Below, in pieces: positions 1 to 40,323 of a stretch of 40,323 bases of DNA. Source of the stretch: a virus (lineage: Duplodnaviria; Heunggongvirae; Uroviricota; Caudoviricetes). The first letter of the stretch is position 1, and every line of letters begins with the position of its first letter. The translations under genes and the position numbers were made by a program. The notes below the pieces were generated by a model. That model ran no database searches and was not told where the DNA came from. It saw only the letters and a list, made by a program, of their open reading frames with translations. The stretch lies in the IMG/VR virus record IMGVR_UViG_2695420876_000014; one strand, written 5' to 3'.

Positions 1-1248
1 ATGGCACTGAATATTCCATTCAGAAATGCGTACTATCGTTTTGCATCCAGTTACTCATTTCTCTTTTTTATTTCCTGGTCGCTGTGGTGGTCGTTATACG
101 CTATTTGGCTGAAAGGACATCTAGGGTTGACAGGGACGGAATTAGGTACACTTTATTCGGTCAACCAGTTTACCAGCATTCTATTTATGATGTTCTACGG
201 CATCGTTCAGGATAAACTCGGTCTGAAGAAACCGCTCATCTGGTGTATGAGTTTCATCCTGGTCTTGACCGGACCGTTTATGATTTACGTTTATGAACCG
301 TTACTGCAAAGCAATTTTTCTGTAGGTCTAATTCTGGGGGCGCTATTTTTTGGCTTGGGGTATCTGGCGGGATGCGGTTTGCTTGATAGCTTCACCGAAA
401 AAATGGCGCGAAATTTTCATTTCGAATATGGAACAGCGCGCGCCTGGGGATCTTTTGGCTATGCTATTGGCGCGTTCTTTGCCGGCATATTTTTTAGTAT
501 CAGTCCCCATATCAACTTCTGGTTGGTCTCGCTATTTGGCGCTGTATTTATGATGATCAACATGCGTTTTAAAGATAAGGATCACCAGTGCGTAGCGGCA
601 GATGCGGGAGGGGTAAAAAAAGAGGATTTTATCGCAGTTTTCAAGGATCGAAACTTCTGGGTTTTCGTCATATTTATTGTGGGGACGTGGTCTTTCTATA
701 ACATTTTTGATCAACAACTTTTTCCTGTCTTTTATGCAGGTTTATTCGAATCACACGATGTAGGAACGCGCCTGTATGGTTATCTCAACTCATTCCAGGT
801 GGTACTCGAAGCGCTGTGCATGGCGATTATTCCTTTCTTTGTGAATCGGGTAGGGCCAAAAAATGCATTACTTATCGGAGTTGTGATTATGGCGTTGCGT
901 ATCCTTTCCTGCGCGCTGTTCGTTAACCCCTGGATTATTTCATTAGTGAAGTTGTTACATGCCATTGAGGTTCCACTTTGTGTCATATCCGTCTTCAAAT
1001 ACAGCGTGGCAAACTTTGATAAGCGCCTGTCGTCGACGATCTTTCTGATTGGTTTTCAAATTGCCAGTTCGCTTGGGATTGTGCTGCTTTCAACGCCGAC
1101 TGGGATACTCTTTGACCACGCAGGCTACCAGACAGTTTTCTTCGCAATTTCGGGTATTGTCTGCCTGATGTTGCTATTTGGCATTTTCTTCTTGAGTAAA
1201 AAACGCGAGCAAATAGTTATGGAAACGCCTGTACCTTCAGCAATATAG
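1..1248 (+). CDS. cscB: sucrose:H+ symporter CscB (LacY-family MFS permease)
   Basis: 415-aa ORF with a polytopic hydrophobic profile; N-terminus MALNIPFRNAYYRFASSYSF and overall sequence recognised as the E. coli csc-regulon sucrose permease; first codon is the first base of the window. Confidence 0.93.
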   Translation: MALNIPFRNAYYRFASSYSFLFFISWSLWWSLYAIWLKGHLGLTGTELGTLYSVNQFTSILFMMFYGIVQDKLGLKKPLIWCMSFILVLTGPFMIYVYEPLLQSNFSVGLILGALFFGLGYLAGCGLLDSFTEKMARNFHFEYGTARAWGSFGYAIGAFFAGIFFSISPHINFWLVSLFGAVFMMINMRFKDKDHQCVAADAGGVKKEDFIAVFKDRNFWVFVIFIVGTWSFYNIFDQQLFPVFYAGLFESHDVGTRLYGYLNSFQVVLEALCMAIIPFFVNRVGPKNALLIGVVIMALRILSCALFVNPWIISLVKLLHAIEVPLCVISVFKYSVANFDKRLSSTIFLIGFQIASSLGIVLLSTPTGILFDHAGYQTVFFAISGIVCLMLLFGIFFLSKKREQIVMETPVPSAI

Positions 1249-1259
1249 ACGTAAACTTT

Positions 1260-1308
1260 TTCCGGTTGTTGTCGATAGCTCTATATCCCTCAACCGGAAA
1301 ATAATAAT
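1260..1308 (+). terminator. possible terminator after cscB (9-bp stem, long loop, weak AT-rich tail)
   Basis: ttccggttg (1260-1268) pairs with caaccggaa (1291-1299), followed by aataataat; loop is long (22 nt), so this is weak. Confidence 0.3.
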
Positions 1309-1689
1309 AGTAAAATGCTTAGCCCTGCTAATAATCGCCTAATCCAAACGCCTCATTCATGTTCTGGTACAGTCGCTCAAATGTACTTCAGATGCGCGGT
1401 TCGCTGATTTCCAGGACATTGTCGTCATTCAGTGACCTGTCCCGTGTATCACGGTCCTGCGAATTCATCAAGGAATGCATTGCGGAGTGAAGTATCGAGT
1501 CACGCCATATTTCGCTATCAGGATTCTGTGTGATGGTTACATCGCCCGGCCCAGGGCTGTTTAGTCATCAGCGCTTTCTGACAGTGCTGAGATTTCAACC
1601 TGTTGCAGTAAAAATGAGTAGATATAAGGCAAGTGTGCTGCCAAACCCATCTTTTACGGGGTGAAGGTAGATTTCGTTTGAAGGGTATC

Positions 1690-1704
1690 TGGTGTCCCCT
1701 GCAG
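1690..1704. repeat. prophage attR core, tggtgtcccctgcag, matching the reverse complement of the argW tRNA-Arg 3' end
   Basis: 15-nt string equals the reverse complement of the acceptor-stem/CCA end of argW as I recall it; lies 74 bp from torI at the boundary between host-like and phage-like DNA; an imperfect inverted copy (cagcagggga, 1720-1729) follows. Confidence 0.6.
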
Positions 1705-1777
1705 ACATCTACTTGAGGCAGCAGGGGATTGATTGGAATGGTGTTTTTGAGATATGAGAAATATTTTACCCGCTATT

Positions 1778-1978
1778 TTACCCATTGGCGCGGCTTAAGA
1801 GCTTATTTTTGAATTCACAATGGTCACGATATAACCATCTTGCTCGTCCGTGGATAACTTTGGCTTTAGGCAGGTCGCCGGACTTAATCCGGTCATAGAT
1901 GAAGGTTTTACCGAAGCCAGTATCGGCCATGATGAATTTCAAATCAACCAGTGAATCAGGTTGTAGTTCGTGTTGCAT
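1778..1978 (-). CDS. torI: excisionase / recombination directionality factor TorI (AlpA-like winged helix)
   Basis: 66-aa ORF MQHELQPDSLVDLKFIMADTGFGKTFIYDRIKSGDLPKAKVIHGRARWLYRDHCEFKNKLLSRANG recognised as TorI of the KplE1/CPS-53 prophage; placed next to the att core. Confidence 0.9.
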   Translation of the reverse strand: MQHELQPDSLVDLKFIMADTGFGKTFIYDRIKSGDLPKAKVIHGRARWLYRDHCEFKNKLLSRANG

Positions 1979-1996
1979 GAGTGCTATCTCCGAATA

Positions 1997-2012
1997 GGGA
2001 ATCGAACCTGCA
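1997..2012 (-). other. tRNA T-arm-like fragment (gggaatcgaacctgca), not a complete tRNA
   Basis: 16 nt match the reverse complement of the argW T-stem/loop region (GCAGGTTCGATTCC); the flanks do not complete a cloverleaf or an acceptor stem. Confidence 0.4.
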
Positions 2013-2020
2013 AATCAGGC

Positions 2021-2044
2021 AATAAAAAACCGCCATCAGGCGGC
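2021..2044 (-). terminator. rho-independent terminator on the minus strand, upstream of torI
   Basis: Minus-strand reading gccgcctgatggcgg followed by ttttttatt. Confidence 0.6.
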
Positions 2045-2109
2045 TTGGTGTTCTTTCAGTTCTTCAATTCGAATATTGGTTACATTGTTTTCATATATGA
2101 ATAAATAAA

Positions 2110-2322
2110 TTAGCTTTTTTCGTTGCCTTCGCTTTCTTTATTAATTTTAACAAACTCGTTTTTACCACGCTCTCCAAATGCGTCTTTAGAGTCGTTGTAT
2201 CCGCAATCGCAGCACACATAATCTCCAGACCATCCACGCATTGTTTTTTCTTTTGCAATATTTCCAGAACCGCATTTTGGACAAGACATATCACTACCTC
2301 CAAAGCATGAGTGAGATGACAA
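2110..2322 (-). CDS. small zinc-ribbon protein (CxxC...CxxC)
   Basis: 70-aa ORF with CPKCGSG and CCDCGY motifs; the true start may be the internal MSCPKCGSG (near 2289). Confidence 0.5.
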   Translation of the reverse strand: MSSHSCFGGSDMSCPKCGSGNIAKEKTMRGWSGDYVCCDCGYNDSKDAFGERGKNEFVKINKESEGNEKS

Positions 2323-2385
2323 CGTAACATTGATTGGAGATTAACAATAGATTGCTGATGTAAAAGATATGTATAAGCTTCGCTT

Positions 2386-3030
2386 TCAAAGTGGAGGCTC
2401 TGGTAGCGGCATCCAGTGTGACGGCTCACATACCCCCTCAACACCGTTCATGTAAAAGAATTGAAATAACCCTTTACCTTTGTGAAACCCTACCATCTGC
2501 TCTTTTGTGTCTGAACAATAAACCAAAACATCTTCTTCGTTTGGCATTCGCTCACTACAGCTTATCCAACTATCCGGAGTTACCGGAGAGTTGGTTGACG
2601 TTTCCGCAATATCCCGAAAATTATTGGTTGACGAATTCTTGTTTTCCCGAAAGTTTCCGGACTGAAGCATGGCGGCGCGGCAGGCGCTCCATCCAGCTGT
2701 TCGCCCAAGCGCGTAAACTTCAGATGGCTCAAGATAATCAATGTCATGCCCGTCCTCATCGTCGTTCTCAGGTAATGCAGCAGGTACTACCGGTACTGGC
2801 GGAGCGGCGTAGACTTCAATAATCCCATTATCAATAGGCCACTCTCCATCCTTGATGTAGTCACTTGTACCGTCAACTTGCTGTTCTGCAATGTGGAATG
2901 CACCAACTGGCTCTGCCTCAAGCGAGGCCAGTGCAATTCGTGCCAGTTCCATTTGTTCGCCACGGGTAAGCCCGTTTTCAAGCGGATTTTTAATGAATAA
3001 TTCGATACGTTCTTTGGTAATAGTGGTCAT
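2386..3030 (-). CDS. DUF551-domain phage protein
   Basis: 214-aa ORF with an acidic middle and a C-terminal segment ending SHWMPLPEPP, characteristic of DUF551 proteins in enterobacterial prophages. Confidence 0.65.
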   Translation of the reverse strand: MTTITKERIELFIKNPLENGLTRGEQMELARIALASLEAEPVGAFHIAEQQVDGTSDYIKDGEWPIDNGIIEVYAAPPVPVVPAALPENDDEDGHDIDYLEPSEVYALGRTAGWSACRAAMLQSGNFRENKNSSTNNFRDIAETSTNSPVTPDSWISCSERMPNEEDVLVYCSDTKEQMVGFHKGKGLFQFFYMNGVEGVCEPSHWMPLPEPPL

Positions 3031-3032
3031 AG

Positions 3033-3224
3033 CTATTTCACCTTAATCTCAACATTTCGCAGCTTTAGCTCTACTGGCAGGTCTGACTTTCCTGTTAATG
3101 CTAATGCGAGATTTTCTGGGGTAATGAGAGCAGTTATTGCTTTCCCCATTGCCAGACGAATAATTATTCGTATTTCGCGATCGTCACATGCTCCTGGTCG
3201 AACGATTGATATTTGTCCGTCCAT
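3033..3224 (-). CDS. hypothetical small phage protein
   Basis: Track ORF 3033..3266 trimmed to the internal Met (MDGQISIVRPG...) so that it abuts the upstream gene; no recognisable domain. Confidence 0.4.
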   Translation of the reverse strand: MDGQISIVRPGACDDREIRIIIRLAMGKAITALITPENLALALTGKSDLPVELKLRNVEIKVK

Positions 3225-3225
3225 A

Positions 3226-3869
3226 TCACTCTCCTTTGATGCGAATGCCAGCGGCGCGGGAATCATTCCATCGCTTTACTTCTTCACGAATTACGTCAAT
3301 GCATTCTTTCGAATCCATTAGGTAATCTTCATCAAAAAGCCTTTCCTGTTCGTTTTCTATCGCAACAATGATTGCTTCAACTAACTTTTGTGCCTGAGAA
3401 CCACTTTCTAACTCTGCAATGCGCTTCTCTGCGGCTTCCAGCTTCTCGCGCATATCGTCAACGTACTCGACCAGAGAACCGCCAGCAGGAATTTCGCACT
3501 CCTCGACCAGTTGGAAGTAGATATCAGCTGCGGCCCGTGTGTTGCTATGCCTGCGTCGCCCATCTCACCTTCACGAAGAGCATCGCGTTCGGCGGTAAGA
3601 TTGGCTATTTTGCTGTCTTTGCCTTCCAGCTCAACGCGCAGCTTCCCAACCGTAAGCGCAATATCCTCGTTCTCCTGATCGCGGCTTTTGATGTATTGCT
3701 GGTTTCTTTCCCGTTCATCCAACAATGCCAGCGCGATATCTGGCGAAAAGTGCTTCATAAAATCGTTAAGCGCATTAATTCGCTGATCGCAAGGCATTAC
3801 AGGTGCTTCACCGGCAATTTTTGTTTTTTCAGCGATTTCACGAAGCTTTTGATAATCAATCTTGCTCAC
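3226..3869 (-). pseudogene. Ea22/Ead-like coiled-coil protein split by a frameshift
   Basis: ORF 3408..3869 ([15 protein letters not shown]...) turns into implausible sequence after ...LTAERDALREGE, while a second frame is open from about 3564 and reads ...AAADIYFQLVEECEIPAGGSLVEYVDDMREKLEAAEKRIAELE..., continuing as ORF 3226..3453; the shift is near 3542-3564. Confidence 0.5.
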
Positions 3870-4110
3870 TGGTTGCCTCCTGCTTTTCTGCCTTCAACAC
3901 CATGCGAGAACCATCATCCAGCTCCCACGCGATCTCACCACCTTCAGCCATGACCAGTCGCCACACCAATTGAGCAGCCTCATTGGTAACATCACGACCT
4001 GGATCATTGCCAACGCGCATACGTCCACCTTCAACATCGCGCATTTTTGCCAGCATGATAGTTTTTGATAGCGGTGAAAAACCAAGCTGTAGTCGTGCGG
4101 AATTACTCAC
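3856..4110 (-). CDS. hypothetical phage protein (GTG start)
   Basis: 84-aa ORF whose start overlaps the stop of the upstream gene. Confidence 0.45.
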
Positions 4111-4292
4111 TGCTTGCCTCCTTTACGCCACATCGCATTCAGATATTTGTTTTGATTCACTGATGGAAAAGAATTTCTCTTAAGCAATTCCTCTATCGAT
4201 GGCATTGGCTTTACGCGTTGGCGAATAATCATTTCTGCCGGAAGAATTCCGGGATTGTATGCAAGTCCTCTCATGGTAAATTCCTCAGTCAT
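4107..4292 (-). CDS. hypothetical small phage protein
   Basis: Track ORF 4107..4427 trimmed to [15 protein letters not shown]...; its ATG lies in an AATGACTGA overlap with the stop of the upstream gene. Confidence 0.4.
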
Positions 4293-4581
4293 TACTGATA
4301 GCGCCATAGCGTGAGCGGTAATTACGCAGGCGCGGGTCGATATATTCAGGGAAGTGGGTATATGTGGCTTTGCGGAATGGTCGGATTGATGTCTGGTAAA
4401 TTCGCTCGCGTTCTTCTTTCTCTGCAAGCCATATACAGTGGCGAAATTCCTTTTCCTCTTTCGTTTCCTGCGGTAGCGACATTATCAGGTCGTAGTTTTT
4501 TCTGAATTTATCCAGCACCTCCGATACGGAATTGCCGGAACAGCGGCGCGCGTCGTCCGCACCATACAGAGGCGCTGGCAT
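4285..4581 (-). CDS. hypothetical phage protein
   Basis: 98-aa ORF ([16 protein letters not shown]...) 13 nt downstream of ssb on the same strand. Confidence 0.5.
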
Positions 4582-4594
4582 GATTTTCTCCTGA

Positions 4595-5101
4595 TTAAAT
4601 TGCGTGAATAGCGTGACGAGGGAAGGGGAGAGTTACTGGTGCAAAGGGTATATCGTCGTCAAAATCCATCGGAGGTTCGTTGTGTTGTGCTGGTGATGAT
4701 TGCTGCTGTGGCTTCTGTGATTGCCTGCTGGCTGCTTGTTGTTTGCTGTCGCCAATGCCGCCAAGCATCTGCATCACGCCATTAATTCCGACATGAACCT
4801 CGGTTGTGTAACGGTCTTGCCCTGACTGGTCTTTCCACTTTCTGGTTCTCAGCATTCCCTCGAAATAAATCTGATCACCTTTTTTCACATACTGCCCCAC
4901 GACCTCAGCCAGTTTCCCGGATACAGCAACACGATGCCATTCAGTCAATTCCTTTTGCTCGCCAGTATTTTTATCTCGCCATTGTTCTGACGTGGCTATT
5001 GTCAGGTTAGCGAACGCTGTTCCTGATGGTGAGTATCGAACTTCCGGGTCTTGTCCTACCCGACCAAGGATAATCACCTTATTTACGCCTCTGCTTGCCA
5101 T
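4595..5101 (-). CDS. ssb: single-stranded DNA-binding protein
   Basis: 168 aa; N-terminal OB-fold sequence [23 protein letters not shown]...TEWHRV, Gln/Pro-rich linker and acidic C-terminal tail DFDDDIPF, as in bacterial and phage SSB. Confidence 0.93.
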
Positions 5102-5809
5102 TTATGCCGCCTGTTTTAGTTCGTTAACTCTGATGCTCATTACCTGAACGCATTTAGCCTGCGCATCCTCATTGCCAGCCATTAATTGCCAGTCACGCTG
5201 ATAACGCTCGATGAGTTTTTTCTTGTCAGTTTCTGTTGACGCATAATCGCTGAAGTCTTTCAGGATTTGTTCGCAGTCAACCGATGGAGATTTCTGGTTG
5301 GTATTTTCTGGTGATGGTTTGTTATCTGATGCTGGGATTGCCCATCCCGGAAGCGATGGAGGGAGCCAGTAAAATCCTGTTCCATCCTTCAGTTTTGCCC
5401 TGTGCCACCCCTGCTTTTTATCGAGAGATGTTTGTGCGAAACCTTCCTCAAGGTTATACAGATACCGACCGATTCCCCACTGAACGGCAGCGCGCTTCAT
5501 TGCACCGGAACGACCACCTTTGACGGCTTCTACCTGCGTGTTTTCAGCAGCATCCCATTTGGTTACCCATTCGGAATCAATCTTTATTGATATGCCGCAT
5601 TCAACGCCGCCGTTGTTGGGAATATCGCGGTATTCATTGCGCCATCCTGCTTTGCCGCAAACATCGTCCAGGCGTTTCATGATTGCCCGGTTCGTGACAT
5701 AAGCCAGCACCATAGCCCACACCTTGCCATCGCGTGTTTTACCGCTTTGCTGTATTCGCCATTCGATATCTTCAGGGCTGAATGGCTCATCGAATTTGTT
5801 CAAATCCAT
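5102..5809 (-). CDS. Rad52/Sak-type single-strand annealing recombinase
   Basis: 235 aa; central KGGRSGAMKRAAVQWGIGRYLYNL segment resembles the Rad52/22 family; sits next to ssb in the recombination position of the leftward early operon. Confidence 0.65.
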   Translation of the reverse strand: MDLNKFDEPFSPEDIEWRIQQSGKTRDGKVWAMVLAYVTNRAIMKRLDDVCGKAGWRNEYRDIPNNGGVECGISIKIDSEWVTKWDAAENTQVEAVKGGRSGAMKRAAVQWGIGRYLYNLEEGFAQTSLDKKQGWHRAKLKDGTGFYWLPPSLPGWAIPASDNKPSPENTNQKSPSVDCEQILKDFSDYASTETDKKKLIERYQRDWQLMAGNEDAQAKCVQVMSIRVNELKQAA

Positions 5810-5908
5810 AATTCACCTCAGAATGGACAAGGCCCAAGGAAATAACGCTGATTTAATACTTCGACTCGGGACAAATTAAGGCATACCCGCATTCCTTCGC
5901 GGTCGCCA

Positions 5909-6067
5909 TTATGGCGATACCAGAGAGCTTTCTGCGTGTACATGCGTCTCTGTAACTTGCTCTCCTTCACTGTGGTTGCAAGTGACATGAATATCTCCTT
6001 CGTTACCGATTAATTCTTTCATCTGACGAATGAATTCTTCGTCTGACCAGTTATCTGTAAAACTCAT
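5909..6067 (-). CDS. hypothetical small protein in the kil position
   Basis: 52-aa reading MSFTDNWSDEEFIRQMKELIGNEG...; ATG overlaps the cIII-like stop in an ATGA arrangement. Confidence 0.4.
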   Translation of the reverse strand: MSFTDNWSDEEFIRQMKELIGNEGDIHVTCNHSEGEQVTETHVHAESSLVSP

Positions 6068-6234
6068 GGACGGCCTTGTTGTTTCAAAATATCCCAAAGC
6101 TTTTCGAGCAAACTTTTCATTCTTGGTTGTTTAAAGTCTGCTCCGGTTAAAATATTTTTTCGTGAATGCTGCACCGATAAAATCGGGTTGAAAGGGCGAA
6201 CCGATGCCGCCCCTGCAATAGCGAACTGTTGCAT
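6064..6234 (-). CDS. cIII: cIII-like protein (FtsH inhibitor that stabilises CII)
   Basis: 56-aa reading MQQFAIAGAASVRPF...KSLLEKLWDILKQQGRP resembles lambda CIII (MQYAIAGW...KRLIDILNQPGVP); good SD (aaggag) before the ATG at 6232-6234; the longer track ORF 6064..6339 would read through a terminator. Confidence 0.55.
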   Translation of the reverse strand: MQQFAIAGAASVRPFNPILSVQHSRKNILTGADFKQPRMKSLLEKLWDILKQQGRP

Positions 6235-6297
6235 AGGATGCTCCTTCTGTTTGATTGCATAACGAAAACGCCTCAAGTGAAGCGTTATTGGTATGCA

Positions 6298-6323
6298 TAT
6301 AAAAAAGCCCTCGCACTGGAGGG
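6298..6323 (-). terminator. rho-independent terminator inside the leftward early operon (tL-like)
   Basis: Minus-strand reading gccctccagtgcgagggc followed by ttttttatat; lies between the ral-like and cIII-like genes. Confidence 0.6.
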
Positions 6324-6460
6324 CAAAGAAGATTTCCAATAATCAGAACAAGTCGGCTCCTGTTTAGTTACGAGCGACATTGCTCCGTGTATTCACTCGT
6401 TGGAATGAATACACAGTGCAGTGTTTATTCTGTTATTTATGCCAAAAATAAAGGCCACTA

Positions 6461-6661
6461 TCAGGCAGCTTTGTTGTTCTGTTTACCAAGTTCTCTGGCA
6501 ATCATTGCCGTCGCTCGTATTGCCCATTTATCGACATATTTCCCATCTTCCATTACAGGAAACATTTCTTCAGGCTTAACCATGCATTCCGATTGCAGCT
6601 TGCATCCATTGCATCGCTTGAATTGTCCACACCATTGATTTTTATCAATAGTCGTAGTCAT
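6461..6661 (-). CDS. ral: restriction alleviation protein Ral-like
   Basis: 66-aa ORF MTTTIDKNQWCGQFKRCNGCKLQSECMV... matches my recollection of lambda Ral in size, sequence and position between N and cIII; from memory only. Confidence 0.55.
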   Translation of the reverse strand: MTTTIDKNQWCGQFKRCNGCKLQSECMVKPEEMFPVMEDGKYVDKWAIRATAMIARELGKQNNKAA

Positions 6662-6874
6662 AAGGATAGTCCTGGTATTGTTCCATCACATCCTGGGGAT
6701 GCTCTTCGAACTCTTCAAATTCTTCTTCCATATATCACCTTAAATAGTGGATTGCGGTAGTAAAGATTGTGCCTGTCTTTTAACCACATCAGGCTCGGTG
6801 GTTCTCGTGTACCCCTACAGCGAGAAATCGGATAAACTCTATTCACCCCTACAGAGAGCAAAAGAGAAACGCCG

Positions 6875-7456
6875 ATGAACAACTCATGGTGGCAGGAACT
6901 AATGCATTTTTTCCTGCAAGGAATGACACTTAAACAGTTGATTCATATGCTAATCATCCTGATCATATTGATTATTGTTATGCCGGTAAGCGTAAAAGAA
7001 TGGATAAACCTGCATAATCCAGAAATCCTTCCTCATTACTGGATGTATTACATCCTGTTGTTTTGCGTTAGCTATGTGCTTAACGGCGTTGTTAATTCCG
7101 CTTATCACGCTGTGACTGAAAGAATTGAGGTATTCGCTGCTCAGAAGCGCAAATCTAAAGAAGAAAAATATGTGCAAGATTTGTTTGATTCGTTAACTCT
7201 TGGAGAAAGAGCGTATTTGGCATTCGCTGTAGCCGCTAATAACCAGCTACAAACGGAAAAGGGAGCTCATGAATCAATTTCATTGCTCAAAAAAGGACTC
7301 CTCGTTCGAAGGCCTCCTGCTGTTGGGTATCCTGATACCGACCGTTTTGTTATTCCTGAAAGCTATAGACATGAGTGCTACATTCGGTTTGCCGGGAAGG
7401 CAGACAGCCTTATGGATGAACTTATCGCTCAGGATAAGCATGGCAAAAACAAGTAA
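6875..7456 (+). CDS. sieB: superinfection exclusion protein SieB-like (two N-terminal TM helices)
   Basis: 193 aa with two hydrophobic helices (LIHMLIILIILIIVMPV and YILLFCVSYVLNGVV) and a soluble C-terminal domain; lies in the N-proximal early-left region but on the opposite strand to N. Confidence 0.55.
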   Translation: MNNSWWQELMHFFLQGMTLKQLIHMLIILIILIIVMPVSVKEWINLHNPEILPHYWMYYILLFCVSYVLNGVVNSAYHAVTERIEVFAAQKRKSKEEKYVQDLFDSLTLGERAYLAFAVAANNQLQTEKGAHESISLLKKGLLVRRPPAVGYPDTDRFVIPESYRHECYIRFAGKADSLMDELIAQDKHGKNK

Positions 7457-7472
7457 TTAGCAAATGAATTTA

Positions 7473-7856
7473 TCATCTCGCCGTCAGTTGTTTGGATTTC
7501 CGGTAGCCTGCCGCGTAAATGGCTACGTTTGGAAGACATACACCAGTTTCTGGTTGCTTATGTCCAAACTCATTCGCGTACACAATGGCCGCTCGCTCCA
7601 GATTGCGTCTGTATTCTTTCTGTTGCCAGATCACGTCCTGTGCCATGAACTTAATTGGCTTAGCGTCTTCTATACGCTCAGGCGTTTCGTGAGTACCTTT
7701 AGCCTGAATCTGCGCTCTGCTTAGAGTAGGGCGGTGTAATACTTCTGAACTTATTGCTTCTTCGCGGGCCAGTACGCCGTTAGCTAATGCCTTTACCTTT
7801 AAACGCTCACGACGACGAGAACGTGAATTGCCTTTGAACTGAGTTCTGCGTGTCAT
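7473..7856 (-). CDS. N-like transcription antiterminator with a P22-type arginine-rich motif
   Basis: 127 aa; N-terminus MTRRTQFKGNSRSRRRERLKVKALANG resembles the RNA-binding ARM of P22/phage-21 N proteins; strong SD (aggagg) before the ATG; matching P22-type boxB hairpins found at both nut positions. Confidence 0.75.
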   Translation of the reverse strand: MTRRTQFKGNSRSRRRERLKVKALANGVLAREEAISSEVLHRPTLSRAQIQAKGTHETPERIEDAKPIKFMAQDVIWQQKEYRRNLERAAIVYANEFGHKQPETGVCLPNVAIYAAGYRKSKQLTAR

Positions 7857-8021
7857 ATAGACCTCCTGATGAACTTTGGTGGTGTGGTAGGTGGGAGACC
7901 CATTTCGACCTGTTTCGGCCTACTTCAATTCGGCAATAGTCCCGCAGGCCTCGCCGCTTTACGTGCGACATATTCCCGTCCATGAACCCTTCACCACACC
8001 CCAAAGTTCACTTTGGTTATT

Positions 8022-8036
8022 GCGCTTTGTCAGCGC
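8022..8036 (-). promoter_or_regulatory. nutL boxB hairpin (minus-strand GCGCTGACAAAGCGC)
   Basis: Reverse complement of 8022-8036 is GCGCTGACAAAGCGC, a 5-bp stem with GACAA pentaloop as in P22 boxB; upstream of N in the leftward transcript. No convincing boxA was found next to it. Confidence 0.6.
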
Positions 8037-8107
8037 CGTAGATTCATATTCGAATCGTTGTATATTCACCGCCCTGGTGAGTAGTGCGTCCTGCTGATGG
8101 GTGAACT

Positions 8108-8160
8108 TTATCGGAATGATAAATTAATGGCAATAGCAAAATGATAAATTCTCTTGGTTT
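8108..8160. promoter_or_regulatory. OL/pL region with repeated ATGATAAAT operator-like half-sites
   Basis: ggaatgataaattaatgg and aaaatgataaattctc in an AT-rich gap upstream of nutL and N; the same motif recurs three times between cI and cro. Confidence 0.45.
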
Positions 8161-8330
8161 TCAAATATCGTATTGATTCTTATGGTGTTTTATTTTGTTG
8201 TAGGAATTCGACAGGATAAATAAAGAGATTTGAGGGAGATCTGGATTGCGTTGTTTAGCAAGTTGTATCTATTTATTTTTCAACAAATACAATTGGTTAT
8301 GTGTTTTTAGGTGTGGGGATCGTGAGGCAA

Positions 8331-8354
8331 AGAAAACCCGGCGCTGAGGCCGGG
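8331..8354 (-). terminator. rho-independent terminator ending the cI operon
   Basis: Minus-strand reading cccggcctcagcgccggg followed by ttttcttt, just downstream of the stop at 8363. Confidence 0.7.
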
Positions 8355-8362
8355 TTAATGCG

Positions 8363-8983
8363 TTAATGCTGGGGAGTGATTTTTTTGTTGTCTGTTGGCT
8401 GGGTATTTTGTGGCGGCGCTTGCAAAGTGGAAGGCTGTTGCAAAGGTACGTGGTCTGACTTTAAAGCTGATACCAGCCCGGGAATCGCAACTATTACAGC
8501 GATAATGACACTAAAAATGGCTAATCGTATAGAAATACCCGACTGAACACCACTAATTGCGGTATTAACCCCTGTTATTTGTCCTTGAATTCCTTCGAAT
8601 CTCCCATTAATTGCTTTTATATCGCCAGCAGCGCTATCCATCTTTCCATCGATCTTGGACGATAGAGAGCTTATGGCTGCATTAAGTGATGCAAATTGGA
8701 CATTAACGCTTTCACGAGATAGAGCCATGTCAGCCCTAATGGAAGAAGCAATAGACTCCATCTCTGCTTTATTAGCAGCTAAGCGAGCATCAAGTTCCTC
8801 TCTGCTGATCGTTCCCACTTCTTCCTCCGTTTGTGGCGGTTTTATGTAATTATTTTGCACCTTGGTGGGAGAATTATCAAATTCAGCCTCAAAATCGGAA
8901 CCGCCAACAACCTTCAACCTCCGGCTTTCAGATATGTTGGTGTCTTGCTTTCCATGATTATTTAAATTACTGTCGTCACTCAT
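8363..8983 (-). CDS. tail-anchored coiled-coil membrane protein of unknown function (third gene of the cI operon)
   Basis: 206 aa: polar N-terminus, long Ser/Ala-rich heptad-like middle, one C-terminal TM helix (IRLAIFSVIIAVIVAIPGLVSAL) and a Pro/Gln-rich tail; ATG overlaps the stop of the upstream gene (ATGA). Confidence 0.6.
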   Translation of the reverse strand: MSDDSNLNNHGKQDTNISESRRLKVVGGSDFEAEFDNSPTKVQNNYIKPPQTEEEVGTISREELDARLAANKAEMESIASSIRADMALSRESVNVQFASLNAAISSLSSKIDGKMDSAAGDIKAINGRFEGIQGQITGVNTAISGVQSGISIRLAIFSVIIAVIVAIPGLVSALKSDHVPLQQPSTLQAPPQNTQPTDNKKITPQH

Positions 8984-9468
8984 AATAGCTCTACGGTGAA
9001 AAATGATTCATTTTTATGAAGTTCATTTTTAGGGTCTTCATTATCTTGCAATATCCCTATAACACTATACAGCCCTTTAGCTGGGACCCTAATTTCTTTC
9101 AATGTTACTATTACCTGTCCGCCAACCCCTGTTTCAAAATGGCTATCTTTCGTATCGATGAAAAGTGAAACTGATTCCGAAGAGCCGTCAGGGAATTGAA
9201 TTTCCTCACCTTTTTTTATAATTAGGTGCGCGGGGATTACCATAATACCCAAATTATATCTTGAATTTGGTTTCAACCCGATCATACCAACCCTGAAATC
9301 AATTGATAGCCGCGCAGGAAATTCATTGCATGTAAAATTAAGCGTCGGTTGGTTGGGTTCTTCGCTGCTATCAAATGGGGTTATAAAAGATATTCTTTCT
9401 AAATTAAGTGCCATAAATTCTCCTGCATCGCTGTATGCTCTACGAGCATCTCTGCGATCATCCATCAT
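8980..9468 (-). CDS. hypothetical protein (second gene of the cI operon)
   Basis: 162-aa ORF; a better-supported start is the internal MALNLERISF at 9414 (aggag 8 nt upstream), giving 144 aa; no recognisable domain. Confidence 0.55.
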   Translation of the reverse strand: MMDDRRDARRAYSDAGEFMALNLERISFITPFDSSEEPNQPTLNFTCNEFPARLSIDFRVGMIGLKPNSRYNLGIMVIPAHLIIKKGEEIQFPDGSSESVSLFIDTKDSHFETGVGGQVIVTLKEIRVPAKGLYSVIGILQDNEDPKNELHKNESFFTVELL

Positions 9469-9484
9469 CCAAACGTCTCTTCAC

Positions 9485-9826
9485 TCATCCGAAGAAGCAG
9501 CAATCCGGGTCAGCACGCACAAGCTCAAGCGCATCAGTCAGCGAAAGTTCAGTACTGTACTGATGCCATTTCATATCCTTCCGCATCCAATAGATTTTCC
9601 ATCTATCCAGAGAACGTATGTACTTGATTCTTGCTGATGGCAGGATGTTTGTTTCACCTGGGTTGCCCTGCCACACGGGGCGCTGTTCGCCGATATCTAT
9701 CGTTTGGTCATTGATGCTATAAACAATATCCAGTTCATTGCGGATATGTTCAGGCGGCCTTATGCTTTCAATGAATTGGTGAACTTCTTTTTTGACCGCT
9801 TGATATTCAAGGTCAGTGAACGCCAT
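9485..9826 (-). CDS. hypothetical protein (first gene downstream of cI)
   Basis: 113-aa ORF MAFTDLEYQAVKKEVHQFIESIRPPEH... with a strong SD (gaggagg) 4 nt before the ATG; 60 nt downstream of the cI stop on the same strand. Confidence 0.6.
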   Translation of the reverse strand: MAFTDLEYQAVKKEVHQFIESIRPPEHIRNELDIVYSINDQTIDIGEQRPVWQGNPGETNILPSARIKYIRSLDRWKIYWMRKDMKWHQYSTELSLTDALELVRADPDCCFFG

Positions 9827-9886
9827 CTATCCTCCTCACCCAAACGTTTCTTCTGGCCACTGGTTACCAGCTATGTGACGATGAAG

Positions 9887-10591
9887 TCACGAACTTTTCA
9901 GCCACTCCCTTGCCTCGATGTCATCCAGATGGCGAGATTGCTTCAGAATACCAGCTACATACTCCACCTTTGCTACTTGATGATAAGGCAACGTTATAGG
10001 CCTGTGATCCTGGTTAATGCTTGTAAATTGGTATTCTCCATCTCTGTCATAGCCAAGAACCTTAATCATGTTGTGTCCTTCAACGGTTCTGACAAACACC
10101 TCATCACCCGGGAATACTTTGGTGTTAGGCTCAATGAGTACATATTCTCCTGATTTTATTCTGGGCCACATGCTGTCTCCTTTCACACGAAGACCAAAGG
10201 CATCTGGATCATCGCTATAAATTTTGAGCCACCCATCGCGCTCTTCGGTCATCTCGATGGCACCATCAACACCAAGAATTGCCTCACCAACCACGCGCAC
10301 TAACCCTTTTCTTACCTGACCGACAAAAGTTAAAGAATCTGAGCATGATGCAATTGGTGTTACATCATGTACCAAATCAAGCCACCCATTAGGTAACCCA
10401 AGCGCGGCTTCAAATTTTCTTGCTAGTTTATCCCCTATGTTTCGAGTGCTTTTTTCACCGGAGACTTGCGTGAGTTGAGAAGGGCTAACCCCAAGCTTAT
10501 CGGCAAAGCTTGCATTAGTGTTACCCGCGATTTTTTTATGCTCATCTAGCAAAAACGCCAGATTCGATTTGCGAATATCTTTGTTTTCCAT
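9887..10591 (-). CDS. cI: CI-like prophage repressor (N-terminal HTH, C-terminal S24 LexA-type autopeptidase)
   Basis: 234 aa; HTH-like FADKLGVSPSQLTQV and a C-terminal domain with VKGDSMWPRIKSGEYVLIEPN (catalytic Ser, with Lys downstream) typical of RecA-cleavable repressors; divergent from the cro-like gene. Confidence 0.9.
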   Translation of the reverse strand: MENKDIRKSNLAFLLDEHKKIAGNTNASFADKLGVSPSQLTQVSGEKSTRNIGDKLARKFEAALGLPNGWLDLVHDVTPIASCSDSLTFVGQVRKGLVRVVGEAILGVDGAIEMTEERDGWLKIYSDDPDAFGLRVKGDSMWPRIKSGEYVLIEPNTKVFPGDEVFVRTVEGHNMIKVLGYDRDGEYQFTSINQDHRPITLPYHQVAKVEYVAGILKQSRHLDDIEAREWLKSS

Positions 10592-10611
10592 CTCACAATT
10601 TTCCCTCTATT

Positions 10612-10672
10612 TAGCAAATGGATAAATACGCAATATGATAAATTTACATTGCGGATTATTTATCAAAATGGT
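10612..10672. promoter_or_regulatory. OR/pR/pRM region with three GATAAAT-type operator half-sites
   Basis: aaatggataaatacg, aatatgataaatttac and, inverted, attatttatcaaaatgg lie between the divergent cI and cro starts. Confidence 0.5.
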
Positions 10673-10704
10673 AAAGTTGTTCTGTGTGATAAACGGAGGC
10701 ACTA

Positions 10705-10938
10705 ATGAGTAATGAACTACTACGCTGGCGAAAAGAGGCTTCTAGTGAGGAATGGAAGCGACTCGCCGCATTAGCGAAAACTTCAGTTGGCTATCTTGAC
10801 CAGATTGCATATGGATTTCGAAGAGCTTCCCCTGATAAAGCGAATGCAATCGAAGAAGCTACTCGTAATTTCACGGGTTATAAACCTGTGAAAAAGGAAA
10901 ACCTAGTGTTCGTATCGCGTAGAGCATCGGCTGCATAA
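10705..10938 (+). CDS. cro: Cro-like HTH regulator
   Basis: 77-aa ORF divergent from cI, preceded by an SD (ggagg); contains an HTH-like segment (AKTSVGYLDQIAYGFRRAS). Confidence 0.55.
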   Translation: MSNELLRWRKEASSEEWKRLAALAKTSVGYLDQIAYGFRRASPDKANAIEEATRNFTGYKPVKKENLVFVSRRASAA

Positions 10939-10945
10939 GTAACAC

Positions 10946-10991
10946 CGCTCTTTTCACAATGGACATTCGTCCTACGTCGCTGACAAAGCGA
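10946..10991 (+). promoter_or_regulatory. nutR: boxA (cgctctttt) and P22-type boxB (tcgctgacaaagcga)
   Basis: boxA-like CGCTCTTTT at 10946-10954; hairpin with GACAA loop at 10977-10991; located between cro and cII on the rightward transcript. Confidence 0.6.
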
Positions 10992-11076
10992 GTCCCAATA
11001 TATCTGACCAACTAAGGCCATATGCGTTTCCACGCATACCTTTCAACTAGCTATTCACTATTGGAAATCTTAAGAA

Positions 11077-11376
11077 ATGGAACAAACAAGTTACAGCAAA
11101 CTATCACAGCGAGAAATTGATCGCGCTGAAACTGATTTACTCATCAACCTGTCAACGCTTACCCAGCGCGGTCTGGCAAAGATGATTGGCTGTCATGAAT
11201 CGAAGATAAGCAGAACGGACTGGAGATTTATTGCTTCGGTCTTGTGTGCTTTCGGAATGGCATCAGACATCAGTCCGATTAGCAGGGCTTTTAAGTATGC
11301 GCTTGATGAACTCACCAATAAAAAACGCCCGGTGTGCAAGACCGAGCGTTCTGAACAAATCAAGATGGAATTCTGA
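11077..11376 (+). CDS. cII: CII-like transcriptional activator
   Basis: 99 aa; C-terminus ELTNKKRPVCKTERSEQIKMEF closely resembles lambda CII (ILTNKKRPAATERSEQIQMEF); sits between cro and O. Confidence 0.8.
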   Translation: MEQTSYSKLSQREIDRAETDLLINLSTLTQRGLAKMIGCHESKISRTDWRFIASVLCAFGMASDISPISRAFKYALDELTNKKRPVCKTERSEQIKMEF

Positions 11377-11408
11377 GGTCATTACTGGATCTATCAACAG
11401 GAGTCATT

Positions 11409-12347
11409 ATGACAAATACAGCAAAAATACTCAACTTCGGCAGAAGTAACTTTGCCGGACAGGAGCGTAATGTGGCAGATCTCGATGATGGTTACGCCAG
11501 ACTATCAAATATGCTGATTGAGGCTTATTCAGGCGCAGATCTGACCAAGCGACAGTTTAAAGTGCTGCTTGCCATTCTGCGTAAAACCTATGGGTGGAAT
11601 AAACCAATGGACAGAATCACCGATTCTCAACTTAGCGAGATTACAAAGTTACCTGTCAAACGGTGCAATGAAGCCAAGTTAGAACTCGTCAGAATGAATA
11701 TTATCAAGCAGCAAGGCGGCATGTTTGGACCAAATAAAAACATCTCAGAATGGTGCATCCCTCAAAACGAGGGAGGTTCCCCTAAAATGAGGGACATCCC
11801 TCAAAACGAGGGAAAATCCCCTAAAACGAGGGATAAAACATCCCTCAAATTAGGGGATTGCTATCCCTCAAAACAGGGGGACACAAAAGACACTATTACA
11901 AAAGAAAAAAGAAAAGATTATTCGTCCGAGAATTCTGGCGAATCCTCTGACCAGCCAGAAAACGATCTTTCTGTGGTTAAACCGGATGCTGCAATTCAGA
12001 GCGGCAGCAAGTGGGGAACAGCAGAAGACCTGACCGCCGCAGAGTGGATGTTTGACATGGTGAAGACCATCGCACCATCAGCCAGAAAACCGAATTTTGC
12101 AGGGTGGGCTAACGATATCCGCCTGATGCGTGAACGTGACGGACGTAACCACCGCGACATGTGCGTGCTGTTCCGCTGGGCATGCCAGGACAACTTCTGG
12201 TCCGGTAACGTGCTAAGTCCGGCCAAACTCCGCGACAAGTGGACCCAACTCGAAATCAACCGTAACAAGCAACAGGCAGGCGTGACAGCCGGAAAACCAA
12301 AACTCGACCTGACAAACACTGACTGGATTTACGGGGTGGATTTATGA
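11409..12347 (+). CDS. O: replication initiator O (lambda type)
   Basis: 312 aa; MTNTAKILNFGRSNFAGQERNVADLDDGYARLSNML... recognised as lambda O, with an extra repeat-encoded segment (IPQNEGGSPKMRD) in the origin-binding region. Confidence 0.92.
   Translation: MTNTAKILNFGRSNFAGQERNVADLDDGYARLSNMLIEAYSGADLTKRQFKVLLAILRKTYGWNKPMDRITDSQLSEITKLPVKRCNEAKLELVRMNIIKQQGGMFGPNKNISEWCIPQNEGGSPKMRDIPQNEGKSPKTRDKTSLKLGDCYPSKQGDTKDTITKEKRKDYSSENSGESSDQPENDLSVVKPDAAIQSGSKWGTAEDLTAAEWMFDMVKTIAPSARKPNFAGWANDIRLMRERDGRNHRDMCVLFRWACQDNFWSGNVLSPAKLRDKWTQLEINRNKQQAGVTAGKPKLDLTNTDWIYGVDL
11757..11880. repeat. replication origin iterons inside the O gene, about six ~18-bp direct repeats of (A)TCCCTCAAAACGAGGGA
   Basis: Repeats begin near 11757, 11777, 11796, 11817, 11840 and 11862; each is an internal palindrome (tccctc...gaggga); an A-rich tract follows (11881-11925). 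Confidence 0.85.
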
Positions 12348-13045
12348 AAAACATCGCCGCACAGATGGTTAATTTTGACCGTGAGCAGATGCGTCGGATC
12401 GCCAACAACATGCCGGAACAGTACGACGAAAAGCCGCAGGTACAGCAGGTAGCGCAGATCATCAACGGTGTGTTCAGCCAGTTACTGGCAACTTTCCCGG
12501 CGAGCCTGGCTAACCGTGACCAGAACGAACTGAACGAAATCCGCCGCCAGTGGGTTCTGGCTTTCCGGGAAAACGGGATCACCACAATGGAACAGGTTAA
12601 CGCAGGAATGCGCGTAGCCCGTCGGCAGAATCGACCATTTCTGCCATCACCCGGGCAGTTTGTTGCATGGTGCCGGGAAGAAGCATCCGTTATCGCCGGA
12701 CTGCCAAACGTCAGCGAGCTGGTTGATATGGTTTACGAGTATTGCCGGAAGCGTGGCCTGTATCCGGATGCGGAGTCTTATCCGTGGAAATCAAACGCGC
12801 ACTACTGGCTGGTCACCAACCTGTATCAGAACATGCGGGCCAATGCGCTTACTGATGCGGAATTACGCCGTAAGGCTGCCGATGAACTGACCTGTATGAC
12901 AGCGCGAATTAACCGTGGTGAGACGATACCTGAACCAGTAAAACAACTTCCTGTCATGGGCGGCAGACCTCTAAATCGTGTTCAGGCGCTGGCGAAGATC
13001 GCAGAAATTAAAGCTAAGTTCGGACTGAAAGGAGCAAGTGTATGA
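12344..13045 (+). CDS. P: replication protein P (DnaB helicase loader, lambda type)
   Basis: 233 aa; MKNIAAQMVNFDREQMRRIANNMPEQYDEKPQVQQ... recognised as near-identical to lambda P; start overlaps the O stop. Confidence 0.95.
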   Translation: MKNIAAQMVNFDREQMRRIANNMPEQYDEKPQVQQVAQIINGVFSQLLATFPASLANRDQNELNEIRRQWVLAFRENGITTMEQVNAGMRVARRQNRPFLPSPGQFVAWCREEASVIAGLPNVSELVDMVYEYCRKRGLYPDAESYPWKSNAHYWLVTNLYQNMRANALTDAELRRKAADELTCMTARINRGETIPEPVKQLPVMGGRPLNRVQALAKIAEIKAKFGLKGASV

Positions 13046-13332
13046 CGGGCAAAGAGGCAATTATTCATTACCTGGGGACGCATAATAGCTTCTGTGCGCC
13101 GGACGTTGCCGCGTTAACAGGCGCAACAGTAACCAGCATAAATCAGGCCGCGGCTAAAATGGCACGGGCAGGTCTTCTGGTTATCGAAGGTAAGGTCTGG
13201 CGAACGGTGTATTACCGGTTTGCTACCAAGGAAGAACGGGAAGGAAAGATGAGCACGAACCTGATTTTTAAGGAGTGTTGCCAGAGTGCCGCGATGAAAC
13301 GGGTATTGGCGGTATATGGAGTTAAAAGATGA
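13042..13332 (+). CDS. ren: Ren (Rex exclusion escape protein)
   Basis: 96 aa; MTGKEAIIHYLGTHNSFCAPDVAALTGATVTSINQAAAKMARAGLL... recognised as lambda Ren. Confidence 0.9.
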   Translation: MTGKEAIIHYLGTHNSFCAPDVAALTGATVTSINQAAAKMARAGLLVIEGKVWRTVYYRFATKEEREGKMSTNLIFKECCQSAAMKRVLAVYGVKR

Positions 13333-13356
13333 CCATCTACATCACTGAGCTAATAA

Positions 13357-13389
13357 CAGGCCTGCTGGTAATCGCAGGCCTTTTTATTT
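13357..13389 (+). terminator. rho-independent terminator after ren (tR2-like)
   Basis: Hairpin aggcctgc...gcaggcct followed by tttttattt. Confidence 0.7.
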
Positions 13390-13404
13390 GGGGGAGAGTA
13401 AATC

Positions 13405-13611
13405 GTGGCTGAGTTAATTTTCTCTGCATTGAGGATTCTCGGTGCTATGTGGATGGTGTCGACGTTCATTGCGGTTGTCGGAAGTTTTGTCCGGTTGGTA
13501 GGCGAAGGTAAAGACCTGGTGGGTGTGCTTTTCGGTAGCATTCTCCTGTGGGTGATTATCGGTGTTGCGCCTGTCGCTGTAGCAAAAATGGCGTGGCGTT
13601 TTGTGAGTTGA
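13405..13611 (+). CDS. small two-TM membrane protein (GTG start)
   Basis: 68 aa, almost entirely hydrophobic; an SD (ggagag) precedes the GTG; sits immediately after the terminator. Confidence 0.4.
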   Translation: MAELIFSALRILGAMWMVSTFIAVVGSFVRLVGEGKDLVGVLFGSILLWVIIGVAPVAVAKMAWRFVS

Positions 13612-13628
13612 ACTGAGGATAAGTATCG

Positions 13629-13967
13629 ATGGACGAATCAAGAAAGCAGTTTGAAGAAAGTTGGTTGCGACGTGGAGGCGAATCCTCAGACCTTATCCGT
13701 TACCCTGAAAATCACCATGAAATTGGCAGCGGTAATATTGGTGGTCAATACGTGATGGACGATGTTCAAGGCCACTGGCAAACGTGGCAGGCATCGCGAG
13801 CAGCTATTGAACTGGATATCGACTGGCCCGAATCGAATGACAACTTTTGGAAAGGTGGCGAAGAAGGCGCTTATGCGATGGGGCATGAGGATGGGAAGGA
13901 CAAAACGGTAATTGCAGTGATGAAAGCCATCAGGGCCGCAGGAATCAAAGAAAAGAATTTCGATTAA
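13629..13967 (+). CDS. hypothetical nin-region protein
   Basis: 112-aa ORF with an SD (gagga); no family recognised. Confidence 0.5.
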   Translation: MDESRKQFEESWLRRGGESSDLIRYPENHHEIGSGNIGGQYVMDDVQGHWQTWQASRAAIELDIDWPESNDNFWKGGEEGAYAMGHEDGKDKTVIAVMKAIRAAGIKEKNFD

Positions 13968-14099
13968 GCAAATATCACTTCAATAAATCGCTTTTAAGGC
14001 ATCACAATCGCTCTGTGGTGAGGTAAGCACGTGCAAGGCATGCCGATAAGCAGCGAGAATGAAAAATGCGTCAGAATGCGTTTGAGGAGGTTTTAAGAA

Positions 14100-14315
14100 A
14101 TGAGTACGATAGCTGAGCTTGTCAGGGCTAATTTTCGTGAAGAGTTGGTGCGTTGGTATCGGTATCGTTCATCGTCCAGTTTGCCGCTTGATGAGTTGTA
14201 TGAGCATTCACCTGCCGCACGACGCTATCCGCGTGACCGTGTTCTTCGACGGTTGTTCAAACTCAACAATGAGTTTCAGCGCAACAGAATTATCCGGAGT
14301 CTGGATTTTAAGTGA
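14100..14315 (+). CDS. hypothetical small nin-region protein
   Basis: 71-aa ORF preceded by a strong SD (gaggagg). Confidence 0.5.
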   Translation: MSTIAELVRANFREELVRWYRYRSSSSLPLDELYEHSPAARRYPRDRVLRRLFKLNNEFQRNRIIRSLDFK

Positions 14316-14325
14316 AGGAGTGAGC

Positions 14326-14562
14326 ATGAGCGACCTATCATTAACCCAGCCAAAGCTAAAAGAATGTCCGTTTTGCGGCGGTAATGCTCGTCTGTGGGTT
14401 GAGGCCGGAATAAATATTGATGTGTGGGGCTATGCAGAATGTGACCTCTGTGAAGCCAGGGGGGCATGGGCACCATCAGTTGCTGCGGCGGCTGAAAAAT
14501 GGAACCGGAGAGCAGGAGATGAAGCAAACCTTTCTGCTTCGCAACGAAGCAATCAGAAATAA
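14326..14562 (+). CDS. Lar-family restriction alleviation protein (zinc-ribbon)
   Basis: Track ORF 14119..14562 trimmed to MSDLSLTQPKLKECPFCGGNARLW... (SD aaggag); the CPFCGG...C..C pattern is typical of Lar-like proteins; overlaps the ninB start by 44 nt. Confidence 0.55.
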   Translation: MSDLSLTQPKLKECPFCGGNARLWVEAGINIDVWGYAECDLCEARGAWAPSVAAAAEKWNRRAGDEANLSASQRSNQK

Positions 14563-14965
14563 CGCCATAGACGCCATTCTCTCACTACCCATCGACGACA
14601 AGTCACCCCACGAAGTCCACGTTAAAGAACCCAAGCGCAGCAAAGCGCAGAATGACCGTATGTGGCCGATGCTGAACGATGTTTCGCGTCAGGTGCTATG
14701 GCATGGTCAACGGCTGGCGCCGGAAGACTGGAAAGACCTGTTCACTGCCCTGTGGCTTAAGACCAAAAAACTGGAGCAACGAAGTGTGCCTGGTATCGAC
14801 GGTGGCGTTGTCATGCTTGGCGTGCGTACCAGCAAAATGCGGAAGGCCAGCATGACTGAGCTTATCGAAATCATGTTCTGGTTCGGCTCAGAGCGCAACG
14901 TGCGGTGGAGTGATGACTCCTGGCGAGAGTATGAATGGTCACAACGAAAAGGGAGAGCTGCATGA
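14519..14965 (+). CDS. ninB: NinB/Orf family recombination protein
   Basis: Track ORF 14417..14965 trimmed to MKQTFLLRNEAIRNNAIDAILSLP...; resembles lambda NinB (...DQNRKLWACLGDVSRQVEWHGRWL...). Confidence 0.8.
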   Translation: MKQTFLLRNEAIRNNAIDAILSLPIDDKSPHEVHVKEPKRSKAQNDRMWPMLNDVSRQVLWHGQRLAPEDWKDLFTALWLKTKKLEQRSVPGIDGGVVMLGVRTSKMRKASMTELIEIMFWFGSERNVRWSDDSWREYEWSQRKGRAA

Positions 14966-15489
14966 CTATCAAATCAAATACGCCATCACACGACAAGGAC
15001 TGCTGGCAAACGCCGCTTTGGCTTTTTGATGCACTGGATATTGAGTTTGGATTCTGGCTGGATTCGGCAGCGAGCGACAAAAATGCTCTGTGTGCTCACT
15101 GGCTAACTGAGGCCGACGACGCGCTCAATTCTGAGTGGGTAAGCCACGGTGCAATCTGGAATAACCCACCGTACAGCAATATCAGGCCGTGGGTGGAAAA
15201 AGCCGCTGAGCAGTGCATACGACAGCGACAGACGGTAGTGATGCTTGTGCCAGAGGATATGTCAGTCGGATGGTTCAGCAAGGCTCTGGAGAGTGTCGAC
15301 GAAGTTCGCATTATCACTGATGGACGGATTAATTTTATCGAACCATCGACAGGGCTGGAGAAGAAGGGAAACAGCAAAGGCTCCATGCTGCTGATTTGGC
15401 GACCGTTCATCAGTCCTCGACGGATGTTTACTACCGTATCCAAAGCGGCATTGATGGCGATCGGGCAGGGCGTCAGGAGGGCGGAATGA
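14962..15489 (+). CDS. phage DNA N6-adenine methyltransferase (Dam-like)
   Basis: Start re-assigned to [25 protein letters not shown]... (SD aagggagag; ATGA overlap with the ninB stop); contains the NPPY catalytic motif ([10 protein letters not shown]). Confidence 0.8.
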
Positions 15490-15668
15490 GGCGACAGCAA
15501 CGAAGTATCACCGACATAATCTGCGAAAACTGCAAATACCTTCCAACGAAACGCTCCAGAAATAAACGCAAGCCAATCCCAAAAGAATCTGACGTAAAAA
15601 CCTTCAACTACACGGCTCACCTGTGGGATATCCGGTGGCTTAGAGAACGTGCGAGGAAAACAAGGTGA
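15486..15668 (+). CDS. ninE: NinE
   Basis: 60-aa reading [60 protein letters not shown] recognised as lambda NinE; ATGA overlap with the methyltransferase stop. Confidence 0.8.
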
Positions 15669-15835
15669 TTGACCAAAATCGAAGTTACGAACAAGGAAGT
15701 GTCGAGCGAGCTTTAACGTGCGCTAACTGCGGTCAGAAGCTGCATGTGCTGGAAGTTCACGTGTGCTCCGATTGCTGCGCAGAACTGATGAGCGATCCGA
15801 ATAGCTCAATGTACGAGGAAGAAGACGATGAATGA
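15665..15835 (+). CDS. ninF: NinF (GTG start; below the 60-aa cutoff of the ORF track)
   Basis: Hand translation from the GTG at 15665 gives (M)[55 protein letters not shown], resembling lambda NinF. Confidence 0.7.
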
Positions 15836-16550
15836 GTTAATAAATGGCAATGCCATCAAAATGACAAGCATTGAAATCGCTGAGTTGGTGGGTAAGCGCC
15901 ATGACAATGTGAAACGTACCATAGAAACGCTGGCTAAAAATGGTGTTATCCGGCTTCCTCAAATTGAGGTTTCCGAAAGAATCAATAACTTAGGGTTCAA
16001 TGTTCAGTACGAGCATTACGTCTTCGAGGGCGAACAAGGTAAGCGAGACAGTATTGTCGTTGTTGCCCAGTTGTCGCCAGAGTTCACCGCTCGCCTTGTT
16101 GACCGCTGGCGAGATCTTGAAGAAGCTGCGGTTAATATCCCCAAAACGCTACCGGAAGCGTTGCGCCTTGCTGCCGATCTTGCTGAGCAGAAAATGCAAC
16201 TGGAAAACCAGCTCGCAATTGTCGCACCTAAAGTTGAGTTTGCCGATCGCGTTGGCGAGGCCAGCGGAATTTTGATTGGAAACTTTGCAAAGGTTGTTGG
16301 AATTGGTCCAAACAAACTGTTTGCGTGGATGCGCGATCACAAAATCCTTATTGCTTCAGGTTCCCGGCGCAATGTGCCAATGCAGGAATATATGGAGCGC
16401 GGCTATTTCACAGTGAAAGAAACAGCGGTCAACACAAATCACGGAATACAGATATCGTTCACCACAAAAATCACCGGGCGTGGTCAACAGTGGCTGACCA
16501 GAAAGCTGCTCGATAACAGAATGCTGAAAGTAACAGGGGAGGCTGCTTAA
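15828..16550 (+). CDS. Rha-N / KilAC-domain antirepressor-like protein
   Basis: 240 aa; N-terminus ...MTSIEIAELVGKRHDNVKRTIETL... matches the Rha regulatory family and the C-terminal half looks like a KilAC/ANT domain. Confidence 0.65.
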   Translation: MNELINGNAIKMTSIEIAELVGKRHDNVKRTIETLAKNGVIRLPQIEVSERINNLGFNVQYEHYVFEGEQGKRDSIVVVAQLSPEFTARLVDRWRDLEEAAVNIPKTLPEALRLAADLAEQKMQLENQLAIVAPKVEFADRVGEASGILIGNFAKVVGIGPNKLFAWMRDHKILIASGSRRNVPMQEYMERGYFTVKETAVNTNHGIQISFTTKITGRGQQWLTRKLLDNRMLKVTGEAA

Positions 16551-16840
16551 TGGCTAACCTACGCAAAGAAGCGCGCGGCAGAGAATGCCAGGTACGTATT
16601 TACGGCGTATGCAATGGCAATCCTGAAACTACAGTTCTGGCACATTACCGGATGGCTGGAATTTGCGGAACTGGAATGAAGCCTGACGACCTGATCGGCG
16701 CATGGGCTTGTAGCGCGTGTCACGATGAAATCGACCGACGCACCCATAATCTCGACAACAAAGACGCCAGACTTTATCACCTCGAAGGCGTGATCAGGAC
16801 GCAGGCGATCCTGCTGAAGGAGGGGAAGATTAAGCCATGA
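16550..16840 (+). CDS. DUF1364 (YbcO-like) putative zinc-binding nuclease
   Basis: 96 aa with conserved Cys/His (CQVRIYGVC...CSACHDEID); commonly sits upstream of rusA in lambdoid prophages. Confidence 0.65.
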   Translation: MANLRKEARGRECQVRIYGVCNGNPETTVLAHYRMAGICGTGMKPDDLIGAWACSACHDEIDRRTHNLDNKDARLYHLEGVIRTQAILLKEGKIKP

Positions 16841-17199
16841 AAGAATATCAGTTTGTGCTTCCTTACCCGCCGTCGGTGAACACCTACTGGCGAAGACGGG
16901 GAAGCCAATACTACATCAGCGATAAAGGCCAGAAATACCGAAAAGACGTTCAGCAAATCATCCGCCAACTCAAGTTAGACATTTTCACCAAATCACGACT
17001 CCGTATCAAAGTCATCGCAGACGTTCCAGACTCCCGCCGCCGCGACCTCGATAACATCCTGAAAGGTTTACTCGACTCCCTTATCCACGCCGGATTTGCG
17101 GAAGACGACGAGCAATTCGATGACATTCGCGTAATTCGTGGCGTGAAAGTACCAGGCGGAAGGCTTGGAATAAAAATCACCGAACTGGAGAACGTATGA
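16837..17199 (+). CDS. rusA: Holliday junction resolvase RusA
   Basis: 120 aa; MKEYQFVLPYPPSVNTYWRRRG... with acidic catalytic residues (RRRDLDN), typical RusA. Confidence 0.9.
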   Translation: MKEYQFVLPYPPSVNTYWRRRGSQYYISDKGQKYRKDVQQIIRQLKLDIFTKSRLRIKVIADVPDSRRRDLDNILKGLLDSLIHAGFAEDDEQFDDIRVIRGVKVPGGRLGIKITELENV

Positions 17200-17384
17200 A
17201 CGCCACAATTCAAACGATACCAGAGCTTCTTATCTAGACACGAGGCAATCAGACCGAAGTGGCAAGGATGCTTTCCTGCGCAAGAGGAACAGTGCTCAAG
17301 TACAACCGAGACAGCAAAGGCGAGCGTCACGTAATAGTTAACGGCGTCCTGATGGTCAAACAGGGCAAAAGGGGAAGGCCATGA
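17196..17384 (+). pseudogene. ninH: NinH-like HTH gene interrupted by an in-frame TAG at codon 14
   Basis: Frame from the ATG at 17196 reads MNATIQTIPELLI-stop-TRGNQTEVARMLSCARGTVLKYNRDSKGERHVIVNGVLMV...; resembles lambda NinH (...IPDMLVEAYGNQTEVARRLKCSRGTVRKY...); the TAG is at 17235-17237. Confidence 0.5.
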
Positions 17385-18004
17385 GACTCGAAAGCGTAGC
17401 TAAATTTCATTCGCCAAAAAGCCCGATGATGAGCGACTCACCACGGGCTACGGCTTCTGACTCTCTTTCCGGTACTGATGTGATGGCTGCTATGGGGATG
17501 GCGCAATCACAAGCCGGATTCGGAATGGCTGCATTCTGCGGTAAGCATGAACTCAGCCAGAACGACAAACAAAAGGCTATCAACTATCTGATGCAATTTG
17601 CACACAAGGTATCGGGGAAATACCGTGGTGTGGCAAAGCTCGAAGGAAATACTAAGGCAAAGGTACTGCAAGTGCTCGCAACATTCGCTTATGCGGATTA
17701 TTGCCGTAGTGCTGCGACGCCGGGAGCAAGATGCAGAGATTGTCACGGTACAGGCCGTGCGGTTGATATAGCCAAAACGGAGCAGTGGGGGAGAGTTGTT
17801 GAGAAAGAGTGCGGAAGATGCAAAGGCGTCGGCTATTCAAGGATGCCAGCAAGCGCCGCATATCGCGCTGTAACGATGCTAATCCCAAACCTTACTCAAC
17901 CCACCTGGTCACGCACTGTTAAGCCGCTGTATGACGCTCTGGTGGTGCAATGCCACAAGGAAGAGTCAATCGCAGACAATATTTTGAATGCGGTCACACG
18001 TTAG
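17381..18004 (+). CDS. Q: late-gene antiterminator Q (lambda type)
   Basis: 207 aa; MRLESVAKFHSPKSPMMSDSPRATASDSLSG... recognised as near-identical to lambda Q; the lambda-like pR' and qut region follows. Confidence 0.95.
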   Translation: MRLESVAKFHSPKSPMMSDSPRATASDSLSGTDVMAAMGMAQSQAGFGMAAFCGKHELSQNDKQKAINYLMQFAHKVSGKYRGVAKLEGNTKAKVLQVLATFAYADYCRSAATPGARCRDCHGTGRAVDIAKTEQWGRVVEKECGRCKGVGYSRMPASAAYRAVTMLIPNLTQPTWSRTVKPLYDALVVQCHKEESIADNILNAVTR

Positions 18005-18046
18005 CAGCATGATTGCCACGGATGGCAACATATTAACGGCATAATA

Positions 18047-18075
18047 TTGACTTTTTGAATAAAGTTGGGTAAATT
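18047..18075 (+). promoter_or_regulatory. late promoter pR' (-35 ttgact, 17-bp spacer, -10 taaatt) with the Q utilisation site just downstream
   Basis: ttgactttttgaataaagttgggtaaatttgactcaacgatggg matches my recollection of lambda pR'/qut. Confidence 0.8.
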
Positions 18076-18218
18076 TGACTCAACGATGGGTTAATTCGCT
18101 CGTTGTGGTAGTGAGATGAAAAGAGGCGGCTCTTACTCCCGATTCCGCCTAGTTGGTCACTTCGACGTATCGTCTGGAACTCCAACCATCGCAGGCTGAG
18201 AGGTCTGCAAAATGCAAT

Positions 18219-18276
18219 CCCGAAACAGTTCGCAGGTAATAGTTAGAGCCTGCATAACGGTTTCGGGATTTTTTAT
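18219..18276 (+). terminator. tR' terminator (3' end of the short 6S late transcript)
   Basis: cccgaaac...gtttcggg hairpin followed by attttttat, as in lambda tR'. Confidence 0.8.
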
Positions 18277-18691
18277 GTCTGTGCAACAGGTAAGATCATT
18301 TGTAGAGTTCGACTCTCTACCGTGGGCTTTTTCCCGCGATGCGAGCCATAAATGCTCTTTCCGTTGTGCTGAATTAAGCGAATACCGGAAGCAGAACCGG
18401 ATCACCAAATGCGTACAGGCGTCATCGCCGCCCAGCAACAGCACAACCCAAACTGAGCCGTAGCCACTGGCTATCCTGAACTCATCAGTGATAGTTATGC
18501 TGCGGCCTTCTACGCATGACCTTCGTGAAAGCGGGTGGCATGAGGCTGCGCTAACAACCTCCTGCCGTTTTGCCCGTGCATATCGGTCACGAACAAATCT
18601 GATTACTAAACACAGTAGCCTGGATTTGTTCTATCAGTAATCGACCTTATTCCTAATTAAATAGAGCAAATCCCCTTATTGGGGGTAAGAC

Positions 18692-19015
18692 ATGAAGATG
18701 CCAGAAAAACATGACCTGTTAGCCGCCATTCTCGCGGCAAAGGAACAAGGCATCGGGGCAATCCTTGCGTTTGCAATGGCGTACCTTCGCGGCAGATATA
18801 ATGGCGGTGCGTTTACAAAAACAGTAATCGACGCAACGATGTGCGCCATTATCGCCTGGTTCATTCGTGACCTTCTCGACTTCGCTGGACTAAGTAGCAA
18901 TCTCGCTTATATAACGAGCGTGTTCATCGGCTACATCGGTACTGACTCGATTGGTTCGCTTATCAAACGCTTCGCTGCTAAAAAAGCCGGAGTAGAAGAT
19001 GGTGGAAATCAGTAA
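18692..19015 (+). CDS. S: holin S (class I, dual-start MKM)
   Basis: 107 aa; [39 protein letters not shown]... recognised as lambda S. Confidence 0.95.
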
Positions 19016-19475
19016 TCAACGTAAGGCGTTCCTCGATATGCTGGCGTGGTCAGAGGGAACTGATAACGGACGTCAGAAAACCAGAAATCATGGTTATGAC
19101 GTCATTGTTGGCGGAGAGCTATTCACTGATTACTCCGATCACCCTCGCAAACTTGTCACGCTAAACCCAAAACTCAAATCAACAGCAGCCGGACGTTACC
19201 AGCTTCTTTCCCGTTGGTGGGATGCCTACCGTAAGCAGCTTGGTCTGAAAGACTTCTCTCCCAAAAGTCAGGACGCTGTGGCATTGCAGCAGATTAAAGA
19301 GCGTGGCGCTTTACCGATGATTGATCGCGGTGATATACGTCAGGCAATCGACCGTTGCAGCAATATTTGGGCTTCAATGCCTGGGGCTGGTTACGGTCAG
19401 TTCGAGCATAAGGCTGACAGCCTGATTGCAAAATTCAAAGAAGCAGGCGGAACGGTCAGAGAGATTGAGGTATGA
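18999..19475 (+). CDS. R: endolysin R (lytic transglycosylase)
   Basis: 158 aa; ...[43 protein letters not shown]... recognised as lambda R. Confidence 0.95.
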
Positions 19476-19909
19476 GCAGAGTCACCGCGATTATCTCCGC
19501 TCTGATTATCTGCATCATCGTCTGCCTGTCATGGGCTGTTAATCATTACCGTGATAACGCCATCGCCTACAAAGAGCAGCGCGATAAGGCCGCATCCATC
19601 ATCGCTGACATGCAGAAGCGTCAACGTGATGTAGCAGAACTTGACGCCAGATACACAAAGGAGCTTGCTGATGCTAACGCGACTATCGAAAGTCTCCGTG
19701 CTGATGTTTCTGCTGGTCGTAAGCGCCTGCAAGTCGCCGCCACCTGTACAAAGTCAACGACCGGAGCCAGCAGCATGGGCGATGGAGAAAGCCCAAGACT
19801 TACAGCAGATGCTGAACTCAATTATTACCGTCTCCGAAGTGGAATCGACAGGATAACCGCGCAGGTTAACTACCTGCAGGAATACATCAGGACGCAATGC
19901 CTGAAATGA
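19472..19909 (+). CDS. Rz: spanin inner-membrane subunit Rz (i-spanin)
   Basis: 145 aa; N-terminal [33 protein letters not shown] then coiled-coil; lambda-Rz-like N-terminus with a diverged C-terminus. Confidence 0.85.
19671..19856 (+). CDS. Rz1: spanin outer-membrane lipoprotein Rz1 (o-spanin), embedded in the +1 frame of Rz
   Basis: Start re-assigned to [20 protein letters not shown] (signal peptide and lipobox Cys) followed by a Pro-rich mature peptide; lies wholly inside Rz. Confidence 0.7.
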
Positions 19910-19945
19910 TCGGGCGATGAAAACCAAAAAAAACAGGAGCAATAC

Positions 19946-20221
19946 ATGACTGAGCTTTATCACCGCATCTCAACTTTTCTCTCTGGTTGCTGGGCGTTTA
20001 TCACGTCTATTTCGTTCGCCATCTTTAGTTTCGGTAGCACAGCGTGCTCGCTTAGTCGAGGTCTGTGGCGTGCTATTTCAGCACTAGCGCCAAAATTTTT
20101 ACCTGAAAAGGCTGTTTGGCGAATTGTAGAGCGAATGTGTAGTGAGAGCGTTCGCGAGAAGATTAACGTATTTGGACGTCATCCTCGAAATACAGGCGCA
20201 TTGTGCAGTCCGTTACTGTAG
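19946..20221 (+). CDS. hypothetical protein with a hydrophobic N-terminal half
   Basis: 91-aa ORF with a strong RBS (aggag 7 nt upstream); composition is unusual, so it could be spurious. Confidence 0.4.
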   Translation: MTELYHRISTFLSGCWAFITSISFAIFSFGSTACSLSRGLWRAISALAPKFLPEKAVWRIVERMCSESVREKINVFGRHPRNTGALCSPLL

Positions 20222-20446
20222 TCATTACAAAGCCCATCTACGGGTGGGCTTGATAATGAAACCGGAATTTATTCTGGGAAACCAGTTACGGCAGTACAGC
20301 GAAACAACCCAAGCCAGTAAGTGGGGAAATAACACTGGCAGCCACTGAAAGATGAACCTCCAGCCTTATGGCAAAAAAGATTCTTTGTGGTGGCGGACTG
20401 ATGGAAAGACATCCTAATCAAGCAACCACTCTACAGGGTCATAATT

Positions 20447-20827
20447 ATGAACGACCAGCAAATCGAAAAAGAAATCGTTGAGAAAGGCAAAACGGCACTG
20501 CGAATCACCCCGCAGCACATCGAAGACGTGATTAAAAGCGAGCATTACTTTACTGCTTATGATGGACGAAATGGTGCCATTTCCAGCAACGAATATTGTG
20601 GCAGGGAAAAACCAGAAGAAGGCGATCGTGATTTATCACCATTGAAGTTGCTCACTTTCTGCGTACTGGTGCTGAAGAATGGCTTCACTGTCACCGGAGA
20701 GAGTGCCTGTGCAAGCCCGGAAAACTTTGATGCAGAAATTGGTCGGAAGATTGCCCGGCAGAATGCTGTAAACAAAATCTGGATGCTGGAAGGTTACTTG
20801 CTGAAGCAGAAGTTAAGCGAACAGTAG
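20447..20827 (+). CDS. hypothetical phage protein, possibly N4 gp49 / Sf6 gp66 family
   Basis: 126-aa ORF upstream of the terminase genes; family assignment is from memory and uncertain; flanked by two copies of a conserved hairpin motif. Confidence 0.45.
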   Translation: MNDQQIEKEIVEKGKTALRITPQHIEDVIKSEHYFTAYDGRNGAISSNEYCGREKPEEGDRDLSPLKLLTFCVLVLKNGFTVTGESACASPENFDAEIGRKIARQNAVNKIWMLEGYLLKQKLSEQ

Positions 20828-20930
20828 TTATTACAAAAGCCATTCCCTACAGAGTGGCTTTGATAATGGCTTATACCCTACACGGGATAACTTAACTGAT
20901 ATCCCTTTTAACGGATAAACGGAGCCAACA

Positions 20931-21173
20931 ATGGCAGAGATTATTCCCATGACTGAAGAACAGAAATTCCAGTTAGAGATTTACAAGCTGGTCATGAACC
21001 AGAACGCAGCCGCAGAAGAAGCATTTCAATTCATCGGCACTGACGAGTTGAAGCTTGAGCTATTCAAAATTCACTTCCAGTCAGGCGGCGCTAATTCAGA
21101 TATCACGACCCGCACAATCGAAGCGGTGCGTAAATCGAAGGAAGCGTTAGACCTGTTCACTACCGGAGCATAA
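20931..21173 (+). CDS. hypothetical small protein upstream of terminase
   Basis: 80-aa ORF 2 nt before the small terminase start. Confidence 0.45.
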   Translation: MAEIIPMTEEQKFQLEIYKLVMNQNAAAEEAFQFIGTDELKLELFKIHFQSGGANSDITTRTIEAVRKSKEALDLFTTGA

Positions 21174-21175
21174 AC

Positions 21176-21616
21176 ATGGCGCGCCCAACAAAGTATCAAG
21201 AGGCGTACGCCGAACAGGCACGCAAACTGTGCTTGCTGGGCTACACCGATGCAGAGCTTGCTGATTTCTTCGAAGTCAGTGAGTCAACTATTAACAAGTG
21301 GAAGCTTGATTATCCTAAGTTTTCGGAGTCCATAAAAAAGGGTAAGGCCGTCGCTGATGCAGAAGTTAGTGATCGTCTTTATCAACGCGCTATGGGCTTC
21401 GTGGCTCCAGATATCGATATTCGTGTTATTGAAAACAGAATTGTCGAAACTCCGCTTGAGAAGTATTACCCGCCTGATACAACCGCTGCCATTTTCTGGC
21501 TTAAGAACCGACAGAAGGATAAATGGCGCGACAAGGTTGATCACGAGCTAACAGGCAAAGACGGCGGCGCAATTCAGATTGAAACATCACCGATGAGCAC
21601 TCTATTCGGAAAATGA
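21176..21616 (+). CDS. terminase small subunit (Sf6/P22-like)
   Basis: 146 aa; N-terminal HTH-like region; C-terminus ...GKDGGAIQIETSPMSTLFGK as I recall for the Sf6-type small terminase; its stop overlaps the large-subunit start. Confidence 0.75.
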   Translation: MARPTKYQEAYAEQARKLCLLGYTDAELADFFEVSESTINKWKLDYPKFSESIKKGKAVADAEVSDRLYQRAMGFVAPDIDIRVIENRIVETPLEKYYPPDTTAAIFWLKNRQKDKWRDKVDHELTGKDGGAIQIETSPMSTLFGK

Positions 21617-23028
21617 CCTCGATTAATCCTATCTTTGAACCGTTCATTGAGGCGCATCGCTACAAAGTCGCCAAAGGCGGTCGAGGTAGCGGTAAGTCAT
21701 GGGCAATCGCGAGACTGCTTGTTGAAGCGGTGCGTCGGCAGCCAGTGCGTATTCTCTGCGCTCGTGAACTGCAAAACAGTATCAGCGATTCGGTAATCCG
21801 GTTGCTTGAAGATACCATCGAGCGTGAAGGGTATTCGGCTGAGTTTGAAATTCAGCGTTCAATGATTCGTCATCTCGGAACGAATGCTGAATTCATGTTC
21901 TACGGCATCAAAAACAACCCGACGAAGATTAAATCGCTAGAAGGTATTGATATCTGCTGGGTGGAAGAAGCGGAAGCGGTAACAAAGGAATCGTGGGATA
22001 TCCTGATACCAACCATCCGTAAGCCGTTCTCTGAAATATGGGTGAGCTTCAACCCGAAAAACATCCTCGACGATACCTATCAGCGATTCGTCGTAAACCC
22101 TCCTGATGATATTTGTCTGCTGACGGTGAACTACACCGACAACCCGCACTTTCCTGAAGTTCTCCGTCTGGAGATGGAAGAGTGCAAACGCAGAAATCCG
22201 ACACTGTATCGTCACATCTGGCTTGGTGAGCCAGTAAGCGCAAGTGATATGGCAATCATCAAACGTGAATGGCTTGAAGCCGCAACCGATGCGCACAAGA
22301 AACTCGGATGGAAAGCGAAAGGCGCGGTTGTTTCTGCACATGACCCGTCAGATACAGGGCCGGATGCTAAAGGTTACGCATCGCGTCACGGTTCGGTGGT
22401 TAAGCGCATTGCCGAAGGTCTGCTGATGGACATCAACGATGGTGCTGACTGGGCTACTTCGCTGGCGATTGAAGACGGCGCTGACCATTACCTGTGGGAT
22501 GGTGATGGTGTTGGTGCGGGGCTACGCAGACAGACAACGGAAGCGTTCTCCGGCAAGAAAATCACCGCCACGATGTTCAAGGGCAGCGAATCGCCATTCG
22601 ATGAAGATGCACCATATCAGGCCGGAGCATGGGCCGATGAAGTCGTACAGGGCGACAACGTTCGTACTATTGGCGATGTATTCCGCAATAAGCGAGCGCA
22701 ATTCTATTACGCGCTGGCTGACAGGCTGTATCTGACATATCGGGCGGTTGTCCACGGTGAGTATGCAGACCCCGACGACATGCTGAGTTTCGACAAAGAA
22801 GTGATAGGCGAGAAGATGCTGGAGAAGCTGTTTGCAGAACTGACGCAGATTCAGCGCAAATTCAATAATAACGGGAAGCTGGAGCTTATGACTAAGGTCG
22901 AAATGAAGCAGAAGCTCGGTATTCCATCTCCTAACCTGGCTGATGCGCTGATGATGTGTATGCATTGCCCGGAGTCGGCTTCGCAACCCGACTATTCCAG
23001 TTACTCAATTCCTTGTGGTGTAGGTTGA
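21613..23028 (+). CDS. terminase large subunit
   Basis: 471 aa; Walker A KGGRGSGKSWA near the N-terminus, Walker B-like DICWVEEAE, then a nuclease domain. Confidence 0.9.
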   Translation: MTSINPIFEPFIEAHRYKVAKGGRGSGKSWAIARLLVEAVRRQPVRILCARELQNSISDSVIRLLEDTIEREGYSAEFEIQRSMIRHLGTNAEFMFYGIKNNPTKIKSLEGIDICWVEEAEAVTKESWDILIPTIRKPFSEIWVSFNPKNILDDTYQRFVVNPPDDICLLTVNYTDNPHFPEVLRLEMEECKRRNPTLYRHIWLGEPVSASDMAIIKREWLEAATDAHKKLGWKAKGAVVSAHDPSDTGPDAKGYASRHGSVVKRIAEGLLMDINDGADWATSLAIEDGADHYLWDGDGVGAGLRRQTTEAFSGKKITATMFKGSESPFDEDAPYQAGAWADEVVQGDNVRTIGDVFRNKRAQFYYALADRLYLTYRAVVHGEYADPDDMLSFDKEVIGEKMLEKLFAELTQIQRKFNNNGKLELMTKVEMKQKLGIPSPNLADALMMCMHCPESASQPDYSSYSIPCGVG

Positions 23029-23029
23029 T

Positions 23030-25228
23030 ATGGCAGAAAAAAAGATGACTGACTGGCATCGCAAGGTGCTGTGCAACTTTGATAATGCCTGGTCAGCAAC
23101 GAAGGATATGCGTGAGCAGATTATTGAGGCTCAACGTTTCGTCCGGGTGTCCGGCGCACAGTGGGAAGGCAGCACAAACGCTGGTTACTCATTTGATGAA
23201 GGCAGGTTTGAGCATTACCCGCGCTTTGAACTGAATAAGATTGCCCGTGAATGTGATCGCATCATTGGCGAGTATCGACAGAATCGCATCAGCGTTAAAT
23301 TCAGGCCTAAGGACGATAAGGCATCGGAAGCGTTAGCCGAAAAGATGAACGGCAAATTCCGCGCTGACTATCAGGAAACATCCGGTGGCGAAGCGTGTGA
23401 TAACGCATTTGATGATGCTGTAACGGGCGGATTCGGTTGTTTCCGCATGTGTGCCGATTACGAAGATGAAATGGATCCGAGTAACGAGCAGCGACGCATC
23501 AGCCTTCTTCCTGTTTACGACCCAGCGACATGCGTCTTCTTCGATCAGGACAGCAAGCAATATGACCGCTCTGATGCTATGTGGGCTATGGAAATGTTCT
23601 CCATGACGCCTAAAGCGTTCGAGGCTGAATACCCTGATTCCATCGCGGCAAGCCTTTCTCGTGATGACACTGGCACTCAATATGACTGGTCAACGCCCGA
23701 TGCCATCTATGTTGGACGCTACTACGAAGTTCGCATAGAGAAGGTGAAGCTCACGGCGTGGCGCAACCCTGTTAGCGGAGAAATGGCAATCTATGATGAA
23801 GAGCAAATCAAAAATATTGTCGACGAACTGACCGATGGTGCATTCGAACTGATTGGCGAGCGAACGGTGAAGAAACGCCGCGTTTATTGCGGCCTTCTGT
23901 CTGGCGCTGAATGGCTGGAAGAACCGAAGCGTATTCCGGGCGAACATATTCCTCTCATCCCGGTATATGGGCGTCGCTCGTTTGTTGATAATCAGGAGCG
24001 AATCGAAGGCCACGCAGCAAAAGCGATGGATGCACAGCGTCTTGAGAACCTGATGGTTTCCATGATTGCAGATAACGCCACTCAGGCTGGCGGCGATGGC
24101 ATTCCTGTAGTTGATGTTGACATGATTCCTGGTCCTCTTGCCACTCATTGGGCGGAGCGCAACAAAAAGCGCCCGGCGTTCCTGCCGATGGTCAGTCTGA
24201 AAAACAAAAACGGAGATATTACTGCGCAGGCTCAGGTCAGCAGTTATACACCTCCGACACAAATGCCTCCTGCTCTTGCCGGGCTATTGCAGTACACCGG
24301 AACGGCTATTCAGCAAATTACAGGTGCGTCGCAGCTTGAGAACATGCCGAGCAACGTCGCTACCGATACCGTTGATAGCATCTTTAACCGGATGGACACG
24401 CAGTCCTATATCTACATGGACAACATGGCTAAATCCATGCGCCGTGCTGGCGTCGTGTGGCTTTCTATGGCTCGTGAAGTCTATGGCAGCGATACGCCAA
24501 TGCGCATCGTTAATGAGGATGGCAGCGATGACGTGGCGCTGATGAATGGTGAAGTGGTTGACCGTCAGACAGGGAAGGTTATCGCGCTTAACGACCTTTC
24601 GCAGGGTAACTATGAAGTGACTGTCGATGTCGGTCAGTCGTTCGCTACTCGCCGTGATGCAACGGTTAAGTCGTTGCTTTCCATGCTGGCACTTATCCCG
24701 CCAGGAACGCCGAAGCATGACCTTGTATCGTCGATGATTCTCGACAATATGGACGGCGAAGGGATGGACGACCTTAAAGAATACAACCGCAATCAGTTGC
24801 TTCTGTCTGGCGTTATTAAGCCGAGAACACCAGAAGAACAGCAGATGGTTGAGCAGGCGAAACAACAACAGGCCAGTCAGCCGGATCCGGCTATGGTTGC
24901 TGCGCAAGGTCAGCTTCTTGCTGGTCAGGCTGAATTGCAGAAAGCGCAGAACGAACAGGCAGCCATTCAGGTTAAAGCATTCCAGGCACAGACTGATGCT
25001 CAGGTTGCAGCGGCAAACGTTGTGAAAATCCTCGCATCTGCCGATAGCCAGCAGAAATCTGATATCCGCGAGGCTCTGAAACTGCTCGGACAGTTCCAGC
25101 AACAGCAAGGAGACAATGCCCGTGCTGATGCAGAGCTTGTCCTGAAAAGTCAGGCACAGGGTCATGCGCAGCGCATGGACATCAGCAGCATCCTGCAAAA
25201 ATCAACTCAGCAACAACCACAGCAGTAA
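23030..25228 (+). CDS. portal protein (P22 gp1-like)
   Basis: 732 aa directly after the large terminase; size matches P22-type portals; long Gln/Ala-rich helical C-terminus consistent with a P22-type barrel extension. Confidence 0.88.
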   Translation: MAEKKMTDWHRKVLCNFDNAWSATKDMREQIIEAQRFVRVSGAQWEGSTNAGYSFDEGRFEHYPRFELNKIARECDRIIGEYRQNRISVKFRPKDDKASEALAEKMNGKFRADYQETSGGEACDNAFDDAVTGGFGCFRMCADYEDEMDPSNEQRRISLLPVYDPATCVFFDQDSKQYDRSDAMWAMEMFSMTPKAFEAEYPDSIAASLSRDDTGTQYDWSTPDAIYVGRYYEVRIEKVKLTAWRNPVSGEMAIYDEEQIKNIVDELTDGAFELIGERTVKKRRVYCGLLSGAEWLEEPKRIPGEHIPLIPVYGRRSFVDNQERIEGHAAKAMDAQRLENLMVSMIADNATQAGGDGIPVVDVDMIPGPLATHWAERNKKRPAFLPMVSLKNKNGDITAQAQVSSYTPPTQMPPALAGLLQYTGTAIQQITGASQLENMPSNVATDTVDSIFNRMDTQSYIYMDNMAKSMRRAGVVWLSMAREVYGSDTPMRIVNEDGSDDVALMNGEVVDRQTGKVIALNDLSQGNYEVTVDVGQSFATRRDATVKSLLSMLALIPPGTPKHDLVSSMILDNMDGEGMDDLKEYNRNQLLLSGVIKPRTPEEQQMVEQAKQQQASQPDPAMVAAQGQLLAGQAELQKAQNEQAAIQVKAFQAQTDAQVAAANVVKILASADSQQKSDIREALKLLGQFQQQQGDNARADAELVLKSQAQGHAQRMDISSILQKSTQQQPQQ

Positions 25229-25318
25229 TTAACCCATAACGTGCAATGGCTGTCTTTATGAGGCCTGGCACCCTATTGCCTTCCGATGGGCTGAACATCG
25301 AGTAAACAGGGGTAACAA

Positions 25319-26212
25319 ATGGACCAGATGGCAGAAAACACACCAGAAGTTGAAATCGAAACCGATGCGTCAGAGCAGATTCCTGATGATGTCGAACTGG
25401 CTGAAGAAGTCGAAACAGAAGATGGCAGTGAGTCCTCCGGCAATGATGCAGAGGAAGCTACTGAAACTGATGGCGACGAATCAGAACAGGAATTCTACTT
25501 TGGTGACGAAAAGCTGGATTCGCCAACCAGCGAAGATGGCGCAGAGCATGGACTGGTAAAACACCTGCGCAAGACGATTAAAGAGAAAGACCGCGAGCTG
25601 AAAGAGCTGATGCGTCAGTCTCAGAAACCCGTCGAGCAGCAGCCGGTAATAACTCAACCACCGCGAATGCCAAAACTGGATGATGAGGACATCGGTTTCG
25701 ATGAAGAAATCTACCAGCAACGCATGGCTAAGTGGGCAGAGGATAACGGCAAGTACCAGCAACAGGAGATGGCTCGCAAGCAGAAGGAGCAGGAGCTTCA
25801 GGCTGCCTATCAAGAGCGATTATCCAAATATCAGCAACGTGTTAAGGCTCTCAAAGTTCCTGGCTATCAGGAAGCAGAACAGGCCGTACTCGAGGAAATC
25901 CCCATCGAGACACAAAACGCGATCCTGTTTGAGTCAGAGAAGCCGGAAATCGTTGTTCTGGCGCTCGGTCGCAACGCTGAACTGCGCAAGCAACTGGCAG
26001 AAGCTACCAACCCCGTAGCAATTGGTCGTCTGCTGGAACGTATCGAATCGAAGGCCAGAGTCATGCCAAAAGCAAAAACCACGGCAGCCACAACCCCGAC
26101 AGTTAAGGGGAGCAACGGCGCAGTAATCAACAACCTCGGCAAATTGAAAGCCAAGGCGCTGGAAACTGGTGACTGGACGCCGTATTTCGCCGCTAAAAAG
26201 GCAAAAAAATAA
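25319..26212 (+). CDS. scaffolding protein (P22 gp8-like)
   Basis: 297 aa, acidic N-terminus and highly charged helical body; between portal and coat. Confidence 0.7.
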   Translation: MDQMAENTPEVEIETDASEQIPDDVELAEEVETEDGSESSGNDAEEATETDGDESEQEFYFGDEKLDSPTSEDGAEHGLVKHLRKTIKEKDRELKELMRQSQKPVEQQPVITQPPRMPKLDDEDIGFDEEIYQQRMAKWAEDNGKYQQQEMARKQKEQELQAAYQERLSKYQQRVKALKVPGYQEAEQAVLEEIPIETQNAILFESEKPEIVVLALGRNAELRKQLAEATNPVAIGRLLERIESKARVMPKAKTTAATTPTVKGSNGAVINNLGKLKAKALETGDWTPYFAAKKAKK

Positions 26213-26230
26213 CCTATCGGAGCATTAAAC

Positions 26231-27484
26231 ATGGCTAACCAATTAGCAAAAGACCTTGAAATCATGTTCGAAAACTACGTTGAAGGCTTTGAGGCCGCCT
26301 GCGTAGTTTCCCGTAACGCTAAAAAATTCCGTCCCGGTGATACAGCAATGCAGCGAGCAGGTGATGTTCTGTATCGTCCGCAGCATTACCACATGAACAT
26401 TGAGGAAGGCCTAGACCTCAGCGGCAAAACGCCAACAGCACTGGTTCAGCGCCTTGTTCCTTCTGTGTTCAAGGAGCCGAAAAACATTCTGTACACTCTG
26501 GATGCGCGTGAAATGCGTGACCCGGAACATAAAACTGAAGCTGGTCGCGCCGCAGGTATGCGCCTTGCTGCACAGATTGACTCTGACCTGATTTCCATGG
26601 TCACGCAGCGTGCTACTAACGTGATCACAATGGCTGACTCAACCACTGGTTCACAGGGTCGTGATTTGTGGAACTGTGCGGCAGGTATTGATGCCACCAT
26701 GACGGCGATTGGTGTACCACAGGGTATCAACCGCCGCTCTTTCTGGAACCCCTTCAACTACAAAGACCTTGCTGGCGAGCTTGGTCACCGTGCCTATGCT
26801 CAGGGCGCAACCCTGACAGCATACGAAAAAGCGCAGATCCCTCCGGTTGCGTCCTTCGATAGCTACAAGACCGATATTTCTGGTCGTGTTCCGAAGGGTA
26901 CAGCAACTTCCATTACGCTGGCAGCAGCACCTGCGCACAAGGTTGAAGCGAAAGATGCTAACGAAATGCCAGTGGATAACCGACAGGGGACCATTACGGT
27001 ATCTGCTGAAGGTTTGCAGGTTGGCGATGCGTTTACCATCGCAGGGGTGAATTCCGTACACCAGATCACCAAAGATACCACCGGGCAGCCGCAGGTATTC
27101 CGCGTTCTGGCAGTTAGCGGAACGACAGTAACTATCTCCCCGAAAATTCTGCCGCCTGACAACGCGGATGTCGCCAGCCGTCCATATGCAAACGTTGATG
27201 CTAATGCGGCAAGTAGCGCAGCAATCACCATTCTCAACAAAAATGCCGCACCGGCTAACCTGTTCTGGGCTGATGGTTCTGTTGAACTGATGTACGGCAA
27301 ACTGGCGTTCCCGACTGGTCAGGGTCCACAGGTAATGACAGCAACCACCGAGCAGGGCGCTACGCTGATCATGTCTTACGCCTTCGACCACATCAAAGGC
27401 GTAACCACTGCGCGTTTCACCACTCTGTACGGTTGCTCTGTACTGGTTCCTGAATATACGGGCATCGTTATTGCCGGGCAGTAA
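26231..27484 (+). CDS. major capsid (coat) protein (P22 gp5-like)
   Basis: 417 aa in the coat position; followed by a strong terminator. Confidence 0.82.
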   Translation: MANQLAKDLEIMFENYVEGFEAACVVSRNAKKFRPGDTAMQRAGDVLYRPQHYHMNIEEGLDLSGKTPTALVQRLVPSVFKEPKNILYTLDAREMRDPEHKTEAGRAAGMRLAAQIDSDLISMVTQRATNVITMADSTTGSQGRDLWNCAAGIDATMTAIGVPQGINRRSFWNPFNYKDLAGELGHRAYAQGATLTAYEKAQIPPVASFDSYKTDISGRVPKGTATSITLAAAPAHKVEAKDANEMPVDNRQGTITVSAEGLQVGDAFTIAGVNSVHQITKDTTGQPQVFRVLAVSGTTVTISPKILPPDNADVASRPYANVDANAASSAAITILNKNAAPANLFWADGSVELMYGKLAFPTGQGPQVMTATTEQGATLIMSYAFDHIKGVTTARFTTLYGCSVLVPEYTGIVIAGQ

Positions 27485-27490
27485 TTTAGG

Positions 27491-27514
27491 TGGGGCTTCG
27501 GCCCCATTTTTATT
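27491..27514 (+). terminator. rho-independent terminator after the coat gene
   Basis: tggggcttcggcccca hairpin followed by tttttatt. Confidence 0.8.
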
Positions 27515-27525
27515 GGGAGAAGACA

Positions 27526-27714
27526 ATGGCACGAACAATGCTCTATAAGCCGGGCAACATGATCACCTGTGGTCAGTTTGCTGTCGATTACATCATTGTT
27601 GATGACGAAGAAGTTAAATCTCACCTGAAAAAAGGCTGGGTAAAAACTCCTGAAGAAACCGCAACGAAGCAAAAAGTGGCTAAGGCGGAAGAAGATGGCG
27701 AAAACGAAGGGTGA
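27526..27714 (+). CDS. hypothetical small virion-module protein
   Basis: Track ORF 27490..27714 trimmed to MARTMLYKPG... (SD gggaga), placing the start after the terminator. Confidence 0.45.
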   Translation: MARTMLYKPGNMITCGQFAVDYIIVDDEEVKSHLKKGWVKTPEETATKQKVAKAEEDGENEG

Positions 27715-28156
27715 TCTCGTTCTTAAGGCTTTACGAAAAGCCGGGCTGTATTCCAATGCCACGTTGACAGATGCTGACCCTCAGGCAATTGAAGATGCCA
27801 TTAATGACCTCGAAGACATGATGGCAGCATGGCAGGCAAAAGGTATCGAGCTTGGGTATCAGTTTGCTGATACAGAAAACGGCATCATGCCGTTACCTGA
27901 CGATGATTCAGGTATCCCTGCATGGGCAAATGATGGCGTCGCTTTGAAACTCGCTGTGCAAGTGTGCATGGATAACGTCATTCAGCCGTCAGACGCTCTC
28001 CTTACCGCTGCTGACAGTGCATATCAGACAATCTGTATCGCTTTAACCAAAATACCACCACTTGAGCGGAGAAATGACATGCCTCGCGGTAGTGGTAACA
28101 AAAGCGCGTTTACGTGGAATCGGTTTTACATCGAGAAAGATGATCCGAGTACGTGA
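27695..28156 (+). CDS. head-to-tail adaptor (P22 gp4-like)
   Basis: 153 aa in the gp4 position; assigned by gene order. Confidence 0.55.
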   Translation: MAKTKGDLVLKALRKAGLYSNATLTDADPQAIEDAINDLEDMMAAWQAKGIELGYQFADTENGIMPLPDDDSGIPAWANDGVALKLAVQVCMDNVIQPSDALLTAADSAYQTICIALTKIPPLERRNDMPRGSGNKSAFTWNRFYIEKDDPST

Positions 28157-28165
28157 GGTGAATAA

Positions 28166-29584
28166 ATGCCGATTCAGCAACTTCCGCTTATGAAAGGTGT
28201 CGGCAAAGACTTTCGAAACGCCGACTATATCGACTATCTGCCAGTGAATATGTTGGCAACCCCCAAAGAAATCCTGAACAGCAGCGGATATCTTCGCTCA
28301 TTCCCGGGCATTGCCAAACGCTCTGATGTGAACGGTGTATCGCGCGGCGTCGAGTACAACATGGCGCAGAATGCTGTTTATCGTGTGTGTGGCGGCAAGC
28401 TCTACAAAGGCGAAAGCGAAGTCGGTGACGTCGCCGGAAGTGGTCGTGTATCAATGGCGCATGATCGGACATCACAGGCGGTAGGTGTTAATGGTCAACT
28501 GGTCGAGTATCGCTATGATGGCACGGTTAAAACAGTCTCAAACTGGCCTGCGGACAGCGGATTCACGCAGTATGAGTTAGGTTCGGTCCGTGACATTACG
28601 CGCTTACGTGGGCGTTATGCGTGGTCAAAAGACGGAACTGATTCATGGTTTATCACTGACCTTGAAGACGAATCGCATCCTGACCGTTACAGCGCACAAT
28701 ATCGCGCAGAATCGCAGCCGGACGGCATCATCGGTATCGGCACATGGCGAGACTTCATAGTCTGCTTTGGTTCGTCGACGATTGAATATTTCTCCCTGAC
28801 TGGTGCAACCACAGTTGGTGCTGCTTTGTATGTCGCACAGCCATCACTGATGGTGCAAAAAGGCATTGCCGGGACTTACTGCAAAACGCCGTTTGCTGAC
28901 TCGTATGCGTTCATCAGCAATCCGGCAACAGGTGCGCCGTCTGTATATATCATCGGCTCCGGTCAGGTATCACCAATCGCCAGCGCGAGCATTGAGAAAA
29001 TCCTCCGCTCCTACACTGCTGATGAACTGGCTGATGGCGTGATGGAGTCTCTGAGATTTGATGCGCATGAGTTGCTGATTATCCATCTTCCGCGCCACGT
29101 CCTCGTGTACGACGCATCTTCAAGCGCCAATGGTCCGCAATGGTGTGTGTTGAAAACTGGCTTGTATGACGATGTGTACCGCGCTATCGACTTCATTTAC
29201 GAAGGCAATCAGATAACGTGCGGCGATAAGCTGGAGTCCATGACCGGGAAATTGCAATTCGACATCAGCAGCCAGTACGACAAGCAACAGGAACATCTGC
29301 TGTTTACTCCTCTGTTCAAAGCGGATAACGCCAGAGTGTTCGACCTTGAAGTTGAATCGTCAACTGGAGTTGCGCAGTACGCTGACCGCCTTTTTCTCTC
29401 TGCAACCACTGACGGCATCAATTACGGGCGTGAGCAGATGATTGAGCAGAATGAACCGTTCGTTTACGACAAACGCGTTTTGTGGAAGCGTGTCGGGCGA
29501 ATAAGGAAAAATGTCGGCTTCAAATTGCGCGTTATCACTAAGTCACCTGTCACTCTCTCAGGCTGCCAGATAAGGATTGAGTAA
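28166..29584 (+). CDS. tail hub protein (P22 gp10-like)
   Basis: 472 aa, the same length as P22 gp10, in the corresponding position. Confidence 0.65.
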
Positions 29585-30285
29585 TGGCGGATTCGAATCT
29601 CAATGTGCCGGTAATCATTCAGGCTACACGGCTCGACACATCAGTCCTTCCACGCAATATCTTCTCGCAGTCGTATCTGCTTTACGTTATCGCACAGGGC
29701 ACTGATGTTGGTAACGTGGCTAACAAGGCCAACGAGGCCGGACAGGGCGCTTACGATGCTCAGGTGAAAAACGATGAACAGGATGTCGAACTGGCTGACC
29801 ACGATGCAAGAATCACCGCAAACACAAAAGCGATAAATCTCCTTGAGGTCAGGTTAACAACCGCCGAAGGGAAGATAGTCGTACTGCGTAGCGATGTTGA
29901 TTACTTGCTGGATGAGGTTATCGATATTCAGGCGCATCTGGTCACTGTTGACCAAAGACTGGATGGCGTAGAAAGCGATGTATCTGACATTAAGAGTGAT
30001 TACGTATCGAAAACCGTAACCGAATCGCAGTCTCTTGCGTCACCGCTGGATGTAAAAACATCATATTCAGTTGATGGAATTCAGGTTGTTGGAGCAAGAA
30101 ATACCGGATGGACTGCAGCCACAGGTACACCTCTTCTTGGCTCATTCAACGCTAACCAGTCATACACGGTCGGCACTACGTACACACAATCCGAAGTCGC
30201 GGCTCTCGCTACAGGTTTGCAGCAGGCGCGGCAGCGTATTCTGGCGCTTGAAACAGCACTTAGATTACATGGGCTGATTGACTGA
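29584..30285 (+). CDS. tail needle (P22 gp26-like)
   Basis: 233 aa; [43 protein letters not shown]... and C-terminus ...[35 protein letters not shown] recognised as gp26-like. Confidence 0.85.
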
Positions 30286-30740
30286 TGATTACATTCAAAC
30301 CAACGCGAAACATCGACCTGATCGAAGCAGTCGGAAATCACCCTGACATTATTGCCGGGAGCAACAACGGTGATGGATACGACTACAAACCTGAATGCCG
30401 TTACTTTGAGGTGAACGTGCACGGGCAGTTCGGCGGCATTGTTTACTATCAGGAGATTCAGCCGCTGACATTCGATTGCCACGCCATGTACCTGCCAGAG
30501 ATTCGCGGCTTCAGCAAGGAAATCGGTCTGGCGTTCTGGCGATACATTCTGACTAACACCACCGTTCAGTGCGTCACATCGTTCGCTGCACGTAAATTCC
30601 GCCACGGTCAGATGTACTGCGCAATGATTGGCCTTAAGCGTGTAGGAACCATCAAGAAATACTTCAAAGGCGTGGATGACGTGACGTTTTACAGCGCAAC
30701 ACGCGAAGAACTAATCGACTTCCTGAATCACGGGAGATAG
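30285..30740 (+). CDS. gp14-like virion protein
   Basis: 151 aa; assigned by position between the needle and ejection genes. Confidence 0.45.
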   Translation: MITFKPTRNIDLIEAVGNHPDIIAGSNNGDGYDYKPECRYFEVNVHGQFGGIVYYQEIQPLTFDCHAMYLPEIRGFSKEIGLAFWRYILTNTTVQCVTSFAARKFRHGQMYCAMIGLKRVGTIKKYFKGVDDVTFYSATREELIDFLNHGR

Positions 30741-30742
30741 CC

Positions 30743-31435
30743 ATGTTATATGCATTTAAGCTGGGCAGAAAACTGCGCGGAGAGGAACCTTATTGCCCTG
30801 AAAAAGTCGGGAAAGGTGGCAGTTCTGATAAAAGCGCAAAGTATGCCGCAGAAGCTCAGAAGTATGCCGCAGACCTGCAAAATCAGCAGTGGCAGACGAT
30901 CATGAAAAACCTTGCTCCGTTCACGCCGCTTGCGGAGCAGTATGTTAACCAGCTTCAGAATCTTTCCAGTTTAGAAGGTCAGGGGCAGGCACTTAATCAG
31001 TATTACAACTCTCAGCAGTATAAAGACCTTGCAGGTCAGGCTCGTTACCAGAGTCTTGCTGCTGCGGAGGCGACGGGTGGACTTGGTTCGACAGCCACAA
31101 GCAATCAACTGGCTACGATCGCGCCGACTCTCGGTCAGTCTTGGTTATCAAACCAGATGAGCAATTACAACAATCTGGCAAACGTTGGGCTTGGTGCGCT
31201 GCAAGGTCAGGCAAACGCCGGGCAGACGTACGCCAACAACATGAGCAGCATTGCACAGCAAAGCGCAGCTCTTGCCGCTGCTAATGCCAATAAACCATCA
31301 GGCCTTCAGACAGCAATTAGCGGCGGAACGTCAGGTGCGATTGCCGGTGCAGGTCTTGCCAGCCTTTTGGGAACATCAACGCCTTGGGGCGCTGGCATTG
31401 GTGCTGGTATCGGATTGCTTGGCTCGTTGTTTTAA
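30743..31435 (+). CDS. ejection protein (P22 gp7-like)
   Basis: 230 aa (P22 gp7 is ~229 aa); Gln/Ala/Gly-rich low-complexity sequence. Confidence 0.55.
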   Translation: MLYAFKLGRKLRGEEPYCPEKVGKGGSSDKSAKYAAEAQKYAADLQNQQWQTIMKNLAPFTPLAEQYVNQLQNLSSLEGQGQALNQYYNSQQYKDLAGQARYQSLAAAEATGGLGSTATSNQLATIAPTLGQSWLSNQMSNYNNLANVGLGALQGQANAGQTYANNMSSIAQQSAALAAANANKPSGLQTAISGGTSGAIAGAGLASLLGTSTPWGAGIGAGIGLLGSLF

Positions 31436-31444
31436 GGGGTAATC

Positions 31445-32776
31445 ATGGCTACTTGGCAAGGAACAAACGGCGGATTGTTGGCTGGTATCGGCGGCGTCAA
31501 CTCAAACGCTCCGAGCGTAAATGACATCGGCAATACGCTTCAGCTTATCAGGCAGAACAATGATATTGAGCGTTCAGGCGCTAACAATGTTGGGCTGACT
31601 GCTTTGCAAGGCCTTTCAGGTATTGCAGGGGTGTTTCAGCAGGAAAAGCAGGCTCAGCGGCAGAAAGAATTTCAGCAGGCGTACGCTAATGCTTATGCGT
31701 CTGGTGATCGCGGTGCTTTGCGTCAGTTGGCTACTCAATATCCAGACCAGATTGAATCTGTTCGCAAAGGCATGGGATTCATTGATGAAGACCAGCGCAA
31801 TTCTATCGGCACCTTAGCTGCTGGCGCACGCCTTGCTGCCTCGTCTCCAGAAGCAATGCAATCATGGCTGCAAAACAACGCCGGTGAGTTAGCTCGTGTT
31901 GGCGTTAATCCTCAGGACGTCGCTCAGATGTACCAACAGAACCCGCGGCAGTTCGGCGAATTTGTCGATCACCTGGGGATGAACAGTCTCGGACCCGAAA
32001 AATACTTTGACCTACAGGATAAAATGCAGGGTCGCCAGGTTACCATGCGCGGTCAGGACCTGGATTCGCAAACCGCCGCTCGGAATCAGGCAATCACAAT
32101 GCGCGGACAAGATATCCAGGCGAATTTAGGTCAGCAGCGCATTAATCTGGACGCAGAAACAAACCGCATTAACAACGAAAATAAGCGCCTTGACCGGATG
32201 CTATCTGCAGAAACTAACGACCTGAAGCGCCAGGAAATACAGAGCCGCATAGCAGCCAACAACCAGCAGTTGCAGCAGAAGCAGCAAGCGCTAAATGATG
32301 GCTACAAAGACGGCATCAACACCCTCACAACCAGCATGTTCACTCTGAACGATATCGTTAGTTCTCCTTCACTTAAGAGCATTACAGGCTTACGTGGAGT
32401 AATCCCCAACGTTCCAGGCTCACAGGCTGCAGACACTCAGGCACGACTTGATACCTTTAAATCACAAGCATACCTGACAGCGGTTCAGGCCATGCGAGGC
32501 ATGGGCGCACTTTCTGATGCCGAGGGCAAAAAGCTCGACCAGGCTGTTGGTTCGCTGCAGAACTCGCAGAGCGAGGAGTCCTTTCGTCGCAACGCTGGCG
32601 TCATCCTGAACACGCTCAACCAGAAGCGTAATGAGGCGGTTGGTAAGTACGTTCAGCAAAACGGTATCAAGCGAGTGGAAGCGCCTCAGGCTTCTATAGA
32701 TTACCTGAAGCAGCACCCAGAGTTGTCAATCGACTTCATTAATCGCTACGGATATCTTCCATCTTTGGGGCAGTAA
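31445..32776 (+). CDS. ejection protein (P22 gp20-like)
   Basis: 443 aa in the gp20 position; assigned by order and size. Confidence 0.55.
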   Translation: MATWQGTNGGLLAGIGGVNSNAPSVNDIGNTLQLIRQNNDIERSGANNVGLTALQGLSGIAGVFQQEKQAQRQKEFQQAYANAYASGDRGALRQLATQYPDQIESVRKGMGFIDEDQRNSIGTLAAGARLAASSPEAMQSWLQNNAGELARVGVNPQDVAQMYQQNPRQFGEFVDHLGMNSLGPEKYFDLQDKMQGRQVTMRGQDLDSQTAARNQAITMRGQDIQANLGQQRINLDAETNRINNENKRLDRMLSAETNDLKRQEIQSRIAANNQQLQQKQQALNDGYKDGINTLTTSMFTLNDIVSSPSLKSITGLRGVIPNVPGSQAADTQARLDTFKSQAYLTAVQAMRGMGALSDAEGKKLDQAVGSLQNSQSEESFRRNAGVILNTLNQKRNEAVGKYVQQNGIKRVEAPQASIDYLKQHPELSIDFINRYGYLPSLGQ

Positions 32777-35170
32777 ATGGCTAATTACCGTGATTTGTTA
32801 GAGCAGGCTGGCGCACGTTACGGTGTGCCAGAAGGGTTGATGACTGCACTTGGTGCCAAGGAGTCTTCTTACAACCCTGCCGCAGTAAGCTCCGCCGGGG
32901 CTGTAGGATTGACTCAGGTCATGCCTGGGACATGGCGTGATATGGGTTATACCGATGAGCAAATGCAAAACCCCGAATATCAGGCTGACGCTGGCGCGCG
33001 CTATCTGGCAAAGATGTACCAGCAGTTTGGTAACTGGCGTGACGCTCTTCAGGCTTATCACGACGGTCCCGGCAACGTTATGAAGGCAAAGCGTGGTGAA
33101 TATACGCCAGGACCTGAAGGCCGCGGTTACGTTGATGATCGCTTTGCTCAATGGGCGGGTGACCCGGTGACAGACTCAACAGTCGAACAGCGCGCCACCT
33201 CCGCAAAGGTACATCCTCAGCAAGACCCTAACAACCCGTTTGCACAACTGGAAGCACAGTCATCCGAACAAGTATCGGCATCAGGCGTGCAGTCAGACCC
33301 AAATAATCCATTTGCTCAGATTGAGCAGCAGGCAGCCAGTCAGCAGCCACCTCAACCCGTAAGTTCTGTCGCACCGAAACCTGTTCAGCAGCAAGGCGGA
33401 ATAATGTCTGACCTTGGTAATGGACTTGCTGAAACCGGGCGCGGCTTACTACAGGCAGGAATCAACGTAGCGAACATACCCGCTGAACTCACTGATGCTG
33501 TAACAAGCGCGGCGGCTTGGGCTGGCGGTAAACTCGGCATTGGCGATGGTACATATCAACCAGCACCACGAGTAACAACGCAGGGATTAGAGCGGGACTT
33601 TGGCCTTCAGCAAGGCGCGCTGACTCCACAAACGACAGAGGGCAGGGTATTTGCTGAGGCATTGCCTTATCTCACTCCTGCTGGCGTTGAGAGAGCGGCA
33701 GCACAGGCACCAACACTTGCTGGTCGAATTGCTCAGGGGGCAACTCGCCTTCTAGCAGAAAACGCAGTTGGATCACTTGCTGCAAATAGTGCGAAAGATG
33801 ATGCGGAAGCACTCGCCACCGATTTAGGCGTTGGTGTGCTGGCTGGCGGCGCTATTAACGCAGCTGGACGTGGATTAGGTGCTGCTTATCGTGGCGTTCG
33901 TGGTGCTATCACGCCAGAAGCGCAGCAGGCTATCAGATTTGCAGAGCGTGAAGGAGTTCCTCTGCACACCACAGACCTGTTACAACCCACTTCCCGCGTC
34001 GGAAAAATGGCGCAGACTACAGCAGAAAATATCCCTCTGGCTGGCACAAGCGGAATGAGAGCAACGCAACAGGAAGCGAGAAGCCAGTTGGTGCAGAGAT
34101 TTGCTGATAAATTCGGCGAGTATGATCCAGCGGTTATTATTGACAGCCTTAAAGCGAAAACATCAGGAATTCGTCGCGCTGCAGGGAACCGTCTTGAGCA
34201 GGTTCAGAATGCAATGGCGGGAGTCAATATCCTGCCTGCGCGAGCAATTCAGCAGATTGATACCGAGATATCTAATCTGCAGAAGCTTGGTAAGGTCGCT
34301 GATAACGAGACTATTTCAAAACTTCAGTCATATCGTGATGAGCTTGTTCGCAATGCTGGCCCTGATGGTCCGGTAAATCTTGATTTGAAGCAATTAAGCG
34401 ATCTGCGCAGCCAGTTCAGAATGGACGTGAAGGGGGAACGACCAGTGTTACCAAACCGTTCCGATGCTGCCATTCAGCGCGTTTACAAGGCGATGACAGA
34501 CGATATCAATGGTGCCATTGGTCAGAATCTTGGTAACGATACTCTCCGTAAATATCAGCAGGCCAATGCCGTCTACGCTGACGAAGCGGCGAAACTAAAG
34601 AATACCAGGCTGAAGAATGTTCTCATGAAAGGCGACCTGACGCCGGAAGTTGTCAACAACATGCTATTCAGCAAGAACAAATCGGAAATTAAGACGCTGT
34701 ATAACTCAGTTGGTCGTGTTGGCAGGGCGCAAATGCGCAATGGCATCATTGGAAAGGCGATGGAGAAATCAGGGGGTTCACCTGACCAGTTCCTTCGACA
34801 GCTTAACATCCTGCAAAACCAGACTGGCATCACATTTAAGGGGCAGGACGCTGCTTATCTGAAAGGATTGAAAAATTACCTGCAATCCACGCAGCAGGCT
34901 GCAAAAGCGGCAGTAACAACACCAACAGGGCAGCAAACCATCCCGTTCATTATCGGGTATGGGACGGCAATGAACCCGGCGACAACTGGCGCAGCAGTAA
35001 GCTACGGACTTCTTACTCGCGCCTATGAGAGCGAACCATTCAGAAATGCAATGCTCCGAATGGCAAACACCCCACGCGGATCAACAGACTTTGAGAAAGC
35101 AATGCAGCAGGCACAAAAGGCAATTAACGCTCTGACGCAGGGGGCTAAGTCTGATGCGTTGTCAGAATAG
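32777..35170 (+). CDS. ejection protein (gp16 position) with an N-terminal lytic transglycosylase domain
   Basis: 797 aa; N-terminus ...LGAKESSYNPAAVSSAGAVGLTQVMPGTWRDMGY...AYHDGPGN matches the catalytic Glu-Ser and downstream motifs of SLT domains. Confidence 0.7.
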   Translation: MANYRDLLEQAGARYGVPEGLMTALGAKESSYNPAAVSSAGAVGLTQVMPGTWRDMGYTDEQMQNPEYQADAGARYLAKMYQQFGNWRDALQAYHDGPGNVMKAKRGEYTPGPEGRGYVDDRFAQWAGDPVTDSTVEQRATSAKVHPQQDPNNPFAQLEAQSSEQVSASGVQSDPNNPFAQIEQQAASQQPPQPVSSVAPKPVQQQGGIMSDLGNGLAETGRGLLQAGINVANIPAELTDAVTSAAAWAGGKLGIGDGTYQPAPRVTTQGLERDFGLQQGALTPQTTEGRVFAEALPYLTPAGVERAAAQAPTLAGRIAQGATRLLAENAVGSLAANSAKDDAEALATDLGVGVLAGGAINAAGRGLGAAYRGVRGAITPEAQQAIRFAEREGVPLHTTDLLQPTSRVGKMAQTTAENIPLAGTSGMRATQQEARSQLVQRFADKFGEYDPAVIIDSLKAKTSGIRRAAGNRLEQVQNAMAGVNILPARAIQQIDTEISNLQKLGKVADNETISKLQSYRDELVRNAGPDGPVNLDLKQLSDLRSQFRMDVKGERPVLPNRSDAAIQRVYKAMTDDINGAIGQNLGNDTLRKYQQANAVYADEAAKLKNTRLKNVLMKGDLTPEVVNNMLFSKNKSEIKTLYNSVGRVGRAQMRNGIIGKAMEKSGGSPDQFLRQLNILQNQTGITFKGQDAAYLKGLKNYLQSTQQAAKAAVTTPTGQQTIPFIIGYGTAMNPATTGAAVSYGLLTRAYESEPFRNAMLRMANTPRGSTDFEKAMQQAQKAINALTQGAKSDALSE

Positions 35171-35334
35171 CTTTTCAAACACCAGGAACGTGCAAAAACC
35201 AAATATGTAGAACGCAATATTCAACAGATCTCTTTGCATAGACTCATCTCATAATTAACAAATCATAACTGACATTAGTGCAATGCTGGGCAAGTTGCAT
35301 CTTGTCAGGCATTGCTACGTCCGGAGCAAATTAA

Positions 35335-40323: not shown

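What the first reader, a model, noticed from the sequence alone, without database searches (positions are those of the whole stretch)
17196..17384. ninH homologue carries an in-frame amber codon at codon 14
The reading frame from the ATG at 17196 matches lambda NinH on both sides of a TAG at 17235-17237 (MNATIQTIPELLI, stop, TRGNQTEVARMLSCARGTVLKY...). The gene is therefore a nonsense pseudogene unless the host suppresses amber codons or translation restarts at the internal Met; the HTH begins right after the stop.
Basis: seen in the sequence. Interest (0 to 1): 0.4.

Follow-up and report, generated by a model that had tools for sequence, protein, structure and literature searches.

The report
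Amber nonsense mutation in prophage ninH
A single C-to-T change has put a stop codon at codon 14 of ninH, a small dispensable DNA-bending gene of an otherwise intact E. coli prophage, so this is an ordinary, recent, rare loss-of-function allele.

Summary
The frame from ATG 17196 to TGA 17384 is a 62-codon ninH (Pfam PF06322, 85.7 bits once codon 14 is restored). It is interrupted by TAG at 17235-17237. All intact relatives examined have CAG (Gln) there, so the lesion is one C>T transition.

It is very probably not a sequencing error. The same TAG sits in a 4.15-kb stretch (13920-18070) that is 100% identical to contigs of another genome (IMG 2579778982).

It is rare:
- 0 of 5,426 complete E. 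coli genomes
- 0 of 50,697 phage records
- 0 in the metagenome and GTDB scans
- 2 overlapping IMG/VR contigs, against at least 120 with CAG

ninH is the only gene in the window with a real in-frame stop, so the prophage otherwise looks intact.

A restart at GTG 17259 or ATG 17268 would remove the family's most conserved segment (TIPELL...TRGNQTEVA, the Fis-like motif), and neither codon has a well-placed Shine-Dalgarno. No tRNA is encoded in the window. Q downstream has its own good ribosome-binding site.

Best reading: a recent null allele of an accessory, overexpression-toxic gene, with at most trace read-through that would restore the wild-type Gln. Ordinary; low interest.

The parts
17196..17384 (+). 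ninH reading frame (62 codons plus stop), interrupted at codon 14
   Evidence: Translation. Pfam PF06322 at 85.7 bits for the restored protein. 98.4% identical to Kapi1 NinH across the stop.
17235..17237 (+). In-frame amber codon TAG. It derives from CAG (Gln14) by a C>T transition at 17235. The following base is A (UAG-A).
   Evidence: Alignment with mEp235, E. coli HS and HK97. 122 other full-length copies have Gln14. Three CAG loci differ from the window's ninH by exactly one base.
17196..17237 (+). What is actually translated from the native start: the 13-residue peptide MNATIQTIPELLI, then the stop
   Evidence: The native start has GGAG at 17187-17190, about 5 nt upstream (-6.4 kcal/mol).
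17259..17384 (+). Residual 41-codon ORF from GTG 17259 (or 38 codons from ATG 17268). Possible but weak reinitiation product that lacks helix A and half of the HTH.
   Evidence: ORF list. It covers only Pfam profile positions 23-60. The SD for the GTG is 12 nt away, and the ATG has none at a usable spacing.
16837..17199 (+). rusA (Holliday-junction resolvase). Its TGA overlaps the ninH ATG (ATGA).
   Evidence: Pfam RusA. 98.3% over 120/120 residues to Kapi1 and E212 RusA. Sequence.
17381..18004 (+). Late antiterminator Q. Its ATG overlaps the ninH TGA (ATGA). It has its own Shine-Dalgarno (AGGGG/GAAGG, 17370-17378).
   Evidence: Pfam Antiterm, 192 bits. 100% identical to Kapi1 Q. SD -7.8 kcal/mol at spacing 5, in the best 2.3% of all ATG/GTG codons in the window.
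13920..18070 (+). 4,151-bp haplotype block carrying the TAG. It is 100% identical to IMG/VR contigs L004 and L005 (IMG genome 2579778982), and the flanks diverge.
   Evidence: Mismatch map and block blast. The next-closest locus in hand is about 98.5% over the part it aligns to. The best complete E. coli genome is about 97%.

Best explanation
A spontaneous C>T transition converted Gln14 (CAG) of ninH to amber (TAG). The gene sits in an otherwise intact P22-like/lambdoid (Lederbergvirus-type) prophage integrated beside cscB in E. coli. Ribosomes that start at ATG 17196 release a 13-residue peptide, so the Fis-like DNA-bending protein NinH is effectively not made: a null allele. Because ninH is an accessory gene, the prophage remains viable. 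Q, whose start overlaps the ninH stop, keeps its own ribosome-binding site and should still be expressed. The allele is real, recent and rare. It has been inherited or exchanged as part of a 4.15-kb nin-Q block shared with one other sequenced genome. Shown: the lesion, its ancestral state, its rarity, its presence in a second genome, the integrity of the other genes, and the loss of conserved residues in any restart product. Inferred: loss of function, neutrality or mild cost, and the unaffected Q.
For: TAG at codon 14 within a full-length NinH frame. The ancestral codon is CAG in mEp235, HS and HK97 and in 122 other full-length copies. Three intact alleles are exactly one base away, and the protein downstream of the stop equals the second commonest intact variant, so there has been no further decay. 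The same allele lies in a 100%-identical 4.15-kb block in IMG genome 2579778982. The allele is absent from 5,426 complete E. coli genomes and 50,697 phage records, while the CAG control 41-mer hits 39 phage records. It is absent from the GTDB and metagenome scans, whereas at least 120 viral contigs carry CAG. ninH is the only one of about 40 homologue-matched genes with a genuine in-frame stop. The nin region is dispensable for plaque formation (bioRxiv 10.1101/2023.05.14.540688). A ninH deletion gives small plaques and overexpression is toxic (PMC7166090). Q has its own SD. There is no + strand terminator and no significant RNA structure between the TAG and Q.
Against: No expression data exist, so low-level read-through or reinitiation cannot be excluded. 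The host's tRNA complement is outside the window. ninH is intact in nearly every relative, which argues that it is under purifying selection, so a null allele should carry some cost. That fits its rarity but leaves open that it is compensated in this host. It is unknown whether the second occurrence (L004/L005) is fully independent of the window's source strain.
Confidence: 0.8

Rival explanations
1. Leaky or suppressed amber. The UAG is read through, either by a host suppressor tRNA (supE-type glnV) or at a low level by near-cognate tRNA-Gln. This yields full-length NinH at a reduced dose. Because the ancestral codon is CAG, inserting Gln restores the exact wild-type protein. The allele would then be a dose-attenuated version of a toxic gene rather than a null.
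For: The ancestral residue is Gln. Position 14 is variable in the family (Q/E/K/V), so most inserted residues would be tolerated. The base after UAG is A, a context that favours suppression according to classical E. coli work (my own knowledge, not tested here). NinH overexpression is toxic (PMC7166090), which gives a conceivable advantage to attenuation.
Against: The window has no tRNA gene. No other gene has an in-frame TAG. TAG terminates Q, cscB and two other genes normally. The stop is not conserved: it is found in one lineage only, on a block with zero divergence, so there is no evidence of long-term maintenance. Natural read-through of UAG in wild-type E. coli is typically well under a few percent (own knowledge).
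Confidence: 0.1
2. Translational reinitiation. Ribosomes that terminate at 17237 restart at GTG 17259 or ATG 17268 and make a 41- or 38-residue N-terminally truncated NinH that retains activity.
For: The start codons lie 21 and 30 nt downstream of the stop, within the range of known bacterial termination-reinitiation (own knowledge). A GAGG lies upstream of the GTG (-5.9 kcal/mol). The recognition helix (R30, T32, K35) and the C-terminal dimerisation region would be kept.
Against: The SD for the GTG is 12 nt away, and the ATG has none at a usable spacing. The product would lack invariant T7 I8 P9 L12 G17 N18 T20 E21 and the Fis-like TRGNQT motif. N18A alone already weakens DNA binding (PMC7166090). 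Met25 is not conserved. The fragment covers only Pfam profile positions 23-60. No natural homologue starts there.
Confidence: 0.04
3. Sequencing or assembly error. The true base at 17235 is C and ninH is intact.
For: It is a single-base difference from many intact alleles, and the allele is absent from all complete E. coli genomes.
Against: The identical base is present in two contigs of another genome, whose flanks differ from the window. The context ATCCAGA is neither a homopolymer nor a Dcm site. A window-specific 50-mer is absent from that other genome's viral contigs, which argues that the sources are different.
Confidence: 0.05

Closest known systems
NinH of HK97 (gp68, NP_037750), mEp235 (gp54), Kapi1 and the E. 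coli HS prophage (WP_000994515.1)
   Same: The 62-codon gene is the same and sits in the same position between rusA and Q, with ATGA overlaps on both sides. Nucleotide identity is 97-99%. The protein is identical except at codon 14.
   Different: Those genes have CAG (Gln) at codon 14 and are annotated as intact. The window has TAG.
Bacteriophage lambda NinH (P03771; Pfam PF06322), a Fis-like nucleoid-associated protein (PMC7166090)
   Same: Same family (85.7 bits). The DNA-contact residues N18, R30, T32 and K35 are conserved in the reading frame. Same ninR location upstream of Q.
   Different: About 53% identity. 62 residues against 68. The upstream neighbour is rusA rather than rap (ninG), and there is no ninI between ninH and Q. 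H55/R56 of lambda are K55/Q56 here. The window's copy is interrupted.
E. coli Fis (PDB 1ETY, 3IV5), C-terminal HTH
   Same: The family profile aligns to Fis residues 69-92 through the shared TRGNQT...RGT motif (E about 0.005), as published.
   Different: The match is marginal in sequence terms. NinH lacks the Fis N-terminal arm and dimerises differently (PMC7166090).
Classical amber mutants of lambdoid phages (such as lambda Sam7, Oam29, Pam80; own knowledge)
   Same: Same kind of lesion: a sense codon changed to UAG, suppressible in supE/supF hosts. CAG>TAG is the canonical one-step route.
   Different: Those are laboratory-selected conditional lethals in essential genes. This one is a natural allele in a non-essential gene, with no evidence of a suppressor host.

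Membership tests
Phage_NinH (Pfam PF06322) | Sequence match to the family profile above the gathering threshold, over the full profile | tested here: met
   The restored 62-aa protein scores 85.7 bits against a cut-off of 29.8 and covers profile positions 1-60 of 60.
Phage_NinH (Pfam PF06322) | Uninterrupted ORF of about 60-68 codons that encodes the whole domain | tested here: not met
   TAG at codon 14. By descent this is a member of the family, but as a pseudogene or null allele. 122 of 124 other copies are intact.
Phage_NinH (Pfam PF06322) | Location in the ninR region, after the junction-resolvase gene and upstream of Q | tested here: met
   rusA 16837-17199, ninH 17196-17384, Q 17381-18004. 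Same order as HK97, mEp235, Kapi1 and E212.
Phage_NinH (Pfam PF06322) | Conserved Fis-like DNA-contact residues (N18, R30, T32, K35 in lambda numbering) | tested here: met
   All four are present in the reading frame downstream of the stop. Their roles are taken from PMC7166090.
Phage_NinH (Pfam PF06322) | Homodimeric DNA binding and bending activity | not testable with these tools
   This is a biochemical property. It is expected to be absent here because only a 13-residue peptide is made from the native start.
Programmed stop-codon read-through or suppressor-dependent gene | The in-frame stop is conserved among homologues | tested here: not met
   CAG in 122 other copies, in 39 phage records and in at least 120 viral contigs. 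TAG occurs only in the window and one other genome.
Programmed stop-codon read-through or suppressor-dependent gene | A suppressor tRNA encoded by the element or by the host | tested here: inconclusive
   ARAGORN finds no tRNA gene in the 40.3-kb window. The host genome is not available.
Internal-start (N-terminally shorter) NinH isoform | A conserved internal start codon with a ribosome-binding site, and natural homologues of that length | tested here: not met
   Position 25 is M/R/L/I/Q. The SDs are poor. Short database entries are contig-end partials or frameshift alleles.

The most novel reading that the evidence does not exclude
The amber codon is not a dead end but a dose attenuator. Near-cognate tRNA-Gln read-through of UAG-A, or a natural supE-like host allele, would produce a trickle of exactly wild-type NinH, because the ancestral codon was CAG. 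This would lower the burden of a protein that is toxic when overproduced while keeping some Fis-like activity during induction. The allele would have spread between prophages as part of the 4.15-kb nin-Q block because it is advantageous.
Probability: 0.05. Interest if true: 0.4.

Novelty: already known. Interest (0 to 1): 0.1.

Why it matters
It matters little beyond annotation. The locus should be annotated as a ninH pseudogene with an internal stop, not as two small ORFs or as a shorter NinH. It is a natural ninH-null allele in an apparently intact, probably inducible P22-like prophage. As such it could serve as a ready-made isogenic test of what NinH contributes to excision, yield or plaque size, if compared with a CAG revertant. 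It also shows that this accessory gene is normally kept intact, since 122 of 124 copies are.

Tried and rejected
(1) I used the look-up of encoding contigs with the 41-aa GTG ORF and found nothing on record. With the 38-aa ATG ORF it returned 9 contigs, but in every one the gene sits at position 1-2 of the contig, so these are contig-end partial genes and not amber alleles. I rejected them as evidence.

(2) A six-frame ORF tblastn scan for in-frame stops was dominated by non-coding-frame ORFs. I replaced it with annotated CDSs of Kapi1 and E212. The tailspike 'STOP' flag there (35332) lies upstream of the real ATG at 35335 and is an alignment artefact.

(3) I first read L004 and L005 as two independent prophage contexts. 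One search shows that they overlap end to start by 4,434 identical bases, so I count them as one other genome.

(4) Dcm (CCWGG) deamination hotspot: the ancestral context is TCCAGA, which is not a Dcm site.

(5) RNA structure sequestering the Q start once ninH is untranslated: the fold is no better than shuffles (z=+1.19).

(6) Intrinsic terminator between the TAG and Q: none on the + strand.

(7) Antisense ORF 16950-17330 (126 aa): it is not annotated in any relative, and the mutation is synonymous in it (CTG>CTA). There is no reason to think it is a gene.

(8) Genetic-code reassignment: TAG is the normal stop of 4 of 34 genes, including the host gene cscB.

Full report
**Observation.** The window at 17196-17384 reads ATG AAC GCC ... 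ATC TAG ACA CGA ... CCA TGA. It translates to MNATIQTIPELLI*TRGNQTEVARMLSCARGTVLKYNRDSKGERHVIVNGVLMVKQGKRGRP*. The frame is a genuine NinH on both sides of the stop. With Gln restored, the 62-residue protein matches Pfam Phage_NinH (PF06322) over profile positions 1-60 of 60 at 85.7 bits, against a cut-off of 29.8. The annotated NinH of phage Kapi1 aligns at 98.4% over 62/62 residues straight across the stop.

**What the lesion is.** I aligned 17180-17400 with phage mEp235, the E. coli HS prophage and HK97. Apart from a few silent differences, the one change that matters is T in the window against C in all three at 17235: CAG (Gln14) became TAG. Three of them differ from the window's ninH by exactly one base. 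Downstream of the stop, the window's frame encodes exactly the second most common intact protein variant, so no further decay has accumulated. The ancestral context TCCAGA is not a Dcm (CCWGG) site, so this is not a 5-methylcytosine hotspot.

**Is it real, and how common is it?**
- I queried a 41-mer centred on the T, which megablast can only seed if the T is present. It found nothing in 5,426 complete E. coli genomes or in 50,697 phage records. The CAG version of the same 41-mer found 39 phage records.
- Exact-pattern scans found no TAG allele in the GTDB species representatives or in the JGI metagenome contigs.
- IMG/VR holds two contigs with the TAG, L004 and L005, both from IMG genome 2579778982.
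- The last 4,434 bases of L004 are identical to the first 4,434 of L005. They are therefore either one prophage split across two contigs or two prophages sharing a repeat. I count them as one additional genome.
- Window positions 13920-18070 (4,151 bp, from the nin genes to just past Q) are 100% identical to those contigs. The flanks diverge: 14 mismatches in 13799-13919 and 36 in 18071-19874.
- No other locus in hand exceeds about 98.5% over the part of this block it aligns to, and the best complete E. coli genome is about 97%.
- A window-specific 50-mer from 13840-13889 is found in 12 IMG/VR contigs, none from genome 2579778982. The window therefore probably comes from a different genome.

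The TAG is thus a real, heritable but rare allele riding on a very recently shared haplotype block. A sequencing error is unlikely.

**Context.** The window is an E. coli prophage of the P22-like/lambdoid mosaic kind; its closest relatives are Kapi1, E212, CUS-3 and HK620.
- It begins with the host sucrose permease gene cscB at 1-1248 (LacY_symp, 644 bits).
- It ends at the start codon of a tyrosine integrase at 39172-40323 on the minus strand.
- The same junction, with a TorI-type excisionase, occurs in many E. coli chromosomes.
- Around ninH the order is roi/antirepressor (15828-16550), ybcO-type nuclease (16550-16840), rusA (16837-17199), ninH (17196-17384) and Q (17381-18004). A lambda-pR'-like promoter follows at 18047-18075, then holin, endolysin and Rz.
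- rusA/ninH and ninH/Q overlap by ATGA.

I used the annotated proteins of Kapi1 and E212 as tblastn queries. ninH is the only one of about 40 matched genes with a genuine in-frame stop. xis, int, cII, O, P, Q, the lysis genes, terminase, portal, scaffold, coat, the head-completion genes and the ejection genes gp14 and gp7 all align full length. This is not a decaying prophage, and there is no pattern of in-frame ambers that would point to a suppressor host.

**Mechanism.**

*Native start.* It has a GGAG about 5 nt upstream (-6.4 kcal/mol). Ribosomes should therefore initiate and release a 13-residue peptide at the UAG.

*Reinitiation.* GTG 17259 lies 21 nt after the stop and ATG 17268 lies 30 nt after it. 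The GAGG upstream of the GTG is 12 nt away. The AAGG before the ATG abuts it (-3.0 kcal/mol, no better than 42% of all ATG/GTG codons in the window).

Any such product would start at residue 22 or 25. In an alignment of 14 diverse family members, including lambda and homologues from Erwinia and Raoultella, the invariant columns are M1 T7 I8 P9 L12 G17 N18 T20 E21 V22 A23 H45 N49 L52 M53. Most of the conserved core would therefore be lost. Position 25 is M/R/L/I/Q, so it is not a conserved start.

The family profile hits E. coli Fis residues 69-92 through the shared TRGNQT...RGT motif (E about 0.005). That motif lies between the stop and both restart codons. Published work places the lambda NinH HTH at residues 17-38, models a preceding helix equivalent to Fis helix B, and shows that N18A already weakens DNA binding and toxicity (PMC7166090). 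The short NinH entries in the 5.8-billion-protein database are contig-end partials without a start Met, or singleton frameshift and truncation alleles. The exact 38-residue product occurs only at contig ends. A functional restart isoform is therefore unlikely.

*Suppression or read-through.* The window encodes no tRNA. TAG is the ordinary stop of 4 of 34 genes, including Q and the host gene cscB. The host's tRNA genes cannot be examined. If read-through occurs, inserting Gln would recreate the wild-type protein. Position 14 is also variable in the family (Q/E/K/V), so even other insertions should be tolerated. This remains a minority possibility.

*Effect on Q.* Q has its own Shine-Dalgarno (-7.8 kcal/mol, spacing 5, within the best 2.3% in the window). 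The 17225-17420 RNA folds no better than shuffled sequences (z=+1.19). No + strand intrinsic terminator lies between the TAG and Q. Genes in this operon are transcribed under N-type antitermination, which suppresses Rho-dependent polarity (stated for lambda in bioRxiv 10.1101/2023.05.14.540688). I infer that late-gene activation is little affected.

**Consequences.** In lambda the entire nin region can be deleted without losing plaque formation. A precise ninH deletion gives small plaques, and NinH overexpression is toxic through DNA binding (PMC7166090). A null allele in a resident prophage is therefore tolerable, and perhaps mildly costly on induction. That fits an allele that is recent (zero divergence in its block) and rare, in a gene that is otherwise almost always intact.

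**Comparison and novelty.** By descent this is a member of PF06322 and is identical to HK97 gp68 and E. coli WP_000994515.1 except for Q14*. It fails only the criterion of an intact ORF. It is the same kind of lesion as the classical laboratory amber mutants of lambdoid phages, but natural and in a non-essential gene. Nothing here is a new kind of feature, and it should be annotated as a ninH pseudogene with an internal stop. Interest is low (0.1). The most novel reading not excluded is a leaky amber that acts as a dose attenuator of a toxic Fis mimic, which I put at about 5%.

Noticed in passing
window 17233-17238: The C>T change turns TCCAGA into TCTAGA, which creates an XbaI site. XbaI is the usual enzyme for E. 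coli PFGE typing (own knowledge), so the allele would add a cut site. This is almost certainly coincidental.
   Followed up: partly
window 18004-18692: The Q-to-holin gap holds a lambda-pR'-like promoter (TTGACT-17-TAAATT, 18047-18075) but no tRNA genes. The close relative Kapi1 carries tRNA-Asn and tRNA-Thr in the same gap.
   Followed up: partly
window 37431-38756 (- strand): A 441-aa ORF lies between the tailspike and the integrase. It has no Pfam hit at E<=0.01 and no counterpart in Kapi1 or E212. This is the position where P22-like phages carry lysogenic-conversion or moron genes.
   Followed up: no
window 1-1248 and 39172-40323: The window starts exactly at the ATG of the host gene cscB and ends exactly at the ATG of the prophage integrase (minus strand). 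It was therefore cut at gene boundaries, and the integrase-side attachment site and any target tRNA are outside it.
   Followed up: partly
ninH codons 15-25 (window about 17238-17270); loci L006-L013; proteins P0018, P0020: Nine contigs from unrelated assemblies begin at, or one base before, the ATG equivalent to 17268. Some database NinH proteins have unrelated N-termini joined at QTRGNQTEV or NQTEVARML. This suggests that mosaic or repeat boundaries between co-resident lambdoid prophages often fall inside ninH.
   Followed up: no
L004 5657-10090 and L005 1-4434 (IMG genome 2579778982): The two IMG/VR contigs overlap end to start by 4,434 identical bases. L005 starts within 2 bases of the point (18070/18071) where the window and L004 begin to diverge. 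This looks like an assembly-graph branch point, and hence possibly two prophages in that genome sharing the TAG-bearing block.
   Followed up: partly
window 16950-17330 (- strand): A 126-codon antisense ORF overlaps rusA and ninH. It is not annotated in any relative examined, and the amber mutation is synonymous in it (CTG>CTA).
   Followed up: partly

What the first reader, a model, noticed from the sequence alone, without database searches (positions are those of the whole stretch)
20223..20869. Two copies of a conserved ~40-bp hairpin motif flank the gene at 20447-20827
cattacaaagcccatctacgggtgggcttgataatg (20223-20258) and tattacaaaagccattccctacagagtggctttgataatg (20829-20869) share their flanks (ATTACAAA...GATAATG) and a central stem-loop whose arms differ by compensatory changes (gccca/tgggc versus gcca/tggc). 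That pattern suggests selection for structure rather than sequence. They bracket a single gene between the lysis and packaging modules, so they may be terminator or processing sites, or recombination joints of a gene cassette.
Basis: seen in the sequence. Interest (0 to 1): 0.5.

Follow-up and report, generated by a model that had tools for sequence, protein, structure and literature searches.

The report
Conserved late-operon hairpin of temperate enterobacterial phages
The two look-alike hairpins are real and belong to a widespread but unannotated family of structured elements that follow gene ends in the late operons of temperate enterobacterial phages (P22, Sf6, HK97, Stx phages and others) and mark the joints where gene blocks have been swapped; what they do is still unknown.

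Summary
Both copies exist (20224-20258 and 20830-20868, + strand). The pattern is expected 0 times by chance. Each folds into a 5-8 bp outer stem, an invariant CA/GA internal loop and a covarying 9-10 bp inner stem.

They are not a local duplication. The family occurs in 147 phage records and in 676 of 5426 complete E. coli genomes, and also in Enterobacter, Morganella and Xenorhabdus prophages. It is not annotated as a feature of its own in the records examined, and Rfam has no match. It always lies on the late-operon sense strand, usually 2-10 nt after a stop codon.

Pairing is 98-99.6% with compensatory changes. All wobble pairs fit the sense strand only.

The hairpin separates at least 36 unrelated left flanks from at least 28 unrelated right flanks, so it is a mosaic joint.

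It lacks a U tract, so it is not a canonical terminator.

Gene 66 is variably present (10 of 74 related loci). Its indel runs from 20414 to 20826. Its left joint is therefore not hairpin A but a possible degenerate third copy. The A...B pair also exists without the gene.

Best reading: a sense-strand RNA punctuation hairpin, probably a processing or stability signal, whose conserved sequence also serves as a recombination linker. The function is inferred, not shown.

The parts
20219..20221 (+). Stop codon (TAG, preceded by G) of the 91-aa ORF 19946-20221, 2 nt before the motif. It may belong to an extended motif G-TAR-YC.
   Evidence: In 16 of 36 independent upstream flank classes a stop codon lies exactly 2 nt upstream, and in 13 of those it is preceded by G.
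20222..20259 (+). Hairpin A. Outer stem UCAUUA/UAAUGA, internal loop CA/GA, inner stem AAGCCCAUC/GGUGGGCUU, loop UACG. Conserved core 20224-20258.
   Evidence: pattern match; -24.2 kcal/mol, z -5.6; covariance model 65.2 bits, E 2e-13.
20289..20413 (+). Highly conserved spacer between the two hairpins, shared with P22, HK620, N7 and HK97. No clear coding signal. Role unknown.
   Evidence: homology blocks end at 20413; few variable columns among 70 distinct homologs.
20414..20449 (+). Leader of gene 66, a possible degenerate third copy of the motif. The gene's ATG (20447-20449) falls where the motif's terminal ATG would be. This is the left end of the gene-66 indel.
   Evidence: indel boundary 20413/20414. 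(local alignment to hairpin A reached by 2 of 2000 shuffles). (L107 leader reads CCATCACAAAA...TCATAATTATG). Suggestive only.
20447..20827 (+). Gene 66 homolog (Pfam Phage_gp49_66, function unknown). Variably present accessory gene.
   Evidence: E 3e-35. (present in 10 of 74 Rz-anchored loci, always followed at once by a hairpin). (clean 413-nt indel against N7, HK620, HK97 and P22).
20826..20871 (+). Hairpin B. Outer stem AGUUAUUA/UAAUGGCU, internal loop CA/GA, inner stem AAAGCCAUUC/GAGUGGCUUU, loop CCUACA. Conserved core 20830-20868. It begins 2 nt after the gene-66 stop and is allelic to the 'type C' hairpin of P22, HK620, N7 and HK97.
   Evidence: -20.6 kcal/mol, z -4.8; 58.2 bits; orthology; constant 106-109 nt upstream of the DUF2560 start.
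20871..20918 (+). Further inverted repeats of the TTATCCC...GGGATAA type between hairpin B and the DUF2560 gene (20931-21173). They recur downstream of the motif in many phages.
   Evidence: I4; downstream flank classes. Not analysed further.

Best explanation
The two hairpins belong to a family of about 35-40-nt structured 'punctuation' elements in the late operons of temperate phages of Enterobacterales. The family is transcribed as part of the late mRNA and folds on the sense strand. Each member has an AU-rich outer stem (AUUR/YAAU closed by C-G), an invariant 2x2 internal loop (CA opposite GA) and a G+C-rich inner stem whose sequence is free but whose pairing is kept. Members lie immediately after the stop codon of the upstream gene.

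I infer that the element is a post-transcriptional signal read by a factor common to these hosts. The most likely action is an endonucleolytic processing site (RNase III-like, given 16-20 bp with an internal loop) and/or a barrier to 3' exonucleases. Either would set the relative stability of the upstream mRNA segment. It is not a canonical terminator.

The same near-identical 35-40 nt recur between otherwise unrelated genes. They therefore also serve as short homologies at which phage or host recombination exchanges, inserts or deletes accessory-gene blocks such as gene 66.

Shown: the structure, its covariation, strand and position, its distribution, and its place at mosaic joints. Inferred: action at the RNA level, the nature of the factor, and the recombination mechanism.
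For: Structure under selection. Pairing is 99.6% over 14 pairs in 34 distinct sequences. Five pairs carry double changes, and 0 of 500 shuffles reach the observed score. Slid registers give 30-49% pairing. An Rz-anchored sample not chosen by the motif gives 97.8% pairing. In that sample the two pairs flanking the internal loop also covary (AU/GC 39/11 and 47/10). There are 23 different inner-stem arm combinations between identical flanks.

Sense strand. Every wobble is U.G as read on the + strand and becomes an A.C mismatch on the other strand. One U.G is conserved in 50 of 58 sequences. The minus strand folds less well. In the Rz-anchored loci all but one of 110 model hits are on the late-operon strand. 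The exception is a minus-strand hit at the same site as a plus-strand hit. C(UNCG)G tetraloops occur in 10 of 52 distinct sequences.

Position. The motif starts 2 nt after an upstream stop codon in 26 of 71 distinct contexts and within 10 nt in 48 of 71. In Morganella and Xenorhabdus prophages it lies between the major tail protein gene (phrog_853, E 5e-88) and the next gene. There it is 2 nt after the stop and 3 nt before the AGGAGG Shine-Dalgarno sequence. It is thus an intercistronic element and not tied to one gene.

Not a canonical terminator. There is no U tract. Type C is followed by GACAAUGG. Canonical terminators lie directly upstream of the motif in some loci.

Mosaic joint. 36 upstream and 28 downstream flank classes abut the motif. 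One downstream class is joined to 12 upstream classes. The gene-66 indel ends exactly at the 5' foot of hairpin B.

Stable component. No 'empty site' was found in about 400 loci or in 50,697 phage records.
Against: No transcript-end, cleavage or stability data were available, so the RNA-level function is inferred only. G.T wobbles are also tolerated in single-stranded DNA, and strand and orientation are confounded with the conserved genome organisation, so a DNA hairpin on the same strand is not excluded.

The outer stem is short (5-8 bp), which is marginal for RNase III. The 3' flank (GAYAAUG) is more conserved than its pairing partner, which hints at a sequence-specific role not explained here.

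The covariation rests on perhaps 6-8 independent stem lineages, and the exact-flank searches pre-select the flanks.

The invariance of the flanks from E. coli to Xenorhabdus could equally indicate a DNA-binding or recombination factor.
Confidence: 0.5

Rival explanations
1. Weak or partial intrinsic terminator (a 'moron' terminator or attenuator). It would stop RNA polymerase not modified by Q after accessory genes, or lower transcription downstream of highly expressed genes, while Q-modified polymerase reads through.
For: The G+C-rich stem is flanked by an A-rich 5' side (CAAAG) and a moderately U-rich 3' side (CUUGAUAAU). It lies right after gene ends, including after a major tail protein gene. 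Intra-operon terminator-like hairpins of unknown role are reported for phage L (PMC8022706).
Against: Neither copy is called by the terminator scan. Only 2-3 U follow the stem directly. Type C, the commonest allele in the Rz-anchored sample, is followed by GACAAUGG. The would-be U tract is itself base-paired, and the outer-stem pair next to the internal loop covaries with its 5' partner. Canonical terminators lie directly upstream of the motif in several loci.
Confidence: 0.18
2. A recombination site at the DNA level. The folded single strand, or an extruded cruciform, with its invariant flanks and mismatched CA/GA, would be recognised by a structure- or site-specific enzyme that inserts and excises gene cassettes (analogous to attC or REP/RAYT). 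Structure would then be conserved for recombination, not for RNA.
For: Invariant flanks surround a free but paired stem, and a conserved mismatch is kept, as in attC and REP. The motif sits at sharp mosaic junctions. The gene-66 indel runs from the 5' foot of a possible degenerate copy to the 5' foot of hairpin B, as expected for an exchange between direct repeats. A GTAG-like tetranucleotide lies upstream in 13 of 36 classes.
Against: No recombinase co-occurs with the motif, and its contexts and phage types differ widely. There is no attC core site. No empty sites or solo excision products were seen. The tight coupling to stop codons and to the sense strand is explained more simply by RNA. 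Short-homology recombination suffices for the observed joints.
Confidence: 0.15
3. A translational punctuation or coupling element. The hairpin would sequester a Shine-Dalgarno-like 3' arm (GGUGG or GAGUGG) and the terminal AUG. A ribosome terminating 2 nt upstream would open it and allow re-initiation, or the element would insulate neighbouring cistrons.
For: A stop codon lies exactly 2 nt upstream in many contexts. The 3' flank UGAUAAUG carries tandem stops overlapping an AUG. A purine-rich 3' arm lies about 8 nt before the AUG. The gene-66 ATG falls at the AUG position of a possible degenerate copy.
Against: In none of 71 contexts does an ORF of at least 45 codons start at the motif's AUG. 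The short ORFs opened by it differ in length and sequence between contexts. Type C lacks the UGAUAA stops. Several stems have no Shine-Dalgarno-like arm.
Confidence: 0.08
4. Chance similarity, or a recent local duplication without function.
For: Only two copies occur in this window.
Against: Zero matches are expected by chance. The family is in hundreds of genomes, in unrelated flanks and several genera, with compensatory changes.
Confidence: 0.01

Closest known systems
PeSLs (promoter-early stem-loops) of T4-type phages (Arbiol et al. 2010, PMC2839356; PMC4122927)
   Same: Short conserved intergenic stem-loop motifs that flank non-essential ORFs in variable regions of phage genomes. Recombination between copies explains insertions, deletions and replacements.
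   Different: PeSLs combine a strong sigma-70-like promoter with a stem-loop shown to terminate transcription. Here no promoter is detected and no U tract is present. The phage group differs (temperate lambdoid and related phages). The flanks and internal loop are invariant while the stem varies.
'Boundary sequences' (bsq) annotated in the Sf6 record, attributed from my recollection to Clark et al. 2001 (HK620); more generally the linker sequences of the modular theory of lambdoid phage evolution
   Same: Short conserved sequences at junctions between mosaic segments of lambdoid genomes, proposed as foci of recombination.
   Different: The Sf6 record annotates a bsq elsewhere in the stretch shown, and no feature of any kind is annotated at the hairpin positions in the Sf6 or HK620 stretches examined.
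REP (repetitive extragenic palindromic) elements of enterobacteria
   Same: Imperfect palindromes of 35-40 nt, extragenic and often just after stop codons inside operons. In REPs the transcribed hairpin stabilises upstream mRNA (own knowledge). A GTAG-like tetranucleotide lies upstream in part of the copies here.
   Different: The sequence is different. There are 1-3 copies per genome, only in prophages and in one orientation, with no clusters and no RAYT transposase.
Intercistronic RNase III sites of T7 (R1.1 type) and the lambda sib/tI retroregulator
   Same: Hairpins of about two helical turns interrupted by an internal loop, lying between cistrons of a long phage transcript. In T7, cleavage leaves a protective 3' hairpin on the upstream mRNA (own knowledge).
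   Different: No sequence similarity was established. The lower stem here is short. Cleavage is untested. Lambda itself lacks the motif.
Integron attC sites
   Same: Conserved outer sequences, a variable but paired centre and conserved unpaired bases. Each site follows a cassette ORF. Function depends on one folded strand.
   Different: No GTTRRRY core sites and no integron integrase. The size is 35-40 nt against 57-141 nt. Site-specific exchange has not been demonstrated.

Membership tests
Intrinsic (Rho-independent) terminator | G+C-rich stem-loop | tested here: met
   Inner stems of 9-10 bp. Whole hairpins fold at -24.2 and -20.6 kcal/mol.
Intrinsic (Rho-independent) terminator | Run of U directly after the stem | tested here: not met
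   Not called by the scan, which requires at least 5 T in 8. The tails are UUGAUAAU (A), UUUGAUAAU (B) and GACAAUGG (type C). The tail is also paired with the 5' flank.
PeSL (T4-type phages) | Strong sigma-70-like promoter joined to the stem-loop | tested here: not met
   No promoter-like site between 19600 and 22800 on the + strand.
PeSL (T4-type phages) | Copies flank variable ORFs and coincide with indel or replacement boundaries | tested here: met
   36 x 28 flank classes. The gene-66 indel ends at the foot of hairpin B.
REP / BIME | Imperfect palindrome of 35-40 nt in extragenic positions within operons | tested here: met
   35-39 nt. Starts within 10 nt of a stop codon in 48 of 71 contexts.
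REP / BIME | Many chromosomal copies, in both orientations and in clusters, associated with a RAYT transposase | tested here: not met
   1-3 places per E. coli genome. Single orientation, and in the Rz-anchored loci only downstream of the lysis genes.
REP / BIME | Conserved GTAG 5' of the palindrome | tested here: inconclusive
   G-TAG, G-TAA or G-TGA lies 2 nt upstream in 13 of 36 upstream classes. It coincides with the upstream gene's stop codon.
Integron attC | R''/R' core sites (RYYYAAC / GTTRRRY) | tested here: not met
   The flanks are ATTACAAAG and CTTGATAATG.
Integron attC | Integron integrase acting on the folded strand | not tested
   No search for IntI was made. The motif occurs in many unrelated phage backbones.
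RNase III processing site (T7 R1.1 type) | Hairpin of about 20 bp with an internal loop, in an intercistronic position | tested here: met
   5-8 bp, a 2x2 loop, then 9-10 bp. Intercistronic in all contexts examined.
RNase III processing site (T7 R1.1 type) | Cleavage by RNase III | not testable with these tools
   Needs an in vitro cleavage assay or end mapping in rnc mutants.
Lambdoid 'boundary sequences' (bsq) | Short conserved sequence at junctions of mosaic segments | tested here: met
Lambdoid 'boundary sequences' (bsq) | Listed as a bsq in the Sf6 or HK620 records | tested here: not met
   No feature at Sf6 37836-37870 or 38500-38538, nor at HK620 18883-18917. The only bsq in the Sf6 stretch shown, bsq7, lies inside gene 63.
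Any Rfam family | Match to a curated covariance model | tested here: not met
   No match up to E = 10 in 19000-22000.

The most novel reading that the evidence does not exclude
The invariant flanks and the CA/GA internal loop are the recognition site of a dedicated trans-acting factor that acts on the folded single strand to move 'gene + hairpin' cassettes between temperate phages of Enterobacterales. This would be an attC-like cassette system in lambdoid phages, and the RNA hairpin would be a by-product.
Probability: 0.08. Interest if true: 0.9.

Novelty: new variant of a known kind. Interest (0 to 1): 0.6.

Why it matters
If the family is what it appears to be, classic model phages (P22, Sf6, HK97, HK022, L, ES18, HK620) and Stx-converting phages carry a common, unannotated cis-element in their late operons.

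It would give a concrete, testable handle on two long-standing questions. The first is how expression is graded along the single long late transcript. The second is why mosaic boundaries in lambdoid phages fall so precisely between genes, whether through short conserved linkers or through random joining followed by selection.

It also gives a practical marker for annotating cassette boundaries in the hypervariable accessory-gene region between the lysis and packaging genes, where lysogenic-conversion and anti-defence genes tend to lie.

Tried and rejected
- **Chance or local duplication:** rejected.
- **Canonical terminator or promoter:** neither was detected at the copies.
- **Known RNA family:** none.
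- **Further copies in the window:** none. The only other hit, at 8485-8515 (18 bits, E 0.05), is the two flanks without a stem, inside a minus-strand ORF, and is taken as chance.
- **Protein-coding start at the motif's ATG:** no ORF of at least 45 codons starts there in 71 contexts.
- **Independently mobile mini-element (MITE-like):** no empty sites among about 400 loci or in the phage collection. Wherever both flanks co-occur, the hairpin is present.
- **CRISPR-repeat mimic:** considered because a gene-66 homolog is labelled anti-CRISPR in phage Huey and because GGATAAAC lies downstream. By eye I saw no convincing similarity to type I-E or I-F repeats, and there is no Rfam CRISPR-DR hit.
- **Prophage small RNAs (Pas, AgvB, AsxR):** the Pas small RNAs map next to the holin/lysozyme operon and Q, a different region; AgvB and AsxR are only reported near PasC.
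- **Literature:** searches for the sequence strings and for descriptions of such hairpins found nothing.
- **Phage lambda:** lacks the motif.

Full report
**Setting.** The window is a P22-like (Lederbergvirus, Sf6-like) prophage whose late operon runs on the + strand. The gene order is:
- holin 18692
- lysozyme 18999
- Rz 19472-19909
- a 91-aa ORF, 19946-20221
- gene 66 homolog, 20447-20827 (Pfam Phage_gp49_66)
- DUF2560/hkbM homolog, 20931-21173
- small and large terminase subunits, from 21176 and 21613
- portal, from 23030

This order rests; the terminase and portal names rest on homology to the annotated HK620 genes.

**The observation.** The pattern ATTACAAA-N15-35-TGATAATG matches only at 20224-20258 and 20830-20868, both on the + strand, and is expected 0 times in shuffles.
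- As sense-strand RNA the two regions fold at -24.2 kcal/mol (z -5.6) and -20.6 kcal/mol (z -4.8). The opposite strand folds less well.
- The fold has an outer stem built on AUUA/UAAU, a 2x2 internal loop (CA opposite GA), a 9-10 bp inner stem and a 4-6 nt loop.
- The two copies differ by double, pair-preserving changes at three inner-stem pairs.
The only correction is that copy 2 ends at 20868.

**Not a local duplication.** Scans of viral contigs gave about 90 hairpin-forming instances with 35 distinct cores.
- BLAST finds type A in 147 phage records, with no annotated feature under the match in all but one of the 60 records listed. These include HK97, HK022, ES18, L, HK620, Sf6 and several Stx-converting phages.
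- Type A is also in 676 of 5426 complete E. coli genomes, at 1-3 places each.
- A scan of species-representative genomes adds Enterobacter, Siccibacter, Pseudocitrobacter, Morganella and Xenorhabdus.
- Lambda lacks it. HK97 has two copies and P22 has one.
- Rfam has no match.
- The Sf6 and HK620 records annotate nothing at these positions, although the Sf6 stretch carries a 'boundary sequence' feature elsewhere.
- Literature searches, including for the sequence strings, found no description.

**Structure is under selection, on the sense strand.**
- In 34 distinct sequences the 14 pairs are 99.6% paired. Five pairs carry double changes, and 0 of 500 shuffles reach the observed pairing or covariation. 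Slid registers give 30-49% pairing.
- These sequences were found with fixed flanks, so I took a second sample that does not depend on the motif: 80 loci anchored on the Rz protein. A covariance model built from the first set gave 110 hits there, 58 of them distinct and 97.8% paired.
- In that sample the two pairs that flank the internal loop also covary: A-U/G-C 39/11 and 47/10. The CA/GA loop itself stays constant.
- The diverged 'type C' allele (GGTTATTGCAGAGRCCATTCAATGAGTGGTCTCGACAATGG) of P22, HK620, N7 and HK97 shows this clearly.
- Altogether 23 different inner-stem arm combinations lie between the same flanks.
- Every wobble pair is U.G on the + strand and would be an A.C mismatch on the other strand. 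One U.G is conserved in 50 of 58 sequences.
- C(UNCG)G tetraloops occur in 10 of 52 distinct sequences.
- These features favour a folded sense strand, most simply the late mRNA. A single-stranded DNA hairpin on the same strand is not excluded.
- The covariation rests on perhaps 6-8 independent stem lineages.

**Position.**
- Of the 74 Rz-anchored loci with at least 2.5 kb downstream of Rz, 65 have at least one hit and 35 have two.
- All but one of the 110 hits are on the late-operon strand; the exception lies at the same site as a plus-strand hit. Every plus-strand hit lies downstream of Rz, and none falls in the 4 kb upstream.
- Among 71 distinct contexts the motif begins exactly 2 nt after the stop codon of an upstream ORF in 26, and within 10 nt in 48.
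- In 16 of 36 independent upstream flank classes the stop is 2 nt upstream, and in 13 of those it is preceded by G (GTAGCC, GTAACC, GTGACC and similar). The element may therefore extend 6 nt upstream and supply the stop.
- The motif is not confined to the gap between lysis and packaging genes:
  - One locus has it between Q and the lysis genes (L146).
  - A related hairpin follows an HNH gene upstream of the holin in phage N7.
  - In Morganella and Xenorhabdus prophages it lies between the major tail protein gene (phrog_853, E 5e-88, preceded by a tail terminator gene) and a DUF6246 gene. There it is 2 nt after the stop and 3 nt before the AGGAGG Shine-Dalgarno sequence of the next gene.
- It is therefore a general intercistronic element of late operons.

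**Not a canonical terminator or promoter.**
- The scan calls neither at the copies.
- The 3' tails are UUGAUAAU (A), UUUGAUAAU (B) and GACAAUGG (C). These bases are paired with the 5' flank, and the outer-stem pair next to the internal loop covaries.
- In several loci a canonical terminator (gcggggcttttttatt) lies immediately upstream of the motif.
- Partial termination cannot be excluded without experiments.
- Intra-operon terminator-like hairpins of unknown role have been noted in phage L (PMC8022706).

**Mosaic joint.**
- Clustering the 120 nt on either side of 90 instances gives 36 upstream and 28 downstream classes.
- The downstream class 'gcttatacc...' is joined to 12 upstream classes, and 'aaaccggaattt...' to 8. 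One upstream class (hkbL-like) is joined to four downstream classes.
- Similarity between phages starts or stops at the edges of the motif. For example, megablast matches to many phages begin at window 20217-20223.
- In phage 2851 and locus L008, a type A hairpin is followed directly by the sequence that follows hairpin B here.
- No 'empty site' was found among about 400 loci or in the phage collection. Wherever both flanks co-occur, the hairpin is present. The hairpin is therefore not an independently mobile insertion.

**The gene-66 cassette.**
- Against N7, HK620, HK97 and P22, the window carries a clean 413-nt insertion, 20414-20826. It lies between a conserved spacer (20289-20413) and the 5' foot of hairpin B. 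Hairpin B is the allele of their type C hairpin.
- Gene 66 is present in only 10 of 74 Rz-anchored loci and is always followed at once by a hairpin. Four of those ten have no upstream type A copy.
- The A...B/C pair occurs 194-254 nt apart in phages without the gene.
- The B/C hairpin lies a constant 106-109 nt upstream of the DUF2560 start.
- The two hairpins therefore do not delimit the cassette.
- The 36-nt leader of gene 66 (20414-20449) resembles a degenerate copy of the motif, with the gene's ATG at the position of the motif's ATG. The local alignment to hairpin A is reached by 2 of 2000 shuffles. In L107 the leader reads CCATCACAAAA...TCATAATTATG.
- If that resemblance is real, the indel runs from the 5' foot of one copy to the 5' foot of the next, as expected for an exchange between direct repeats. 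This point is suggestive only.

**Mechanism.**
- Best supported: a sense-strand RNA hairpin that punctuates the late transcript after gene ends. Its invariant flanks and internal loop point to recognition by a factor shared across Enterobacterales.
- From its anatomy (16-20 bp interrupted by an internal loop, AU-rich base, G+C-rich top) and its position, I infer a processing and/or 3'-stabilising signal. T7 RNase III sites, REP-stabilised operon segments and lambda sib are analogies from established knowledge, not tests.
- The recurrence of 35-40 nearly identical bases between unrelated genes is enough to explain its role as a crossover point. A dedicated structure-specific recombination system is a less likely alternative, and a translational coupling role less likely still.

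**Novelty.** This is a new variant of a known kind: conserved intergenic stem-loops at module boundaries, such as the PeSLs of T4-type phages (PMC2839356). It is widespread in model phages yet not annotated as a feature of its own in the records examined. Its function remains to be shown.

Noticed in passing
window 20289-20413: The 125-nt spacer between the two hairpins is very highly conserved across 70 distinct homologs, including P22, HK620, N7 and HK97. No variation with codon periodicity was apparent to me, and the short ORF it contains (ATG at 20352) has a variable end. It could be a non-coding RNA or another cis-element.
   Followed up: partly
window 20871-20918, and downstream flanks in many loci (e.g. 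L040, L141, L150, L153): Directly after the motif, many phages carry a second hairpin of the form G-TTATCCCC-N5-6-GGGGATAA. The window has TTATACCC..GGGATAA and then GATATCC..GGATA. The arms are conserved. The motif's ATG opens a 7-codon mini-ORF ending at the TAA of GGATAA in many contexts, possibly only as a by-product of the hairpin.
   Followed up: no
L020, L046, L099, L143, L155, L183, L186 upstream of the motif; L003 1060-1075 and about 1255-1265: Strings with stop codons in all three frames (TGATTAATTGA, TGATTAACTAA, TAATTAAATAG, TAACTAATTAATTAA) precede the motif or other gene junctions. They occur in 5 of 36 upstream classes against 0 of 270 control 24-mers.
   Followed up: partly
L028, L114, L130, L149, L162, L177, L198: A canonical intrinsic terminator (gcggggcttttttatt) lies immediately 5' of the motif in these loci. 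The two elements are therefore distinct and can be adjacent.
   Followed up: no
L208 (P22 NC_002371) 2830-2907: The annotated P22 'orf25' starts at an ATG in the loop of the type C hairpin and runs through its 3' arm. It is probably not a real gene.
   Followed up: no
L003 (phage N7) 1085-1122: A related hairpin (CCATTACAGGATGCATTTATGAGTGCATCCATTAATGG, internal loop CA/AT) follows an HNH endonuclease gene inserted between Q and the holin. This suggests the 'gene + 3' hairpin' arrangement also holds upstream of the lysis genes.
   Followed up: partly
window 20447-20827: The gene-66 homolog (Gp49 family, unknown function) is labelled 'anti-CRISPR protein' in the record of Escherichia phage Huey. 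The basis for that label is unknown.
   Followed up: no
window 8485-8515: CTATTACAgcGATAATG is the two motif flanks joined without a stem (18 bits, E 0.05). It lies inside a minus-strand ORF (8363-8983) and is probably chance.
   Followed up: partly

What the first reader, a model, noticed from the sequence alone, without database searches (positions are those of the whole stretch)
32777..35170. Enlarged gp16-position ejection protein carrying an N-terminal lytic transglycosylase domain
The protein in the position of P22 gp16 is 797 aa (about 609 aa in P22 as I recall) and begins with a clear SLT-type domain. This indicates a virion-borne peptidoglycan hydrolase delivered during DNA ejection, separate from the lambda-type endolysin R.
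Basis: partly seen in the sequence, partly recalled or inferred. Interest (0 to 1): 0.4.

Follow-up and report, generated by a model that had tools for sequence, protein, structure and literature searches.

The report
P22-type ejection protein with cell-wall cutter
The largest DNA-ejection protein of this P22/Sf6-like E. coli prophage really does start with an intact cell-wall-cutting (lytic transglycosylase) domain, but the same protein is common in public genomes and already annotated that way, so it is real but ordinary.

Summary
The ORF at 32777-35170 (+) encodes 797 aa and follows the gp7 and gp20 homologues and precedes the tailspike. P22 gp16 is 609 aa and Sf6 gp13 is 665 aa. Residues 1-130 form a family-1 lytic transglycosylase (SLT) domain: Pfam E=2e-25, and Glu29 aligns with the catalytic Glu of E. 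coli Slt70 and T7 gp16. A confident model superposes on both. Residues 131-206 are a disordered Gln/Pro-rich linker with two NPFAQ motifs. Residues 207-797 are an Sf6-type gp16 body.

It is not new. The full-length gene is in 52 of 5426 complete E. coli genomes, named "lytic transglycosylase domain-containing protein". The same module is annotated "transglycosylase" in phage Sf101. The same architecture occurs in Cronobacter, Klebsiella, Kosakonia, Murrayvirus and Skarprettervirus.

Extra findings:
- The SLT module travels with the C-terminal half of gp20 as one 1.4-kb mosaic cassette.
- The module is nearly identical in DNA across phages whose gp16 bodies have diverged.
- A 2022 review's statement that P22-like phages lack this domain is too broad.

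The parts
32777..35170 (+). Whole gene: gp16-position ejection ('DNA transfer') protein, 797 aa, 84.9 kDa
   Evidence: ORF; mass; PHROG 770 and Pfam SLT; 97.8% nt identity to the unannotated IME10 gene and 98.7% to E. coli 573 WP_258334536
32777..33166 (+). N-terminal family-1 lytic transglycosylase (SLT) domain, aa 1-130
   Evidence: Pfam PF01464 E=2e-25, aa 7-110. AF2 model pLDDT >80 for aa 1-130. Foldseek: Slt70 1qte TMq 0.71; T7 gp16 7eyb_I TMq 0.67, rmsd 2.7 A
32861..32863 (+). Codon GAG for the predicted catalytic Glu29 (motif K28-E29-S30). The other family motifs are G44-L-T-Q47 and A93-Y-H-D-G-P-G99
   Evidence: Aligned to Slt70 E478 and T7 gp16 E37; invariant in 19 homologues; sequence read
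33167..33394 (+). Acidic Gln/Pro/Ser-rich linker, aa 131-206, predicted disordered, ending at the recombination junction (...PVQQQ|GG)
   Evidence: Composition and pI 4.3; pLDDT <50 from aa 132; identity to Sf101 stops at about nt 618 of the gene
33224..33253 (+). First DPNNPFAQLE short motif (aa 150-159)
   Evidence: Regex and conservation
33296..33325 (+). Second DPNNPFAQIE short motif (aa 174-183)
   Evidence: Related N-x-F-[ADE]-[QE]-[FLIVM] motifs occur in Murrayvirus and Skarprettervirus homologues and in metagenomic homologues
33395..35167 (+). Sf6-type gp16 body, aa 207-797: basic (pI 9.5), largely helical, with a Gly/Ala-rich hydrophobic stretch at aa 342-370
   Evidence: About 93% nt identity to Sf6 gp13 from window 33389 onward by blastn; 94.9% over gene nt 676-2394 by megablast. 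PHROG 770; hydropathy; purifying selection dN/dS 0.06-0.12
31982..33388 (+). Mosaic cassette that replaces the Sf6-type sequence: gp20 from about aa 180 to 443, plus gp16 aa 1-204
   Evidence: Pairwise blastn breakpoints against Sf6, Gally and VSe13. The two halves occur in the same six complete phages and in matching numbers of E. coli genomes, 70 and 69
31445..32776 (+). gp20 homologue (443 aa), the periplasmic channel protein; its stop abuts the gp16 start
   Evidence: Pfam Inj_translocase E=4.7e-68; PHROG 2534
30743..31435 (+). gp7 homologue (230 aa), ejection protein
   Evidence: Pfam P22_gp7 E=1.4e-133
18999..19475 (+). Lambda R-type endolysin (158 aa), the separate exit enzyme
   Evidence: PDB 1am7 E=2.5e-104; flanked by an S-type holin and Rz
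27695..28156 (+). gp4 homologue (tail adaptor). In P22 this is the protein listed in reviews as the virion-associated muralytic activity
   Evidence: Pfam P22_Tail-4 E=7e-41; PMC5380687 Table 2 citing Moak & Molineux 2004

Best explanation
This is the third ejection (pilot) protein of a P22/Sf6-like prophage integrated at argW. It has three modules:
1. An N-terminal family-1 lytic transglycosylase domain (aa 1-130).
2. A disordered acidic Gln/Pro linker with two NPFAQ motifs (aa 131-206).
3. An Sf6-type gp16 body (aa 207-797).

Proposed mechanism, inferred from P22 and T7 biology:
- The protein is made late, without any export signal, and is packaged into the procapsid. P22 carries about a dozen gp16 copies.
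- On infection it is expelled through the portal-tail channel ahead of the DNA and refolds in the periplasm.
- There the SLT domain cuts MurNAc-GlcNAc bonds locally, with Glu29 as the acid catalyst, producing 1,6-anhydroMurNAc ends.
- This opens the sacculus for the gp20 dodecameric barrel that must cross it.
- The body inserts at the cytoplasmic membrane and completes the DNA conduit under the gp20 C-terminal 'club foot'.

By analogy with T7 gp16, the enzyme is probably conditionally beneficial (cold, stationary-phase or highly cross-linked wall) rather than essential. It is independent of the lambda R endolysin used for exit.
For: Shown by tools:
- ORF and synteny.
- SLT HMM at 89 bits.
- Glu29 aligned to Slt70 E478 and T7 gp16 E37.
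- All three family motifs are conserved, and K28, E29, S38, G41, G44, Y94, G97, G99 and N100 are invariant across 19 homologues down to 42% identity. All 12 distant 850-1050-aa representatives keep K-E-[S/T].
- Confident domain model (pLDDT 84.5) matching Slt70, Slt, MltE and T7 gp16 in the virion core and in the ejectosome tunnel.
- No hydrophobic or signal segment in aa 1-340.
- The body is under purifying selection, dN/dS 0.06-0.12.
- The gene is intact in 52 complete E. coli genomes and in isolated, plaque-forming phages (IME10, phiKp_30; the module is also in Sf101, Huey and Dewey).

From the literature:
- P22 injects about 12 gp16 (abstract of PMC8402733).
- The P22 gp20 barrel crosses the peptidoglycan and its C-terminal domain templates gp16. 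The order is needle, gp7, gp16, gp20 (bioRxiv 10.64898/2026.09.03.749273).
- The T7 gp16 N-terminal transglycosylase is needed for genome internalisation when the wall is highly cross-linked (PMC8954989).
Against: - No experiment on this protein, or on any P22-like SLT-gp16, was found in the searchable literature.
- Activity, packaging and ejection are all by analogy.
- P22 and Sf6 infect without any SLT on gp16, so the domain cannot be essential to the mechanism as such.
- In P22 a different virion protein, gp4, is the one listed as muralytic, and this prophage also has a gp4 homologue.
- The full-length structure prediction was poor (pLDDT 44.9), so nothing can be said about how the SLT domain sits relative to the body.
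Confidence: 0.8

Rival explanations
1. The SLT domain is kept mainly as a structural piece of the trans-envelope channel, for example docking onto the gp20 C-terminal domain as T7 gp16-N does on gp15. Catalysis would be irrelevant or lost.
For: [quoted passage not shown]
- Here the SLT module is always inherited together with one particular gp20 C-terminal half.
- P22 and Sf6 work without the enzyme.
Against: - The catalytic Glu and the substrate-groove motifs are invariant across homologues at 42-60% identity. A purely structural role would not require this.
- The linkage to gp20-C is also explained by simple adjacency, since the two genes abut.
Confidence: 0.1
2. The domain acts at the end of infection: unpackaged protein reaches the wall through holin lesions and helps lysis from within.
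For: It is expressed from the late operon together with the lysis genes. The S-type holin is present, and lambda-type holin lesions are non-specific (established knowledge, not tested here).
Against: - A complete lambda-type S/R/Rz cassette is already present.
- The domain is fused to an ejection protein in every lineage examined and sits in the ejection-gene block, not the lysis block.
- It has no SAR or signal sequence.
Confidence: 0.05
3. The long ORF is an artefact or a decaying gene: a fusion of two genes by frameshift or deletion in a defective prophage.
For: Deletion chimeras that join other genes to the gp16 body at the same Gln-rich linker do exist in databases. P0111 is a gp26-gp16 fusion, P0116 a gp7-gp16 fusion and P0114 a NinG-gp13 fusion.
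Against: - The identical 797-aa architecture is present in 52 complete E. coli genomes, in one 90%-identity cluster with 1295 member sequences (P0010), and in isolated phages (IME10, phiKp_30).
- There are no internal stops.
- Diverged versions of the same architecture occur in several genera.
Confidence: 0.01

Closest known systems
Phage T7 gp16 (internal virion protein D; PDB 7EYB, 7K5C)
   Same: - It is the largest and last-encoded protein of the three-gene ejection set.
- The SLT domain is at the extreme N-terminus, with the catalytic Glu aligned (T7 E37 to E29; 28% identity, E=4e-11; TMq 0.67, rmsd 2.7 A).
- It is followed by an extended non-globular segment and then a large helical part thought to reach the inner membrane.
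- It has no export signal and is delivered by ejection.
   Different: - No detectable homology beyond the SLT domain: PHROG 342 matches only aa 3-189, and there are no PDB hits for the body.
- 797 aa versus 1318 aa.
- P22-like virions lack a T7-type core stack (PMC8954989).
- It works like T7 gp16-N but is not a member of the T7 gp16 family.
P22 gp16 / Sf6 gp13 (PHROG 770 'DNA transfer protein'; Pfam PF26808 on near-identical homologues)
   Same: - Same gene position.
- The body (aa 207-797) is about 93-95% identical in DNA to Sf6 gp13, and the whole protein is 34% identical in amino acids to P22 gp16.
- Same conserved start of the body (G-x-M-S/Q-x-x-G).
   Different: P22 and Sf6 carry short (about 60-75 aa) non-enzymatic N-terminal modules in place of the SLT domain plus NPFAQ linker. 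Pfam finds no SLT in them.
Sf101 gp13 (911 aa, 'transglycosylase'), IME10 and phiKp_30 797-aa proteins, and RefSeq 'lytic transglycosylase domain-containing protein' entries of E. coli prophages
   Same: - The SLT-plus-linker module is 99-100% identical.
- IME10, phiKp_30 and E. coli 573 have the same full-length 797-aa architecture.
   Different: - Sf101 joins the same module to a different, P22-like or longer body.
- In IME10 the gene is simply not annotated.
Murrayvirus IME_EC2 gp26 (1007 aa) and Skarprettervirus gp17 (977 aa) 'DNA transfer protein / transglycosylase'
   Same: - Same position after the gp7-like and gp20-like genes and before the tailspike.
- SLT domain 58-67% identical.
- Same type of short N-x-F-D-Q-F motif after the domain.
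   Different: - They have an extra N-terminal copy of the motif and a 30-45-aa leader before the SLT domain.
- The body is much more diverged: BLAST similarity is essentially confined to aa 4-271.
E. coli Slt70 and other family-1 lytic transglycosylases (MltE, MltC, MltD, P. aeruginosa Slt)
   Same: Catalytic-domain fold and motifs.
   Different: Those are Sec-exported housekeeping enzymes with superhelical, LysM or lipoprotein modules. This one is a signal-less domain on a virion protein.

Membership tests
Family-1 lytic transglycosylase / Pfam SLT (PF01464, GH23) | HMM score above the curated gathering threshold | tested here: met
   89 bits versus 21.3, E=2e-25, aa 7-110 covering profile 2-110 of 117
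Family-1 lytic transglycosylase / Pfam SLT (PF01464, GH23) | Catalytic glutamate in the E-S motif at the end of the second helix | tested here: met
   E29-S30 aligns with Slt70 E478-S479 and T7 gp16 E37-S38; invariant in 19 homologues
Family-1 lytic transglycosylase / Pfam SLT (PF01464, GH23) | Second and third signature motifs (G-L-M/T-Q and A-Y-N/H-x-G) | tested here: met
   G44-L-T-Q47 and A93-Y-H-D-G-P-G99 in the translation; G44, Y94, G97 and G99 invariant
Family-1 lytic transglycosylase / Pfam SLT (PF01464, GH23) | Lysozyme-like all-helical fold | tested here: met
   Predicted model only: pLDDT 84.5. Foldseek probability 1.00 to 1qte (TMq 0.71), 5ohu, 5o1j, MltE and 7eyb_I
Family-1 lytic transglycosylase / Pfam SLT (PF01464, GH23) | Non-hydrolytic cleavage of peptidoglycan giving 1,6-anhydroMurNAc | not testable with these tools
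   Needs enzyme assay or zymogram plus muropeptide analysis
P22 gp16 / Sf6 gp13 ejection ('DNA transfer') protein | Sequence membership | tested here: met
   PHROG 770 E=2.2e-238, aa 108-797 over profile 3-666 of 668. PF26808 is precomputed on 99%-identical proteins. 89% aa identity to Sf6 gp13 over the aligned part
P22 gp16 / Sf6 gp13 ejection ('DNA transfer') protein | Gene order gp14-gp7-gp20-gp16 upstream of the tailspike | tested here: met
   same order in Sf6, Sf101, IME10 and P22 records
P22 gp16 / Sf6 gp13 ejection ('DNA transfer') protein | Present in virions and released before the DNA | not testable with these tools
   Known for P22 (abstract of PMC8402733). Needs virion proteomics or an ejection assay for this phage
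P22 gp16 / Sf6 gp13 ejection ('DNA transfer') protein | Membrane-active segment(s) for the cytoplasmic-membrane part of the channel | tested here: inconclusive
   Only one moderately hydrophobic Gly/Ala-rich stretch, aa 342-370 (Kyte-Doolittle maximum 1.36); the full-length model is unreliable
T7 gp16 (internal virion protein D) | N-terminal SLT domain on the last ejection protein | tested here: met
T7 gp16 (internal virion protein D) | Homology of the remaining ~1100 residues (the core-stack-forming part) | tested here: not met
   PHROG 342 matches aa 3-189 only. PDB sequence hits are confined to the SLT domain. It is therefore an analogue in function and layout, not a family member

The most novel reading that the evidence does not exclude
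The gp20 C-terminal half (the barrel that crosses the wall plus the 'club foot') and the gp16 N-terminal module (SLT plus the twice-repeated NPFAQ-type motif) may be a co-adapted docking pair. This would be the P22-lineage counterpart of the T7 gp15:gp16-N periplasmic tunnel with its 'molecular tape', which would explain why they are exchanged between phages as one cassette. The conserved N-x-F-[ADE]-[QE]-[FLIVM] motif would be the docking or packaging signal. The SLT-bearing form would be ancestral, and P22 and Sf6 would be reduced derivatives.
Probability: 0.2. Interest if true: 0.45.

Novelty: already known. Interest (0 to 1): 0.2.

Why it matters
The practical value is modest.

[quoted passage not shown] About one in five of the E. 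coli genomes that match this gene carry the SLT module (70 of 348).
- It offers natural matched pairs for testing what a virion-borne wall-cutting enzyme contributes to podovirus DNA entry: the same Sf6-type body with and without the SLT module, and the same SLT module on three different bodies.
- It flags that RefSeq's name 'lytic transglycosylase domain-containing protein' has spread to 665-aa Sf6-type proteins in which no SLT domain is detectable.

None of this changes how these phages are understood.

Tried and rejected
1. Full-length AlphaFold2 with a 13-sequence alignment gave mean pLDDT 44.9 and pTM 0.27. It was too poor to use for domain arrangement or a fold search, so only the separate 149-aa model was used.
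2. My first DNA alignment across the junction used a mis-registered Sf6 slice. The Sf6 row is meaningless and only the Sf101 and IME10 rows were used. Breakpoints were re-derived by blastn.
3. dN/dS for the SLT module among E. coli phages cannot be computed, because there are only 0-2 substitutions. Constraint was instead judged from deep homologues.
4. Proteins P0111, P0114 and P0116 first looked like alternative N-terminal 'cargo' modules on the gp16 body. Their sequences show they are gp26-, NinG- and gp7-to-gp16 fusions. I read these as deletions or assembly chimeras, not natural modules.
5. I suspected the window was a free phage genome, because the integrase lies next to the tailspike side and a LacY-like gene opens the window. 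This was rejected: E. coli 573 has the same layout, cscB ... torI ... intS-argW, which is the Sf6/KplE1 arrangement with int and xis at opposite prophage ends.
6. Casjens & Thuman-Commike 2011, the paper most likely to have described gp16 N-terminal types, is not held. I cannot say whether the SLT type was already noted there.
7. The PADLOC library and metagenome or genome-contig scans were not used, because nothing suggested they would change the answer.
Full report
**1. What is there**

The window is a complete P22/Sf6-like prophage. It runs from a host LacY-family sucrose permease gene (1-1248; Pfam LacY_symp) to an integrase gene whose start codon is the last base of the window (39172-40323, minus strand). 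E. coli strain 573 carries a closely related prophage in the same place, between the csc sucrose genes and intS-tRNA-Arg, with torI (the excisionase gene) at the far end. This is therefore an ordinary argW prophage of the Sf6/KplE1 type, with int and xis at opposite ends.

The ORF named in the finding exists exactly as described. It lies at 32777-35170 on the + strand, has an ATG start and encodes 797 aa. Its ATG directly follows the TAA stop of the upstream gene. The upstream genes, in order, are homologues of P22 gp4, gp10, gp26, gp14, gp7 and gp20, and the next gene downstream is a tailspike with the P22 head-binding domain. P22 gp16 is 609 aa and Sf6 gp13 is 665 aa.

**2. The N-terminal domain is a genuine, apparently intact lytic transglycosylase**

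- Pfam SLT (PF01464) matches residues 7-110 at 89 bits against a cut-off of 21.3, E=2e-25. P22 gp16 and Sf6 gp13 give no SLT hit.
- Against solved structures, the best sequence match is E. coli Slt70. The alignment places Glu29 of K-E-S on the catalytic Glu478.
- A pairwise BLAST with T7 gp16 (28% identity, E=4e-11) places Glu29 on T7 Glu37. PMC8954989 marks that residue as the catalytic glutamate.
- The other two family signatures are present: G-L-T-Q at 44-47 and A-Y-H-D-G-P-G at 93-99.
- In an alignment with 18 homologues down to 42% identity, K28, E29, S38, G41, G44, P50, T52, Y76, Y94, G97, G99 and N100 are invariant.
- An AlphaFold2 model of residues 1-149 with that alignment is confident for residues 1-130 (mean pLDDT 84.5) and disordered after about residue 131.
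- Foldseek matches the model to Slt70 (TMq 0.71), P. aeruginosa Slt, further entries described as 'lytic transglycosylase', MltE, MltD and MltF. It also matches T7 gp16 in the virion core (7eyb_I; TMq 0.67, rmsd 2.7 A over 128 columns) and in the ejectosome tunnel (7k5c_B).

**3. Architecture of the rest of the protein**

- Residues 131-206 are an acidic (pI 4.3) Gln/Pro/Ala/Ser-rich linker. It contains two copies of D-P-N-N-P-F-A-Q-[L/I]-E.
- Residues 207-797 are basic (pI 9.5) and match PHROG 770 'DNA transfer protein' at E=2e-238. They are about 93-95% identical in DNA to Sf6 gp13.
- There is no hydrophobic segment in the first 340 residues, so there is no signal or SAR sequence. The only moderately hydrophobic stretch is Gly/Ala-rich, at 342-370.
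- The full-length structure prediction was too poor to use (pLDDT 44.9).

**4. It is a mosaic, and the module is mobile**

- Gene nucleotides 1-618 are 99.2% identical to phage Sf101 gp13 (911 aa), whose body is of a different type, resembling P22 near its start and longer. Identity stops abruptly at ...CCTGTTCAGCA(G/A)CAA, which is aa 206.
- From window 33389 onward the gene is Sf6-like.
- Relative to Sf6, Gally and VSe13, the replaced block runs from 31982 to 33388. That covers gp20 from about residue 180 to its end, plus gp16 residues 1-204.
- Among sequenced phages, the gp20 C-terminal type (at least 97% aa identity) occurs in APC_JM3.2, Huey, Dewey, phiKp_30, IME10 and Sf101. These are exactly the complete phages that carry the at-least-99% SLT module. 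The next-nearest gp20 C-termini are about 37-42% identical and belong to phages in which the closely related SLT module was not found; Sf6 and VSe13 were checked directly and lack an SLT hit.
- In 5426 complete E. coli genomes, the SLT module is found in 70 and the gp20 C-terminal segment in 69. I did not check that these are the same genomes.
- The SLT-plus-linker DNA is almost invariant (dS about 0.01-0.02) between this prophage, IME10 and phiKp_30. The bodies differ by dS 0.10 and 0.46 respectively, with dN/dS 0.06-0.12.

The cassette has therefore spread recently by recombination onto at least three different gp16 bodies.

**5. How common, and how well known**

- The full-length gene is present in 52 of 5426 complete E. 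coli genomes. In all 25 rows displayed, the feature under the match is named 'lytic transglycosylase domain-containing protein'.
- A search of 5.8 billion protein clusters shows the same SLT + PF26808 architecture in E. coli (one cluster alone has 1295 members), Cronobacter, Klebsiella aerogenes, Kosakonia and Enterobacter.
- GenBank annotates the Sf101 gene as 'transglycosylase'.
- In other genera with P22-type tail modules (Murrayvirus IME_EC2, Skarprettervirus), the gene in the same position is 977-1007 aa and starts with an SLT domain 58-67% identical to this one.
- A scan of 1.84 billion representatives finds about a dozen 50%-identity clusters of 850-1050 aa with this layout. All keep K-E-[S/T].
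- Some of these clusters (P0137, P0180) combine a P22-gp16-like N-terminal motif (M-D-V-x-L-P-N-G-K/R-...) with an SLT domain. It is therefore at least as likely that P22 and Sf6 are reduced forms as that this protein is 'enlarged'. That step is inference.

I found no paper that studies the domain in a P22-like phage. [quoted passage not shown] The data here show that statement is too broad. The 2011 Casjens & Thuman-Commike survey could not be read.

**6. Most likely mechanism**

Shown here:
- An intact SLT catalytic domain, without an export signal, fused to a P22-family ejection protein in the ejection-gene block.
- Conservation of the catalytic motifs over deep divergence.
- A separate complete lambda-type lysis cassette: holin, R (1am7, E=2.5e-104) and Rz.

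Taken from the literature on relatives:
- P22 virions carry about 12 gp16 molecules that leave the virion before the DNA (abstract of PMC8402733).
- In situ structures of infecting P22 show a gp20 dodecameric barrel (residues 186-255) crossing the peptidoglycan, and a C-terminal 'club foot' proposed to template a gp16 assembly in the cytoplasmic membrane. The proposed order of ejection is needle, gp7, gp16, then gp20 (bioRxiv 10.64898/2026.09.03.749273).
- The T7 gp16 N-terminal transglycosylase is needed for genome internalisation only when the wall is highly cross-linked (PMC8954989).

Inference: after ejection the N-terminal domain refolds in the periplasm and cuts glycan strands locally. 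This clears the way for the gp20 barrel, while the body completes the channel at the inner membrane. The benefit is probably conditional, because P22 and Sf6 manage without it. In P22 the activity listed in reviews as the virion-associated lysin is gp4 (PMC5380687), and a gp4 homologue is present here too.

**7. Rivals**

- A purely structural role for the domain is possible but fits poorly with the invariant catalytic residues.
- A role in lysis from within is unnecessary given S/R/Rz, and does not explain the constant fusion to an ejection protein.
- An ORF-fusion artefact is excluded by the number of intact copies, including those in plaque-forming phages.

**8. What remains open and mildly interesting**

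- The gp20-C/gp16-N cassette corresponds closely to the parts of the two proteins that the P22 in situ work places next to each other. It also resembles the T7 gp15-C:gp16-N pairing. However, the two genes abut, so co-inheritance may be mere linkage.
- The short motif N-x-F-[A/D/E]-[Q/E]-[F/L/I/V/M] occurs twice in 106 of the 112 listed homologues that carry the SLT signature, and in none of seven without it (a single listed sequence lacking the signature also has two copies). It occurs twice in the Murrayvirus and Skarprettervirus proteins, there once at the extreme N-terminus and once after the SLT domain. It never occurred twice in 20000 shuffles of this protein. No function is known for it.

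**9. Verdict**

The feature is a known, already annotated architecture that is functionally analogous to T7 gp16-N. Interest is low.

Noticed in passing
window 33224-33253 and 33296-33325 (aa 150-159 and 174-183 of the 797-aa protein); also L007 4908 and 5454, L008 4902 and 5451: A short motif, DPNNPFAQ[L/I]E, generalised as N-x-F-[ADE]-[QE]-[FLIVM], occurs twice just after the SLT domain. It is conserved in Cronobacter, Klebsiella and Kosakonia homologues. In Murrayvirus, Skarprettervirus and metagenomic homologues it occurs once at the very N-terminus (MANxFDQF...) and once after the SLT domain. It never occurred twice in 20000 shuffles. Its function is unknown; docking, packaging signal or something else are all possible.
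   Followed up: partly
window 31982-33388: The C-terminal ~260 residues of gp20 and the first ~204 residues of gp16 form one mosaic cassette relative to Sf6-type phages. The two halves co-occur in the same six complete phages and in 69 and 70 E. coli genomes respectively. The SLT half is almost invariant in DNA while the attached gp16 bodies differ by dS 0.1-0.46.
   Followed up: yes
P0117, P0119; L003 2722-4719 (VSe13): RefSeq/GenBank name 665-aa Sf6-type gp13 proteins 'lytic transglycosylase domain-containing protein'. Pfam finds no SLT domain in Sf6 gp13 or in the VSe13 protein, and NCBIfam finds nothing in Sf6 gp13 (VSe13 was not run against NCBIfam). The name appears to have spread from the SLT-bearing relatives.
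   Followed up: partly
window 37431-38756 (-): A 441-aa polytopic membrane protein sits in a low-GC island (31-37% versus about 50% for the structural genes), between the tailspike and intS, in the position of Sf6 oac or P22 gtr. It has no Pfam hit and matches only PHROG 14022, 'unknown function'. It is probably an O-antigen-modifying (serotype-conversion) moron of an uncharacterised type.
   Followed up: partly
window 35171-35334: Only 164 bp separate gp16 from the tailspike gene. There is no immI region (sieA, mnt, arc, ant) as in P22, and no Arc gene as in the otherwise similar E. coli 573 prophage.
   Followed up: no
P0111, P0114, P0116: Database proteins in which gp26, NinG or gp7 sequence runs directly into the gp16/gp13 protein. 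In P0111 and P0116 the join lies in the Gln-rich linker just before the G-x-M/I-S-D-L-G motif. In P0114 a NinG-like N-terminus is joined near the start of a complete Sf6-type gp13. They look like large deletions in decaying prophages, or assembly chimeras. The linker may be a deletion or recombination hot spot.
   Followed up: partly
P0097, P0105 (880-886 aa): Some homologues carry an extra ~95-residue block after the second NPFAQ motif (KGLIQEGNIDIHNRP...GKHLG.FDNP..A..YAE.LH). It is a further module of unknown function, absent from the window.
   Followed up: no
window 33404-33406 (Met210): The methionine at the start of the gp16 body is invariant in P22, Sf6, Sf101 and IME10, and is preceded by AAGGCGGAATA. 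An internal start producing an SLT-less body is conceivable but untested. The conservation may equally be structural.
   Followed up: no
window 1-1248 and 39172-40323; L006: The window is trimmed to gene boundaries, from the host cscB-like sucrose permease to intS. The prophage sits at argW with int and xis (torI) at opposite ends, as in Sf6/KplE1.
   Followed up: yes
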